Program-made: the position numbers and the translations under genes | Virus genome (UHGV): UHGV-0117658 | Strand: one strand, 5' to 3' | From: a virus | Length of the DNA: 15,978 nt | The notes under the pieces: generated by a model | What the model saw: the letters and a program-made list of their open reading frames with translations, nothing else | Database searches by the model: none | What the model was told of the DNA's origin: nothing | Shown here: piece after piece, positions 1 to 15,978 of the stretch | How the letters are laid out: every line of letters begins with the position of its first letter | Position numbering within the stretch: the first letter of the stretch is position 1

Positions 1-995
1 TTGATGGCTTACGTGGAATTTGTGCAGCAATGGTTGCTGTATTCCATCTTTACTGGAGAGCCGGAGGAGAATCAGATATATACTGGTCTCTTGAGTACAT
101 TACACTCAGCAATGTAAAACGCGCCATATATCTAACAGGAGAGTTATCTGTTGGGGTCTTTTTTATGCTGTCTGCTTTTTTATTTTTCAAAAAGGCACTA
201 GCGGACTCCTTCGATGTAAAAAGCTTTGCAATTTCACGATTCATGCGAATTTACCCACCTGTAGTTGTTCTTTTATTTATAATATATATTGCAACATTTA
301 TCATGAATCCGGATAACCATACTCCAGTATCGCAATGGTTTATATCTTCATTACCATTTATATTCAATCCGCCTGGCGCTAACATCAATGGTGTATCGCT
401 CCAGATTGCCACATCTGGTGTGTTCTGGACGTTAGTCTGGGAATTACGCCTATACCTTGCAATTCCATTTTTATATCTGATAATGAAAAACATCAAATAT
501 AAAGAAGCATTTGTTATTTTTTTAATGGGATGTGTTTTATTATTCAAGTATTTTATAAACAATGAACAACACCTGAGTTATATAATGTATTTCCTTGCAG
601 GATTTCTTGTCGCTACAATCAAGAGCAACAAGCGCCCATCAGATATAATCTGCGCTTTATTATTATTCGCAGCCATATATTTTACTCGACATGCTTACAA
701 CACTACAACTCCGCTTTATATGTTTATTGTTTTCTACACAATAAAGTGCGGATGTGATTACTTTGGCTTACTTACATCCCTGCCTGTAACTATGCTGGGA
801 ACCTGCAGTTTCTCCCTTTATTTAGTTCATGGGATAACTCAAACAGTATCTAAACATTATTTATATAGTGCAGGAAACTATGTTTGGCAGATTTGTGCAA
901 TTATTGCGGCAGGTATCATTGCGCCGGTTATGTACAAATATGTCGAAAGTCGCAGCATCATACATAAGCGTCCTCAACTTCAGATTGCAAAGTAG
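1..995 (+). CDS. Acyltransferase family 3 integral membrane protein (putative polysaccharide O-acetyltransferase), 5'-partial; the reading frame is open from the window edge
   Basis: ORF 30..995 has no in-frame stop back to position 3; the upstream translation ...DGLRGICAAMVAVFH matches the N-terminal motif of acyltransferase-3 family enzymes (OafA/Oac type). Product is very hydrophobic with multiple predicted TM segments. Visibly AT-rich relative to the phage structural genes. Confidence 0.7.
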   Translation, partial: DGLRGICAAMVAVFHLYWRAGGESDIYWSLEYITLSNVKRAIYLTGELSVGVFFMLSAFLFFKKALADSFDVKSFAISRFMRIYPPVVVLLFIIYIATFIMNPDNHTPVSQWFISSLPFIFNPPGANINGVSLQIATSGVFWTLVWELRLYLAIPFLYLIMKNIKYKEAFVIFLMGCVLLFKYFINNEQHLSYIMYFLAGFLVATIKSNKRPSDIICALLLFAAIYFTRHAYNTTTPLYMFIVFYTIKCGCDYFGLLTSLPVTMLGTCSFSLYLVHGITQTVSKHYLYSAGNYVWQICAIIAAGIIAPVMYKYVESRSIIHKRPQLQIAK

Positions 996-1002
996 AACAT
1001 TT

Positions 1003-1022
1003 GCGCCCCTGAACAGGGGCGC
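1003..1022. other. GC-rich perfect inverted repeat (gcgcccctg aa caggggcgc) 8 nt after the acyltransferase stop; possible terminator or RNA-stabilising hairpin, but no adjacent U-tract
   Basis: Read directly from sequence: 9-bp arms, 2-nt centre. Confidence 0.3.
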
Positions 1023-1090
1023 TATCCCACCACGCTGTTAAAATTTTGTTTCGTCTTACTTAGCATTTTTAAGTTGCCCATCGGAAAAAC

Positions 1091-1356
1091 GTCACAACCA
1101 TCACGCCCCACAAAAAAAAACCATTAACCATCTGATTATCATGAATAAATGTTGTGATGGTAAAACCATCACAAAACGTAACGTAAACCGTCACACCCTA
1201 TAAATTCAGCGAGTTATAAAACAGAGTTGTGATGTTTTAAGGCCGTCACACTGTGATGCTCTTGTGATGCTCTTGTGATGGTTTTCAATATATGAATTTA
1301 CTTATACATATCATATAGATAAATGATATTTTTTAAATCTGTGATGTTTGTGACGG
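1091..1356. repeat. Array of at least 10 copies of an octamer TGTGAYGG / CCRTCACA in both orientations, embedded in AT-rich DNA; includes a perfect 9-5-9 palindrome (1152..1174) and an 11-bp tandem repeat tgtgatgctct x2.7 (1253..1282); iteron-like
   Basis: Direct reading: gtcacaaccatcacg (1091-1105), ttgtgatggtaaaaccatcacaa (1152-1174), ccgtcacac (1188-1196), ttgtgatg (1227-1234), ccgtcacactgtgatgctcttgtgatgctcttgtgatgg (1243-1282), ctgtgatgtttgtgacgg (1339-1356). Convergent intergenic region with no ORF of 60 aa or more. Confidence 0.6.
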
Positions 1357-1486
1357 TTTTCCGATGCTCCCCCTAAATTTTTGAAAAAATTAGAAGTGGT
1401 CAGAAATCACCCTGATTTGTTGGTGGTTTTGTATATATCTCTGTTAGTGATTTGAGCATTGGTGCAGTACGTTAATGTAGGTATGG

Positions 1487-2419
1487 CTACAGCGGCACCG
1501 CTGAGTAAACAGGCGTCTGATTGTCCGGGTTTCCGTCTGCGTCAAGCAGCTGAACGTCCACGGCATAACGTGGCCGGAATGGATCGGCAAAATTACCACT
1601 TTTCACGGGTTCAGTATGTGCCACCACTCTGGCCATCTTTGGCAGATGAAGCCCGGAAGCCAGTTCCGGATAATGGCTCTCAATCTGTCGTTGTGTCGGT
1701 GTTTTCTGAAGGGGGCTGCCTGTGACGCGGTTCCGGGGTGTCCAGGTGATAGTCATCGTGTCATTTGTAAGATGGACTTTGGTGACCCGTTCACCGTTAA
1801 GCTCAACGCCGGGTCGTATCGTCTGGATCACCGGTAACGTTATGGTATTCCCGCCAGCAGCCCCCTGGCTGAACTCTGCCGGCACTTCGACCGGACGACC
1901 GGTAAACAGTGACTTTTCAGCACCGCCGACGTAAAGCGAACCATCAGGCAACTGGTACCAGATGTAATCCTGGATACTGAATGCCCTGCCCAGGTTGTTC
2001 AGCAACTGATAGCCGGTACCGTTATGGGTGAAATGGGGGATCGGAGTATCGCTGTAAGACACATCGGGTACACTGACACCGATCCCGCTGTTTTCCGTCA
2101 GCCAGCCGGCTACATCCCTTAATGTCGGGTGCTGAAATGAACATGGCCACATCCTTTCAAAAACACCGGCCAGCTCACGAATGAACAGACGCTGATAACC
2201 GTTTTCAGCTGGTTGTGAACGTTCAACATAACCGGTAAACCAGCGCAAAAGCAGGTCGGTATATCCCACATCCAGCCGCACCAGTTTCCCGGTATAATCA
2301 GTGGTTGTCTCTGCGGTAATAAATCCCCGACCGCAACTGTTAAGCTCCAGTACCAGGCTGGCATCAGCCAGATGCACTTCATCCGTTGAAAGGTAAAGAC
2401 GTTTAACTGGTTTCATCAT
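1487..2419 (-). CDS. Hypothetical protein (310 aa), third gene of a coupled three-gene operon; no family recognised
   Basis: Long ORF; start ATGATG overlaps the stop of the upstream gene (TAATG coupling at 2417-2421); codon composition like neighbouring phage genes; no Walker or nuclease motif seen. Confidence 0.6.
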   Translation of the reverse strand: MMKPVKRLYLSTDEVHLADASLVLELNSCGRGFITAETTTDYTGKLVRLDVGYTDLLLRWFTGYVERSQPAENGYQRLFIRELAGVFERMWPCSFQHPTLRDVAGWLTENSGIGVSVPDVSYSDTPIPHFTHNGTGYQLLNNLGRAFSIQDYIWYQLPDGSLYVGGAEKSLFTGRPVEVPAEFSQGAAGGNTITLPVIQTIRPGVELNGERVTKVHLTNDTMTITWTPRNRVTGSPLQKTPTQRQIESHYPELASGLHLPKMARVVAHTEPVKSGNFADPFRPRYAVDVQLLDADGNPDNQTPVYSAVPL

Positions 2420-2964
2420 TAACCCAAAGCATCATTGACGGGCTTCAGCACCTTGCGTTCAAACCACGTCAGTTTTTCTTCATCTTCTCCGGCCGTCTGA
2501 CCACCGGATTGTTCCGCGCTGCCGGTTGTCTGTTTTTTCGCAGTGGTTTTGCCGGTTGATCTGGCTTCCCGCTTTTCCTGTACGCTAATATGTTCCGCCA
2601 GCGTGAAAGTCACCATCCAGGACATTTTCCCGTCCTGCTGTGGTGCATCCAGCATTCCGCTGAATGTGGCCTCACGAAAATTCACCGCTCTGGCAACCTC
2701 ATGCGCAACACGGTATGTCTGTCGTTTCCCGCTACTATCGGTAGCGCTGGCCAGTTCAAAGATACGCTTCAGAATCTCCGGATTTTTGAAAGGAATTTCG
2801 CCACTGATACGCAGCTCCTTTCCTTTTGCCCCCTGCTCAGATTTTGACGTTGCGCTGGTCTGCCCTGACTGGTCTTTATCCTGAAACTGCTGTGAGACTG
2901 TCACGCGCATATTCTTCAGCTGTATGGCCTCGCCGTTAAGCGCCAGTGTCGGGATCGAAGTCAT
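2419..2964 (-). CDS. Hypothetical protein (181 aa), middle gene of the three-gene operon; acidic, low-complexity C-terminal half
   Basis: ORF with ATG at 2964 preceded by aaagggaatgattc (SD-like); overlaps the upstream gene end by 29 nt and is stop/start coupled to the downstream gene. Confidence 0.55.
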   Translation of the reverse strand: MTSIPTLALNGEAIQLKNMRVTVSQQFQDKDQSGQTSATSKSEQGAKGKELRISGEIPFKNPEILKRIFELASATDSSGKRQTYRVAHEVARAVNFREATFSGMLDAPQQDGKMSWMVTFTLAEHISVQEKREARSTGKTTAKKQTTGSAEQSGGQTAGEDEEKLTWFERKVLKPVNDALG

Positions 2965-3661
2965 GAATCATTCCCTTTATTCCATCAAGATTATCGCCAA
3001 CCAGCATCATGGCAGCGGTGTAAACGGCAGACTGCTGCGGAATGTCCTTCACCAGTTCCAGTAACATGGTGTCGGTGTCTCCGCTGGCAGTAAAAACCCA
3101 CGCTCTGGCACTCTTCCCCTGTAAATCGTTCAGGCCGTTGGCCACATCACTGATAAGTTGGTCACGCAGCTGCGTGAACTCGCCCAGCTGTTTTTTCAGC
3201 CCTTCGATATCAAACCCGGCACCCGCCGCCTTTTGTGCCTGGCTGATTGCCGCAGCAGATAAAGCTGCCCTGCTGGTTGGTACAGACAGCGGAATGGACG
3301 CAGGTAACGCAGCGGCGGTTTTCGCAGGGATCTGCATCTTTTCAATAGCCAGCGCTGCGGCGGATTGCGCCAGCCGTTTGACCTGCGTGAATGCCGGGGC
3401 GGGGAAAATCCCGACCAGGTTATTCAGGCTGGCCATAAAGTTTTCCTGTGTCTGTCCGGTGACCATCATAATCACCACGTCCACATTCCCCCCTGTTCCG
3501 GCCAGGCGTTCAGCAAGATAGCGAACAGCATTAACCGGGCTGAGATATGCCCCGTTTGCTGTCTGCTGTCCCAGCCCATAAATCCACGGATGCGCAGGGA
3601 CGATCGAACAGTTCGACGCAGCAACAGAATCCGTGAAGGCCAGACGTGCTTCACGCCACAT
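2936..3661 (-). CDS. Hypothetical protein (241 aa from the internal ATG at 3661), first gene of the three-gene operon
   Basis: The ORF track gives 2936..3697, but the ATG at 3661 is preceded by GGAGGTG at proper spacing, whereas the 3697 start lies deep inside the Tfa-like reading frame. Ala-rich central region; no recognised domain. Confidence 0.55.
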   Translation of the reverse strand: MWREARLAFTDSVAASNCSIVPAHPWIYGLGQQTANGAYLSPVNAVRYLAERLAGTGGNVDVVIMMVTGQTQENFMASLNNLVGIFPAPAFTQVKRLAQSAAALAIEKMQIPAKTAAALPASIPLSVPTSRAALSAAAISQAQKAAGAGFDIEGLKKQLGEFTQLRDQLISDVANGLNDLQGKSARAWVFTASGDTDTMLLELVKDIPQQSAVYTAAMMLVGDNLDGIKGMIHDFDPDTGA

Positions 3662-4031
3662 TTCCAGGCACCTCCGGCCACACAATTTCCGGCGCATCTT
3701 CCGGTTGAATACGGTTCATTAAAACGCGGTATTTTTTCCATGCGGTAAGCAGCAGTGCTTCTTCTTCGGTCGCCATGTCTAAATCTACGGCATCCTGCAA
3801 TGTGGCAATGGCATCACTGGCCTGTTTAAGTAGTCTTTTCTTTTCTGCATCTGCCTCGCTGACTAATGCAGTTCGCATGGCCTCCGCATCATCCACCCAC
3901 GCCTTTCCATTCCATTTTTGCCAGGCATTAGCCGGGGCTGACGTGGTTGTCCCTTCCGGGTAAGCACCAGGCTCGGTGATTACCAGTTCATTACCGTTTG
4001 CGCGGTTGGCATCCAGCGCGGTAACAGCACA
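3651..4031 (-). pseudogene. Tail fibre assembly protein (Tfa/gpG family) C-terminal fragment with no upstream start; remnant of a tail-fibre module
   Basis: My own translation of this frame from 4031 downward gives ...ELVITEPGAYPEG...WQKWNGKAWV...[47 protein letters not shown], which closely parallels the lambda Tfa C-terminal half (QKWNGTAWV...[45 protein letters not shown], recalled from memory). The frame is closed by a stop just upstream of 4031 and lacks the Tfa N-terminal half. Confidence 0.6.
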
Positions 4032-4210
4032 TCACGCTTAAATTCCATTCGCTCAGCGCGGCTTTCAATCGCTGCAGCTGCGGCGACATCTTTCTCCAGC
4101 GCGACAATCTGAATATGCAGGCTGGTTTCCGTGTCCAGAGACTGCTGCTGTCGCAGTAACCGCTCCGCTTCAATTCGTGCGCTGTGGCGCTGTGCCGGTG
4201 ACAGTTGCAT
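3980..4210 (-). pseudogene. M: Terminase small (endonuclease) subunit gpM, N-terminal roughly 70 codons only, truncated by premature stop at the junction with the tfa fragment
   Basis: Sits immediately after the capsid gene N with a strong SD (agggggattta-ATG), as M does in P2. Begins MQLSPAQRH..., resembling the recalled P2 gpM N-terminus (MTSPAQRH...), but is 76 aa instead of about 247 aa; the downstream sequence switches frame into Tfa-like sequence. Confidence 0.5.
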
Positions 4211-4220
4211 TAAATCCCCC

Positions 4221-5249
4221 TTACTCGCCTGCCGGAGGCGCGACAGGTGCCCCGATAGCTACCGCACTTTCATCAAACGCGGCGTACAGTTCCGGATACT
4301 CAACCGCATAACCTTCGTTACGCAGGTATTTGTTTTCGTACTGTTTACGGTCTTCCACAAACTCCGCTTTACGCTGACGCGTGCCGCGCTGGGTGTAGAT
4401 GTGCAGGTTTGGCAGTGTCGTAACAATCATGCGTTTGCCTGGCATAAACGGCGGTACGTAAGCCGTGCGGCCGGCGATGCTGTCAGACAGCAGTTGCGCG
4501 GCGATCTTCTCCGTGGGTTTGTCTGCTTTCTGATACAGACGGAACGACTCCGCCGCGACCAGATCAGCGCCGACAAGAACCACCAGGCGTGGATCATTAC
4601 GGTACTGTGCCGGGATTTTGGCGTTGATAAGGTCGGAGGCCATTGCATCCAGCGACACGTAATCGCCTTTCCCGTCACCGTCAAGCACCACCGCATCAGT
4701 GATGATCTGCTGGCCGTCCTTCCACTCTTTGACGATCTGATGCCAGCCCTTGTTCACATCCTCGCCGTTCGGGTTGGTTTCCGCGTTCGTGGTCTCGGCC
4801 ACTTTGGTACCGTTAAAGCCGATACGCAGCATATCCAGCGCAAACGCCTGATTGGTGAACTCCTGAACACGCTGGAAAAACTCGTTTTCATCGCCGGCGT
4901 TCGCCCAGACAGAAAGCAACTGCCAGGTGAGTGCGGCGCATGAGTCGGTCTCGACCAGACTGTAATCATTACCACTCACGCCCACTTTCTTACGGAAGCG
5001 GCCATCCAGTACACGCCCGGTATACAGGCCAGAGCTGCCAACCGGAACCACCTGCCCCTGCAGCTGATCGACATCGGCAACGGTGATCAGATTCAGGAAA
5101 TCAGACTGCTCCATCAGCGCATTGCGCAGCTGGGTTTCTTTGGGGTCGGTGAGTGCAAACCAGCGTTCGCTGTCGGTCGCCCCGTAGGATTCACGCAGCC
5201 CGGTGTGATACTGAAGCAGAAACTCACGGGCTTTCGCATTTAATTGCAT
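4221..5249 (-). CDS. N: P2-family major capsid protein (gpN-like), 342 aa
   Basis: Size, position between the O-like and M-like genes, SD aaggaaaaagaat-ATG, and resemblance to P2 gpN as I recall it. Confidence 0.85.
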   Translation of the reverse strand: MQLNAKAREFLLQYHTGLRESYGATDSERWFALTDPKETQLRNALMEQSDFLNLITVADVDQLQGQVVPVGSSGLYTGRVLDGRFRKKVGVSGNDYSLVETDSCAALTWQLLSVWANAGDENEFFQRVQEFTNQAFALDMLRIGFNGTKVAETTNAETNPNGEDVNKGWHQIVKEWKDGQQIITDAVVLDGDGKGDYVSLDAMASDLINAKIPAQYRNDPRLVVLVGADLVAAESFRLYQKADKPTEKIAAQLLSDSIAGRTAYVPPFMPGKRMIVTTLPNLHIYTQRGTRQRKAEFVEDRKQYENKYLRNEGYAVEYPELYAAFDESAVAIGAPVAPPAGE

Positions 5250-5283
5250 ATTCTTTTTCCTTAAAGAAAAGTAGTGTTATCCC

Positions 5284-6123
5284 TTACAGGAAATTGAAGC
5301 CTTTTTTGCCCTTGCTGAATTTCTTGTCCGGCAGTTGAGTAACTTTGTTATTCAGCTTGCTGAAGTTTTTCACCAGCTCCGGCAGGTTCCCCACCAGACG
5401 CGCAAAATCTTCGGTGTCCACTACTTCCTTCACGGTGTCCACATCGTCCTGCACATCAGATACCGCTTCTTCCGCCTCACCCAGACGGGTTTCAATAGCA
5501 GATACGCGCTTATCAATGGCATCCAGCGCTTCAGCCAGCGCCTGTAAGGCATCAGACTGTGAAGGTTCCTGCTCCGGGGTCTGCTCCGGTTCTTCGATAC
5601 TGAAAAAATGGCGCCAGCCCTTTTTCGCTGTCTTTGACATTCCCTTTTCCTTTTTAAATTCCCTGACTTCATCAAACGCCAGCGGCTTGTATGGTCCGAT
5701 GCGTTTTCCCCTGGTGCGGCTGAAACGTAACCGTGTGGTGCTTACCCCGGCCGGACTGTCAGTAATGGCCAGTCCCTCAAGATAGGTTTTCCCGGTATTT
5801 CTGAAATTGCCGTCCGGTGTAAACTCCGGTGATAAAAATAAAAGCTGACCGTCTGCATTTGCCTGTAGCAATGAAATCGCCGGACAGAGGCGGGCATATA
5901 AACGAAGAATACCTTCATCATCCCGCTCGGCTTTTACTTCCAGCACCTCCCCCATATTCCCGAAATTACGGGAATGTTCCGGCCATAACAGCGCGGTATA
6001 CAAAGAGGGGTCATATAATTCAGCGGCATCAAGCAACCATTGTTCTTCAATAAATCGCTTATCAACCGTTTCACCCGCAGTGGCGATACAAATCCAGTTT
6101 GTTGCCAGTTGTGAACCTGACAT
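5284..6123 (-). CDS. O: P2-family capsid scaffolding protein (gpO-like), about 279 aa from the ATG at 6123
   Basis: The ORF track starts at 6183, but the in-frame ATG at 6123 has a perfect GGAGG SD and gives a length close to P2 gpO (284 aa). Acidic, coiled-coil-like C-terminal half typical of scaffolds; divergent from P as in P2. Confidence 0.8.
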   Translation of the reverse strand: MSGSQLATNWICIATAGETVDKRFIEEQWLLDAAELYDPSLYTALLWPEHSRNFGNMGEVLEVKAERDDEGILRLYARLCPAISLLQANADGQLLFLSPEFTPDGNFRNTGKTYLEGLAITDSPAGVSTTRLRFSRTRGKRIGPYKPLAFDEVREFKKEKGMSKTAKKGWRHFFSIEEPEQTPEQEPSQSDALQALAEALDAIDKRVSAIETRLGEAEEAVSDVQDDVDTVKEVVDTEDFARLVGNLPELVKNFSKLNNKVTQLPDKKFSKGKKGFNFL

Positions 6124-6266
6124 ATTGCCTCCGTTCATGCTGCGGTTTTCAGTATCGCCAATAAAATTAACCGCCGCATTCACTTCATTTCGGATATAGG
6201 CTATTAGCCGAACACATCAGAAATAAAGCGGGATTTAATATACAAACGCCCGTGCATAATGTGTGC
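6124..6266. promoter_or_regulatory. Divergent intergenic region between O and P; expected location of the divergent late promoters
   Basis: Positional inference from P2 gene organisation; no canonical TGT-N12-ACA dyad found here by eye. Confidence 0.4.
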
Positions 6267-8048
6267 ATGGCTAAATATTCAGAAGAATTAAAAGGCGTTG
6301 CGCGGGCGCTTTATTTAAAACGCTATACCCCGCAGGAAATTGCCAGCGAACTTAATCTGCCTAACAGACGCATTGTCTATTACTGGGCGGAGAAATATTG
6401 CTGGGCGGAATTACTCAGTCATGAATCCACCGAAGATGCATTAAACCGTCGCATTCAGTCACTGACATTACGTGAAGGGAAATCGGAGCTGGAGCTGCGG
6501 GAGCTGGACAGTCTCGTTTCTCACCTGGTGAAACTACGTGCACAGCACAATAAGCATCAGGAAAAGCTGGCAGAAATTAAACACAGTGAAAATGATGCGC
6601 CGGCGCGTCAGTCCGGTGGCGACGAAAAGCCCCGGAAACGTGGCAAGTACAAAAAGAACGACATCAGCGGACTGACACAGGAAGATTTTGACCGGTTCGC
6701 GCTGGAGCACCTTTTCGGTTACCAGAAACACCTTCGCGCTAATCTTCATCAGCAAATCAGGAACATCCTGAAAAGCCGCCAGATTGGTGCAACCTGGTAT
6801 TTCTCAATAGAAGCCTTTGAGAATGCGGTCATGACAGGCGATCCGCAAATCTTCCTGTCCGCATCAAAGGCTCAGGCGGAAGTATTCCGCAGCTATATCG
6901 TCAACATTGCGGAGCAGTATTTCGGCGTGGAGCTGACGGGAAACCCCATCCGCCTCTCCAACGGCGCGGAGATGCGATTCCTGTCCACCAACAAGAACAC
7001 CGCCCAGTCATACAGCGGCCATCTGTACTGCGATAAATATTTCTGGGTACCCAACTTTGCAAAATTAAACGAAGTGGCCAGCGCGATGGCCACACACGAC
7101 AAATGGCGAACCACCTACTTTTCCACCCCCAGCAGCAAAACGCACCAGGCGTACCCGTTCTGGACTGGTGAAGAATGGAAGCGCGGTGACAAAAAACGCG
7201 CGCGCGTACAATTTCCCACGGAGAAGGAGCTGCGCGACGGTGGACGGTTATGTCCTGATGGGCAGTGGCGCTACATCATCACAATGGAAGACGCGAGCGC
7301 AGGCGGGTTTAATCTCGCCAGCATCGGGAAGCTGCGCAACCGCTACAACCGCGACACTTTCAACATGCTGTATATGTGCGTGTTCGTGGACAGCAAGGAC
7401 AGCGTATTTTCGTTCTCTCACGTAGAACGCTGCTGTGTAGATCCGGATATCTGGGAGGATCATGACGAAAACCTGCCCCGGCCGTTCGGCAACCGTGAAG
7501 TGTGGGCGGGTTATGACCCGGCTCGCAGCGGAGACACCTCCACCTTCGTGATCATCGCGCCGCCGATAGTGGCCGGCGAAAAATTTCGGGTACTGCGTGT
7601 ATTCCACTGGCAGGGGATGAACTGGAAGTGGCAGGCGGCACAGATTAAGAAGCTGTTTGGCCAGTACAACATGACCTACATCGGCATTGATATCACTGGA
7701 CTGGGTAGCGGTGTCTTTGAAGACGTTCAGCACTTTGCCATGCGTCAGGCAGTGGCGATCCGCTACGGCGTCGAGACCAAAAATCGTCTGGTGATGAAGA
7801 TGATCGACGTTATCGAAGACGGCCGCGTGGAATGGGATAAGGAGAAGACCGAAATCGCCGCCAGCTTTATGACCATCCGCCGTACGTCCACGGCCAGCGG
7901 CAACGCAATGACTTTCGTCGCCGATCGCACAGCAGAAACAGGACACGCAGACAGTTTCTGGGCTATCGCCCATGCCATTGACAACGAGCCATTAAACTTT
8001 GAAAACCAGCGAAAATCACGCTGGGGTAACTTAGGGAAAGCAGCATGA
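6267..8048 (+). CDS. P: Terminase large (ATPase) subunit, gpP-like, about 593 aa
   Basis: Conserved blocks shared with P2 gpP as recalled (LYLKRYTPQEIA, NILKSRQIGATWYF, SASKAQA.VFRSYI, FLSTN.NTAQS, YFSTPS.KTHQAYPFWTG, GYDP.RSGD). Start taken at the ATG at 6267 rather than the track's GTG at 6252; stop overlaps the Q start (ATGA at 8045-8048). Confidence 0.85.
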   Translation: MAKYSEELKGVARALYLKRYTPQEIASELNLPNRRIVYYWAEKYCWAELLSHESTEDALNRRIQSLTLREGKSELELRELDSLVSHLVKLRAQHNKHQEKLAEIKHSENDAPARQSGGDEKPRKRGKYKKNDISGLTQEDFDRFALEHLFGYQKHLRANLHQQIRNILKSRQIGATWYFSIEAFENAVMTGDPQIFLSASKAQAEVFRSYIVNIAEQYFGVELTGNPIRLSNGAEMRFLSTNKNTAQSYSGHLYCDKYFWVPNFAKLNEVASAMATHDKWRTTYFSTPSSKTHQAYPFWTGEEWKRGDKKRARVQFPTEKELRDGGRLCPDGQWRYIITMEDASAGGFNLASIGKLRNRYNRDTFNMLYMCVFVDSKDSVFSFSHVERCCVDPDIWEDHDENLPRPFGNREVWAGYDPARSGDTSTFVIIAPPIVAGEKFRVLRVFHWQGMNWKWQAAQIKKLFGQYNMTYIGIDITGLGSGVFEDVQHFAMRQAVAIRYGVETKNRLVMKMIDVIEDGRVEWDKEKTEIAASFMTIRRTSTASGNAMTFVADRTAETGHADSFWAIAHAIDNEPLNFENQRKSRWGNLGKAA

Positions 8049-9064
8049 AAAAACGGAAATACAGGGAACGCCGCACCGCCAGCAAGCCGCGCCATATGAG
8101 CCTTATTACCCTGGGTAAACCGGAACCCATTCTGACGACCGGCACAAACTACACAGACGTCTGGTATGACAATGAAGCGGAACACTGGACGCTCCCGATT
8201 GACCGGCTGGCGCTGGCGCAACTGGTGAACCTGAACGCGCAGCACGGCGGTGTGCTGTATGCCCGTCGCAATATGGTGACGGCAAACTATAAAGACGGCG
8301 GACTGACGCATGAACAGCTTGGTGCAGCCGTGTTCGACTGGCTGACCTTCGGTGATGTGGCCATTCTGAAAGTGCGTAACGGCTGGGGGGATGTGGTGGC
8401 ACTGTACCCGCTGCCGGCACTCTATACCCGCCAGCGTAAGACCGGGGAGTTTGTGGTACTGCAGCAGGGTGAACCGATGATTTATCCGCCTGAAGATATT
8501 ATTTTTCTCAGGCAGTACGATCCGCAACAGGCGATTTATGGTCTGCCGGATTATATCAGCGGTATCCATTCTGCCCTGCTTAACGGTGAGGCAACAATTT
8601 TTCGTCGGCGTTACTACCATAACGGCGGACACACAGGTGGCATGATCTACTGTAACGACCCAAATATGACTGATGAAGTGGAAGAAGAAATTATTCAGAA
8701 GCTGGAGCAGTCAAAGGGGATCGGGAACTTCAGCACCATGTTTGTGAACATCCCCAAAGGCGATCCGGACGGCATCAAATTTATCCCGATTGGGGATATC
8801 AGCGCCAAAGATGAGTTTCAGAACATCAAGAGCATCAGCGCCCAGGACGTACTGACCGCGCATCGATTCCCGGCAGGACTGGCGGGGATTATCCCGACGA
8901 ACGGCGCAGTAATGGGAGATGTTGAGAAAGCGTCCAAAACCTACCGCAAAGCAGAAATTTTGCCCATTCAGCGCATGTTTACCGCCGCAGTGGAACAGGA
9001 AAGTGATGTACCGCCCCACCTGTACCTTAATTTCCTGAAAGACAGTGAGCTGGAAGGTGATTAA
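8045..9064 (+). CDS. Q: Portal protein, gpQ-like, 339 aa
   Basis: Translationally coupled to P; size and order (P then Q) match the P2 packaging module; internal motifs (LFRR.YY.NG.H.G, DGIK.IP) resemble P2 gpQ as recalled. Confidence 0.85.
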   Translation: MKKRKYRERRTASKPRHMSLITLGKPEPILTTGTNYTDVWYDNEAEHWTLPIDRLALAQLVNLNAQHGGVLYARRNMVTANYKDGGLTHEQLGAAVFDWLTFGDVAILKVRNGWGDVVALYPLPALYTRQRKTGEFVVLQQGEPMIYPPEDIIFLRQYDPQQAIYGLPDYISGIHSALLNGEATIFRRRYYHNGGHTGGMIYCNDPNMTDEVEEEIIQKLEQSKGIGNFSTMFVNIPKGDPDGIKFIPIGDISAKDEFQNIKSISAQDVLTAHRFPAGLAGIIPTNGAVMGDVEKASKTYRKAEILPIQRMFTAAVEQESDVPPHLYLNFLKDSELEGD

Positions 9065-9117
9065 TGTTCGCAAAAAGGCTAAAATATCATCGTTTTCCAA
9101 CTTCCGGAGCGATGGAT

Positions 9118-9393
9118 ATGCGGGTAATGAAGGTTTACTGTCCGGTATGTGAGGCAAGGGCTGTTATCAAAAAAACAGCCCGAAAACACAAGGAACTGTC
9201 GGATTTATATTGCGCGTGTACCGATGTTGAATGTGGTCACACTTTTGTGATGAATATGACATTCTCACATACCATCAGCCCCAGCGCCAAATCCAGCGAT
9301 GCGTTGATCGCCACTATCTGTAACAGCCTTGATATCCAGCAAAAGCAGCTGATGTTAAAGTTTCTGAGTCAGGACGGCACTGCTGCCGCATAG
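9118..9393 (+). CDS. ogr: Ogr/Delta-family zinc-finger late transcription activator, about 91 aa with a C-terminal extension
   Basis: CPVC-x19-YCACTDVECGHTFV matches the Ogr/Delta signature (C-x2-C ... C-x-C-x4-C-G-H-T-F). Start chosen at the ATG at 9118 with GGAG 9 nt upstream; the track ORF 9064..9393 is in the same frame. Confidence 0.7.
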   Translation: MRVMKVYCPVCEARAVIKKTARKHKELSDLYCACTDVECGHTFVMNMTFSHTISPSAKSSDALIATICNSLDIQQKQLMLKFLSQDGTAAA

Positions 9394-9398
9394 AAAAA

Positions 9399-9426
9399 AG
9401 CACCGCTACCGGTGCTTTTATTTTCT
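9399..9426 (+). terminator. Rho-independent terminator (stem agcaccg/cggtgct, loop ctac, then ttttatttt) immediately after the ogr-like gene; A-run upstream makes it potentially bidirectional
   Basis: Read directly from sequence. Confidence 0.6.
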
Positions 9427-9532
9427 GAGATGTAACAGATTCCCATCTATCAACGTCGATGAATGACCAAGTGATTAATAGTCCCCCCCTCCTAAACATG
9501 ATATTATCTTTCCAAATTTTGGGAGGCATCTT

Positions 9533-10252
9533 ATGTTAATAGTCTCAGTTCTTAAATGTAGTAAAGAGTTTACCCCTAAACACGCCCAATGGCTTCATCG
9601 TCAGTTCAAAGATATTCCATCTATATGTTTAACCGATGCAGATAATATTCCTGGAGTTAACACAACCCCTTTGCTTTATAACTGGCCGGGATGGTGGTCT
9701 AAAATTGAACTATTTAATCCTAATCACCCAGTCCTTGGAGACCAAGATTTACTCTATTTTGACGTAGATGTTGTGGTCACGGGAGATATTCATATTTTCG
9801 AAGGTGCGAAGAAATTTACAATGCTTCGGGAGTTTAACCATGCCTCAAGAGTAAACTCATCAATAATGATGATTCCGGCGTCGATTAAAAAGACGATTTG
9901 GGAACAATTCATTATTGATCCTGAGAAAATTATGCGCAATTGTCAGACTGAAGACAAATGGGGTGATCAGGGATTTCTCGGTAGCATCATAAAACCAGCC
10001 CTATGGCAGGATATCATTCCTGGCTCAATTGTTAGTTATAAATGTGACATCGCCACCCCCTCGATGATTGGCTTCAATGCAAATTTAGCCTCTGAGGCTG
10101 CGACAGGGAAAGTCCCTGATAATGTGGCGGTTGTTTGCTTTCATGGCAGTCCACGCCCCTGGCGTACTGGTTTTGATTGGGTTCCTTCGTTTTCCCTGCG
10201 GGATACTCTGTACGGTAAATTAAAGAACTTTAAAATAAGAATGAAGCAATAA
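9533..10252 (+). CDS. Glycosyltransferase family 8-like (LgtC/RfaJ-type) nucleotide-sugar transferase, 239 aa; AT-rich accessory gene
   Basis: DxD motif in LYFDVDVVV, WGDQGFL and CFHGSPRPW blocks parallel GT8 motifs (YLDIDVLV, QDQDILN, HYCGPAKPW in LgtC, recalled from memory). Strong SD gggagg 6 nt before the ATG. Clearly lower GC than the flanking phage genes. Confidence 0.6.
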   Translation: MLIVSVLKCSKEFTPKHAQWLHRQFKDIPSICLTDADNIPGVNTTPLLYNWPGWWSKIELFNPNHPVLGDQDLLYFDVDVVVTGDIHIFEGAKKFTMLREFNHASRVNSSIMMIPASIKKTIWEQFIIDPEKIMRNCQTEDKWGDQGFLGSIIKPALWQDIIPGSIVSYKCDIATPSMIGFNANLASEAATGKVPDNVAVVCFHGSPRPWRTGFDWVPSFSLRDTLYGKLKNFKIRMKQ

Positions 10253-10320
10253 AGATAACGCCCCTATTGCTTCAATGTTCGCTCCTTCCCCTAACAATAA
10301 AGTTAGGCACTAGTGAACCG

Positions 10321-12978
10321 TTACTTTTCCCGGCCAAATATCCAGCAGCGGAATGTTTCCGGCATCCGTTGCATATCCCCTTTACCACGATTATGGCGCT
10401 CACTTACCGCGCTGCGCGTGGTGCTTTGTCTGATAAACCGGCGCTCATTGCCGTTTTTAAGCAGCTTTTTAATTTCCGTTAACGTGAACGGAATACGCTG
10501 CCGGTGTGCTGCGGCGACCTCTTCCATGTGATTGAAATTAACCGCGATTTCATTTTCATCTGATGAATGATTGATGCCATAAGGTGCCAGTTCATCCAAG
10601 TAATCAAACAGCTCCCAGAACTCCTGCACCAGAGGATGATCCTTTTTAAGTGCCTGACAACGTTCAACGGCCAGCGCGGTGATGGCTTCACGCGTTTTTT
10701 CTATACGTTCAACCGGCACCGGTACAACAAGTGCAAGCGCCTCCAGCAAGCCCACAAGCTGCGCGTGATTCTTTGCAATACGGATATGGCGAATACTGCT
10801 ATTAGACTCCAGCTCATTCCTAGCTCGCTCGTACCCCCTGCCGAACGTCTGCATGATTTCTTTTTCGCGCATGGTGGCCAGTAATGTGAATCCGGATACC
10901 TGGCTAACGGGGAGTTGTTCAAGTCGTTCTGCAGCGTGGCGCGTCTGAATGGACTGGCCGCGCTTGTCGGTATAGATGTGGATGATACGCTCCAGAAACG
11001 CCTTGCTGCCGTCTGTGTCGGCATTTTGCGCTATCACAATACTTCCCCTGAACGGCGGCTCATACGTCTCGTTATTGTTCGATTTGATACCCACGGCGCG
11101 GGAGGCACGACCGTTATACAGTGATTTCAGCTCGTCCCAGTCAAAAGCGCGTTGCTTGGCGTTATCGGTAGTACGGTCGCCCTCAATCAGCACAACCGGC
11201 AGATTACCGACCTGGGCGAAGTTACGGCCACGCGCGGCGGCGGTAGATTTAGATGGGTCAAACCCTTCGTATTCCTCACGGCCGGCGAGCTTCCAGAGAA
11301 ATTCTATCAGCGTGGATTTACCTGTCCCCGGCTCGCCCACGATTTCCAGAAACGGAAATGACTTGTCACGCTCGCGGATTTGTTCGGCAAACAGCGACCC
11401 CAGCCAGAACGCCAGCGCCACATACCCTTTTTCACCAAATGCCGTCCAGATATCGTCTACCCAACCCGTAGTAAACTCGTTCAGCTTCGGATTCAGATCC
11501 AGCGCCGGCGTGAGGCTCAGGCTCTTAACGCTGGCACTGTTGATTTCGAAGTAATCCTCGTCGTTCATCTCATACAGCCGGCCATCGCAAACGGCCACGC
11601 GGTTAAACAACCAGGCGGCATAATCCTTGTTATAGCCGATGAAATTCTGCGTCTTTACCTCTTTGATTTCAGGGAGGCGCATCTGGATGAACTTATCCAG
11701 CTGTTTGGTGCTGCCTGTGTACACCGCCCCTTTGGCGATGTGCAGCAGACGCTTTTTGAACTCGGCGGAGCTGGTGAGCTGATTAGCCGTGAAAGTATCT
11801 TTCACGGCTGGCCGGTTAGGCATACTGACTTTCACGTAATACCAGGACTCGTCCGTAGGTTCAGACCGCTGAAAGTAAAGCGGCGTCAGCCAGCAGTTAG
11901 CTATTTCGGTCACGCCGCCTGACTCTTTAACCGCCCGTTCTTTGGCCTCCCACTCCATCACCACTTCGGTACCGGTATTGGTGATGCGCTCATAGGCTCG
12001 CATATACCTGTCCAGATCCAGCTCAAACCAGTACATGCGGGAGTTATGCTCAAAGTAGAACGAGTGCCACTCGTTATGCTGATGCATGAGCAGCGCTTTC
12101 TCAGTCGGGCTTTTTGCCAGAAGGAGATCGCCATAGTAGCGATAATTTTTAATGTCCGACTTACTGAACCGGTTACGTAACAACAGGTCATTCCAGTCCA
12201 GCGATGCCGATGATTTCACCGGCTGCGCGGCACGAGTTTTCCATCCTGCAGCATCACTACGGGCAGCGAACGCCAGTGTGTGCTTTGTGCCGGCTTTATC
12301 GCCGTCAAACGCCCATACAAGACGTGGACGTGGTTTTTCACCCAGTTCTTTGGCCAGCGTATCCAGTGCGGCCAGCGGATAGTTGTTACTGCTCAGTGTG
12401 GCAACTGCAGGTAACCCTGCCTGGCACAGACTCAGCGCGTTGAAGATTCCCTCAGTGATCCAGATTTCGTTCACTTCCTGCAGGTTGATAAAGGGAGGAA
12501 CCCACCAGTGACCGACATAGCTTCCCCTGATGTTGGCTTTCTGCTTACCGAAGCGCTGCGGCTGGTCAATGATGCGCTCCCATGTTGCACCGCATGACAG
12601 CGAAAATCTGACCGTTGCCGACCCCATGCCATCTTTCACGAATGCACCCTGGGTAAAACAGCCTTTTAATGGCTCAGTCTCCAGCCCTCTGGCCTCGCGC
12701 AGATACGCCTCAGCTACTGCATGGGGGTTATCTTCTGTGGTCTGGTAACGTTTTGACCAGTCTTCAAAGATATCCGGATACAGCTCTTTCACGACAATCT
12801 GATGTGCGCAGTTATTTTCACGGCCACATTTCAGAATCCAGGGCTTTTCTATGCTGGTAAATAATTCGCGCTTACGACAGGCAGGGCAAACGCCCTGCTG
12901 CAAATACTTATCCCGCTCTTTAAATTCAAAGTCCCGAACAAGACGGCGCACAACGTCCTGTTGTATCGTTTCGTTCAT
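10321..12978 (-). CDS. Replicative primase-helicase, P4-alpha-like architecture (N-terminal Cys4 zinc ribbon, TOPRIM primase domain, C-terminal P-loop NTPase), about 885 aa
   Basis: CPACRK...CGRENNCAH zinc ribbon; TOPRIM-like ITEGIFNALSL and FDGDKAG motifs; Walker A GEPGTGKST. The track ORF begins at a TTG (13014); the first ATG (MNETIQQ) at 12978 is used here. Confidence 0.8.
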   Translation of the reverse strand: MNETIQQDVVRRLVRDFEFKERDKYLQQGVCPACRKRELFTSIEKPWILKCGRENNCAHQIVVKELYPDIFEDWSKRYQTTEDNPHAVAEAYLREARGLETEPLKGCFTQGAFVKDGMGSATVRFSLSCGATWERIIDQPQRFGKQKANIRGSYVGHWWVPPFINLQEVNEIWITEGIFNALSLCQAGLPAVATLSSNNYPLAALDTLAKELGEKPRPRLVWAFDGDKAGTKHTLAFAARSDAAGWKTRAAQPVKSSASLDWNDLLLRNRFSKSDIKNYRYYGDLLLAKSPTEKALLMHQHNEWHSFYFEHNSRMYWFELDLDRYMRAYERITNTGTEVVMEWEAKERAVKESGGVTEIANCWLTPLYFQRSEPTDESWYYVKVSMPNRPAVKDTFTANQLTSSAEFKKRLLHIAKGAVYTGSTKQLDKFIQMRLPEIKEVKTQNFIGYNKDYAAWLFNRVAVCDGRLYEMNDEDYFEINSASVKSLSLTPALDLNPKLNEFTTGWVDDIWTAFGEKGYVALAFWLGSLFAEQIRERDKSFPFLEIVGEPGTGKSTLIEFLWKLAGREEYEGFDPSKSTAAARGRNFAQVGNLPVVLIEGDRTTDNAKQRAFDWDELKSLYNGRASRAVGIKSNNNETYEPPFRGSIVIAQNADTDGSKAFLERIIHIYTDKRGQSIQTRHAAERLEQLPVSQVSGFTLLATMREKEIMQTFGRGYERARNELESNSSIRHIRIAKNHAQLVGLLEALALVVPVPVERIEKTREAITALAVERCQALKKDHPLVQEFWELFDYLDELAPYGINHSSDENEIAVNFNHMEEVAAAHRQRIPFTLTEIKKLLKNGNERRFIRQSTTRSAVSERHNRGKGDMQRMPETFRCWIFGREK

Positions 12979-13017
12979 AAATAATCCAGATGTGAAATAA
13001 TGGGTAAAAGGCAAAAA

Positions 13018-13236
13018 CTATATTCTGTACTGCTTGTTATATCGCTCATGTGTCATTAGTTCCCAGCTTCTGCCCTTATCCTTACTCAGTAATCGCCAGC
13101 GATAAGAAACATGAACAGAGAAATAATGTTTTGGCTTAATAACCTGATATACCTTTTTGCCGTTGTAATATTCTGTCAGCACTGAAAATGCCTTGTGAAT
13201 GACACTTTCACTTGCATGAGAGGTCACTGTAAGCAT
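13018..13236 (-). CDS. Possible small basic protein (72 aa), start 2 nt after the exonuclease stop; uncertain
   Basis: ORF only; AT-rich; no SD recognised; occupies the otherwise 260-bp gap between the exonuclease and primase genes. Confidence 0.25.
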   Translation of the reverse strand: MLTVTSHASESVIHKAFSVLTEYYNGKKVYQVIKPKHYFSVHVSYRWRLLSKDKGRSWELMTHERYNKQYRI

Positions 13237-13238
13237 CG

Positions 13239-13808
13239 TTATTTCACACTGGCTATTTTTACAAGATACATCCAGACATAAGAAACAACTTTAGCCTGAT
13301 GAATGGCATCATATAAAGCGTGATGTTTAACACCATCAAACTTAATAATATTACGAACATTCAGCCCAAGTGTTTTTGACAGTTCAACAACCGTTCTTAC
13401 ATCACGGTCATTCCAGTAGTACCAAAGTGGATCGGCAAACCCGCATTTCTCTGATGCATTACGTAAAATAACATTGTCGAACGCTGCACTATTCCCCCAT
13501 ACCTGTACTTTAGATGGGTCAGAATGCTCAGTAATAAAAGCTTCCAGATTAGCTAACGTCAGAGGCAAGTCCAGACAATCGTCATTAAGCAGCTCGCTAC
13601 GCGCTTCGGCATCCTGACGCATCCACCATAATACGGTTTCTGACCCCATAGTGAGACCGTGGCCTACACAGCTGCCCAGGCTGACACGTTGATAAAACTG
13701 TTCACCCATTTCGCCAGTTTCAGGGTCAAAGAATACAGCACCGATAGAAGCAATCGCAGAAGTCGGTTTATTATCCATTGTTTCAAGGTCAATCATTAAA
13801 TGTTTCAT
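13239..13808 (-). CDS. DEDDh-type 3'-5' exonuclease (DnaQ-like fold), 189 aa
   Basis: N-terminal MIDLET motif (Exo I, D-x-E), a central ...FD... block and C-terminal H-x4-D (HHALYDA) are characteristic of the DnaQ/RNase T superfamily; SD aaggaaccgat-ATG. Confidence 0.75.
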   Translation of the reverse strand: MKHLMIDLETMDNKPTSAIASIGAVFFDPETGEMGEQFYQRVSLGSCVGHGLTMGSETVLWWMRQDAEARSELLNDDCLDLPLTLANLEAFITEHSDPSKVQVWGNSAAFDNVILRNASEKCGFADPLWYYWNDRDVRTVVELSKTLGLNVRNIIKFDGVKHHALYDAIHQAKVVSYVWMYLVKIASVK

Positions 13809-13817
13809 ATCGGTTCC

Positions 13818-14153
13818 TTAACGTTGGGAAGCTGCAACAGATTTAAGATGCGAGTTATTACTTTTTAACGCTGTGGTAGCCAGCGACATAAGACCGGAAA
13901 TGTTATTTTCAGTTGGTATATTTCCGCCAAATACCATAAGCGTGATTTTGTGCAGTTCTTCAAAATCATCACTATCATTATTAAAGCGAGCAGTGGAGGT
14001 TATACCCTCAAGGCATTTTGCAAGCTGAATGTTTAATTCCATTAACTGCAAGCCATCGCTATGTACAGAGAATGTTTCTTTATCAATAGTTTTTGCCTGA
14101 GCGTGATAGTTTTGCAACAGACTACGAATCAGCGTGGCATATTTAGTCTTCAT
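13818..14153 (-). CDS. Hypothetical protein (about 111 aa from the ATG at 14153), AT-rich early-region gene
   Basis: ORF with GGGGA SD before the ATG at 14153 (the track's 14165 start is a TTG); no recognised domain. Confidence 0.5.
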   Translation of the reverse strand: MKTKYATLIRSLLQNYHAQAKTIDKETFSVHSDGLQLMELNIQLAKCLEGITSTARFNNDSDDFEELHKITLMVFGGNIPTENNISGLMSLATTALKSNNSHLKSVAASQR

Positions 14154-14179
14154 GATAATCCCCAATAATATTTAGTTTA

Positions 14180-14461
14180 CTAACGAGCACTTTTATCTTT
14201 CGTGAATAAACGGTTCTTCCAGTCATGCCATTCAGGCGGGGCAATTTGAGCCAAATGAATGGCATAAGCATCCCATTCCCCCCGATGGATATAGATTTCC
14301 CCACCTTTTTTTGATGGATTTAGAGGGTCTTTCATGCGGATTACCGGCAGTTTTCCAGCCGTGGCCATTTTGCGAATTGCAGCAGGCGTTTTGCCTATAT
14401 ATTCGGCAAAAAGCTCAGGGGTCACCAACTCTGAAAGCGCCTTTTCTGCTGGTTCCTTCAT
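14180..14461 (-). CDS. cox: Cox-like/excisionase-family small DNA-binding protein (93 aa), divergent from the repressor
   Basis: Position and orientation identical to P2 cox relative to C and int; size 93 aa (P2 Cox 91 aa); ...GKLPVIRMKDP... resembles the Cox/Xis-type wing region as recalled. Confidence 0.65.
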   Translation of the reverse strand: MKEPAEKALSELVTPELFAEYIGKTPAAIRKMATAGKLPVIRMKDPLNPSKKGGEIYIHRGEWDAYAIHLAQIAPPEWHDWKNRLFTKDKSAR

Positions 14462-14569
14462 CTGTGGTATCCTTCGTTAGTTTGGGTTCCTAGGGCGCTT
14501 TAAGTCGTTCTAGGGTTCTTTTGTCAAGGTTCTTTTGTAAGAACCAATAATAGTTACGATACAAGAACC
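14462..14569. promoter_or_regulatory. Immunity switch region between cox and C: divergent promoters with multiple GGTTCT half-sites (direct and inverted) and two CTAGGG motifs
   Basis: Direct reading: gggttcc (14484), gttctaggg (14507), ggttcttttgt x2 (14514, 14529; 15-bp period), inverted aagaacc x2 (14539, 14563); ctaggg at 14490 and 14510. Confidence 0.55.
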
Positions 14570-14869
14570 ATGTCAAGAAATTATGCGGAGAAACTCCGGC
14601 AGATCCGGAAAGCTGAAGGGTTAACTCAAAAAGATTTTTCAGAGCTTACTGGGGTAGCTCTTGGAACAATAAAAAAGTACGAAACTGGCCATCAGCCAGC
14701 TCGTGCAGAAGTCTTAGAAAGTGTTATAGAGGTACATATGTTTGAAAAATATACACTCTGGTTAATGACAGATAAGACGGCACCAATTGCGGGGCAGGTG
14801 TCCCCGTCTCTCTCCCCTGATGGGCAAGACAACATAACATCATCCCGTTCCACCCGGAAAATTGGCTAA
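14570..14869 (+). CDS. C: P2 C-type immunity repressor (HTH), 99 aa
   Basis: Exactly 99 aa like P2 C; HTH LTQKDFSELTGVALGTIKKYETG; the FEKYTLWLMTDKTAPIAGQVSP block parallels P2 C (FTKYTLWFMTNQIAPESGQIAP, recalled from memory). Confidence 0.8.
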   Translation: MSRNYAEKLRQIRKAEGLTQKDFSELTGVALGTIKKYETGHQPARAEVLESVIEVHMFEKYTLWLMTDKTAPIAGQVSPSLSPDGQDNITSSRSTRKIG

Positions 14870-14935
14870 ACATCTGGTTTTTCTATGCGTTAGCGCAAAA
14901 TTTACATAATGATTCATACATCGGAGGGCTTCGCT

Positions 14936-15928
14936 ATGTCGATTAAGAAGCTTGATGATGGTCGTTTTGAAGTGGACGTTAGACCGCGCGGAACCTCAGG
15001 AAGAAGGATTCGACGCAAATTTGACAGAAAGGCGGAAGCACAGGCATACGAGCGGTATGTACTGACAAACTTTCACGATAAAGAATGGCAGGATAAACCC
15101 GCAGACAGGAGGCTTGTATCCGAGTTAATTTCTTTATGGTGGAGCTACCATGGAAAGAATCACAACTATGGTGACTCATATAAAAAGCGTTTGGAAAAAA
15201 TCAACCGAGAAATGGCGGAACCCAGAGTGTACGAGCTTACCCGCAACTTTCTGATGAAATATCGTGCAGAACGACTTCATAGTGGAGTATCTGCTGGCAC
15301 GGTAAACAGGGATTTCTGTTCCATGTCCAGCATGTTCAGTTTGCTGATAGATATGGAAGAATTTCATCACGAAAACCCGTTTCGCGCCGTGAAGAAGTTA
15401 CGTCTGGAAAACACAGAAATGTCATTTCTGTCCGAAGAAGAGATCCACCATTTGCTGAATGCCCTTACAGGGGATGATCGCAGAGTTGTCGTTCTTTGCC
15501 TGAATACAGGAGCACGATGGGGTGAAGCCAGTAATCTTAAAGCTGAAAACGTGATAAGTAACCGTGTGACCTTTGTTAAGACCAAAACCGGCCCAGCTCG
15601 TACTGTTCCGATATCGAAGGAAATCGCGGACTACATCCTTACACGCAAATCGGGGAAATTGTTCGATACCAACTATGAGCGAGTTCGCGATGTTCTTCGT
15701 AAGATTAAGCCAGACTTGCCGAAAGGTCAGGCACTGCATGTTTTACGCCATACCTTCGCAACACATTTCATGATCAACGGCGGGAATATCATCACGCTAC
15801 AGCGTATTTTGGGTCATACAACAATCGAGCAAACAATGACATATGCTCACTTCGCCCCAGATTATCTGACTGATGCCATACGATTTAACCCTATGCGTGG
15901 GAGTGTCCACATAATGTCCACCGACTAG
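14936..15928 (+). CDS. int: P2-family tyrosine integrase, about 330 aa
   Basis: Begins MSIKKLDDGRFEVDVRP after a GGAGG SD (the track ORF starts 9 codons upstream); catalytic-region blocks CLNTGARWGEA, NRVTFVKTKT, HVLRHTFATHFMINGG, ITLQRILGHT.IEQTM.YAHFAP match P2 Int as recalled. Confidence 0.9.
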   Translation: MSIKKLDDGRFEVDVRPRGTSGRRIRRKFDRKAEAQAYERYVLTNFHDKEWQDKPADRRLVSELISLWWSYHGKNHNYGDSYKKRLEKINREMAEPRVYELTRNFLMKYRAERLHSGVSAGTVNRDFCSMSSMFSLLIDMEEFHHENPFRAVKKLRLENTEMSFLSEEEIHHLLNALTGDDRRVVVLCLNTGARWGEASNLKAENVISNRVTFVKTKTGPARTVPISKEIADYILTRKSGKLFDTNYERVRDVLRKIKPDLPKGQALHVLRHTFATHFMINGGNIITLQRILGHTTIEQTMTYAHFAPDYLTDAIRFNPMRGSVHIMSTD

Positions 15929-15950
15929 GGCATTTTAGGGTGTATTAGGG
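15926..15950 (+). repeat. Three TAGGG direct repeats at a 10-bp period overlapping the int stop codon; candidate arm-type/Cox-type protein-binding sites of the attachment region
   Basis: Direct reading: cTAGGGcatttTAGGGtgtatTAGGGtta; the same pentamer occurs twice in the cox-C switch region. Confidence 0.45.
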
Positions 15951-15978
15951 TTAATAAGGCGCTCATAACATATTGATT

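Follow-up and report, generated by a model that had tools for sequence, protein, structure and literature searches.

Replication of phage P2 relies on gpA, which nicks within the A gene, and in P4 both ori and crr are needed in cis. A branch of P2-like phages that includes phiCTX, RSA1/RSY1, Smp131 and Evevirus carries a primase-helicase instead of gpA, and a protein search returns at least 971 homologues of this primase below E = 1e-20. The database record of phiCTX marks a region between attP and cos simply as repeats, with no function given. In the literature searched, which did not extend to the original phiCTX papers, no origin description was found for the primase-helicase branch of P2-like phages and no paper on binding or origin activity in phages with a phiCTX-type primase. 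Origins of SaPIs are better described. They consist of 6-12 short iterons and an A+T-rich centre, with at least two opposed iterons on each side, and they lie immediately downstream of the initiator gene, whose product has a C-terminal domain with a winged helix that reads the iterons (PMC9371898). The SaPI protein PriRep5 is a primase-helicase fusion (PMC9371898).

The DNA considered here, referred to as the window, is the whole stretch of 15,978 bp from the virus genome UHGV-0117658. It contains an array of short iterons that is probably the replication origin, or at least an essential cis-acting initiator-binding site, of an Evevirus-like prophage of the P2 family. This reading comes from comparative analysis of sequences and is supported because an array is present in every examined genome with a primase of family phrog_1139, often abuts the primase gene and switches its iteron word in concert with a predicted recognition helix of the primase.

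The iteron array and its prophage

The window corresponds to an E. coli prophage inserted beside raiA; among sequenced phages it is closest to Escherichia phage ESSI2_ev239 (Peduoviridae, Evevirus; ESSI2 below). Comparison with an intact reference copy of the same prophage (L001, NZ_AP023286) shows two clean deletions. The first (L001 20490-21790) eliminated the cos region along with the 3′ half of the final tail gene, and the second (L001 24301-35746) runs from the gene for tail-fibre assembly to within that of the small terminase. A search of the window for cos found none, and the prophage is therefore defective. Besides the integrase, acyltransferase and primase-helicase genes (Table 1), the window retains genes for CI-like and Cox-like regulators, an exonuclease, the portal, the large terminase, the scaffold and the capsid. 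The primase-helicase is assigned to phrog_1139 with 1241 bits; it shares 40-47% identity with phiCTX orf37 and related proteins such as RSY1 ORF47 (41% with orf37 itself), and a phmmer search of PDB sequences matched it to no solved structure.

Table 1. Features of the array and of the genes discussed with it (window coordinates)
Feature	Position	Strand or orientation	Sequence and remarks
Acyltransferase cargo gene	30-995		
Framing inverted repeat, imperfect	1068-1104 / 1341-1377		37 nt, 81% complementary
Left terminal inverted repeat	1068-1105		CATCGGAAAAA (1079-1089), then two iterons in minus orientation
Left-end iterons	1090-1096; 1098-1105	minus	CGTCACA; CCATCACG
Predicted IHF consensus site	1125-1137	minus	AATCAGATGGTTA; exact match to WATCARNNNNTTR; the window has 4 such matches in all
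Perfect palindrome of two facing iterons	1152-1174		TTGTGATGGT AAA ACCATCACAA; halves 1152-1161 and 1165-1174
Single iteron	1188-1195	minus	CCGTCACA
Single iteron	1228-1235	plus	TGTGATGT
Back-to-back iteron pair running into the tandem run	1243-1281		CCGTCACA-C-TGTGATGC
Tandem run	1252-1281		TGTGATGCTCT-TGTGATGCTCT-TGTGATGG; 11-bp spacing, units starting at 1252, 1263 and 1274
A+T-rich core	1284-1339		86% A+T vs 51% for the window; putative DNA-unwinding region
Right terminal inverted repeat	1340-1377		two plus iterons (1340-1347, 1349-1356); TTTTCCGATG (1357-1366); C-run (1369-1373)
Primase-helicase, proposed initiator	10321-13014	minus	up to 897 aa; N-terminal Cys4 motif, Toprim, DUF5906/SF3-type P-loop (Pfam)
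Predicted C-terminal winged helix of the primase-helicase	10324-10635	minus	about residues 794-897; AF2
Predicted recognition helix	10456-10482	minus	residues 845-853
Integrase	14909-15928		

An earlier reading of the same DNA, made from its letters and here called the sequence-only reading, had described at least ten copies of one octamer family in both orientations within about 270 bp, together with a perfect 9-5-9 palindrome, an 11-bp tandem repeat and AT-rich stretches between the repeats, all in a convergent gap with no coding explanation. This description holds in all its parts. Twelve sites of the form [TC]GTGAYG, which includes one relaxed position, occur in 1068-1377, seven on the plus and five on the minus strand, and the consensus of the array sites is T-TGTGAYG-G-TTT. 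The heptamer TGTGAYG is concentrated in the same place, as 11 of its 14 copies in the 15,978-bp window fall in 1090-1355. The octamer TGTGAYGG occurs six times in the window, always within 1153-1356, against 0.96 expected, and none of 200 shuffles reached six copies. When the window was shuffled block-wise, the top count of any 6-mer per 300 bp was mostly 4-5 and rose to 7 in one of 100 shuffles; the observed count is 8. The palindrome at 1152-1174 can be read as 10-3-10 or as 9-5-9, the 11-bp repeat is the tandem run at 1252-1281, and the A+T content between the iterons reaches 86% in 1284-1339. The gap is indeed convergent, with the acyltransferase ORF stopping at 995 and the tail-gene ORF of the minus strand at 1487, and reading frames across the array do not exceed 53 codons. 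Beyond that description, the 37-nt framing inverted repeat, the A+T figure of the core and the IHF consensus are additions.

Other explanations of the region were considered as well. A search of 900-1600 against Rfam gave no match, and therefore no known RNA accounts for it. The promoter scan of the array region returned just weak, A+T-driven promoter-like matches, and the terminators predicted in the array were set aside, being the iteron palindromes themselves. CRP sites have a spacing of N6 and Ogr sites one of N12; the arrangements found in the array are TGTGA-N11-TCACA and TGT-N15-ACA, and both candidates were rejected on account of their spacing. A DnaA box matching at 8 of 9 positions (CTATCCACA) is present in ESSI2 and is not kept in the window, and a DnaA box was accordingly dropped as a part of the array. 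GC skew was uninformative at the scale of the window. A second iteron-like pair is seen at 9236-9252, within the coding sequence of an Ogr-like zinc-finger gene; given that location, it was judged to be a chance occurrence.

The array is found in 22 of 5,426 E. coli genomes, as a single copy whose place, within this one prophage, does not vary. It is thus not a common chromosomal repeat, a point on which the sequence-only reading had made its own case depend. The copy number of the 11-bp unit differs among E. coli strains (3 vs 4). In the copy of ESSI2 (92% identical) and in a copy carried by plasmids (71% identical), the iteron cores are kept and the spacers drift, a pattern of conservation that is characteristic of protein-binding sites. 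The plasmid copy is a truncated array on two Salmonella IncF plasmids that carry no primase, which speaks against the origin reading, and L027 and L004 are further cases of orphan or half arrays. A partial copy at an unrelated plasmid locus, and a length of about 310 bp with 37-nt imperfect terminal inverted repeats, are traits that a MITE-like non-autonomous mobile element would also have, and such an element, or a chance cluster of repeats, would be without function for the phage. This is scarcely credible for a sequence that keeps one copy in one place of one prophage across the 22 genomes, shows no target-site duplication and retains its architecture across gamma- and betaproteobacterial phages while its word shifts in concert. 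A fixed architecture combined with a concerted change of word points therefore to selection for protein binding and not to transposition.

The same element across related phages

The sequence-only reading had suggested a search for the array in related elements. Complete genomes encoding a phrog_1139 (phiCTX orf37-type) primase were scanned for dense two-strand clusters of one short word, and each of the eight contains exactly one array of the same architecture, with an iteron word that differs by lineage. The word is TGTGAYG in ESSI2_ev239, GGTAAY in phiCTX, Smp131, RSY1 and Halomonas phage vB_HboP_4908, GGTTAC/AGTAAC in clone 2F_1, TGTTCCGG (about 20 copies) in phi3 and TGTCAG in UFJF_PfPro. 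In phiCTX the element is annotated solely as "R3 repeats" with two IHF sites. With the same scan, the crr of P4 was recovered as a control, and P2, which replicates by gpA, gave no such array. Ten low-G+C prophage loci, on IMG/VR contigs fetched via the primase, also carry arrays, whose words are TGTGACC, TGTAACC, TGTAACG or TGTAAGG. No arrays were found in the sequence examined of the high-G+C loci L036-L091, whose contigs mostly stop at the integrase, before the expected site, and these loci count neither for nor against the link between array and primase.

The related arrays follow a common design. From the left, it comprises a G-run, the element (T)CGGAAA(A), two iterons, an IHF consensus and an iteron cluster with a central back-to-back pair; in the right half there are more iterons, an A+T-rich stretch, two iterons, TTTCCG and a C-run. 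The internal site maps of the related arrays are collinear. The inverted ends made of CGGAAA(A) and two iterons are found also in L025, L027, L028, L030, L033, L146, RSY1 and the Halomonas phage, and an outer G/C run is usual beyond them. The central pair (GTNACATGTNAC) is conserved, the IHF-consensus sites stand at equivalent positions, and the A+T-rich stretch lies beside the right terminal iteron pair in all the related arrays. Most arrays have a second IHF consensus between the central cluster and the right-half iterons; the window has one. The design is shared by phages of Gamma- and Betaproteobacteria, and the left ends of two of them illustrate how far this goes: the window reads CATCGGAAAAA-CGTCACA-A-CCATCAC, with its mirror image at the other end, and RSY1 reads CATCGGAAAAA-GGTAAT-TTC-GGTAAC, so that they are nearly identical but for the iteron word.

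The outer elements were located as CGGAAA...TTTCCG, with GCGCAAA or CTGAAAAA allowed for some lineages. In 10 distinct array lineages with differing iteron words they are 275-299 bp apart; the figure is 282 bp in the window (1082 to 1363) and 281 bp in L001 and ESSI2, which belong to the same lineage. On this basis, a phiCTX-type iteron array can be defined operationally by CGGAAA-type ends, a length of 275-299 bp with 10-14 iterons in both orientations, an IHF site and a phrog_1139 primase. The window shows all four: the ends, the length with 12 iterons, the IHF site and the primase.

The position of the array varies more than its design. It follows the stop codon of the primase gene after 60-500 bp in phi3, L025, L028, L029 and L030, and after 1.1-1.3 kb in L027 and L032-L035; the distance is about 9 kb in the window and about 4.5 kb on the circular map of ESSI2, and the lack of adjacency in this lineage is a point against the origin reading. 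The phiCTX-like gene order is primase, small genes, int, attP, array and cos, and the order of the Evevirus lineage is int, attP, acyltransferase, array and cos. In the five with the array at 60-500 bp the integrase is 3-5 kb off, beyond the regulatory genes and the primase gene (in L025 and L028 beyond other early genes also). The primase is the sole protein common to all array-bearing genomes. In addition, when L027 is compared with L028 and L029, alignment at the DNA level survives at the primase gene and the array only; the two move as one module.

This neighbourhood bears on two other functions that might be proposed for the array. In phiCTX, RSY1, Smp131, the Halomonas phage, UFJF_PfPro and L032-L035 it lies within 0.1-1.5 kb after int/attP, and IHF sites occur in it as they do in attP regions. 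The N-terminal part of the integrase covaries with the iteron class in L032-L035, and the arm-type word of the window lineage, TGTCCAC(A), equals the iteron GTCACA with one inserted base. The array might accordingly be an accessory recombination site, that is, a set of extra arm-type or excisionase (Cox-like) sites aiding the attP complex. Such a role is quite improbable. The array is intact inside the prophage, which puts the crossover point outside it; TGTCCAC, a different word, stands at both prophage ends (window 15905-15922; L001 18755-18830; ESSI2 26740-26970), and the arm repeats of phiCTX (GTTCCCA; R1, R2) are also unlike the array word. A gene of 1.1 kb, the acyltransferase, separates attL from the array, and the array of phi3, L025 and L028 abuts the primase gene at a distance of 3.3-5.5 kb from the integrase. 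As to a Cox or CI operator, no TGTGAYG occurs in the cox/C intergenic control region (14462-14569), where a Cox-like protein has to bind.

It is very improbable, too, that the array serves packaging in the manner of lambda cosB, as an accessory site at which the small terminase subunit and IHF would bind to position the cleavage of cos. The distance from array to cos is 170-460 bp in phiCTX, Smp131, RSY1, the Halomonas phage and the intact Evevirus-type prophage (putative cos), and lambda cosB has IHF sites as the array does. However, L146 shares with the L001 lineage its cos, the cos-proximal CTGAAAT repeats and a tail gene that is 89% identical, yet its iteron is TGTAACC. P2 has no array despite the same terminase type and a conserved 55-bp cos core. 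The CTGAAAT repeats, which flank cos directly, are a better candidate for terminase recognition. Moreover, about 3 kb lie between the array and the portal/terminase genes in L028 (cargo genes) and phi3 (small ORFs), distances that are measured to these genes because cos was not located there; in P2, cos adjoins the portal gene. The array of L146 had no match among the complete E. coli genomes.

Iteron words and the primase C-terminus

The iteron words differ by lineage (TGTGAYGG, TGTGACC, TGTAACC, TGTAACG, TGTAAGG, GGTAAY, TGTTCCGG, TGTCAG), and the change from one to another is concerted at every site of an array. It is best followed in L032, L033, L034 and L035, whose primases are 89-94% identical and whose arrays are collinear. 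L032 and L033, with primases 90% identical, have 12 collinear sites, all of which are TGTGACC(t) in the former and TGTAACC(t) in the latter; in L034 and L035 every array site is TGTAACCG. A simultaneous change at 12-14 sites would be the expected outcome of co-evolution with a sequence-specific binding protein.

The primase-helicase is the candidate for that protein. Its C-terminus is the most variable part of the primase, and 32 of the 90 differences between the L032 and L033 primases fall within the last 100 residues. An AF2 model of residues 690-897 of the window protein (pLDDT 93) consists of a helical bundle followed by a winged helix of the order alpha-beta-alpha-alpha-beta-beta. Among the best and role-related structural neighbours of the modelled domain are SCCmec Cch (5dgk) and SaPI Rep (8tch); the origin-binding domain of P4 alpha was not among its fold matches. 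Pairs that share an iteron (L028/L029, L034/L035, window/ESSI2) have the same predicted recognition helix, and close pairs with unlike iterons (L032, L033 and L034 mutually, and L027 vs L028) differ in it by 2-4 residues.

The sequence-only reading had suggested testing whether the array covaries with the C-terminal domain of the primase-helicase. It does so among close relatives, to which the signal linking iteron and helix is confined, and the signal does not extend to eight distant primases. A class-level covariation across the latter was abandoned, since segment-wise identity shows the C-terminus to be the least conserved part everywhere and gives no clean signal; by whole segments, it diverges within the GGTAAY group to much the same extent as between groups. 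In L032-L035, two further proteins change along with the iteron class, namely the integrase in its N-terminus and a 100-aa protein whose gene immediately precedes that of the primase, and therefore the comparison of these four loci cannot by itself single out the primase.

Proposed origin activity and comparison with known systems

In the model that accounts for these observations, the 897-aa Toprim/SF3 primase-helicase would bind iterons of about 8-13 bp (T-TGTGAYG-G-TTT) through its C-terminal winged helix. Two iterons at each end of the array, pointing in opposite directions, and the further sites inside it would receive the protein, and IHF would bend the DNA at 1125-1137. Hexamers of the primase-helicase may then assemble on both sides of the A+T core (1284-1339) and melt it, after which they would load themselves and prime DNA synthesis.

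The sequence-only reading had taken the array for a replication origin, a partition site or a regulatory site, and, by analogy with P4, for the possible cis site of the alpha-like primase-helicase encoded 9 kb away. Partition and regulation found no support. The assignment to the distant primase gained comparative support; the P4 analogy stands in part, as the homology with alpha is limited to Toprim and no pair of ori and crr is present.

The P4 comparison also raises the question of where replication starts. The array directly downstream of alpha in P4 is crr, not ori, and this position is shared by many of the related arrays; crr itself has 10 type I octamers in 300 bp, between alpha and attP. 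The link that was computed is one to the primase and not to initiation. The primase-helicase could consequently bind the array while the start lies elsewhere, the array being a cis enhancer or a site of copy control by handcuffing, like P4 crr or the incompatibility iterons of plasmids. This is unlikely, because there is one iteron cluster each in the window (11 of 14 heptamers) and in the complete ESSI2 (11 of 16), and one array per genome in the other phages scanned, and because features of a start site are present, namely a core with 86% A+T and, on either side of it, iteron pairs of opposed orientation. The preferred reading is still that of an origin within the array.

Read as an origin, the array offers a concrete and testable candidate for a large, uncharacterised branch of P2-like phages. 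Its lineages would provide natural specificity variants, with one base changed per iteron and a few residues in one helix, as material for the study of initiator-origin co-evolution. In annotation, the array may mark a replication module that survives in defective prophages like that of the window, and it bears on cross-talk among co-resident prophages, satellites and plasmids. A more far-reaching proposal, possible though doubtful, is that these elements form an unrecognised, widespread class of phage replicon, in which a cassette of fixed geometry and about 285 bp, with inverted ends capped by CGGAAA, IHF sites and 10-14 iterons, has its word rewritten at all sites whenever the winged helix of a Toprim/SF3 primase-helicase changes. 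If so, P2-like phages across the Proteobacteria would fall into replication-specificity groups, and switching could spare co-resident prophages the cross-activation or titration of their initiators. In that case the orphan and half arrays (Salmonella IncF plasmids, L027, L004) might act as decoys or as hitch-hiking origins that make use of the phage initiator.

Among known systems, the iteron origins of plasmids (F oriS/RepE, P1 oriR/RepA) are alike in having repeated initiator words by an A+T-rich unwinding region and a variable number of iterons. The F iteron also starts with TGTGAC. Those origins are unlike the array in their 17-22-bp, mostly direct repeats, in a Rep_3-type initiator without helicase or primase and in their DnaA boxes, none of which is found here.

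P4 is nearer in several respects. Its ori and crr have octamer iterons in two orientations within about 300 bp of A+T-rich DNA, its alpha protein unites a Toprim primase with an SF3-type helicase and a C-terminal part that binds DNA (binding is predicted for the window protein), and its order alpha, crr, attP, int resembles the position of the array in many relatives of the window. The P4 type I repeat TGTTCACC also resembles the phi3 iteron TGTTCCGG. On the other hand, homology detected by hhalign between the primase alignment A2 and alpha is confined to Toprim, with a probability of 76% (profile columns 159-316, equal to window residues 157-313, vs alpha 183-342). P4 has ori and crr clusters, whereas the window and the complete ESSI2 have a single cluster, and the framing inverted repeats, the CGGAAA ends and the IHF consensus seen here are not annotated for P4.

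The SaPI origins are matched by the opposed end iterons of the window (1090 and 1098 minus vs 1340 and 1349 plus) with the A+T core at 1284-1339, and by the location of the array directly downstream of the primase in phi3, L025, L028, L029 and L030. SaPI Rep (8tch) is among the best structural neighbours of the modelled C-terminal domain, whose predicted winged helix may read the iterons. They differ in that the array is 9 kb (window) or 4.5 kb (ESSI2) from the primase, in their shorter iterons (5-6 bp vs 8-13 bp here), in the IHF sites and conserved G-run/CGGAAA ends present here, and in their setting, which is a satellite in another host phylum and here a P2-like myovirus; sequence homology with the SaPI system is not detectable.

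The R3 repeats of phiCTX, by contrast, are a homologous element of about 290 bp, in which some 16 copies of GGTAAY stand in both orientations and two IHF sites are annotated. They follow int/attP and precede cos, an order shared by the array in intact relatives of the window, which has itself lost cos; they differ in the word (GGTAAY vs TGTGAYGG), and no cargo gene lies between attP and the array in phiCTX. The array would resemble P4 ori/crr and the SaPI origins in its way of working, and is not a member of the P4 system.

Deletions and accessory genes of the prophage

The prophage in the window is a double-deletion derivative of an intact prophage of the L001 type (NZ_AP023286), and comparison with that type places the two deletion junctions within the window (see the table). 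The smaller deletion, of 1.3 kb, removes the cos region and truncates the last tail gene, whose 3′ half is gone. The larger spans 11.4 kb, beginning at the tail-fibre assembly gene and reaching into the small terminase gene. The int, regulator, primase, portal, large terminase and capsid genes are kept, as is the iteron array, and deletion derivatives resembling this prophage are present in several E. coli genomes.

Two further genes, for an O-acetyltransferase and a glycosyltransferase-like protein, are likely to be lysogenic-conversion cargo. The ORF directly upstream of the primase gene encodes 72 aa and matches a ParE-like toxin domain (PF24732, E = 8e-17). As for the primase itself, in the related phage Smp131 (L007) the annotated C-terminus of the protein cannot be aligned with the related proteins, and a frameshift or sequencing error in that record is suspected.

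Positions of the features in the window and in related sequences
Feature	Sequence	Position
Acyl_transf_3 O-acetyltransferase gene, between attL and array	window	30-995
11-bp iteron units	window	1252-1281
Deletion junctions	window	1489/1490; 3998/3999
Glycosyltransferase-like gene (phrog_1962), between portal and primase genes	window	9533-10252
72-aa ORF, minus strand	window	13018-13236
Integrase arm-type repeats	window	15905-15922
Integrase arm-type repeats	L001	18755-18830
Integrase arm-type repeats	L002	26740-26970
Exact IHF consensus, attR region	window	15966-15978
Repeats around putative cos	L001	20660-20810
Repeats around putative cos	L146	5920-6050
Repeats around putative cos	L122, L132	
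Adapter and poly-A	L002	29127-29203
Start of record, unmatched	L002	1-115
Left two-thirds of array	L003	7960-8230
Two remaining iterons	L004	7860-8060
Tandem units in place of array	L157	6300-6375
Truncated half-array	L027	8929-9100
Non-aligning primase C-terminus	L007	27700-27958

The putative packaging site and the integrase sites

The RefSeq record of the closest sequenced phage, ESSI2_ev239 (L002, NC_049392), closes with a Nextera adapter (CTGTCTCTTATACACATCTCCGAGCCCACGAGAC...) and then poly-A, and its first ~115 nt are without counterpart at the equivalent position of L001, just before GGTGCGGTGTAGCGCC. The true sequence of this phage ends in ...AAACCGCAGGCGGGGGC, probably the point at which the virion DNA itself terminates (cos). 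In L001, L146, L122 and L132, repeats of the form (A)CTGAAAT(C) occur several times, on both strands, around the putative cos sequence GCAGGCGGGTGCGGTGTAGCGCC. These repeats are conserved among phages with differing origin arrays and represent a candidate terminase recognition site; the region that contains them is deleted from the window.

A separate repeat family, TGTCCAC(A) (reverse complement TGTGGAC), comprises the arm-type sites of the integrase. In the lineage of the window, one inserted base is all that distinguishes it from the origin iteron GTCACA.

Variation of the array among relatives

Prophages that are otherwise 97-100% identical differ in how many 11-bp iteron units (TGTGATGCTCT) they contain. 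Of the window and the prophage of E. coli NT1F10 (L011), one carries two units plus TGTGATGG and the other three units plus TGTGATGG.

A copy of the left two-thirds of the array, 71% identical, is found on the Salmonella IncF plasmid CP054717 (L003) and also on CP053580. The iteron cores of this copy are conserved and its right end is absent. It lies in a divergent intergenic region of the two conjugative plasmids, neither of which encodes the primase. It may be a remnant left orphaned, serve as a decoy or be a hitch-hiking site.

In the related prophage of E. coli EC42405 (L004), inserted at the same raiA site, just two iterons are left, adjoined by ~7 tandem copies of the octamer CGCTTCAT; the acyltransferase is replaced by other cargo genes, namely an ATP-dependent nuclease and a YafO toxin. 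Another relative, L157, carries ~8 tandem GGGACTCC(T) units downstream of cos, where the array is expected. In the phage L027, a truncated half-array with the iteron TGTAACC adjoins a complete array with the iteron TGTAACG, and the half-array looks like the leftover of an origin exchange.

Follow-up and report, generated by a model that had tools for sequence, protein, structure and literature searches.

A probable internal deletion scar joins gpM to tfa in a defective P2-like prophage of Escherichia coli

Gene content around the gpM/tfa junction

The stretch of DNA analysed here (the window; 15,978 nt, UHGV virus genome UHGV-0117658) carries on its minus strand, at 3980-4210, a chimeric ORF of 76 codons in which GpM residues 1-71 are followed by five out-of-frame tfa codons (TVMNW) and a TAA stop. 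The gpM fragment retained in it (4000-4210, minus strand) comprises the 5' 211 nt, about 30% of the 714-nt gene. Directly next to it, in a different frame, lies the 3' part of tfa (3651-3999, minus strand) with the last 115 of 195 codons and the stop; this remnant encodes Tfa residues 81-195 (3651-3998) and has no native start codon. An earlier sequence-only reading had proposed an M-like ORF ending after 76 codons, with the C-terminal part of a Tfa-like protein continuing in another frame, and both are indeed present. Residues 1-71 of the translated ORF are identical to the 237-aa GpM of an intact prophage in E. coli NT1F10, described below. The ORF matches positions 2-39 of the 130 in the Pfam profile Phage_term_smal (PF05944) with 24.9 bits, under the cut-off of 29.4, and positions 2-73 of 232 in PHROG 74 (small terminase); for intact GpM the PF05944 match spans positions 2-127 with 132.6 bits. 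The Tfa fragment matches Caudo_TAP (PF02413) with E=2e-32 and positions 92-204 of 239 in phrog_105. Full-length GpM having 237 aa, a small terminase of this family is not naturally about 76 aa long, and at this E value the Tfa similarity is anything but spurious. A sequence search of the PDB with GpM returned no relatives. The 76-codon ORF has neither the full Phage_term_smal domain nor the size of about 230-240 aa of a functional GpM, and the tfa remnant has neither its own start nor the N-terminal 80 residues of a functional Tfa; we infer that both remnants, M' and 'tfa, are non-functional by-products.

The gene content of the window was derived from six-frame ORFs together with Pfam and PHROG matches. 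To the left of the chimeric ORF, all on the minus strand, the Caudo_TAP fragment is followed by an intact 241-aa gene of unknown function downstream of tfa (2936-3661; phrog_1677), an intact HP1_ORF34-like baseplate-complex gene of 181 aa (2419-2964; Pfam match and translation), a 310-codon ORF, an iteron-rich intergenic region and an acyltransferase gene. To the right are the intact P2-family major capsid gene N (4221-5249, minus strand), whose protein is identical to that of the intact prophage, and the GPO capsid scaffold gene O (5284-6123, minus strand), intact by Pfam match and translation. These are followed on the plus strand by the large terminase gene P (6267-8048), with an open frame and the changes E257K (nt 7035) and I344S (nt 7297), the portal gene Q (8045-9064), intact by Pfam match and translation, and an intact ogr gene (9064-9393). 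Beyond ogr come a Toprim primase-helicase, a 3'-5' exonuclease, cox, an HTH repressor and a tyrosine integrase. None of the 13 genes on the right-hand side of the junction is interrupted by a stop or frameshift. The remainder of about 16 kb thus comprises int, the repressor, cox, replication genes, ogr, Q, P, O, N, three distal baseplate-region genes and an O-acetyltransferase gene.

Judged by this gene content and by its 99.9% identity to an intact member, the window represents an Evevirus-type (Peduoviridae, P2-like) prophage; its place in the E. coli chromosome is between raiA and pheL. The P2-family major capsid, GPO scaffold, portal and large terminase genes are all present, with the P2-like cluster profiles PF04860, PF03237/PF17289, PF05929 and PF05125 on the called genes and the divergent order Q-P / O-N-M, and the RefSeq annotation of a 99.9%-identical prophage agrees. 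The regulators are likewise those of the group, and all are intact: an Ogr/Delta zinc-finger late activator (PF04606), Cox (PF10743), a C-type repressor and a tyrosine integrase. The complete contractile tail, lysis genes and cos of a viable phage are missing. A literature search on Evevirus/ESSI2 yielded nothing specific.

Comparison with the intact prophage

When the whole window was compared by megablast with 5,426 complete RefSeq E. coli genomes, at least 12 genomes matched positions 3998-15978 at 99.9% in a single block, and in these same genomes the left part of the window matched elsewhere, separate from that block. As reference we took the prophage of E. coli NT1F10 (NZ_CP075462.1, 1181-1210 kb; locus L002, 29.1 kb), which sits at raiA-pheL, is bounded by the 16-nt direct repeat CCTTCGGGCGCGTTTT (the att core), has a cos site and encodes full-length gpM (237 aa), tfa (195 aa) and spike (567 aa) products. 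Intact copies are found in NT1F10 and about 12 isolates from pigs, cattle and food, mostly pigs. The segments retained in the window are collinear with this prophage and 99.9% identical to it throughout, with window 1490-3999 aligning to L002 5045-7554 and window 3998-15978 to L002 19001-30981. The 11,448 bp in between (L002 7555-19002) are missing at the junction, hereafter J2. Flanks of 2.5 kb and 12 kb that are 99.9% identical to one and the same reference amount to a collinearity far beyond chance.

The alignment also defines J2 to the nucleotide. The parental matches overlap by the two nucleotides TT at 3998-3999, with no inserted bases, which places the breakpoint between 3997/3998 and 3999/4000. 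The window reads ...ATTACCGTTT/GCGCGGTTGG... across the 3999/4000 boundary; in the intact prophage the tfa-side parent reads ...ATTACCGTTT/TCCGTG... and the gpM-side parent ...CCAGGATT/GCGCGG.... By calculation, a microhomology of at least 2 nt is expected in about 16% of random joins, so that the 2 nt at J2 are not significant. With both flanks collinear and a single clean breakpoint free of foreign DNA, J2 has the properties of an internal deletion derivative, and we consider it very probable (at about 0.93) that J2 is the scar of an internal deletion joining the 5' part of gpM to the 3' part of tfa. The central claim of the earlier reading, a deletion junction between the 5' end of gene M and the 3' part of a tfa gene, is therefore borne out by the alignment to an intact P2-like genome that it had called for. 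Mapping of the breakpoints showed the M and Tfa homologies to meet exactly at 3999/4000 with their 2-nt overlap, more tightly than the 25 nt or so it had given, and the microhomology it had suggested looking for is the TT, within chance expectation. For annotation, the deletion explains why a 76-codon 'terminase small subunit' lies next to an 81- to 115-codon 'Tfa', both of which should be flagged as pseudogene fragments.

According to the NT1F10 annotation and the product names of phage ev239, J2 removed 17 whole genes and parts of two more. Besides the C-terminal 166 codons of gpM and a 63-aa gene, the head completion (adaptor), tail terminator and neck protein genes are gone, as are those for the sheath (DUF2586) and tube, the holin, the M15 endolysin and two spanin-like genes, the tail chaperone, a DUF6890 gene and the tape measure, DUF2590, baseplate J and gpI-like tail protein genes (baseplate W/J/I-like genes), the tail fibre gene and the first 80 codons of tfa. 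Because of these losses the element cannot lyse the cell, build a tail or package DNA, and with them a 16-kb element incapable of phage production is left. The loss of head completion and lysis genes had been predicted correctly. For the tail the prediction was too sweeping: sheath and tube have disappeared, but not every baseplate gene, since the HP1_ORF34-like gene and a truncated spike gene stay. Similarly, the capsid and packaging genes had been described as intact, which holds for Q, P, O and N but not for M, which is destroyed, or for cos, which is gone.

The window differs from the NT1F10 prophage by eight substitutions. When these are polarised against other alleles, three of the eight are confined to contigs with the deletion allele, namely those at 7297 (TerL I344S), at 14088 (synonymous) and, in some of the contigs only, at 7035 (TerL E257K). 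With so few substitutions (two or three) in its lineage, the deletion is recent. The junction itself does not date the event, as had been suggested; only the near-absence of divergence points to a recent origin.

A second deletion and the cos site

The window has a further junction, J1, at 1489-1490. The 1,301 bp lost there correspond to L002 3744-5044 in the intact prophage and contain cos together with the 3' 774 nt of the spike gene. There is no microhomology at J1 (0 nt). The baseplate/spike gene (1487-2419, minus strand; phrog_2258) is left with the first 310 of its 567 codons and a stop created at the junction; it has weak gp5/V-like hits, and its C-terminal 257 aa are lost. The proposal that one deletion explains the defectiveness of the element was therefore right about a real deletion but overstated, since this second one took cos. 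The candidate cos in the intact prophage has a G-rich core of 18 nt (L002 4074-4091) with an 11-nt inverted repeat around it, and the linear records of Cronobacter phage ESSI-2 and of ESSI2_ev239 terminate exactly at this site, so the site lost at J1 is probably cos. In the window the core is absent even with three mismatches allowed. J1 was not found in the 5,426 complete E. coli genomes. All public contigs that span both sites carry J1 and J2 together, and a search of contigs encoding the 76-aa or the truncated 310-aa protein for an allele with a single deletion found none.

As a side observation, the RefSeq record of ESSI2_ev239 (NC_049392.1) ends in Illumina/Nextera adapter sequence and poly-A (29127-29203), and its first ~116 nt have no match to the homologous prophage. 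Both end stretches are likely to be assembly junk at the physical (cos) ends.

Occurrence of the junction in public assemblies

Does the junction exist in nature, or was it made by an assembler that mis-joined gpM to tfa in a genome carrying an intact prophage? In favour of such an error, J2 is absent from the 5,426 complete genomes, in which each half matches separately. The exact 30-nt junction has no matches in GTDB representative genomes or JGI metagenome contigs either, which is uninformative given that the allele is present in ENA and Logan data. There, 14 contigs encode exactly this chimeric 76-aa protein; their ENA and Logan assemblies stem from independent runs and different studies, including a human gut metagenome. 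The contigs come from different assemblers (Logan, ENA MEGAHIT, scaffolds), and all nine that were retrieved contain the exact 61-nt junction. Over as much as 14.2 kb, each of the nine has at most one substitution relative to the window, and one of them also has an 11-nt indel. A mis-join is hard to reconcile with an identical 61-nt junction and 76-aa ORF in at least nine independent runs with different pipelines, and in further runs too; moreover, with just 2 nt in common at the breakpoint, the parents offer no repeat that could cause it. The junction is thus neither unique to one assembly nor located at a repeat, and the probability of an artefact is negligible. J2 is a real allele, carried by an E. 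coli lineage in circulation, its support consisting of short-read and metagenome contigs, probably of one clonal lineage, rather than a finished genome.

Mechanism of the deletion

J2 is an illegitimate (non-homologous) deletion, and neither of its breakpoints shows an IS, an att-like sequence or an extended repeat. A DNA break or a replication template switch would have joined gpM codon 71 to a point in tfa 11,448 bp off, using at most the 2 nt (TT) of homology, and the separate 1.3-kb deletion in the same allele would have taken out cos, leaving a defective prophage of about 16 kb that is recent and stably inherited. The molecular route would be either end joining or slippage; J2's own 2-nt microhomology is uninformative on the repair pathway. 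Taken together, nine IS-free junctions of this prophage have 0, 2, 7, 4, 6, 3, 2, 2 and 2 nt of microhomology, a total of 28 nt that was reached in none of 200,000 simulations. Because this aggregate is far above chance, microhomology-assisted end joining or template switching appears to be the general route by which the raiA-pheL prophage decays.

Two other histories were considered. J2 might have arisen in steps, through two or more overlapping deletions, which would suit a prophage prone to repeated loss (four deletions in PSJ-12, two in YPE10 and two in the window allele). However, we know of no intermediate allele, all spanning contigs share one junction and a single event is more parsimonious, which makes a composite origin unlikely. 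Even less probable is removal of the segment by a mobile element or a site-specific recombinase, either as an IS-mediated adjacent deletion or through Int acting at secondary att sites. Other alleles do have deletions beside ISKpn26 (HZ13) or IS1 (BY63/68), and a deletion hot spot at another position in the element is suggestive of site-specific breakage. At J2, however, there is neither an IS nor an IS end, the att core CCTTCGGGCGCGTTTT is unlike either breakpoint, and neither endpoint matches an endpoint in any other allele. A single internal deletion hence accounts best for J2.

Relation to known elements and possible residual function

The closest relative is the NT1F10-type intact prophage, with which the window shares the insertion site, the att core and the order int-C-cox-...-toprim-ogr-Q-P / O-N-M, and from which it differs in that the intact form is 29.1 kb long and still has the 11,448 bp and the 1,301 bp. 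The phages ESSI2_ev239 (Evevirus ev239) and Cronobacter phage ESSI-2 have the same genome architecture and about 90-93% DNA identity over tfa and the three distal genes, but are complete phage genomes of about 29 kb whose record ends are the cos region. In megablast searches against phage genomes, similarity to ESSI2_ev (Evevirus, Peduoviridae) begins sharply at window position 3999 and extends leftwards. In the capsid module the DNA similarity is no more than distant: ESSI2_ev239 has no megablast match to the window there, and the related Yersinia phage vB_YenM_324 reaches only 72.7% identity.

The P2-related prophage of E. coli B is one of the classical defective prophages. Defective or cryptic prophages produced by internal deletion have also been described elsewhere (PMC6379469), including the defective prophage pool of E. 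coli O157 (PMC2669165). The window resembles such elements in having deleted lysis and morphogenesis genes while keeping the integrase/immunity end and a lysogenic-conversion gene, and differs from them in being very young, with its other genes undamaged and an intact parent known to the base pair. R-type tailocins, which are P2-like tail modules without heads, are similarly reduced sets with one morphogenetic module; however, it is the head that they have lost, with tail and lysis genes kept, which is the reverse of the situation in the window. Capsid-forming PICIs are also reduced, phage-derived sets with a single morphogenetic module, but they keep a working small terminase and a packaging site, both of which the window has lost: its TerS is truncated and the cos core is absent, so it does not qualify as a cf-PICI-like satellite. 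The window allele represents ordinary prophage decay and is a textbook internal-deletion defective prophage; it is a new, previously uncharacterised allele, and J2 alone is conceptually nothing new.

Could the reduced element nevertheless do something? A scan for sigma-70 promoters and terminators predicted no minus-strand terminator between O and the truncated spike gene, and since none is predicted downstream of O, the M' stub and the distal genes would probably be on the same transcript as O and N, provided that the late promoter is active. The P2-type late-promoter motif TGT-N12-ACA is not enriched and is absent from the O/P intergenic region. One could imagine a capsid-only satellite or a domesticated module, in which the TerS stub together with Q, P, O and N interferes with superinfecting phages. 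Such a function would fit the undamaged state of Q, P, O, N, ogr, int, cox and the replication genes, the possibility that the stub shares a transcript with O and N, and the persistence of the allele in many samples. Against it, self-packaging is impossible with cos deleted and a TerS under a third of its length, and divergence is too low for intactness to indicate selection. The late-gene changes confined to deletion contigs are both nonsynonymous and in TerL, which suggests relaxed rather than purifying selection, at n=2. We regard a functional reduced element as very improbable. The same very low likelihood attaches to the more specific proposal that the allele is a retained, mildly domesticated element rather than neutral debris, with the M' stub and capsid proteins interfering with the packaging of superinfecting phages. 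If it were true, an Ogr-controlled O-N-M' transcript would yield a 71-residue TerS stub alongside capsid, scaffold, portal and large terminase, and Evevirus/P2-like DNA packaging could be disturbed by dominant-negative or decoy action in an element purged of lysis genes and cos.

Other decayed alleles at raiA-pheL

At least five more independently decayed alleles of the 99.9%-identical prophage are present at raiA-pheL, among them those of PK5 (L003), HZ13 (L004), PSJ-12 (L014), BY63 (L015) and YPE10 (L016). With the parent known to the base pair and several independently decayed alleles at one locus, this prophage offers a convenient natural series for studying the speed and junction types of P2-like inactivation. 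In PK5/CUPF12, a deletion with a 7-nt microhomology (CGGTATA) joins capsid gene N to the spike gene (PK5, L003 3516-5288); the product is an in-frame 590-aa fusion that RefSeq labels 'P2 family phage major capsid protein'. PSJ-12/23CRST024 has four deletions and YPE10 two, those of HZ13 (ISKpn26) and BY63/68 (IS1) are IS-associated, and some decayed alleles have integrase or toprim pseudogenes.

Three independent deletions have their left end inside one 11-bp interval (window 1479-1489, corresponding to L002 3733-3743), at L002 3743 for J1 of the window and at 3737 for both PSJ-12/23CRST024 and YPE10. From there the deletions reach rightwards across cos over 1.3 kb (window), 7.0 kb (PSJ-12/23CRST024) and 13.9 kb (YPE10). 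This clustering of endpoints is non-random. An iteron/AT-rich array is about 120 bp away from the hot spot and cos about 335 bp, and no hairpin, IS, att core or Rfam element was found that would explain the clustering: DNA folding of the region gave no hairpin (z=+1.6), Rfam had no match in the window or in the cos/hot-spot region of the intact prophage, and the att core has no similarity to any of the breakpoints. A scan with the left flank of the hot spot retrieved one metagenome contig, which is intact at this point. The iteron array itself, retained in the window at 1090-1355 between the acyltransferase gene and the hot spot, consists of 11 copies of TGTGA(T/C)G in both orientations flanking an AT-rich stretch, with only three other copies in the remaining 15.7 kb; NT1F10 has one 11-bp tandem unit more in this region. 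The array may serve the Toprim primase-helicase as a replication origin, or it may consist of sites bound by terminase.

Finally, two accessory genes are kept by every decayed allele that retains their region: a 239-aa gene between ogr and Toprim (9533-10252, plus strand) that matches phrog_1962, annotated as a glycosyltransferase moron, and a 72-aa gene (13018-13236, minus strand) that RefSeq annotates as a ParE-family toxin-like protein.

Follow-up and report, generated by a model that had tools for sequence, protein, structure and literature searches.

A portal-adjacent Ogr/Delta-family gene in a defective P2-family prophage is very probably a late-gene activator in the normal layout of HP1/K139/ESSI-2-type phages

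The Ogr/Delta family of zinc-finger proteins is defined by the four-cysteine motif CX2CX22CX4C (PMC3931495). In the P2 reference record, cosL and a terminator adjoin the portal gene Q, and ogr lies after D, before attP and int. P4, which lacks capsid genes, encodes Delta, a 166-aa protein in which the Ogr domain is duplicated in tandem. A different order is also on record: ogr lies between the portal and replication genes in K139 and Smhb1 (PMC8537503), and cos adjoins attP, not the 3' side of the portal gene, in HP1/HP2 and phiCTX (PMC2771037).

We analysed a stretch of 15,978 nucleotides (virus genome UHGV-0117658; hereafter, the window) in which an Ogr-like gene directly follows the portal gene. 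An earlier note on this DNA took the P2 and 186 layout, with ogr near the attachment site, as its expectation, and the P2 reference record agrees with that description; from the departure, the note suggested a rearrangement or a different regulatory wiring. The window was found to be almost wholly one P2-family prophage, with the following content.

30-995, plus strand: acyltransferase moron (GC 0.37)
1487-3896, minus strand: four tail-end genes or gene fragments
1487-2419, minus strand: last tail gene, truncated (310 of 567 aa encoded)
3651-3896, minus strand: C-terminal stub of the tail-fibre-assembly gene (partial Pfam match)
3980-4210, minus strand: N-terminal stub of terS (partial Pfam match)
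4221-5249, minus strand: major capsid protein, gpN homologue (Pfam Phage_cap_P2 at 1e-97)
5284-6123, minus strand: capsid scaffold, gpO homologue, first gene of the leftward late cluster (Pfam Phage_GPO; start as annotated in NT1F10)
6124-6266: O-P intergenic region
6267-8048, plus strand: terminase large subunit terL, gpP homologue (Pfam Terminase_6N, Terminase_6C and Terminase_5; start as in NT1F10)
8045-9064, plus strand: portal, gpQ homologue (Pfam Phage_portal; annotated as portal in relatives)
9118-9393, plus strand: Ogr/Delta-family zinc-finger gene, conserved core ORF (91 aa, MRV...; Pfam PF04606, PHROG 603)
9533-10252, plus strand: glycosyltransferase moron (PHROG 1962, GC 0.41)
10321-13014, minus strand: Toprim/DUF5906 primase-helicase, P4-alpha-like (PHROG 1139)
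13018-14165, minus strand: small early genes
14180-14461, minus strand: Cox-like gene
14570-14869, plus strand: C-like repressor
14909-15928, plus strand: integrase

The two low-GC morons occupy different places, the glycosyltransferase with the ogr terminator and the primase gene as its neighbours, and the acyltransferase at the att-proximal end; both are likely conversion genes that modify LPS or O-antigen. A gpA-type nicking endonuclease, as in P2, takes the place of the primase-helicase in ESSI-2, ev015, YenM_324, K139 and HP2, so that primase-helicase against gpA is a module swap among otherwise syntenic phages. This swap of the replication module raises the question of which DNA form is packaged.

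The core ORF ran on the plus strand from the ATG at 9118 to the TAG at 9391-9393 and encoded 91 aa. Its product matched Pfam Ogr_Delta (PF04606) at 57.7 bits (E=1.1e-15; profile positions 2-47 of 47), against a gathering cut-off of 26.3 bits, and PHROG 603, 'transcriptional regulator', at 1e-33. The CX2CX22CX4C motif was intact at C8, C11, C34 and C39, numbered from the 9118 start, and the alignment showed the four cysteines to be invariant among the window protein, P2 Ogr, K139 orf13 and the HP2 homologue. Pfam recognized a single Ogr domain, and tblastn found this to be the sole Ogr-like gene within the window. Therefore, on the Pfam and PHROG matches and the cysteines shared with P2 Ogr, the earlier note was right to place the gene with the Ogr/Delta-type activators, and its further statements that no other such gene is present, that this one directly follows Q on the same strand and that it exceeds P2 Ogr in length (91 aa versus 72 aa) were confirmed by tblastn, gene order and length.

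Identity to P2 Ogr was 26 % over 38 residues, and the protein failed the NCBIfam equivalog model for Ogr (NF007241 / PRK09678) at 17.8 bits versus a cut-off of 116. By these profile scores, it is a member of the Ogr/Delta Pfam family and not an Ogr equivalog; it belongs to the K139-orf13/HP1-type subfamily. This subfamily has Asn at the position aligned to Tyr42 of P2 Ogr, the site of the rpoA109 suppressor; because of this substitution, the contact with the RNA polymerase alpha subunit may differ from that of P2 Ogr. A profile search against solved structures returned only sub-threshold zinc-ribbon matches of the RPB9/TFIIS type (E>=0.013), and no sequence-related structure. A weak Pfam match to Lar_restr_allev (21.6 bits) fell under its cut-off of 28.6.

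We compared the gene order with that of relatives. In the window, terL, portal and ogr lie on the same strand ahead of the replication module, represented by the primase gene (10321-13014). The nearest sequenced phage was Escherichia phage ESSI2_ev239 (Peduoviridae, Evevirus; ev239), in which the order is terL-portal-'transcriptional regulator'-...-primase-cox-C-int. In addition, an intact 29-kb prophage at raiA-pheL in E. coli NT1F10 was 99.9 % identical to window positions 3998-15978, and its portal gene is followed by an 'ogr/Delta-like zinc finger family protein' (WP_000457450.1). The terL-portal-ogr order was present in ev239, ev015, ev040, ESSI-2, Yersinia YenM_324, K139 (orf13), HP2, Salmonella SI7 and Pseudomonas BIBS67, and among sequenced phages the P-Q-ogr order spans at least eight Peduoviridae genera. 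K139 carries an extra small gene, orf14, between the portal gene and orf13; Pseudoalteromonas C5a has the portal-ogr order with one gene inserted between the two; and Burkholderia PhiBP82.2 keeps the P2-like place, with ogr after gpD. Among the 80 IMG/VR loci encoding a homologue (57-100 % identity), the portal gene lay directly upstream on the same strand in 79, and the lone exception was a deletion variant. That is, the portal-ogr order is normal, and has been described before, for a large branch of the P2 family, the HP1/K139/ESSI-2 type. We also noted that an Ogr-like ORF between portal and orf14 of HP2 is left unannotated in its record (NC_003315.1 9302-9553, minus strand; 6001-6252 in our copy, L003); its product is 41 % identical to the window protein and keeps the four cysteines.

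The earlier note also remarked that a P2-type cos is not evident after Q. This observation holds: the P2 cos 19-mer was not found anywhere in the window at <=3 mismatches, nor near Q at <=5 mismatches; searches of the window with the P2 and 186 cos 19-mers at <=3 and <=5 mismatches gave only chance-level 5-mismatch matches inside genes. In the ESSI-2/Evevirus group, the candidate cos is GGCGGGTGCGGTGTAG, downstream of the last tail gene. The ESSI-2 record carries the same 15-mer, GCGGGTGCGGTGTAG, at both ends (L010 1-15 and 28751-28765), and the contig ends of ev239 and ev015 stop inside the same cos motif, beside adaptor sequence. In the NT1F10 prophage, the motif CCGCAGGCGGGTGCGGTGTAGCGCC lies at 3070-3094 (L007, the coordinates of this prophage), with the acyltransferase moron on one side and the last tail gene on the other. 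The HP2 record ends at the syntenic place, between orf35 and int, with the related motif GGCGGGGG. Both the relatives and the intact NT1F10 sibling thus have cos beyond the 3' end of the tail genes, close to the morons, attP and int. The candidate GGCGGGTGCGGTGTAG shows a loose relation to GGCGAGGCGGGGAAAGCAC, the cos of P2, and to GGCGGGGGAGGAAG, the motif at the HP2 ends. As a separate matter of record quality, the RefSeq records of ev239 (NC_049392.1, 1-116 and 29127-29203) and ev015 (NC_049395.1, 1-48) retain Nextera adaptor remains at their ends, and that of ev239 also carries a 116-nt chimeric piece resembling a tail-fibre gene, plus a poly-A tail.

The cos motif of the lineage had no match in the window, because it falls within one of two deletions that blastn against NT1F10 revealed.

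1489/1490, no strand: junction of a 1.3-kb deletion (L007 2744-4044 missing)
3998/3999, no strand: junction of an 11.4-kb deletion (L007 6555-18000 missing)

The smaller deletion takes cos and the 3' part of the last tail gene. Read as a circle, the P2 order is int-early-cos-Q-P/O...tail-ogr-att, and that of the window's lineage is int-early-ogr-Q-P/O...tail-cos-(morons)-att; ogr and cos occupy exchanged positions in the two. These data bear on the suggestion of a rearrangement, which supposes that in a P2/186-type genome a local event carried ogr away from the end of the tail operon near att and placed it behind Q, with simultaneous loss or displacement of cos. In its favour, ogr is placed differently in P2, and the window lacks a P2 cos. 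However, the same order is found in every close relative and in many distant ones, including virion-derived genomes and the near-identical intact prophage; it is already in the literature (PMC8537503, PMC2771037); and the real rearrangements of the window are the deletions at 1489/1490 and 3998/3999, which leave Q-ogr untouched. We give this explanation almost no credence, and the rearrangement did not survive the synteny comparison, which found Q-ogr to be normal in intact relatives and cos to lie elsewhere. Instead, the gene is very probably the late-gene activator of an HP1/K139/ESSI-2-type Peduoviridae prophage; in this type, the Ogr-family gene normally stands last in the P-Q late operon, with cos at the opposite end of the late region, and ogr has not been rearranged here.

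At the larger junction, with 2 nt of microhomology, the N-terminal stub of terS is fused to the C-terminal stub of the tail-fibre-assembly gene. This deletion removed the L/adaptor (head-completion) gene and all sheath, tube, tape-measure, baseplate, fibre and lysis genes. The prophage of the window is defective, because the deletions took terS through the tail and lysis genes, and cos; after these losses, which include most of terS, the activator can no longer lead to virions of its own. Other deletions of the same prophage were seen in further strains and viral contigs (E. coli PK5, L098; L013; L021), with fusions of the last tail gene to capsid, of scaffold to terL, and of tail genes to ogr; all of them keep ogr, glycosyltransferase, primase, the immunity genes and int. 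This suggests that the raiA-pheL prophage of E. coli has repeatedly and independently decayed with retention of the early half, ogr and the morons.

Such short versions in several genomes could also be read as a P4-like or capsid-encoding satellite of 16 kb, whose Delta-like activator would switch on the late genes of a helper phage and thereby hijack its tails, and the gene content fits this in part: an integrase, a Cox-like gene, a P4-alpha-like primase/helicase (Toprim + DUF5906) and an Ogr/Delta gene are present, along with capsid genes without tail genes. However, phage ev239 and the 99.9 % identical intact prophage both contain the part that the window lacks. The junctions cut ORFs (terS, tail-fibre assembly, last tail gene) and differ among the window, PK5, L013 and L021, indicating independent decay and not a conserved satellite design. 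In addition, cos is deleted and hence the DNA is not packageable, and the protein carries one Ogr domain where P4 Delta has two in tandem. A P4-like satellite is expected to have a two-domain Delta, no capsid genes of its own and a cos; the window has none of these three properties. We therefore regard a satellite as highly improbable. A 15.4-kb record, 'Salmonella phage S.Kent 1-2-1', was considered as a natural short element and set aside, the record being an unverified, unannotated assembly node.

The sequence around the Ogr-like gene of this decayed prophage contains several conserved elements.

9057-9062, plus strand: GTGATT, weak -35, paired with the candidate -10 TAAAAT
9064-9117, plus strand: possible 18-codon basic N-terminal extension (frame open in 42 of 42 distinct relatives; RefSeq long form)
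9080-9085, plus strand: TAAAAT, candidate -10 of a promoter belonging to ogr (conservation)
9106-9110, plus strand: GGAGC, Shine-Dalgarno sequence for the 9118 start (invariant in alignments)
9396-9419, plus strand: intrinsic terminator closing the terL-portal-ogr unit (10-bp stem and T-run)

If the in-frame ATG at 9064, which overlaps the portal stop codon as TAATG, is used, the gene (9064-9393) encodes a long form of 109 aa, and this form is the one annotated in RefSeq (WP_000457450.1). The frame 9064-9117 stayed open in all 42 distinct relatives despite containing the conserved TAAAAT, and stops occurred in the other two frames of this region in 42/42 and 11/42 relatives. The ATG at -54 was present in 38 of the 42. 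A long form coupled to the portal gene is plausible, because the frame between the two ATG codons is open throughout these relatives and encodes a basic peptide. K139 and HP2 have the short form only, without the 18-codon extension. The ATGCG start and the GGAGC Shine-Dalgarno sequence of the short form were invariant among relatives, and GGAGC, TAAAAT and the in-frame ATG at -54 kept a fixed spacing in about 50 distinct relatives. Two forms of the protein may be made, from the starts at 9064 and 9118.

TAAAAT lay at exactly -38 to -33 in 48 of 51 distinct upstream sequences. The codon at this site was always xTA even where the amino acid changed, and the next codon was AAA in 40 of 42 relatives; for these reasons, the constraint appears to act at the DNA level, which points most simply to the -10 element of a short transcript. 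A sigma-70 consensus scan called no promoter upstream of ogr, and the TAAAAT candidate comes from conservation alone. Downstream, the claim of a strong terminator after the gene was upheld: the hairpin at 9396-9419 had a stability of -16.2 kcal/mol (z=-5.2), and 0 of 200 shuffled sequences were equally stable. The terminator scan of the window found no terminator between terL, portal and ogr.

Late promoters under Ogr/Delta control canonically carry TGT-N12-ACA at about -55, and we searched for this target. It did not occur in the O-P gap (6124-6266), and its seven matches in the window all lay within genes. The gap contained a different element.

6189-6212, no strand: dyad TTCGGATATAGGCTATTAGCCGAA in the divergent O-P intergenic region, candidate operator of the Ogr-like activator (conservation)

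The TTCGGATAT...CCGAA dyad occurred as one copy per genome, always in the O-P gap. It took the form TTCGG-N13/14-CCGAA in the window, NT1F10, ev239, ev015, ev040, ESSI-2, YenM_324 and K139, with a longer spacer in HP2, and was absent from the P2 genome. Among 75 IMG/VR loci, the dyad was strict in 58; in a further 16, the left half was kept and the right half was degenerate, and in one, both halves were degenerate. The dyad is kept from Haemophilus to Vibrio to E. coli, though these phages have unlike early and immunity modules (primase versus gpA nickase; C versus CI/CII), and across genera it co-occurs with the Ogr-like gene. From this pattern, we infer that the Ogr-like protein would be the shared regulator that best fits as the binder of the dyad; another factor could bind it. 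Some phages have extra dyad half-sites about 10 nt away. In the HP2 record, the dyad bears no label other than 'repeat_region most likely contains promoters for late genes', and a text search of the literature for the dyad sequence returned nothing relevant.

The lack of TGT-N12-ACA in the O-P gap, the distance from P2 Ogr and the weak Lar_restr_allev match might together suggest a zinc-ribbon protein with another role, such as alleviating restriction in the manner of Lar or assisting the portal in structure or packaging, with late transcription controlled otherwise. We consider this improbable: the Ogr_Delta match was well above threshold with the exact CX2CX22CX4C spacing, these phages, whose early modules differ, have no other candidate late activator in common, and the gene co-occurs with the O-P dyad across genera.

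Taking the gene as a late-gene activator, we propose the following scheme, in which activation, DNA binding and the promoter are drawn from conservation and from knowledge of P2 Ogr, 186 B and P4 Delta. The first Ogr-like protein would come from a weak promoter belonging to the gene, with TAAAAT at 9080-9085 as the -10. As a C4 zinc-finger protein like Ogr, B and Delta, it would switch on the divergent O and P late promoters, probably through the single dyad TTCGGATAT-N-CCGAA at 6189-6212 and not through the TGT-N12-ACA of P2. Read-through from the P promoter via Q into ogr would then give positive feedback; such read-through should reinforce ogr because Q runs into ogr without an intervening terminator, start and stop codons overlap, and the terminator comes after ogr. 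By analogy, the wiring logic looks like that of P2, in which ogr closes a late operon at its 3' end, has its own promoter and uses the terminator of that operon. The suggestion of a different regulatory wiring is therefore only half upheld: the logic looks the same, whereas the operon is P-Q and not F-D, and the probable operator is a different dyad.

We further propose, tentatively, that the PHROG 603 subfamily may have a DNA specificity of its own, acting at a single bidirectional TTCGGATAT-N-CCGAA site in the O-P gap and not at several TGT-N12-ACA sites, and may come in two forms, a long one made from the late transcript by translational coupling to the portal gene and a short one from the internal TAAAAT promoter. 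In the searched literature, we found no description of either the operator or the two-start arrangement, and it is in these that a modest residual interest lies. A Q-ogr junction without cos is no ground for flagging a rearrangement, which corrects an expectation built on P2 and 186 only. As a discovery, this carries little weight; its by-products are useful for annotation, namely the cos motif of the ESSI-2/Evevirus group, a candidate late operator unlike the P2 consensus, the unannotated HP2 ORF and the repeated prophage decay.

Finally, we compared the locus with the named systems. The homologues of K139 (orf13), HP1/HP2, ESSI-2, YenM_324, ev239 and Smhb1 belong to the same subfamily as the window protein and are 41-63 % identical to it, that of HP2 being the most divergent. 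Homologues of the K139/HP2/ESSI-2/ev239 type and the window protein share the motif FVMN(L/M)(T/S)(F/Y)SHT(L/I)SPSAK, as well as a tail of about 40 aa at the C-terminus. The 18-codon extension is confined to the enterobacterial members (window, ev239, ESSI-2 and YenM_324), and K139 and HP2 are without it. HP1-type relatives resemble the window in having ogr adjacent to portal on the same strand with a terminator after it, the O-P dyad, and cos away from portal; unlike theirs, the window's copy belongs to a prophage that has suffered deletions and lost cos.

P2 Ogr, like 186 B and PSP3 Pag, resembles the window protein as a small C4 protein (CX2CX22CX4C, PF04606) of a P2-family phage with divergent O and P operons. 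In the P2 record, a single terminator is labelled 'for ogr transcript and F operon', just as the terminator is shared with ogr in the window. The two differ in length (91-109 aa in the window versus 72 aa for P2 Ogr), in position (after Q in the window versus after D in P2), in the operon that precedes ogr (P-Q versus F-D) and in late control (one candidate region versus four late promoters). P4 Delta shares with the window protein the Ogr/Delta zinc-finger family, and the window element, like P4, also carries a P4-alpha-like primase/helicase and an integrase; in contrast to P4, the window has one Ogr domain and the P2-type N, O, P and Q genes.

What the first reader, a model, noticed from the sequence alone, without database searches (positions are those of the whole stretch)
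9533..10252. AT-rich GT8-like glycosyltransferase in the variable locus between portal and replication genes
The gene occupies the position where P2 carries old and tin, a recognised hotspot for defence and accessory cargo. It is clearly more AT-rich than its neighbours and carries GT8 motifs. It could glycosylate lipopolysaccharide (receptor masking, serotype conversion) or another substrate; either would be a lysogenic-conversion or defence function.
Basis: partly seen in the sequence, partly recalled or inferred. Interest (0 to 1): 0.55.

Follow-up and report, generated by a model that had tools for sequence, protein, structure and literature searches.

The report
Prophage cargo gene: GT8-like sugar transferase
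An AT-rich accessory gene in the known defence-cargo slot of a P2-family E. coli prophage encodes a small, uncharacterised sugar-adding enzyme related to phage P1's PmgQ; it most likely remodels the host cell surface, but its target has not been shown.

Summary
Window 9533-10252 (+) is an intact 239-aa ORF with 41% GC, against 52-53% in the flanking portal and primase genes. The protein is a confident GT-A fold whose best structural and profile matches are all GT8 enzymes (glycogenin, Skp1 alpha-galactosyltransferase, LgtC, GlyE). The GT8 catalytic motifs are invariant: K57, D77xD79, G144-D145-Q146, H204-G-x-P-R-P-W. It does not reach Pfam's GT8 threshold. It belongs to phrog_1962, the family of phage P1 PmgQ (40% identity), which has no demonstrated function.

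The ogr-primase slot varies among more than 30 related prophages, from empty (26 bp) to 2.1 kb, and one relative carries an Old homologue there. It therefore corresponds to the P2 old/tin hotspot, and the gene is non-core cargo.

The acceptor substrate is unknown. Many family members sit inside phage head modules beside, or fused to, an MptE/Maf-like transferase. This gene's subfamily stands alone, carries a basic C-terminal helix, and lies at prophage ends or in plain chromosome, once next to WaaZ-like and Ugd genes. I favour glycosylation of a membrane-linked envelope glycan (LPS) that causes receptor masking, at moderate confidence. No defence-system model matches.

Verdict: an ordinary but uncharacterised new member of a known kind.

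The parts
9064..9393 (+). Ogr/Delta zinc-finger late activator; left boundary of the cargo slot
   Evidence: Pfam PF04606 E 1.1e-15. Its start overlaps the portal stop codon.
9396..9419 (+). Intrinsic-terminator-like hairpin plus T-run after ogr; separates the cargo gene from the portal-ogr transcript
   Evidence: 10-bp stem with 5 GC pairs, followed by ATTTTCTG. This is a consensus match only.
9499..9507 (+). Candidate extended -10 promoter element (TGaTATTAT). A C7 tract lies just upstream at 9483-9489.
   Evidence: Read by eye. The consensus scan did not report it because no good -35 exists. Inference only.
9521..9526 (+). Shine-Dalgarno sequence GGGAGG
   Evidence: Sequence; 6 nt upstream of the ATG at 9533.
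9533..10252 (+). CDS for a 239-aa GT8-like GT-A glycosyltransferase of the PmgQ / phrog_1962 family. Residues ~1-215 form the catalytic domain. Residues 222-238 form a basic C-terminal helix.
10242..10274 (-). Long hairpin that overlaps the stop codon and lies between the convergent GT and primase genes; terminator-like
   Evidence: 14 pairs, T-rich tail on the minus strand.
10321..13014 (-). Toprim/DUF5906 replication primase; right boundary of the cargo slot
   Evidence: phrog_1139 E 0; Pfam Toprim_3 and Toprim_2
9394..10320. The variable cargo slot. It spans about 930 bp here (933 bp as delimited in the comparison) and 26-2105 bp in related prophages.

Best explanation
The gene is horizontally acquired accessory cargo in the cos-proximal portal-replication hotspot of an Evevirus-like (P2-family) E. 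coli prophage. It encodes a soluble or peripheral cytoplasmic glycosyltransferase of the GT8 clan that is metal- and DxD-dependent, and by homology it transfers a sugar from a UDP-sugar with retention of configuration. It appears to be its own transcription unit, with a terminator upstream, a possible extended -10 element, a strong ribosome-binding site and a hairpin downstream. It could therefore be expressed in the lysogen. Its subfamily has gained a strongly basic C-terminal helix, which I infer tethers it to the inner membrane. There it would add an alpha-linked hexose to a lipid-linked envelope glycan, most likely LPS core or an O-unit. The result would be an altered phage receptor or serotype of the lysogen, that is, superinfection exclusion or lysogenic conversion. 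Shown: the ORF, its composition, its fold, its catalytic motifs, its cargo status and its hotspot identity. Inferred: expression in lysogeny, membrane tethering, the acceptor and the phenotype.

For: Cargo and hotspot: GC is 41% against 52-53% in the neighbours. The slot is hypervariable, and a relative holds an Old homologue in the same orientation. The P2 hotspot is defined between gpA and gpQ (PMC9122126).

Against: There is no direct evidence for the acceptor. Structural similarity to the protein-glycosylating GT8s (Gat1, glycogenin, GlyE) is as strong as to LgtC. Many relatives, including P1 pmgQ, are lytic-cycle genes inside morphogenesis modules. The Halomonas WaaZ/Ugd neighbourhood is a single case. 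The amphipathic moment of this protein's tail is modest (0.21). The promoter was read by eye and was not found by the consensus scan. No LPS-type Pfam or NCBIfam model matches. The prophage copy in the window is defective, so the benefit to a phage is moot there.
Confidence: 0.42

Rival explanations
1. The enzyme glycosylates a protein during lytic growth, as the wider PmgQ family may do. The target would be a virion protein or another phage or host protein. In this reading the gene keeps the ancestral 'morphogenetic' role and its slot location is incidental.
Against: The window has no MptE-like partner. A terminator separates the gene from the late portal-ogr operon. Relatives with near-identical structural genes lack the gene. 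Subfamily members occur in chromosomes without any phage. P1 pmgQ is dispensable for plaque formation (PMC10695390).
Confidence: 0.2
2. The gene is a single-gene anti-phage defence that does not act through LPS. The enzyme might glycosylate a component of an invading phage or a host factor the phage needs, or it might drain a UDP-sugar pool (for example UDP-glucose, which T-even phages need to glucosylate their DNA).
For: The gene occupies the slot that holds Old in a relative and old/tin in P2. It is an AT-rich, stand-alone unit. It is retained in decayed prophages.
Confidence: 0.12
3. The enzyme glycosylates DNA, adding or extending a sugar on modified bases of the phage genome.
For: Some phage GT8-like (WaaJ/WaaO-like) enzymes add secondary sugars to glycosylated 5hmC DNA (bioRxiv 10.1101/2023.12.21.572611).
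Against: The window encodes no hydroxymethylase, TET/5mYOX enzyme, thymidylate-synthase homologue or cytosine methyltransferase. From my own knowledge, P1 and P2-type phages package canonical DNA. Homologues exist in phage-free chromosomal contexts.
Confidence: 0.03
4. The gene is a functionless passenger or is decaying, and has no current role.
For: The prophage copy in the window is defective. Only 18 of 5426 complete E. coli genomes carry the element, and those copies are nearly clonal.
Against: The ORF is intact and every catalytic residue is conserved. dN is far below a saturated dS against homologues. The gene survives in four independently rearranged copies of the prophage.
Confidence: 0.06

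Closest known systems
Phage P1 PmgQ / P7 HdmD (phrog_1962)
   Same: Same protein family: 40% identity over 92% of the query, and phrog_1962 E 5.8e-81. The DxD, GDQ and HGxPRPW motifs are the same.
   Different: P1 pmgQ lies in a C1-repressed lytic operon with two MptE-like genes (pmgO, pmgP) and a phosphatase gene, and it lacks the basic C-terminal helix. The window gene stands alone in a cargo slot. PmgQ has no demonstrated function and is dispensable.
GT8 retaining glycosyltransferases (glycogenin, Gat1/Skp1 alpha-GalT, LgtC, GlyE, WaaJ/WaaO/WaaR type)
   Different: Identity is only 13-16%. It scores below Pfam PF01501's threshold. At 239 aa it is shorter than the LPS core GT8s, which are about 330 aa (my own knowledge). 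The donor, the acceptor and the stereochemistry are untested.
P2 old / tin hotspot cargo (Rousset et al. 2022)
   Same: Same topological slot between the portal and the replication gene. The slot is hypervariable and low in GC, and a relative holds an Old homologue in the identical slot.
   Different: The host phage is Evevirus-like, with a Toprim primase rather than gpA and with ogr placed after the portal gene. The cargo protein matches no defence model.
Serotype-converting prophage genes (gtrABC, oac)
   Same: An AT-rich moron. In homologues it lies beside the tail-fibre genes or at the prophage end. The prophage also carries an Oac-like acyltransferase.
   Different: The Gtr system is a three-protein, periplasmic-face, bactoprenol-linked pathway (my own knowledge). 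Here there is a single cytoplasmic GT-A enzyme that would have to act before the glycan is exported.
Virion-glycosylating phage and viral GTs (mycobacteriophage GTs; PBCV-1 A64R)
   Different: The window gene lies outside the structural operons and is absent from relatives with the same virion genes.

Membership tests
CAZy GT8 / Pfam PF01501 Glyco_transf_8 | GT-A (single Rossmann-like) nucleotide-sugar transferase fold | tested here: met
CAZy GT8 / Pfam PF01501 Glyco_transf_8 | DxD metal- and nucleotide-binding motif | tested here: met
   D77 and D79 are invariant in 44 homologues. They align with the DxD of Gat1 and glycogenin.
CAZy GT8 / Pfam PF01501 Glyco_transf_8 | C-terminal HxxGxxKPW motif (third metal ligand His, phosphate-binding Lys/Arg) | tested here: met
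   F203-H204-G205-S-P207-R208-P209-W210. H, G and P are invariant. The motif aligns with glycogenin 'FLGQTKPW'.
CAZy GT8 / Pfam PF01501 Glyco_transf_8 | GDQG(L/F)LN catalytic-centre motif and UDP-binding Lys in the 'TKL' motif | tested here: met
   G144 and D145 are invariant and Q146 is at least 90% conserved. K57 is invariant within WSK and aligns with Gat1 'YTKL'.
CAZy GT8 / Pfam PF01501 Glyco_transf_8 | Scores above the curated Pfam gathering threshold | tested here: not met
   The window protein gives no hit at E up to 0.1. Only 10 of 44 homologues give sub-threshold hits, best E 0.0059.
CAZy GT8 / Pfam PF01501 Glyco_transf_8 | Retaining (alpha) transfer from a UDP-hexose | not testable with these tools
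   Requires an enzyme assay and NMR of the product.
P1 PmgQ family (phrog_1962) | Full-length HMM match | tested here: met
   E 5.8e-81, residues 1-223 against profile positions 1-224 of 230. tblastn to P1 pmgQ gives 40% identity over 92% of the query.
P1 PmgQ family (phrog_1962) | Adjacent or fused MptE/Maf-like partner gene (frequent in the family, not universal) | tested here: not met
   tblastn of seven partner sequences against the window finds nothing with E below 0.4.
P2-type portal-replication defence hotspot cargo | Lies between the portal and replication genes, in a slot whose content varies among related phages | tested here: met
   the hotspot definition comes from PMC9122126. An Old homologue occupies the same slot in L111.
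P2-type portal-replication defence hotspot cargo | Matches a known defence-system protein model | tested here: not met
   PADLOC finds 0 families at E up to 1.
P2-type portal-replication defence hotspot cargo | Confers resistance to phage infection | not testable with these tools
   Requires plaque and adsorption assays.
Gtr-type serotype-conversion module | gtrA flippase, gtrB bactoprenol glucosyltransferase and a serotype-specific membrane GT | tested here: not met
   The slot holds a single ORF. The protein is a compact globular GT-A domain followed only by the C-terminal helix. No Gtr-type Pfam or PHROG hits occur in the window ORFs that were scanned.

The most novel reading that the evidence does not exclude
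The stand-alone, basic-tailed branch of the PmgQ family could be a new single-gene prophage immunity function carried in the Old/Tin hotspot. It would be either a cytoplasmic-face LPS-core glycosyltransferase that masks the receptor without a Gtr system, or an enzyme that glycosylates an incoming phage component or a host factor. The ancestral branch, which pairs with MptE/Maf-like transferases, would then be a widespread and unrecognised virion-glycosylation module of Gram-negative phages, P1 included.
Probability: 0.15. Interest if true: 0.7.

Novelty: new member of a known kind. Interest (0 to 1): 0.42.

Why it matters
The gene gives a concrete, testable function candidate for a protein family that is large and has no curated Pfam/NCBIfam model: about 1,360 clusters at 50% identity with E up to 1e-30. 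The family includes pmgQ of the classic phage P1, which has been called only 'putative morphogenetic function' for two decades. If the stand-alone form remodels LPS, it would be a one-gene route to receptor masking in the P2-family defence hotspot. That would bear on phage host range, serotyping and phage therapy in pig-associated E. coli. If instead the family glycosylates virions together with its MptE-like partner, it would extend virion glycosylation from actinobacteriophages to Gram-negative phages. As it stands the finding is a sound annotation with an unproven role, not a surprise.

Tried and rejected
1. Curated models. Pfam, NCBIfam and PADLOC scans and a single-sequence PDB search of the protein gave no hits. 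Only a family profile and fold comparison exposed the GT8 relationship.
2. The afdb50 fold library was unavailable.
3. Literature. Searches for pmgQ, pmgO, pmgP, hdmD, phrog_1962, WP_000909748, 'MptE-like' plus phage, and GT8 plus prophage found no functional study. They yielded only P1 essentiality tables and expression data. The supplementary tables of the P2 hotspot paper do not mention the gene or any glycosyltransferase.
4. DNA hypermodification was considered because GT8-like enzymes extend DNA glycans in some phages. I rejected it because the window has no precursor-base pathway.
5. A phase-variable promoter (the C7 tract at 9483-9489) was considered. All sequenced copies have an identical 933-bp slot, so nothing suggests length variation.
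6. An Ogr-type late promoter (TGT-N12-ACA) was looked for by eye upstream of the gene and not found.
7. A link between the MptE-like partner family and WaaZ was tested by profile-profile comparison. The result was weak (hhalign probability 61%), so I treat it as a lead only.
8. dN/dS could not be given as a number because synonymous sites are saturated for most pairs.
9. A megablast search of complete E. coli genomes found only near-identical copies, so it gave no within-species comparison of the slot. Relatives came from the IMG/VR and GTDB scans instead.

Full report
**1. The observation**

Window 9533-10252 (+) is a clean 239-aa ORF. It has a GGGAGG ribosome-binding site 6 nt before the ATG. 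Its N-terminus lines up with those of its homologues.

Its GC content is 41.0% and its GC3 is 38%. The flanking portal, terminase and primase genes have 52-53% GC and 59-63% GC3. The 'AT-rich relative to its neighbours' claim is therefore correct.

Other low-GC patches in the window are the acyltransferase (36.5%), a ParE-like ORF (38.8%) and the early region.

**2. The setting**

The window is a P2-family (Peduoviridae) prophage. The nearest named phage is Escherichia phage ESSI2_ev239 (genus Evevirus), at 83% nucleotide identity.

The gene order is as follows:
- acyltransferase 30-995
- baseplate fragment 1487-2419
- two genes of unknown function
- a small-terminase fragment 3980-4210
- capsid 4221-5249
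- scaffold 5284-6183
- large terminase 6252-8048
- portal 8045-9064
- Ogr/Delta 9064-9393
- the target gene 9533-10252
- Toprim primase 10321-13014 (minus strand)
- ParE-like ORF 13018-13236
- exonuclease 13239-13808
- Cox, C repressor and integrase 14909-15928

In E. coli the element sits between raiA and pheL. The copy in the window is defective. It is collinear with intact copies only from about position 3998 onward, and it keeps only fragments of the baseplate and small-terminase genes.

**3. What the protein is**

Curated models are silent. Pfam, NCBIfam and PADLOC models and a single-sequence search of PDB sequences give nothing.

PHROGs places the protein in phrog_1962 ('glycosyltransferase', moron category) at E 5.8e-81. 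The large protein database returns 602 homologues, none with a precomputed Pfam domain except one fusion.

In an alignment of 44 diverse members the following are invariant or nearly so:
- W54 and K57
- D77 and D79
- G144, D145 and Q146
- H204, G205, P207, P209 and W210

AlphaFold2 run on that alignment gives a very confident model, with pLDDT 96.4 and pTM 0.92.

A profile built from the family hits only GT8 chains in PDB sequences: Gat1 at 6e-8, glycogenin at about 2e-6 and GlyE at 1e-3. The DxD, GDQG(F/L)L and F(H/L)GxxKPW motifs and the UDP-binding lysine are in register.

Pfam's GT8 model is touched only below threshold, by 10 of 44 members.

Conclusion: this is a divergent, compact member of the GT8 clan with an intact catalytic apparatus.

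Against the nearest homologues for which I hold DNA, dN is 0.12-0.18 while synonymous sites are saturated. The gene is therefore under purifying selection.

**4. The locus**

I collected 36 loci encoding primases 86-100% identical to the window's, from GTDB genomes and IMG/VR. I then measured the interval between ogr and the primase in each.

The interval ranges from 26-52 bp (empty) to 2105 bp. It holds many unrelated cargos, nearly all low in GC:
- single ORFs of 55-142 aa
- an 83 aa plus 123 aa pair, as in ESSI2_ev239
- proteins of about 330 aa and 282 aa
- a 622-aa protein

The glycosyltransferase occurs only in copies of the very same prophage (primase at least 99.7% identical).

The 622-aa cargo is an Old homologue (PADLOC Old E 1.7e-215; Pfam OLD-like TOPRIM). 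It lies in the same convergent orientation as the glycosyltransferase gene.

Rousset et al. 2022 define the P2 defence hotspot as the cos-proximal region between gpA and gpQ, which holds old and tin. The second refutation condition, 'a conserved core component', is not met either.

Only 18 of 5426 complete E. coli genomes carry the region. All copies are at least 99.9% identical, and most come from pig isolates. The exact protein is nonetheless recorded in more than a thousand assembly blocks.

**5. The family context points two ways**

(a) The lytic, morphogenetic side.

The protein is 40% identical to P1 PmgQ and P7 HdmD. In P1, pmgQ closes a C1-operator-controlled operon, pmgN-pmgO-pmgP-ppp-pmgQ. 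It is dispensable for plaque formation (PMC10695390).

PmgO and PmgP belong to a family that matches Pfam MptE-like near or below threshold in 14 of 15 members. That family's best PDB profile hit is the Cst-II sialyltransferase, at E 0.002.

I analysed 53 diverse IMG/VR loci. In them the GT8-like gene typically lies on the same strand among portal, capsid, connector and tail-completion genes. At least 19 loci have an MptE-like gene within 5 kb.

Fusions of the two domains occur in both orders. P0238 scores 72.5 bits on MptE-like, which is above that model's threshold, and fusions to methyltransferases also occur.

In a Halomonas HK97-like prophage the gene sits between the capsid and connector genes, beside an FkbM-type methyltransferase gene.

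This pattern suggests a virion or protein glycosylation module. No publication on such a module was found.

(b) The stand-alone side.

The window has no MptE-like gene.

Members at least 47% identical to the window protein stand alone. They lie in one of three settings:
- as the last gene after the tail-fibre and assembly genes, at the prophage-host junction
- between int and the tail-fibre genes, as in phage Chlobot
- in phage-free chromosome, as in Vitreoscilla and Shimwellia

These members carry a C-terminal extension of about 25 residues. AF2 models it as a helix (residues 222-238), and its net charge is +5 to +11.

A Halomonas chromosomal homologue with a similar basic tail lies next to a WaaZ_KDO_III-like gene and a UDP-glucose dehydrogenase gene.

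Members in structural modules lack the tail.

**6. Mechanism**

What is shown: the gene encodes a DxD-type GT8-clan enzyme, and it is mobile cargo in a defence or accessory hotspot.

What is inferred:
- It is an independent transcription unit. A terminator-like hairpin lies at 9396-9419 after ogr, and a long hairpin lies at 10242-10274 over the stop codon. An extended -10-like TGaTATTAT at 9499-9507 was read by eye.
- The basic helix tethers the enzyme to the inner membrane, as is proposed for LgtC (my own knowledge).
- The acceptor is a lipid-linked envelope glycan.

The outcome would be altered LPS, and hence receptor masking or seroconversion. This fits the tail-fibre-adjacent and prophage-end positions of the homologues. 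It also fits the O-antigen-acetylase-like gene in the same prophage.

I put this model at about 0.4. The rivals are:
- Lytic-phase protein or virion glycosylation: about 0.2
- A defence that does not act through LPS: about 0.12
- A non-functional remnant: about 0.06
- DNA glycosylation: about 0.03. Some phage GT8-like enzymes do this, but no modified-base pathway is present here.

**7. Comparison with what is known, and novelty**

By fold and motifs the protein is a GT8-clan enzyme, and it is a member of the PmgQ/phrog_1962 family. It fails the Pfam GT8 threshold. It matches no defence model, and it is not a Gtr-type module.

The family is large: 1,358 clusters at 50% identity with E up to 1e-30, and 3,731 with E up to 1e-10. 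No functional study of it was found.

The gene is best filed as a new member of a known kind, a prophage accessory glycosyltransferase. Interest is moderate.

Noticed in passing
window 1490-4210 (junction near 3998): The prophage copy in the window is defective. It keeps only a 310-aa fragment of a 544-position baseplate family and a 76-aa fragment of the small terminase. Collinearity with intact copies (strain NT1F10, L090; and L005) starts at about 3998. Other strains carry different deletions or an IS insertion (L002, L003, L004), yet all keep the glycosyltransferase gene unchanged.
   Followed up: partly
window 30-995 (+): An Acyl_transf_3 / O-antigen-acetylase-like gene (Pfam E 2.3e-23; phrog_3333 'O-acetyltransferase') with 36.5% GC lies at the raiA-side end of the prophage. 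It is a second candidate envelope-modifying cargo gene. ESSI2_ev239 also carries one.
   Followed up: partly
window 13018-13236 (-): A 72-aa ParE-like toxin-domain ORF (PF24732 E 8.4e-17; 38.8% GC) is wedged between the primase and exonuclease genes, with no obvious antitoxin partner. It is called in some records and not in others, although the DNA is present in all, including ESSI2_ev239.
   Followed up: partly
L009 (phage P1) 3144-5702; L008 (phiNP) 4466-6303; L019 5989-7254; P0238: The PmgQ-type GT8-like gene recurrently neighbours, or is fused to, an MptE/Maf/Cst-II-like transferase. P1 pmgO and pmgP are two such paralogues. In many uncultured phages the pair lies inside the head and connector module. 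This may be an unrecognised virion-glycosylation module of Gram-negative phages.
   Followed up: partly
L134 7001-10087 (Halomonas binhaiensis chromosome): A chromosomal family member with a basic C-terminal tail lies directly upstream of a WaaZ_KDO_III-like gene and beside a UDP-glucose dehydrogenase gene. This is the only direct neighbourhood link to LPS core biosynthesis that I found.
   Followed up: no
L111 5649-7517; L109 5697-6686; L098 8799-9806; L118 5897-6745; L096 8699-9344; L105 5593-5910; L126 6303-6731: Alternative cargos occupy the same ogr-primase slot in related prophages. They include an Old homologue, a family of about 330 aa with only weak LmuB-like similarity, a 282-aa relative of that family, a DUF2528 protein plus an 83-aa ORF, a 105-aa protein with a ClpX-type zinc finger, and a DUF6232 protein. 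Most are uncharacterised candidates for defence functions.
   Followed up: partly
window 9483-9489: A C7 homopolymer tract lies in the putative promoter region of the glycosyltransferase gene. No length variation is seen among the sequenced copies, all of which have a 933-bp slot.
   Followed up: yes
window 996-1486: About 490 bp of low-GC sequence (about 37-40% GC), with no ORF of 50 aa or more that I examined, lies between the acyltransferase gene and the baseplate fragment. It is shared with other decayed copies (L002, L004).
   Followed up: no
L093 8355-9497: In one E. albertii-type prophage, fragments of a GT4 (Glycos_transf_1) gene lie just downstream of the homologous GT8-like gene, at the prophage-host junction.
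   Followed up: no

Follow-up and report, generated by a model that had tools for sequence, protein, structure and literature searches.

A primase-helicase with a predicted Cch-like helicase fold in place of the gpA nicking initiator in a defective P2-like prophage of Escherichia coli

Phage P2 replicates by a rolling circle that gpA, an HUH enzyme (Phage_GPA, HWHMML motif), initiates by nicking the DNA within its own gene. The alpha protein of satellite P4 joins in a single polypeptide a zinc ribbon, a TOPRIM primase, a P-loop domain of the hexameric-helicase type, and an origin-binding C terminus; the iterons of P4, octamers that occur in both orientations, are located away from the alpha gene. 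SCCmec Cch and SaPIbov1 Rep (PDB 5dgk and 8tch) are DUF927 proteins described as “MCM-like” self-loading initiator helicases and carry no fused TOPRIM primase. Primases are also on record in P2-like phages: a DnaG-type primase has been documented in RSY1 (PMC5694545), and the genome records of ev239 and phiCTX already show one.

We analyzed a 15,978-nucleotide stretch of UHGV virus genome UHGV-0117658 (the window), in which a primase-helicase stands in for the P2-type nicking initiator of a defective E. coli prophage. Neither the gene nor the phage genus is new to public records, nor is the pairing of a P2-like virion with a DnaG-type primase, and the arrangement is ordinary, being found in P2-like phages that already have names, phiCTX and ev239 among them. 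The gain is a sharper annotation of the primase-helicase, which matters little as a discovery.

The primase-helicase gene and its P2-like surroundings

Confirming the P2-like int-C-cox and Q-P/O-N layout read from the DNA in the original prediction, we detected Pfam matches for the int-C-cox switch, the Ogr activator, and the divergent Q-P and O-N-M head genes typical of Peduoviridae (Table 1), the head genes including portal, gpP-type terminase, GPO scaffold, and P2-family capsid. The prophage is defective and bears two deletions; its tail and lysis genes are gone, as is most of gpM, whereas prophage L002 and phage ev239 have the full-length version, tail and lysis genes included. Head genes without tail genes had raised the suspicion of a capsid-forming satellite (cfPICI-like). 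We rejected this reading, as the element derives by deletion from a complete 29-kb prophage and has a truncated gpM, and strain PK5 carries, at the same site, a remnant with different deletions. Among complete E. coli genomes, 22 records contain prophages that are at least 99% identical; where examined, these are situated between raiA and pheL.

Table 1. Features of the window discussed in the text
Feature	Position	Strand	Basis or details
Candidate origin, 12 copies of the 8-mer CC[A/G]TCACA (0-1 mismatch) in both orientations	1089..1357	.	
AT-rich stretch between iteron groups, candidate unwinding element	1282..1339	.	13.8% GC
Ogr homologue	9064..9393		Pfam Ogr_Delta
Terminator-like hairpin, 3' of primase stop	10242..10274	-	14 pairs
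Primase-helicase gene, 885 aa	10321..12978	-	ATG at 12978, stop included; phrog_1139 full-length match; identical to RefSeq WP_032292416.1
C-terminal helical and small alpha/beta domain, ~aa 677-885	10324..10950	-	
AAA+/P-loop helicase core, ~aa 506-675	10954..11463	-	Walker A 548-555, E599/D601, N652, R664
Beta-rich domain, ~aa 306-500	11479..12063	-	Model secondary structure; boundaries approximate
TOPRIM core of DnaG-type RNA-polymerase domain, aa 172-268	12175..12465	-	E176/D225/D227
N-terminal zinc ribbon, ~aa 20-62, C31-x2-C34...C51-x5-C57	12793..12921	-	Alignment; AF2 beta-strands; boundaries approximate
ParE-like ORF, 72 aa, same operon, directly 5' of primase	13018..13236	-	Pfam PF24732, E 8e-17
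Rv2179c-like DEDDh 3'-5' exonuclease, early operon	13239..13808	-	Pfam PF16473, E 1e-67
Early-operon ORF, no assigned function	13818..14165	-	phrog_7058
cox homologue, first early-operon gene	14180..14461	-	Phage_Cox, E 8e-25
Early promoter candidate TTGACA-18-TATTAT and four AAGAACC/GGTTCTT repeats	14514..14576	-	11/12 promoter match
C-like HTH gene	14570..14869		Pfam
Integrase gene	14909..15928		Pfam

For the primase-helicase, the ATG was preferred over the TTG at 13014 given as an alternative start in the ORF listing, as in homologues and in the RefSeq record, which names the protein “toprim domain-containing protein” and represents an identical gene at the same position in other E. coli genomes. 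The phrog_1139 profile matched with 1240.9 bits, aligning residues 3-884 with profile positions 2-890 of 895. Four cysteines (C31, C34, C51, and C57) were invariant in an alignment of 28 homologues; despite these residues in a beta-rich N terminus, Pfam Zn_Ribbon_Prim did not match the protein, whereas it matched P4 alpha with an E value of 2e-18. Toprim_3 (E 6e-11) and Toprim_2 (E 5e-10) matched residues 172-268, where E176 and D225 were invariant and where the conserved Glu and DxD acidic cluster of DnaG-type primases were found. Position 180 is Asn rather than the usual Asp, which is present in most relatives, and is Ala in P4 alpha. The ATPase motifs were likewise invariant in all 28 homologues: G553 and K554 of Walker A (GEPGTGKS), E599 and D601 of Walker B, N652, and R664. 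The zinc-ribbon/TOPRIM/P-loop architecture that had been proposed for this protein is borne out by the TOPRIM matches and the Walker motifs, and the four cysteines mark a putative zinc ribbon.

No similarity to P2 gpA was detected in this protein. An HUH motif (H-x-H-hydrophobic) was not found and Phage_GPA did not match; hhalign against gpA gave a probability of 0.4%, and the best BLASTP E value was 2.0, in agreement with the earlier assertion that the protein is not a rolling-circle initiator of the gpA type. A separate gpA-like gene, which would have contradicted an exchanged replication module, was sought by tblastn with P2 gpA, and nothing better than an E value of 0.76 was found in the window, L002, or ev239. 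Genes for gpA and gpB are both missing from the window, from full-length L002, and from ev239. The primase-helicase gene occupies the same early-operon position in a P2-like genome as the P2 gpA gene, and the two proteins presumably share the overall role of starting phage DNA replication.

The DNA primase of ev239 (NC_049392, gp29; Peduoviridae, Evevirus) is 95% identical in amino acids and 87% in nucleotides over the full length, and ev239 has the int-C-cox-orf-exonuclease-primase order and the iteron cluster of the window. In contrast to the deleted, defective prophage carrying the window copy, ev239 has another moron between primase and ogr, and a ParE-like ORF is unannotated there. Full-length phrog_1139 homologues with 29-47% amino acid identity include phiCTX orf37 and the “DnaG-type primase” of RSY1, Smp131, and phi3. 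These four phages are P2-like, have no annotated gpA homologue, and each contain a noncoding iteron cluster, but their iterons differ from those of the window in sequence and position, as do the regulatory genes around their primases. In several Peduoviridae genera, this primase-helicase module is the usual means of replication. We found no relevant literature on Evevirus, ev239, or the phiCTX origin, and no report of binding, helicase, or primase activity for any member of the primase-helicase family.

A different function, such as anti-phage defense or exclusion in a phage relying on host initiation, could be imagined from the position of the gene next to a variable moron site and from weak TOPRIM-only PADLOC matches to DnaG-like domains of defense-associated reverse transcriptases (E 4e-7). 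However, PADLOC returned nothing beyond generic TOPRIM and P-loop matches, with the reverse transcriptase matches confined to the generic TOPRIM region, and the gene takes the place of P2 A within the early operon and occurs in every member of several phage genera that lack another initiator. Together with a predicted fold resembling dedicated initiator helicases, these observations make a defense function very improbable.

Fold and family of the helicase half

The original prediction had assigned the protein to the P4 alpha type. In the order known from P4 alpha, a putative zinc ribbon, a TOPRIM domain, a P-loop helicase domain, and a C-terminal domain follow one another in a single polypeptide, and Toprim_3 matched both proteins. 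BLASTP against P4 alpha gave two short collinear patches over TOPRIM and Walker A, the similarity around Walker A being confined to roughly 60 residues, too short a stretch for an informative tree, and hhalign aligned the TOPRIM region (E 2.8e-4). These likenesses, along with 8-bp iterons located away from the gene in both P4 and the window element, would be expected if the protein were a true member of the P4 alpha or D5 family (Primase_Cterm, D5_N) acquired from a P4-like satellite or integrative element. DUF5906 also matched the P-loop region (aa 546-654), although below threshold (22.8 bits against a curated cutoff of 27.6), as it did in 23 of 28 family members. The helicase domains, however, point elsewhere: whereas P4 alpha has a helicase of the D5_N/DUF5906/Pox_D5 kind, with E values of 5e-12 for D5_N and 4e-16 for the Pox_D5-like C-terminal domain, neither of these two domains matched the window protein (D5_N, E up to 1).

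Predicted structure was required to place the helicase half because PDB sequence searches with the protein and with a family profile gave only weak DnaG TOPRIM matches. In the predicted model, the N-terminal domain, AAA+ core, and C-terminal domain shared the overall fold of Cch and SaPIbov1 Rep, with the beta-rich domain taken from the model as the N-terminal part of this half; D5 and SaPI5 PriRep structures were not the closest helicase folds. Sequence identity to SCCmec Cch and SaPIbov1 Rep is only 12-13%, and kinship with Cch rests on predicted structure because Pfam DUF927 misses the window protein, matching only 1 of 28 family members (E 0.043). The modeled helicase half is thus of the Cch/SaPIbov1 Rep (DUF927) type, and the initiator polypeptide as modeled fuses a zinc ribbon and DnaG-type TOPRIM primase to a hexameric AAA+ helicase of this type. 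Because of this modeled fold, a P4-alpha-like label appears unsuitable: the shared domain order and TOPRIM domain stand, but the assignment of the helicase does not, and true membership in the P4 alpha family is quite unlikely. P4 alpha is a likely model, by analogy, for the mode of action. By comparison with the winged helix of Cch and SaPI Reps, we infer that the C-terminal domain is origin binding.

Iteron clusters as candidate origins

The 8-mer CC[A/G]TCACA has 39 matches in the window, of which 12 fall in the 269 bp of the candidate origin (0.66 expected), including all 6 exact matches. In the prophage, about 9 kb separate this cluster from the primase gene; in the circular form, it is about 5.5 kb upstream of the gene. 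Comparable clusters were found in every primase-bearing phage genome examined, often directly 3' of the primase gene, as in phi3 and loci L026, L029, L030, L031, and L032; that of RSY1 was the weakest, its 4 copies being no higher than in shuffled controls (4-5). Of the iteron origin with an AT-rich center beside the gene, as in Cch-type elements, phi3 and L026-L032 may have a counterpart directly 3' of the primase gene; in the window element, the cluster is remote. No iteron cluster was found in 80 gpA-type control loci, which are not independent because their gpA is 97-100% identical to that of P2. The iteron clusters in primase-bearing genomes are recognizable and provide a testable origin candidate.

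Positions in some genomes suggest another role. The phiCTX cluster (35107-35377) lies between attP and cosR, overlapping annotated IHF sites, and the RSY1 cluster (15-287) adjoins the cos core at 485-539 (PMC5694545), both about 200 bp from cos, so that these two clusters may serve in packaging; in L034-L038, the cluster follows int. The window cluster could accordingly be a packaging region (cos-adjacent terminase/IHF) or a recombination region (Int arm sites), with the origin elsewhere, perhaps inside the primase coding sequence, in the manner of P2 gene A. We regard this as unlikely. In the loci with a cluster directly 3' of the primase gene, any portal gene that was detected is several kilobases away and int is on the other side, and related primases have related iteron sequences, with a core of GT[C/T]ACA, wherever the cluster is placed. 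Moreover, the int-adjacent position in ev239 is taken by a different repeat, GTCCACA, which is thus a better candidate for an Int arm site, and P2, whose terminase is related, has no such cluster. We found no convincing counterpart of the P2, phiCTX, or RSY1 cos core in the window, L001, or L002.

We favor the iteron cluster as an origin, and the primase-helicase probably initiates the replication of a temperate P2-like phage of the Evevirus type, loading itself at this origin for the theta mode. Upon derepression, the early promoter beside cox would transcribe cox, the ORF without assigned function, and the exonuclease, ParE-like, and primase-helicase genes. The C-terminal domain would bind the iterons, the AT-rich stretch (14% GC) would then melt, and the helicase would self-load with no need of a DnaB loader, consistent with the lack of a gpB homologue, while the TOPRIM domain would supply the host polymerase with RNA primers. 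Initiation would then take place at an opened origin, as in P4 and SaPIs, as opposed to the site-specific gpA nick of P2. If this origin holds, “P2-like” phages would form a natural pair, nick initiated and origin melting, suited to the study of replication-module swaps under the same virion genes.

More broadly, we lean toward an uncharacterized initiator class in which a DnaG-type primase and a self-loading helicase of the Cch/SaPI Rep type act on GT[C/T]ACA-type iterons and melt a movable origin in much of Peduoviridae. If so, P4/SaPI-like origin melting would replace the textbook P2 rolling-circle mode across a large part of the family, and the origin would be free to shift, lying beside the gene in some lineages and beside attP or cos in others.

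The early operon

A repeat search of positions 9000-15978 revealed no iterons beside the primase gene, only operator-like repeats in the C-cox spacer. The region holding these repeats and the promoter candidate is probably Pe and the C operators. The ParE-like ORF is encoded in 16 of 80 related loci, and in close relatives among those it lies directly 5' of the primase gene; we rejected it as a conserved primase partner, as the small ORFs at this place in phiCTX, RSY1, and Smp131 are without such a domain. At the other end, the hairpin beyond the primase stop probably marks the end of the early operon.

The primase-helicase and the family of its helicase half

RefSeq names the 885-aa protein encoded in the window a "toprim domain-containing protein." Pfam matches to Toprim_3 and Toprim_2 covered residues 172-268, and a below-threshold match to the DUF5906 P-loop family covered residues 546-654. 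In an alignment of 28 homologues (48-89% identity), invariant residues included E176 and D225 of TOPRIM, G553 and K554 of Walker A, E599 and D601 of Walker B, N652, and R664. Residues C31, C34, C51, and C57 were also invariant and fit a putative zinc ribbon. The Toprim matches and these residues support the original prediction of a primase-helicase with zinc ribbon, TOPRIM, and P-loop elements. The replication gene had also been predicted not to be of the type of gpA, the HUH rolling-circle initiator of P2, and this held. The primase lacked an HUH motif and had no match to Phage_GPA in Pfam, its profile comparison with gpA gave a probability of 0.4%, and a P2 gpA query had no match in the window or phage ESSI2_ev239 (ev239), nor in the full-length prophage of strain NT1F10.

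In contrast, the proposed P4-alpha type proved to be the wrong label at the family level. P4 alpha matches Zn_Ribbon_Prim, Toprim_3, D5_N, DUF5906, and Pox_D5 in Pfam, and the window primase was above threshold with Toprim models only. BLASTP against P4 alpha returned two short collinear patches, one in TOPRIM (E 0.004) and one around Walker A (E 0.002), and hhalign aligned the TOPRIM region alone. Thus, the primase resembles P4 alpha in outline only. A confident AlphaFold2 model (mean pLDDT, 86), for which the 28-sequence alignment was the input, matched SCCmec Cch (5dgk; 24.5 with 438 residues aligned, 3e-16) ahead of SaPIbov1 Rep (8tch; 19.4, 7e-11), the DnaG RNA-polymerase domain (13.4, 6e-06), SaPI5 PriRep (7ola; 12.2, 1.7e-05), and vaccinia D5 (8apl) and an MCM homologue (3f8t), both at 11.9. 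Among predicted viral structures, TOPRIM proteins and those with a "DUF927 domain" annotation matched best, and P4 alpha was not within the top 50. The SCCmec literature keeps two helicase families apart, with Cch containing DUF927 and being kin to SaPIbov1 Rep. This division, together with the closeness of our model to Cch, argues that the protein is a predicted fusion of a DnaG-type primase to a helicase of the Cch/SaPIbov1 Rep family. Because the Pfam DUF927 model did not match the window primase (and matched 1 of 28 relatives, at E 0.043), this assignment rests on fold.

Distribution of the primase and exchange of modules

The P2-like backbone of the original prediction was evident on both sides of the replication gene. 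Pfam identified Phage_Cox, a C-like HTH repressor, integrase, and Ogr_Delta in its surroundings, and portal, gpP-type large terminase, GPO scaffold, and P2-family capsid among the head genes. The primase gave a full-length match to phrog_1139 ("DNA primase"; 1240.9 bits), and its nearest phage relative was gp29 of Escherichia phage ev239 (Peduoviridae, Evevirus; 95% aa identity). Full-length "DNA primase" homologues are also carried by phiCTX (orf37, 41%), RSY1 of Ralstonia (46%), Smp131 of Stenotrophomonas (40%), and the Pseudomonas phages Dobby (41%) and phi3 (29%). All six phages with taxonomy in their records (ev239, phiCTX, RSY1, Smp131, phi3, and P2) are classified as Peduoviridae. We found more than 2,188 homologue clusters in a large protein database and at least 577 IMG/VR contigs encoding a homologue. 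Among the best 80 of these contigs, 61 had P2-family structural genes in the available flanks, the other 19 were contigs of 14.5 kb or less, and none encoded a homologue of gpA or of its partner gpB. The RSY1 gene has been described as a DnaG-type primase in place of the P2 replication genes (PMC5694545), and phiCTX and RSA1 have little in common with the P2 early region except ogr and int (PMC2771037). The family is therefore neither rare nor new, and a P2-like backbone with this primase and without gpA was already known from named phages. Our additions are modest: the Cch-like fold assignment and a candidate origin open to testing.

These findings also bear on the proposed exchange of the replication module. 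Similar virion genes are combined with either the gpA/gpB or the phrog_1139 module, so "exchange" describes their relationship fairly over evolutionary time, but the arrangement is not special to the window element. Two IMG/VR loci (L014 and L043) encoded primases 94% identical to that of the window (with int and cox also close in L014, at 94% and 91%) together with a P2-family capsid at 31% and terminase at 62-63% aa identity. This combination of a near-identical replication module and a very different head module represents recent shuffling within the group. In loci with primases 60-94% identical, the early-operon exonuclease was 41-66% identical, below its neighbours, which suggests that it was exchanged independently.

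Iteron clusters as a candidate origin

Short iterons are the recognition sites of SaPI Reps (PMC9371898) and of P4 alpha, so we scanned both strands for clustered 7-mers. The scan recovered the known ori and crr repeats of P4 as a positive control and found no cluster above shuffled background in the P2 genome. The window contained one outstanding cluster. It occupies noncoding DNA that separates the acyltransferase gene from the truncated baseplate gene, and its copies of CC[A/G]TCACA flank a 58-bp stretch of 13.8% GC. This cluster accounted for all six of the window's exact matches and for 12 of its 39 near-matches, versus 0.66 expected in those 269 bp.

Both ev239 and the NT1F10 prophage have the same cluster as the window, with the acyltransferase gene on one side and the tail genes on the other. 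In phiCTX, eight copies of AAGGTAAT lie at 35107-35377 between attP and cosR (the "R3 repeats" of the record), Smp131 has six copies of AGGTAAC at 33053-33324, and phi3 has about 14 copies of C[C/T]GGAACA directly downstream of the primase gene. RSY1 has four copies of AGGTAAT at 15-287, versus four to five in shuffled controls. IMG/VR loci with primases 52-56% identical (L026-L032) had 8-10 copies of GTCACAA, CGTTACA, GGTTACA, or CCTTACA 200-1130 nt past the primase stop; those at 50-51% (L034-L038) had 10-13 copies of GGTTACA or GGTCACA about 1.3 kb past the stop, beyond int; and one at 45% (L073) had seven copies of CGTTACA about 2.2 kb upstream of the primase gene. Related primases have iterons with a related core wherever these lie in the genome, which links the iterons with the primase rather than with cos or int. 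Clusters of at least six occurred in 14 of 80 primase loci, and clusters of at least five in none of 80 gpA-type loci (1.2 Mb), which are not independent because all are close relatives of P2.

We infer that the C-terminal domain of the primase would bind the iterons and that the bound protein would open the AT-rich stretch. It may then form a hexameric helicase that needs no loader, which fits with the lack of gpB homologues in the 80 related loci, after which the TOPRIM domain would make primers. Of this scheme, our data show the domains and fold of the protein, its distribution, and the iteron clusters, and the initiation steps are inferred. Initiation would thereby occur by origin melting and be theta-type, as for P4 and SaPIs, whereas P2 replication starts from a gpA nick.

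In ev239, the position next to int is taken by a second cluster with a different repeat (26742-26959), six copies of GTCCACA in both orientations immediately after the integrase gene, which are probably Int arm-type sites of attP. The matching region is outside the window, past its right end.

A decaying prophage and its early and accessory genes

The window DNA is from E. coli; of the 62 complete E. coli genome records that it matched, 22 were at least 99% identical. In NT1F10, raiA and pheL/pheA flank the complete 29-kb version of this prophage, two segments of which (3744-5044 and 7555-19000) are absent from the window. Due to these deletions, gpM and the baseplate gene are truncated, and none of the genes that lay between gpM and the tail-fibre assembly gene is left. 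A deletion at the raiA-pheL site is also present in strain PK5 but differs from those of the window. The window prophage is therefore defective and decaying, with an intact early region and intact head genes, both of which PK5 also retains.

Features of the window (positions in nt)
Feature	Position	Strand	Details
Acyl_transf_3 family membrane acyltransferase	30-995	+	Runs off window start; low GC (37%); far prophage end
Iteron cluster	1089-1357		12 copies of CC[A/G]TCACA, ≤1 mismatch, both orientations
Truncated baseplate gene	1487-2419	-	310 of ~544 profile positions left
Deletion 1	1489/1490		1.3 kb; part of baseplate gene and noncoding DNA
Truncated gpM (small terminase)	3980-4210	-	76 aa left
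Deletion 2	~3998		11.4 kb; rest of gpM through tail-fibre gene and part of tail-fibre assembly gene
Low-GC gene	9533-10252	+	phrog_1962 "glycosyltransferase"; between primase and ogr genes
Hairpin	10274-10242	-	14 pairs
Primase-helicase ORF	12978-10321	-	ATG to stop
ParE-like toxin-domain ORF	13018-13236	-	72 aa; PF24732, E 8e-17; directly upstream of primase gene
Rv2179c-like DEDDh 3'-5' exonuclease	13239-13808	-	Early operon; E 1e-67
AAGAACC/GGTTCTT repeats	14514-14576		Four, two per orientation
Promoter-like site	14576-14547	-	TTGACA-18-TATTAT; C-cox spacer

The AAGAACC/GGTTCTT repeats surround the strong promoter-like site and are probably repressor operators of the immunity switch. This site probably drives cox, an unknown ORF, the exonuclease, the ParE-like ORF, and the primase-helicase, and the hairpin probably ends the operon. 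The ParE-like ORF has no evident antitoxin partner and is absent from phiCTX, RSY1, and Smp131. Among 80 related IMG/VR loci, 16 encode an ORF of its type, which in the close relatives directly precedes the primase gene.

The low-GC gene had no match in Pfam, NCBIfam, or PADLOC. Because ev239 has two small unrelated ORFs at its position, the gap between primase and ogr seems to be a slot for variable cargo, as the old/tin region is in P2. The acyltransferase at the far prophage end is a candidate lysogenic-conversion gene, since its ev239 counterpart is annotated as an O-acetyltransferase.

What the first reader, a model, noticed from the sequence alone, without database searches (positions are those of the whole stretch)
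13018..14153. Early-region cargo: exonuclease plus AT-rich unknown genes between cox and the primase
Where P2 has orf78 and B, this element has an AT-rich 111-aa unknown, a DEDDh exonuclease and possibly a 72-aa basic ORF. Small early genes at this position in temperate phages often encode anti-defence or host-takeover functions.
Basis: inference. Interest (0 to 1): 0.45.

Follow-up and report, generated by a model that had tools for sequence, protein, structure and literature searches.

The report
Conserved early genes of P2-like prophage
The flagged stretch holds three real genes (a small unknown protein, a DNA-trimming exonuclease and a tiny toxin-shaped protein) that are a standard, conserved part of the early lytic operon of one lineage of P2-like E. 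coli prophages, not mobile cargo, and their exact roles are still untested.

Summary
On the minus strand, between cox (14180-14461) and a Toprim primase-helicase (10321-12978), lie orf111 (13818-14153), a DexA/Rv2179c-family DEDDh exonuclease (13239-13808) and a basic 72-aa ORF (13018-13236). The segment is 40.7% GC; the primase is 52%.

The "cargo" reading does not hold. Where the full upstream region is present, 26 of 28 related viral contigs keep cox-orf111-exo-orf72-primase in this order. All three genes are under purifying selection (dN/dS 0.09-0.19). One strong promoter upstream of cox appears to drive the block. The variable slot lies on the other side of the primase (9394-10320).

- **orf111** is a lineage-restricted helical orphan.
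- **The exonuclease** here keeps all five catalytic residues. Many sister phages carry alleles that lost three of them yet stay under purifying selection. Its conserved role may therefore not need catalysis.

Anti-defence or host-takeover roles remain untested. Overall this is an ordinary new member of known families, with two modestly interesting loose ends.

The parts
14547..14576 (-). Early promoter (Pe-like): TTGACA, 18-nt spacer, TATTAT, upstream of cox
   Evidence: It matches 11 of 12 consensus positions and is the only strong minus-strand promoter in 12800-14950. Its position matches P2 Pe between C and cox. Function is inferred.
14180..14461 (-). cox, the first gene of the early operon (93 aa)
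   Evidence: PF10743 Phage_Cox at E 7.7e-25. PGAP names it 'Cox family DNA-binding protein'.
13818..14153 (-). orf111: a lineage-restricted helical protein of unknown function
   Evidence: No Pfam match; phrog_7058 at E 9e-44. There are 43 homologues at 55-95% identity in Enterobacteriaceae. Only 7 hits appeared among 1.84 billion cluster representatives. AlphaFold2 gives three helices plus a disordered tail at pLDDT 69.6. Fold searches were unspecific. dN/dS is 0.11.
13239..13808 (-). DexA/Rv2179c-family DEDDh 3'-5' exonuclease (189 aa) with an intact catalytic set
   Evidence: PF16473 at E 1.1e-67, phrog_255 'exonuclease' and T4 DexA 8KEN at E 1.7e-9. D7, E9, D111, H162 and D167 align with DexA D7, E9, D119, H186 and D191. 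dN/dS within its class is 0.10.
13018..13236 (-). orf72: a PF24732 mini-protein with a RelE/ParE fold (72 aa, pI 9.9), starting 2 nt after the exo stop codon
10321..12978 (-). Toprim primase-helicase, the last gene of the early operon (885 aa)
   Evidence: Toprim_3 and Toprim_2 domains, a sub-threshold DUF5906 match with a P-loop, and phrog_1139 'DNA primase' at 1241 bits.

Best explanation
The segment is the middle of the early lytic operon of an Evevirus-like P2-family (Peduoviridae) prophage, integrated next to pheA in E. coli.

Three tightly packed genes are transcribed with cox and the primase-helicase from the repressor-controlled early promoter:
- an orphan helical protein (orf111);
- a catalytically intact DexA/Rv2179c-type DEDDh 3'-5' exonuclease;
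- a 72-aa basic RelE/ParE-fold protein (PF24732).

They form the lineage-typical accessory block of that operon, not acquired cargo.

Shown here: gene identity, synteny, purifying selection, the intact catalytic residues and the fold of orf72.

Inferred: the genes are silent in the lysogen and made only after derepression or infection. The exonuclease trims 3' DNA ends or oligonucleotides in phage DNA metabolism, as T4 DexA does. orf72 acts through its conserved basic beta-sheet face and C-terminal H-E-x-Y-N motif as an RNA- or gyrase-directed effector. It needs no antitoxin because it is made only in a cell already committed to lysis.

None of the three is strictly required for primase-driven replication.
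For: - **Identity of the element.** 19 of 5426 complete E. coli genomes carry it at 99.5% identity or more. It has P2-type capsid, terminase, tail and ogr genes and sits beside pheL/pheA.
- **Families.**
- **Synteny.** The order is kept in 26 of 28 relatives and in lineages with 60-63% primase identity.
- **Transcription unit.** There is a single strong promoter and no internal terminator. Intergenic gaps are 2-41 nt, and cox, orf111 and exo have AAGGA or GGGGA ribosome-binding sites.
- **Selection.** dN/dS is 0.09-0.19.
- **orf72 fold.**
- **orf72 has no antitoxin.** No partner ORF, Rfam RNA or tandem repeat was found. Homologues also sit in early regions of virulent phages (Sortsnevirus) and of other temperate phages.
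- **Dispensability.** L022 has an 86%-identical primase and none of the three genes. L026 lacks orf72.
Against: - No expression, activity or toxicity data exist for any member.
- Many sister alleles of the exonuclease lost D111, H162 and D167 yet remain under purifying selection. The conserved role of this slot may therefore not be hydrolysis, which weakens the DexA-like reading.
- The promoter scan is a consensus match only.
Confidence: 0.72

Rival explanations
1. One reading: the three genes are accessory cargo in the early region that encode anti-defence or host-takeover functions.
For: - GC content is low, 38-42% against 52% in the primase.
- Alleles are strongly mosaic. Exonuclease identity to the window ranges from 41% to 100% while the flanking primase stays at 86-97%, with breakpoints inside the gene. 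That pattern is compatible with an arms race.
- orf72 has a toxin fold.
- L022 shows that the genes are dispensable.
Against: - Position and gene content are constant in 26 of 28 relatives.
- There is no separate promoter.
- PADLOC gives nothing beyond a weak match to the CRISPR-Cas-associated DEDDh model.
- The cox, C and int region is also low in GC, so composition does not mark an insertion.
- The genuinely variable slot is elsewhere.
Confidence: 0.2
2. The exonuclease is a prophage-borne defence gene of the HREX/EcD type. It would digest the modified (5hmC) DNA of superinfecting T-even phages.
For: An E. coli DexA homologue, EcD, protects against T4 when expressed from a plasmid (PMC12153337). 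The window protein keeps the catalytic residues and the equivalent of DexA W152, which is W132. The genera richest in 'bacterial' DexA homologues (Escherichia, Citrobacter, Klebsiella) are hosts of these prophages.
Against: - The gene sits inside the repressor-controlled early operon with no promoter of its own, so it should be silent in lysogens.
- The DexA D169 equivalent aligns to G148.
- EcD is a different allele: its cloning primers encode MIDTET... at the start and ...TIPETYD at the end.
- Catalytically dead alleles occupy the same slot in sister phages.
Confidence: 0.1
3. The exonuclease-like protein and orf72 form a functional pair. This could be a non-canonical toxin-neutraliser module or an enzyme-regulator pair, in which the exonuclease fold serves mainly as a binding scaffold.
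For: - The order exo-like then PF24732 recurs in two divergent Peduoviridae lineages with different downstream genes, primase versus Dam. The exo-like proteins are 27% identical and the PF24732 proteins 40% identical.
- Only 2 nt separate the exo stop from the orf72 start.
- Of 67 unique exo-like proteins upstream of PF24732 genes, only about 17 keep the full DEDDh set. Dead alleles still have dN/dS of 0.13.
- The exo C-terminal tail beyond the Pfam domain is conserved across both classes.
Against: - PF24732 genes occur without any exo-like neighbour in Irrigatiovirus, Serratia BZS1 and Sortsnevirus.
- L026 has the exo-like gene without orf72.
- Exonuclease classes and orf72 alleles reassort freely, with no covariation.
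- No interaction prediction could be run.
Confidence: 0.12
4. All three are dedicated replication accessory factors of the primase-helicase, filling the role of P2 gpB and Orf80-83.
For: They are conserved immediately upstream of the replication gene and probably co-translated with it. P2 has the replication protein B in the equivalent interval.
Against: L022 keeps the primase without them. Catalytically dead exonuclease alleles exist. PF24732 genes sit next to methylases, or in phages with other replication proteins.
Confidence: 0.15

Closest known systems
T4 DexA (exonuclease A; PDB 8KEL/8KEN) and the Pfam PF16473 Rv2179c-like family
   Same: It shares the DEDDh fold family and a full-length HMM match. 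All five catalytic residues and the W152 equivalent are present. The family is common in phages, with 1590 phage records matching.
   Different: It is 189 aa against 227 aa and lacks the extra DexA loops. The D90 (tetramer) and D169 (5hmC) equivalents align to L83 and G148. It is encoded in a temperate P2-like early operon, not in a T-even genome. Its substrate is unknown.
E. coli EcD / HREX anti-T4 exonuclease (PMC12153337)
   Same: Both are short DexA homologues from E. coli with intact catalytic residues.
   Different: The sequence differs at both termini. The gene here lies in a repressed lytic operon. The acidic residue proposed for 5hmC recognition is not conserved. No defence phenotype has been tested.
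RelE/ParE-superfamily type II toxins (RelE, YoeB, YafQ, HigB, ParE)
   Different: - It is 72 aa against 84-100 aa and has one N-terminal helix instead of two.
- No adjacent antitoxin gene was found.
- No sequence similarity is detectable.
- It sits in lytic early operons, including those of virulent phages.
- Toxicity is untested.
P2 early operon (cox, orf78, B, orf80-83, A)
   Same: The int-C / Pe-cox layout and the late genes are the same. Small accessory ORFs lie between cox and the replication gene.
   Different: The replication protein is a Toprim primase-helicase, not the GPA nickase. None of the three genes matched phage P2 in the tblastn searches of the phage collection (orf72 and orf111).
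Escherichia phage ESSI2_ev239 (Evevirus, NC_049392)
   Same: It has the same cox-orf111-exo-orf72-primase order. orf111 is 92% identical and orf72 93% identical.
   Different: Its exonuclease gene is the 186-aa length variant, 48% identical, which is the length of the catalytically dead class. Its orf72 homologue is not annotated in the record. The slot downstream of the primase holds different genes.

Membership tests
PF16473 Rv2179c/DexA-like DEDDh exonucleases | Full-length match to the family HMM above the gathering score | tested here: met
   227.6 bits against a cutoff of 27, covering residues 2-179 of profile positions 1-177.
PF16473 Rv2179c/DexA-like DEDDh exonucleases | DEDDh catalytic residues (DxE, D, Hx4D) | tested here: met
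   D7, E9, D111, H162 and D167 align to DexA D7, E9, D119, H186 and D191. Sister class B alleles fail this test.
PF16473 Rv2179c/DexA-like DEDDh exonucleases | 3'-5' exonuclease activity | not testable with these tools
   This needs an enzyme assay.
HREX / EcD modification-dependent defence exonuclease | Residues for 5hmC recognition (DexA W152 and D169) | tested here: inconclusive
   W132 aligns to W152. The D169 position aligns to G148, in a loop where the alignment is uncertain.
HREX / EcD modification-dependent defence exonuclease | Expressed in the uninfected (lysogenic) cell | tested here: inconclusive
   No promoter-like site lies between cox and the gene. The only strong one is the repressor-proximal Pe. 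This is a consensus scan only.
HREX / EcD modification-dependent defence exonuclease | Protection against T-even phages | not testable with these tools
   This needs plaque assays.
PF24732 ParE_like / RelE-ParE superfamily | Match to the family HMM above the gathering score | tested here: met
   61.4 bits against a cutoff of 24.4. The listed homologues all carry PF24732 as their only recorded Pfam domain, and most are 69-82 aa.
PF24732 ParE_like / RelE-ParE superfamily | RelE/ParE fold | tested here: met
Type II toxin-antitoxin system (RelBE/ParDE type) | Adjacent small antitoxin gene, usually with a DNA-binding domain | tested here: not met
   The neighbours are a 189-aa exonuclease and an 885-aa primase. 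No other ORF, Rfam RNA or tandem repeat was found. Other phages also show no conserved small partner.
Type II toxin-antitoxin system (RelBE/ParDE type) | Toxicity neutralised by the partner | not testable with these tools
   This needs expression tests.
Phage cargo / moron in a variable hotspot | Presence or absence varies between otherwise syntenic relatives | tested here: not met
   The block is present in the same order in 26 of 28 relatives. In contrast, the ogr-primase gap varies from 24 to 2100 bp.
Phage cargo / moron in a variable hotspot | Own promoter and terminator, independent of the phage operon | tested here: not met
   None was found on the minus strand between 13018 and 14461.

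The most novel reading that the evidence does not exclude
PF24732 proteins would be a widespread class of antitoxin-less RelE/ParE-fold effectors that enterobacterial phages, temperate and virulent, deploy only during lytic growth. Possible uses are host shut-off or countering toxin-antitoxin-based immunity. In P2-like phages they would work together with a DexA-like protein whose conserved role is non-catalytic, such as neutraliser, chaperone, or binder of nucleic acids or nucleotides. That would explain why catalytically dead exonuclease alleles persist under purifying selection.
Probability: 0.15. Interest if true: 0.65.

Novelty: new member of a known kind. Interest (0 to 1): 0.33.

Why it matters
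As filed, this corrects an annotation reading. The interval is a conserved early-operon block, and the real cargo slot is on the other side of the primase.

Two loose ends could matter more widely.
- **PF24732.** It has at least 510 clusters at 90% identity, the listed members are all from Enterobacterales, and no characterised member turned up. It has a toxin fold but no antitoxin and lies in lytic operons.
- **DexA-like genes in P2-like phages.** They split into catalytically intact and catalytically dead alleles, both under selection. This bears on the recent claim that 'bacterial' DexA homologues are defence genes (PMC12153337), because many of those may be prophage early genes.

Tried and rejected
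- **orf72 against solved structures by sequence.** The single sequence gave only a chance hit to eIF4E at E 1.2. The family profile gave nothing.
- **orf72 family against RelE and YoeB.** Family assignment therefore rests on Pfam and on the fold.
- **A hidden RNA antitoxin.** Rfam gave one sub-threshold chance hit, and no tandem repeats lie in the gene block.
- **Literature.** PF24732, 'ParE-like' with 'P2-like', and Peduoviridae with exonuclease, primase and cox each returned nothing. A search for orphan phage toxins returned nothing relevant.
- **Is the window exonuclease EcD?** No. The EcD cloning primers encode different termini.
- **Do exo and orf72 co-evolve as a toxin-antitoxin pair?** No. 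Alleles reassort freely.
- **Is missing orf72 annotation in some E. coli genomes due to mutation?** No. The ORF is intact there, so it is an annotation inconsistency.

Full report
**What the window is.** The 1.7 kb around the finding is at least 99.5% identical to a chromosomal segment in 19 of 5426 complete E. coli genomes, many of them from pig, pork or cattle sources. In strain 54 the segment belongs to a P2-type prophage with P2-family capsid, scaffold, terminase, portal, tail and ogr genes. The prophage is inserted beside pheL/pheA. The nearest named phage is Escherichia phage ESSI2_ev239 (Peduoviridae, Evevirus).

**The observation.** The minus strand carries these genes in order:
- cox, 14180-14461 (PF10743);
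- orf111, 13818-14153;
- a 189-aa exonuclease, 13239-13808;
- a 72-aa ORF, 13018-13236;
- an 885-aa Toprim primase-helicase, 10321-12978.

On the plus strand, the C-type repressor (14570-14869) and the integrase (14909-15928) diverge from cox. The finding's segment is 40.7% GC, against 48.7% for the window and 52.4% for the primase. orf72 is basic, with pI 9.9.

**Are the small ORFs genes?** Yes, on evolutionary grounds.
- orf111 has 43 homologues and orf72 has 24 close homologues in Salmonella, Citrobacter, Klebsiella, Kosakonia, Serratia, Cedecea and related genera.
- Both are intact with ATG starts in 27 related viral contigs, apart from one nonsense allele of orf72.
- Pairwise Nei-Gojobori dN/dS is 0.11 for orf111, 0.09 for orf72, 0.19 for the exonuclease, 0.09 for cox and 0.04 for the primase.
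- RefSeq already annotates all three. Newer PGAP runs name orf72 'ParE family toxin-like protein'.

**Cargo or core?** I fetched 30 viral contigs encoding close relatives of the primase. Of the 28 with the full upstream region, 26 have cox-orf111-exo-orf72-primase in the same order. A second scan seeded on orf72 found the same order in lineages whose primase is only 60-63% identical.

There are two exceptions. L022 has a small RHH protein and a small HTH-like protein followed directly by the primase. L026 lacks orf72.

A single strong sigma-70-like promoter lies upstream of cox at 14576-14547: TTGACA, 18-nt spacer, TATTAT. The scan found only a weak 9-of-12 minus-strand match (inside orf72) and no terminator-like site on that strand inside the block. 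Genes are separated by 2-41 nt, and cox, orf111 and exo have AAGGA or GGGGA ribosome-binding sites.

By contrast, the gap between the primase stop and ogr ranges from 24 to 2100 bp among the same contigs. The window's occupant of that gap, a 239-aa ORF at 9533-10252, occurs only in the near-identical copies. That position corresponds to the tin/old lysogenic-conversion site of P2. So the flagged block is lineage core, or near-core and dispensable. The cargo slot is elsewhere.

**The exonuclease.**
- *Family.* It gives a full-length PF16473 (Rv2179c-like) match at E 1.1e-67. The closest solved structure is T4 DexA at E 1.7e-9.
- *Catalytic residues.* D7, E9, D111, H162 and D167 align with the DexA catalytic residues, numbered from the alignment (DexA D7, E9, D119, H186, D191). 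The paper's figure legend lists the second residue as E12.
- *Distribution.* The family is very common in phages, with 1590 of 50,697 records matching.
- *Relation to EcD.* A 2025 paper reports that an E. coli DexA homologue, EcD, digests 5hmC DNA and protects against T4 (PMC12153337). EcD is a different allele, because its cloning primers encode MIDTET... and ...TIPETYD. The window protein keeps the W152 equivalent (W132), but G148 aligns to D169. Its place in a repressed lytic operon argues against a role in the lysogen.

**An unexpected feature of sister phages.** Alleles at this slot fall into two classes.
- *Class A* is 189 aa, includes the window, and has an intact DEDDh set.
- *Class B* is 186 aa and 41-50% identical to the window protein. 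D111 is replaced by H, R or N. H162 is replaced by R, N or G. D167 is replaced by H, K or Q.

Class B still matches PF16473 over its full length at E 1e-40 to 1e-52 and has dN/dS of 0.13. The Klebsiella Reipivirus-type homologues are also degenerate. Among 67 unique exo-like proteins lying just upstream of a PF24732 gene, about 17 keep the full catalytic set.

Sliding-window identity places mosaic breakpoints inside the gene, near 13760 and 13290. The 3' end of the exonuclease gene travels with orf72 and the primase.

I infer from standard DEDD two-metal chemistry that class B cannot be an exonuclease. The function that keeps this slot occupied may therefore be non-catalytic.

**orf72.**
- *Family size.* A profile search found 510 clusters at 90% identity. 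The 120 best are listed: all carry PF24732 as their only recorded Pfam domain, most are 69-82 aa, and those with a named source organism are all Enterobacterales.
- *Conserved residues.* The invariant or nearly invariant residues are R46, W47, R48, L49, L50, S51, G55, W58, H63, E64, Y66 and N67. They map to strands beta3-beta4 and the C-terminal helix. Alternate residues on beta3 should form a basic face. This resembles the layout of RelE- or YoeB-type active sites, but that is my inference and was not tested.
- *Antitoxin and context.* No antitoxin candidate exists. Homologues occur next to Dam or Dcm methylases, DksA-type zinc fingers, RNase_T exonucleases or the GPA replication protein in other P2-like phages. 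They also occur in early regions of virulent Sortsnevirus phages and of temperate Serratia phages.
- *Reading.* A toxin-fold protein made only in the lytic programme would need no antitoxin. That is the reading I favour, with low confidence.

**orf111.** It has no Pfam, NCBIfam or PADLOC match and belongs to phrog_7058. Only seven hits appeared among 1.84 billion cluster representatives. The model at pLDDT 69.6 is a three-helix bundle with a disordered C-terminus. Fold searches are uninformative. Its function is unknown. By position and co-transcription I can say only that it is an early lytic protein specific to this lineage.

**Verdict.** The 'cargo' interpretation is not supported. The 'anti-defence or host-takeover' interpretation is untested and is plausible only for orf72. 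The block is a new member of known kinds, and all three genes are already annotated in RefSeq. The dead-exonuclease alleles and the antitoxin-less RelE/ParE-fold family are worth a modest follow-up.

Noticed in passing
window 9394-10320 (ORF 9533-10252, + strand): A 239-aa ORF sits between ogr and the primase stop. This interval varies from 24 to 2100 bp among relatives and corresponds in position to the P2 tin/old site. The ORF matches phrog_1962 'glycosyltransferase' (moron category) at E 6e-81. It has no Pfam, PADLOC or PDB match and occurs only in the near-identical prophage copies. This is the real cargo slot.
   Followed up: partly
L016, L017, L018, L023-L026, L029, L063-L066 (exo-like gene upstream of the primase); L033 2914-3480: The exo-like proteins in these sister phages lack 2-4 of the five DEDDh residues. 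They keep a full-length PF16473 match, and the class B alleles have dN/dS of about 0.13. They look like pseudo-exonucleases under purifying selection.
   Followed up: partly
L002 2174-2392; L003 and L004 2693-2911: These prophage copies are otherwise about 100% identical to the window. Their orf72 carries changes at adjacent invariant residues: W47 to stop in L002 and R46 to H in L003 and L004. That is two independent hits on the conserved motif, a weak hint of selection against active orf72. The E. coli RefSeq copies I checked are intact.
   Followed up: partly
NC_049392.1 23854-24069 (L032, between gp29 and gp30): The orf72 homologue of Escherichia phage ESSI2_ev239 is 93% identical but is not annotated in the RefSeq or GenBank record. 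Several E. coli PGAP annotations also omit the intact ORF.
   Followed up: yes
L022 1000-2020: This natural variant has an 86%-identical primase, but its early operon is only a 63-aa protein with a weak, sub-threshold RHH-like match, then a 71-aa ORF, then the primase. It also has a different repressor and integrase. All three flagged genes are therefore dispensable for this replication module, if that prophage is functional.
   Followed up: partly
literature: PMC12153337: The paper that proposes 'bacterial' DexA homologues (HREX/EcD) as defence genes never uses the word 'prophage'. The genera it lists as richest in homologues (Escherichia, Citrobacter, Klebsiella) are the hosts of the P2-like prophages seen here. 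Many of those homologues may be prophage early genes. This is an inference and was not checked against its sequence list.
   Followed up: no
window 13290-13760: Nucleotide identity to relatives drops to 37-62% in the central part of the exonuclease gene. The first ~50 nt and last ~50 nt of the gene, and the flanking genes, stay at 73-93%. This indicates allele exchange with breakpoints inside the gene.
   Followed up: partly

Follow-up and report, generated by a model that had tools for sequence, protein, structure and literature searches.

The question raised by this locus is whether a short pentamer, TAGGG, that recurs at one-turn intervals at the end of an integrase gene (int) and again between cox and the repressor gene C marks the sites of one protein acting at two places. 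The original prediction, made for the window (the whole 15,978-nt stretch of UHGV-0117658 analysed here), held that three copies overlap the int stop, that the same pentamer occurs twice between cox and C, that one Cox-like protein acts at both the attachment site and the early promoter, and that the attachment site lies at or just beyond the window edge.

By homology, the window is a P2-like (Peduoviridae) Escherichia coli prophage that resides in the raiA terminator, upstream of pheL. Chromosomal prophages of many pig- and cattle-associated E. coli match its last 1.9 kb at 100% (e.g., NZ_CP075462.1); the element is 29.1 kb long and has P2-type portal, terminase, scaffold and capsid genes. 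In the orientation of the window, RefSeq annotates a Cox family DNA-binding protein (minus strand), an HTH protein, a tyrosine integrase and the host genes pheL and pheA, with raiA adjoining the opposite prophage end, and the prophage gene order is att-int-C-cox, as in P2. Escherichia phage ESSI2_ev239 (Peduoviridae, Evevirus) matches about 69% of positions 1-14000 of the window at about 90% identity. The cox-C-int module itself is missing from deposited phage genomes, in which a DNA search returned a single 48-bp match; the closest Cox among 50,697 phage records is 54% identical, and none of the deposited phage records encodes a Cox more than 60% identical to that of the window.

The early operon, on the minus strand, encodes an 897-aa Toprim-domain primase-like protein and a 3'-5' exonuclease (10321-13014 and 13239-13808) in the place of P2 gpA and gpB, and because of these genes the replication module is not P2-like, whereas the switch, the integrase and the head genes are. 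On the same strand, positions 13018-13236 code for a 72-aa hypothetical protein whose counterpart in some relatives (L062, L068 and L070), at the matched position between the exonuclease and Toprim genes, has a ParE_like Pfam match. A 239-aa hypothetical ORF (9533-10252, plus strand), situated between an ogr/Delta-like zinc-finger gene and the end of the early operon, may be cargo; directly past it, TAGGG occurs on the minus strand at 10262 and 10289, out of phase.

The first gene of this leftward operon, cox (14180-14461, minus strand; WP_000662537.1), codes for 93 amino acids. Its product, read from 14461 to 14180, is assigned to the Cox family of winged-helix proteins by a profile match (PF10743 at 87 bits, against a cutoff of 27.5) and by a hit to the P2 Cox structure (PDB 4LHF, E=5e-9), and RefSeq likewise names it 'Cox family DNA-binding protein'. 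Its identity is 30% to P2 Cox and 40% over 47 residues to WPhi Cox.

Two arrays of pentamers are present in the module, both on the plus strand. The att-arm array (15926-15959) begins with three exact TAGGG copies (15926-15930, 15936-15940 and 15946-15950) spaced in steps of exactly 10 bp, just as originally described, and ends after a 9-bp step with a fourth, weaker box, TAAGG (15955-15959); the int stop codon TAG (15926-15928) sits in the first box. The switch array (14482-14515) is composed of TTGGG at 14482, TAGGG at 14491, TAAGT at 14501 and TAGGG at 14511, in steps of 9, 10 and 10 bp, and its two exact copies, 20 bp apart on the same strand, are the pair already noticed between cox and C. 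The earlier count of three plus two therefore stands for the exact copies, but each array has four boxes once the weaker in-phase copies are included. The switch array lies between the cox ATG and the predicted start of the early promoter Pe, over the place that Pc has in P2, where a P2-type Cox system has several directional boxes about 10-11 bp apart. Boxes of the same kind recur in attP (15926, 15936, 15946 and 15955), with the core on one flank and the int-proximal Int arm sites on the other.

The phased arrays are non-random. TAGGG occurs 13 times on the two strands of the whole window, against 19 copies expected from shuffles, and 5 of the 13 fall within the two short non-coding stretches of the arrays. 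A two-copy phased pattern with at most one mismatch was found three times, one of them unrelated, against a mean of 0.41 in 200 shuffles. A search of the whole 29.1-kb prophage with a degenerate pattern of three phased boxes hit these two loci alone, with five overlapping matches against a shuffle mean of 0.21; the sequence searched is the joined NT1F10 prophage, which is not letter-identical to the window and in which a window position corresponds to the prophage coordinate minus 13072.

The att-arm array is embedded in a P2-type attachment site. The tyrosine integrase (14909-15928, plus strand; PF24624 and PF00589; RefSeq start 14936) contains within its 3' end two putative P2-type Int arm sites (15903-15921, minus strand), which read GTGTCCAC and ATGTCCAC on the plus strand, are 11 bp apart, and align with the annotated P' arm Int site of P2. 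On the minus strand they correspond to TGGACA and fit the published consensus tgTGGaCa (PMC3448106). A matching pair, CGTCCACATAGTGACCACAT, is found in the raiA-side arm, and two direct repeats that fit the consensus are thus located on each side of the core. The raiA-side arm, whose sequence is almost that of its P2 counterpart, lacks TAGGG and contains a 20-mer, ATTGAAATAAAAGGATTTAT, identical to the stretch annotated as IHF-bound in P2, which makes it a candidate IHF site in the arm away from int, as expected of a P2-type attP.

Extension of the sequence to the right and comparison with empty sites defined the core. The pheL-side flank is carried by all 5,426 of the 5,426 complete E. coli genomes, and in those free of the prophage homology begins at L001 7913, equivalent to window position 16012. 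The empty site, attL and attR have in common a 22-bp block, AACGC[G/A]CCTTCGGGCGCGTTTT (window-equivalent 16012-16033), in which, from the G/A difference, strand exchange is located to the right of position 6. Counted from the int stop the core is 84 bp away, and it spans 34-55 bp past the window end; the order away from int is Int arm sites, TAGGG array and core, with an arm-to-core distance of 90 bp against 87 bp in P2. The attachment site was therefore correctly placed just beyond the window edge: its core begins 34 bp past the last base, not far from the repeats, and its int-proximal arm starts inside the window. The 22-bp block is the raiA intrinsic terminator (L001 7913-7934; L002 about 21290-21269), and integration rebuilds a terminator at both junctions, so that transcripts of int would stop short of the pheL promoter and raiA would retain a terminator of its own. 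The homologous site is used by relatives in Salmonella, Enterobacter, Cedecea and a Yersinia-like contig (L042); a literature search found nothing relevant on a P2-like attachment site at raiA/pheL.

An inverted repeat on the plus strand is placed between the att boxes and the core (left arm AATAAGGCGCTCAT at 15953-15966, which includes box 4; right arm ATGAGAGCCTTATT at window-equivalent 15984-15997; L001 7852-7898). Its loop holds a perfect match to the IHF consensus, AATCAATATGTTA (15966-15978, minus strand); every clade A relative retains the consensus, which reads WATCAANNNNTTR on the minus strand, and three compensatory pairs occur in the stem among eight relatives, all with the IHF consensus. 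Possible roles for this element are those of a hairpin or terminator at the int 3' end, of an IHF site on the Cox side of attP, or of an additional Cox box in inverted orientation.

At the other locus, the gene order is accompanied by a strong predicted Pe (14539-14576, minus strand; -35 TTGACA at 14576-14571, -10 TATTAT at 14552-14547; 11 of 12 matches in a promoter scan), whose -35 element overlaps the start codon of C. The C gene (14570-14869, plus strand) codes for a 99-aa immunity repressor with an HTH_3 domain. Putative C operators of the P2 kind, the TGGTTCTT direct repeats at 14546-14539 and 14570-14563 (minus strand), are 24 bp apart and flank the Pe -10, and an inverted copy, GGTTCTT, is seen at 14528-14534, so that the presumed operators together span 14528-14576. 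The TAGGG switch array is on the cox side of Pe. The promoter scan of the switch gave no good sigma-70 match for Pc on the plus strand.

The identity of the protein that recognises the boxes can be approached through relatives. The loci compared were 11 from one-per-species genomes, 41 from viral contigs and 10 from assemblies with a 94%-identical Cox; in each of them the switch was read, as was the int-proximal arm where the contig reached far enough. Four phased boxes of the type T[AT][AG]G[GT] are present at both loci where Cox is 78-100% identical to that of the window (E. coli, Salmonella, Enterobacter, Cedecea) and has the putative recognition helix KTP[AS]A[IV]RKMA; the same helix is found with a Cox of about 67% identity in Serratia, which has a different attB and again TAGGG-type boxes at both loci. 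At about 61% identity (L039-L042), the helix is KTPKAIRQMV and the boxes are mixed, TTAGAG and TTAGGG. At about 55%, in elements that integrate at the start of pflA, the helix is KTPRAVVEMA and both loci have [TC]AGAG[CT], while in L051-L056 the helix is KTVDAVVAMA and both loci have [TAG][AG]GAAC. P2 Cox, with the helix KSTGAVRRMI, recognises TTAAA(G/C)NC(A/C).

TAGGG is thus found at both loci only with a Cox at least 60% identical to that of the window. In a table of counts each motif is confined to its own clade and present there at both loci, and the 6-mers shared in a cross-comparison of switches with arms form the same block structure as the clades. Across these alignments, each change of Cox lineage brings the same change of box at the switch and in the arm, and the putative recognition helix shifts with the box (..AIRKMA, ..AVVEMA and ..AVVAMA, against ..AVRRMI in P2). 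Read in this way, the series of helices and boxes, with RK accompanying GGG, and VE or VA accompanying AGC or AAC, amounts to a putative natural specificity code for this winged-helix family.

Conversely, the boxes appear from the same alignments to follow neither the C repressor nor Int. In 19 distinct relatives with a Cox at least 78% identical, the switch array is kept while the adjoining C operators change: at least seven types of C and operator are found directly to the right of the unchanged array, and the operator repeat changes with the C type. The presumed operators belong to at least seven unrelated repeat types in relatives with a nearly identical Cox and array, and the exchange boundary directly right of box 4 points to a frequent swapping of the immunity module. 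Concerning Int, its lineages largely, though incompletely, parallel those of Cox in this sample. L021 (Cox 96%, Int 70%), the clearest natural swap, is readable as far as the int stop, and its att arm had no match in E. coli genomes or metagenomes, while viral contigs gave the L021 contig alone; L062 was used instead. In L062, with a Cox of 94% and an Int of 71% identity, the arm is otherwise unalignable, and the boxes TGGGG, TAGGG, TAGTC and TAGGA stand in exact 10-bp steps, with the int stop again within a box.

A candidate counterexample, L014 (Candidatus Erwinia dacicola), which pairs a Cox of 57% identity with TAGGG arms, was rejected as a deletion remnant. At about 5000-6400 (window orientation) it contains a decayed copy in which the 3' half of cox is fused to the 3' end of C, and it retains int and the TAGGG-type att arm.

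Taken together, these observations make it probable that the TAGGG-type pentamers are Cox recognition boxes, four to each array and repeated in the same orientation at every helical turn, and that through them Cox represses Pc and directs excision. Specifically, Pe would fire and Cox would be the first protein made; Cox molecules would then occupy both arrays cooperatively, all on the same face of the DNA. On the switch array (14482-14515), Cox would repress the transcription of C and int, locking in lytic growth, while on the arm array (15926-15959), flanked on one side by the Int arm sites (15903-15921) and on the other by the core and a probable IHF site, it would bend the arm, with the result that Int excises the prophage and integration is inhibited. 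Binding, cooperativity, bending and regulatory outcome are inferred from what is known of P2 Cox, WPhi Cox and 186 Apl. The prediction of one Cox-like protein at both places accordingly keeps its core, on the computational support of the P2 layout, the Cox family and the co-variation, and has to be amended in one respect: by analogy with P2, the switch array would cover Pc and the leader of the early transcript rather than Pe itself. The dual design of a Cox acting in both switch and excision is already well known and would not surprise a specialist; no description of a TAGGG-type Cox box sequence was found in the literature.

The explanation that competes best concerns the switch array, part of which coincides with a terminator-like hairpin on the plus strand (14488-14526), flagged by a scan, in which a stem of 14488-14498 with 14505-14515 is followed by a T-rich tail. 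Its arms are switch boxes 2 and 4, and boxes 1 and 3 are outside the stem. All 18 of 18 distinct relatives fold it, with a dG of -8.7 to -18.8 kcal/mol, and the opposite strand is always less stable; the stem positions pair in 92% of cells on the plus strand against 72% on the minus strand, and four pairs are changed on both sides across relatives, as in compensatory evolution. This suggests that a rightward transcript contains an RNA element here, which may act as an attenuator within the Pc leader or form the 3' end of a short antisense RNA to the cox leader. Since boxes 2 and 4 are the hairpin arms, part of their conservation may serve the hairpin.

Pushed to its end, this would mean that the switch pair consists of the arms of an RNA hairpin and not of Cox sites, that the att array alone or neither array is bound by Cox, and that the shared pentamer is incidental. 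The terminator-like structure with its T-tract (14488-14515), the strand bias in pairing, the compensatory changes and the folding in every relative speak in favour of it, as does the fact that CTAG is self-complementary, so that direct repeats of CCTAGG are inverted repeats of each other. However, boxes 1 and 3 keep consensus and phase outside the stem; in relatives they are often perfect TAGGG (L006, L008 and L021), and the L008 switch has four perfect copies. Moreover, the motif is shared by the att array, where boxes 1-3 form no comparable hairpin, and the other Cox clades change the motif at both loci together. The RNA and Cox roles are, furthermore, compatible with each other, and a hairpin in place of Cox sites is held to be unlikely. 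A combination of the two, in which the switch array would carry two codes and boxes 2 and 4 would serve both as Cox sites and as the arms of a plus-strand-specific, terminator-like RNA hairpin located from the cox start towards the C operators, is put forward tentatively, as an appreciable but doubtful possibility. If the hairpin were functional, rightward transcription, in the direction of Pc, would either be attenuated at this point or stop here and leave a short antisense RNA to the cox leader, and an RNA layer would be added to the P2-type lysis-lysogeny switch, for which no description of the kind was found in the literature. Rfam has no known RNA family in the switch or in the att arm, the host Phe leader being the only match.

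Still less likely, and given very little weight, is the binding of the repeats by another protein; the candidates are the C repressor, host factors such as IHF or Fis, and Int, for which the repeats would be additional arm sites. In favour of this, the array directly adjoins the Int arm sites within attP, where Int and IHF bind, and the Int lineage is partly correlated with the box type. Yet the arm specificity of Int, TGTCCAC, is constant in all clades, P2 included, whereas the boxes differ, and TAGGG is absent from the other arm; to our knowledge, Int has no role in the switch. The reading of the array as Int arm sites was rejected on these grounds, given that true P2-type arm sites adjoin the array, are present in the other arm, and are constant across clades. 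As to the C repressor, at least seven types of C and operator swap while the boxes remain unchanged, and the candidate role of the array as C operators was rejected, these being the TGGTTCTT repeats at Pe that swap independently of the boxes. Host factors are disfavoured by a motif that differs among phages of closely related enterobacterial hosts and by the separate IHF consensus adjoining the array.

Lastly, the least probable reading of all, that the repeats act by DNA structure alone (phased G-tract curvature or a G-quadruplex) or are due to chance, draws on a canonical G3N1-7 x4 pattern in some relatives (the L005 arm and the L008 switch), but the window fails this pattern at both loci, the TAGAG and GGAAC clades keep position and phase without G-tracts, the G-quadruplex was rejected as unconserved and missing from other clades, and chance is excluded by the shuffle statistics for the window and the whole prophage.

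Recognition of the boxes by Cox, the reading preferred here, provides a full, testable map of operators and att site for a so far uncharacterised lineage of Cox, frequent among prophages of E. coli, Salmonella, Enterobacter, Citrobacter and Serratia; the attachment site of the present prophage is now defined as the raiA terminator, upstream of pheL. The matched changes of helix and box could help studies of DNA selection by winged-helix proteins of the Cox type, while the understanding of P2-like switches stays unaltered.

One of the known systems with which the arrays can be compared is lambda Xis, which has no role in a lysis-lysogeny switch and belongs to a family unrelated at the sequence level. 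The Xis sites bend the P arm for excision. They comprise X1, X1.5 and X2, head to tail and one turn apart, between the Int arm and IHF sites of the P arm (PMC7498355), and recombination directionality factors bind direct repeats one turn apart (PMC7498355). Apl of phage 186 is both an excisionase and a switch regulator, recognising 6-bp direct repeats with a spacing of 10-11 bp; seven operators are found between pR and pL and five at attP, and binding needs three adjacent sites (PMC7498355). It differs from the present system in its Cox/Apl subgroup, in a CI-type repressor with CII, and in 186-type Int arm sites (tgccGCCActt).

For WPhi Cox, the published target is a 12-nt direct repeat located in the Pe-Pc region; the protein acts as a repressor of Pc and, in vitro, stimulates excision (PMC5009727). 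The WPhi sequence contains GTCC(C/T)TTCTAGG twice in the switch, 20 bp apart, and GTCCCTTATAGG in the int-proximal arm, and this TTCTAGG-type pair resembles the TTC(C)TAGGG at 14488 and 14508 here. Unlike the present arrays, the WPhi repeat unit is longer, with two switch copies visible, the Int stop is upstream of the arm sites, and attB is different.

In layout, the system resembles P2. In the GenBank record of P2, the annotation away from int begins with an Int P' arm site within the 3' end of int, continues with 74 bp bound by Cox and then the core, and closes with an IHF site followed by an Int P arm site; the annotated Cox-bound stretch overlaps the int stop, as does the att-arm array here; in its switch, the Pe -35 is over the C start codon, O1 and O2 flank the Pe -10, and Pc and the cox-boxes are near the cox start. 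The two systems share the PF10743 Cox, the gene order, the switch geometry, the place of the att array, boxes about one turn apart, and a nearly identical sequence of the Int arm sites and of the P-arm IHF site. They differ in the box, which is TAGGG-like instead of TTAAA(G/C)NC(A/C), and in its arrangement: against the at least six degenerate boxes of mixed orientation and the footprint of about 70 bp in P2, four clean direct boxes were recognised per site, together with one possible inverted copy beyond the window. When the P2 consensus is run on P2 itself, boxes appear at 10-bp steps in the switch and in both orientations in the arm, far more degenerate than here. Furthermore, the raiA terminator serves as attB, a Toprim primase stands against gpA, and an IHF consensus is found in the Cox-side arm, for which the P2 record annotates none, making this arm look more like the lambda P arm with its Int, Xis and IHF sites and core. 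Within attP, the sole differences from P2 are the stretch from arm site to core and the core itself, which is what would be expected if the specificity of Cox and the attB differ between the two phages.
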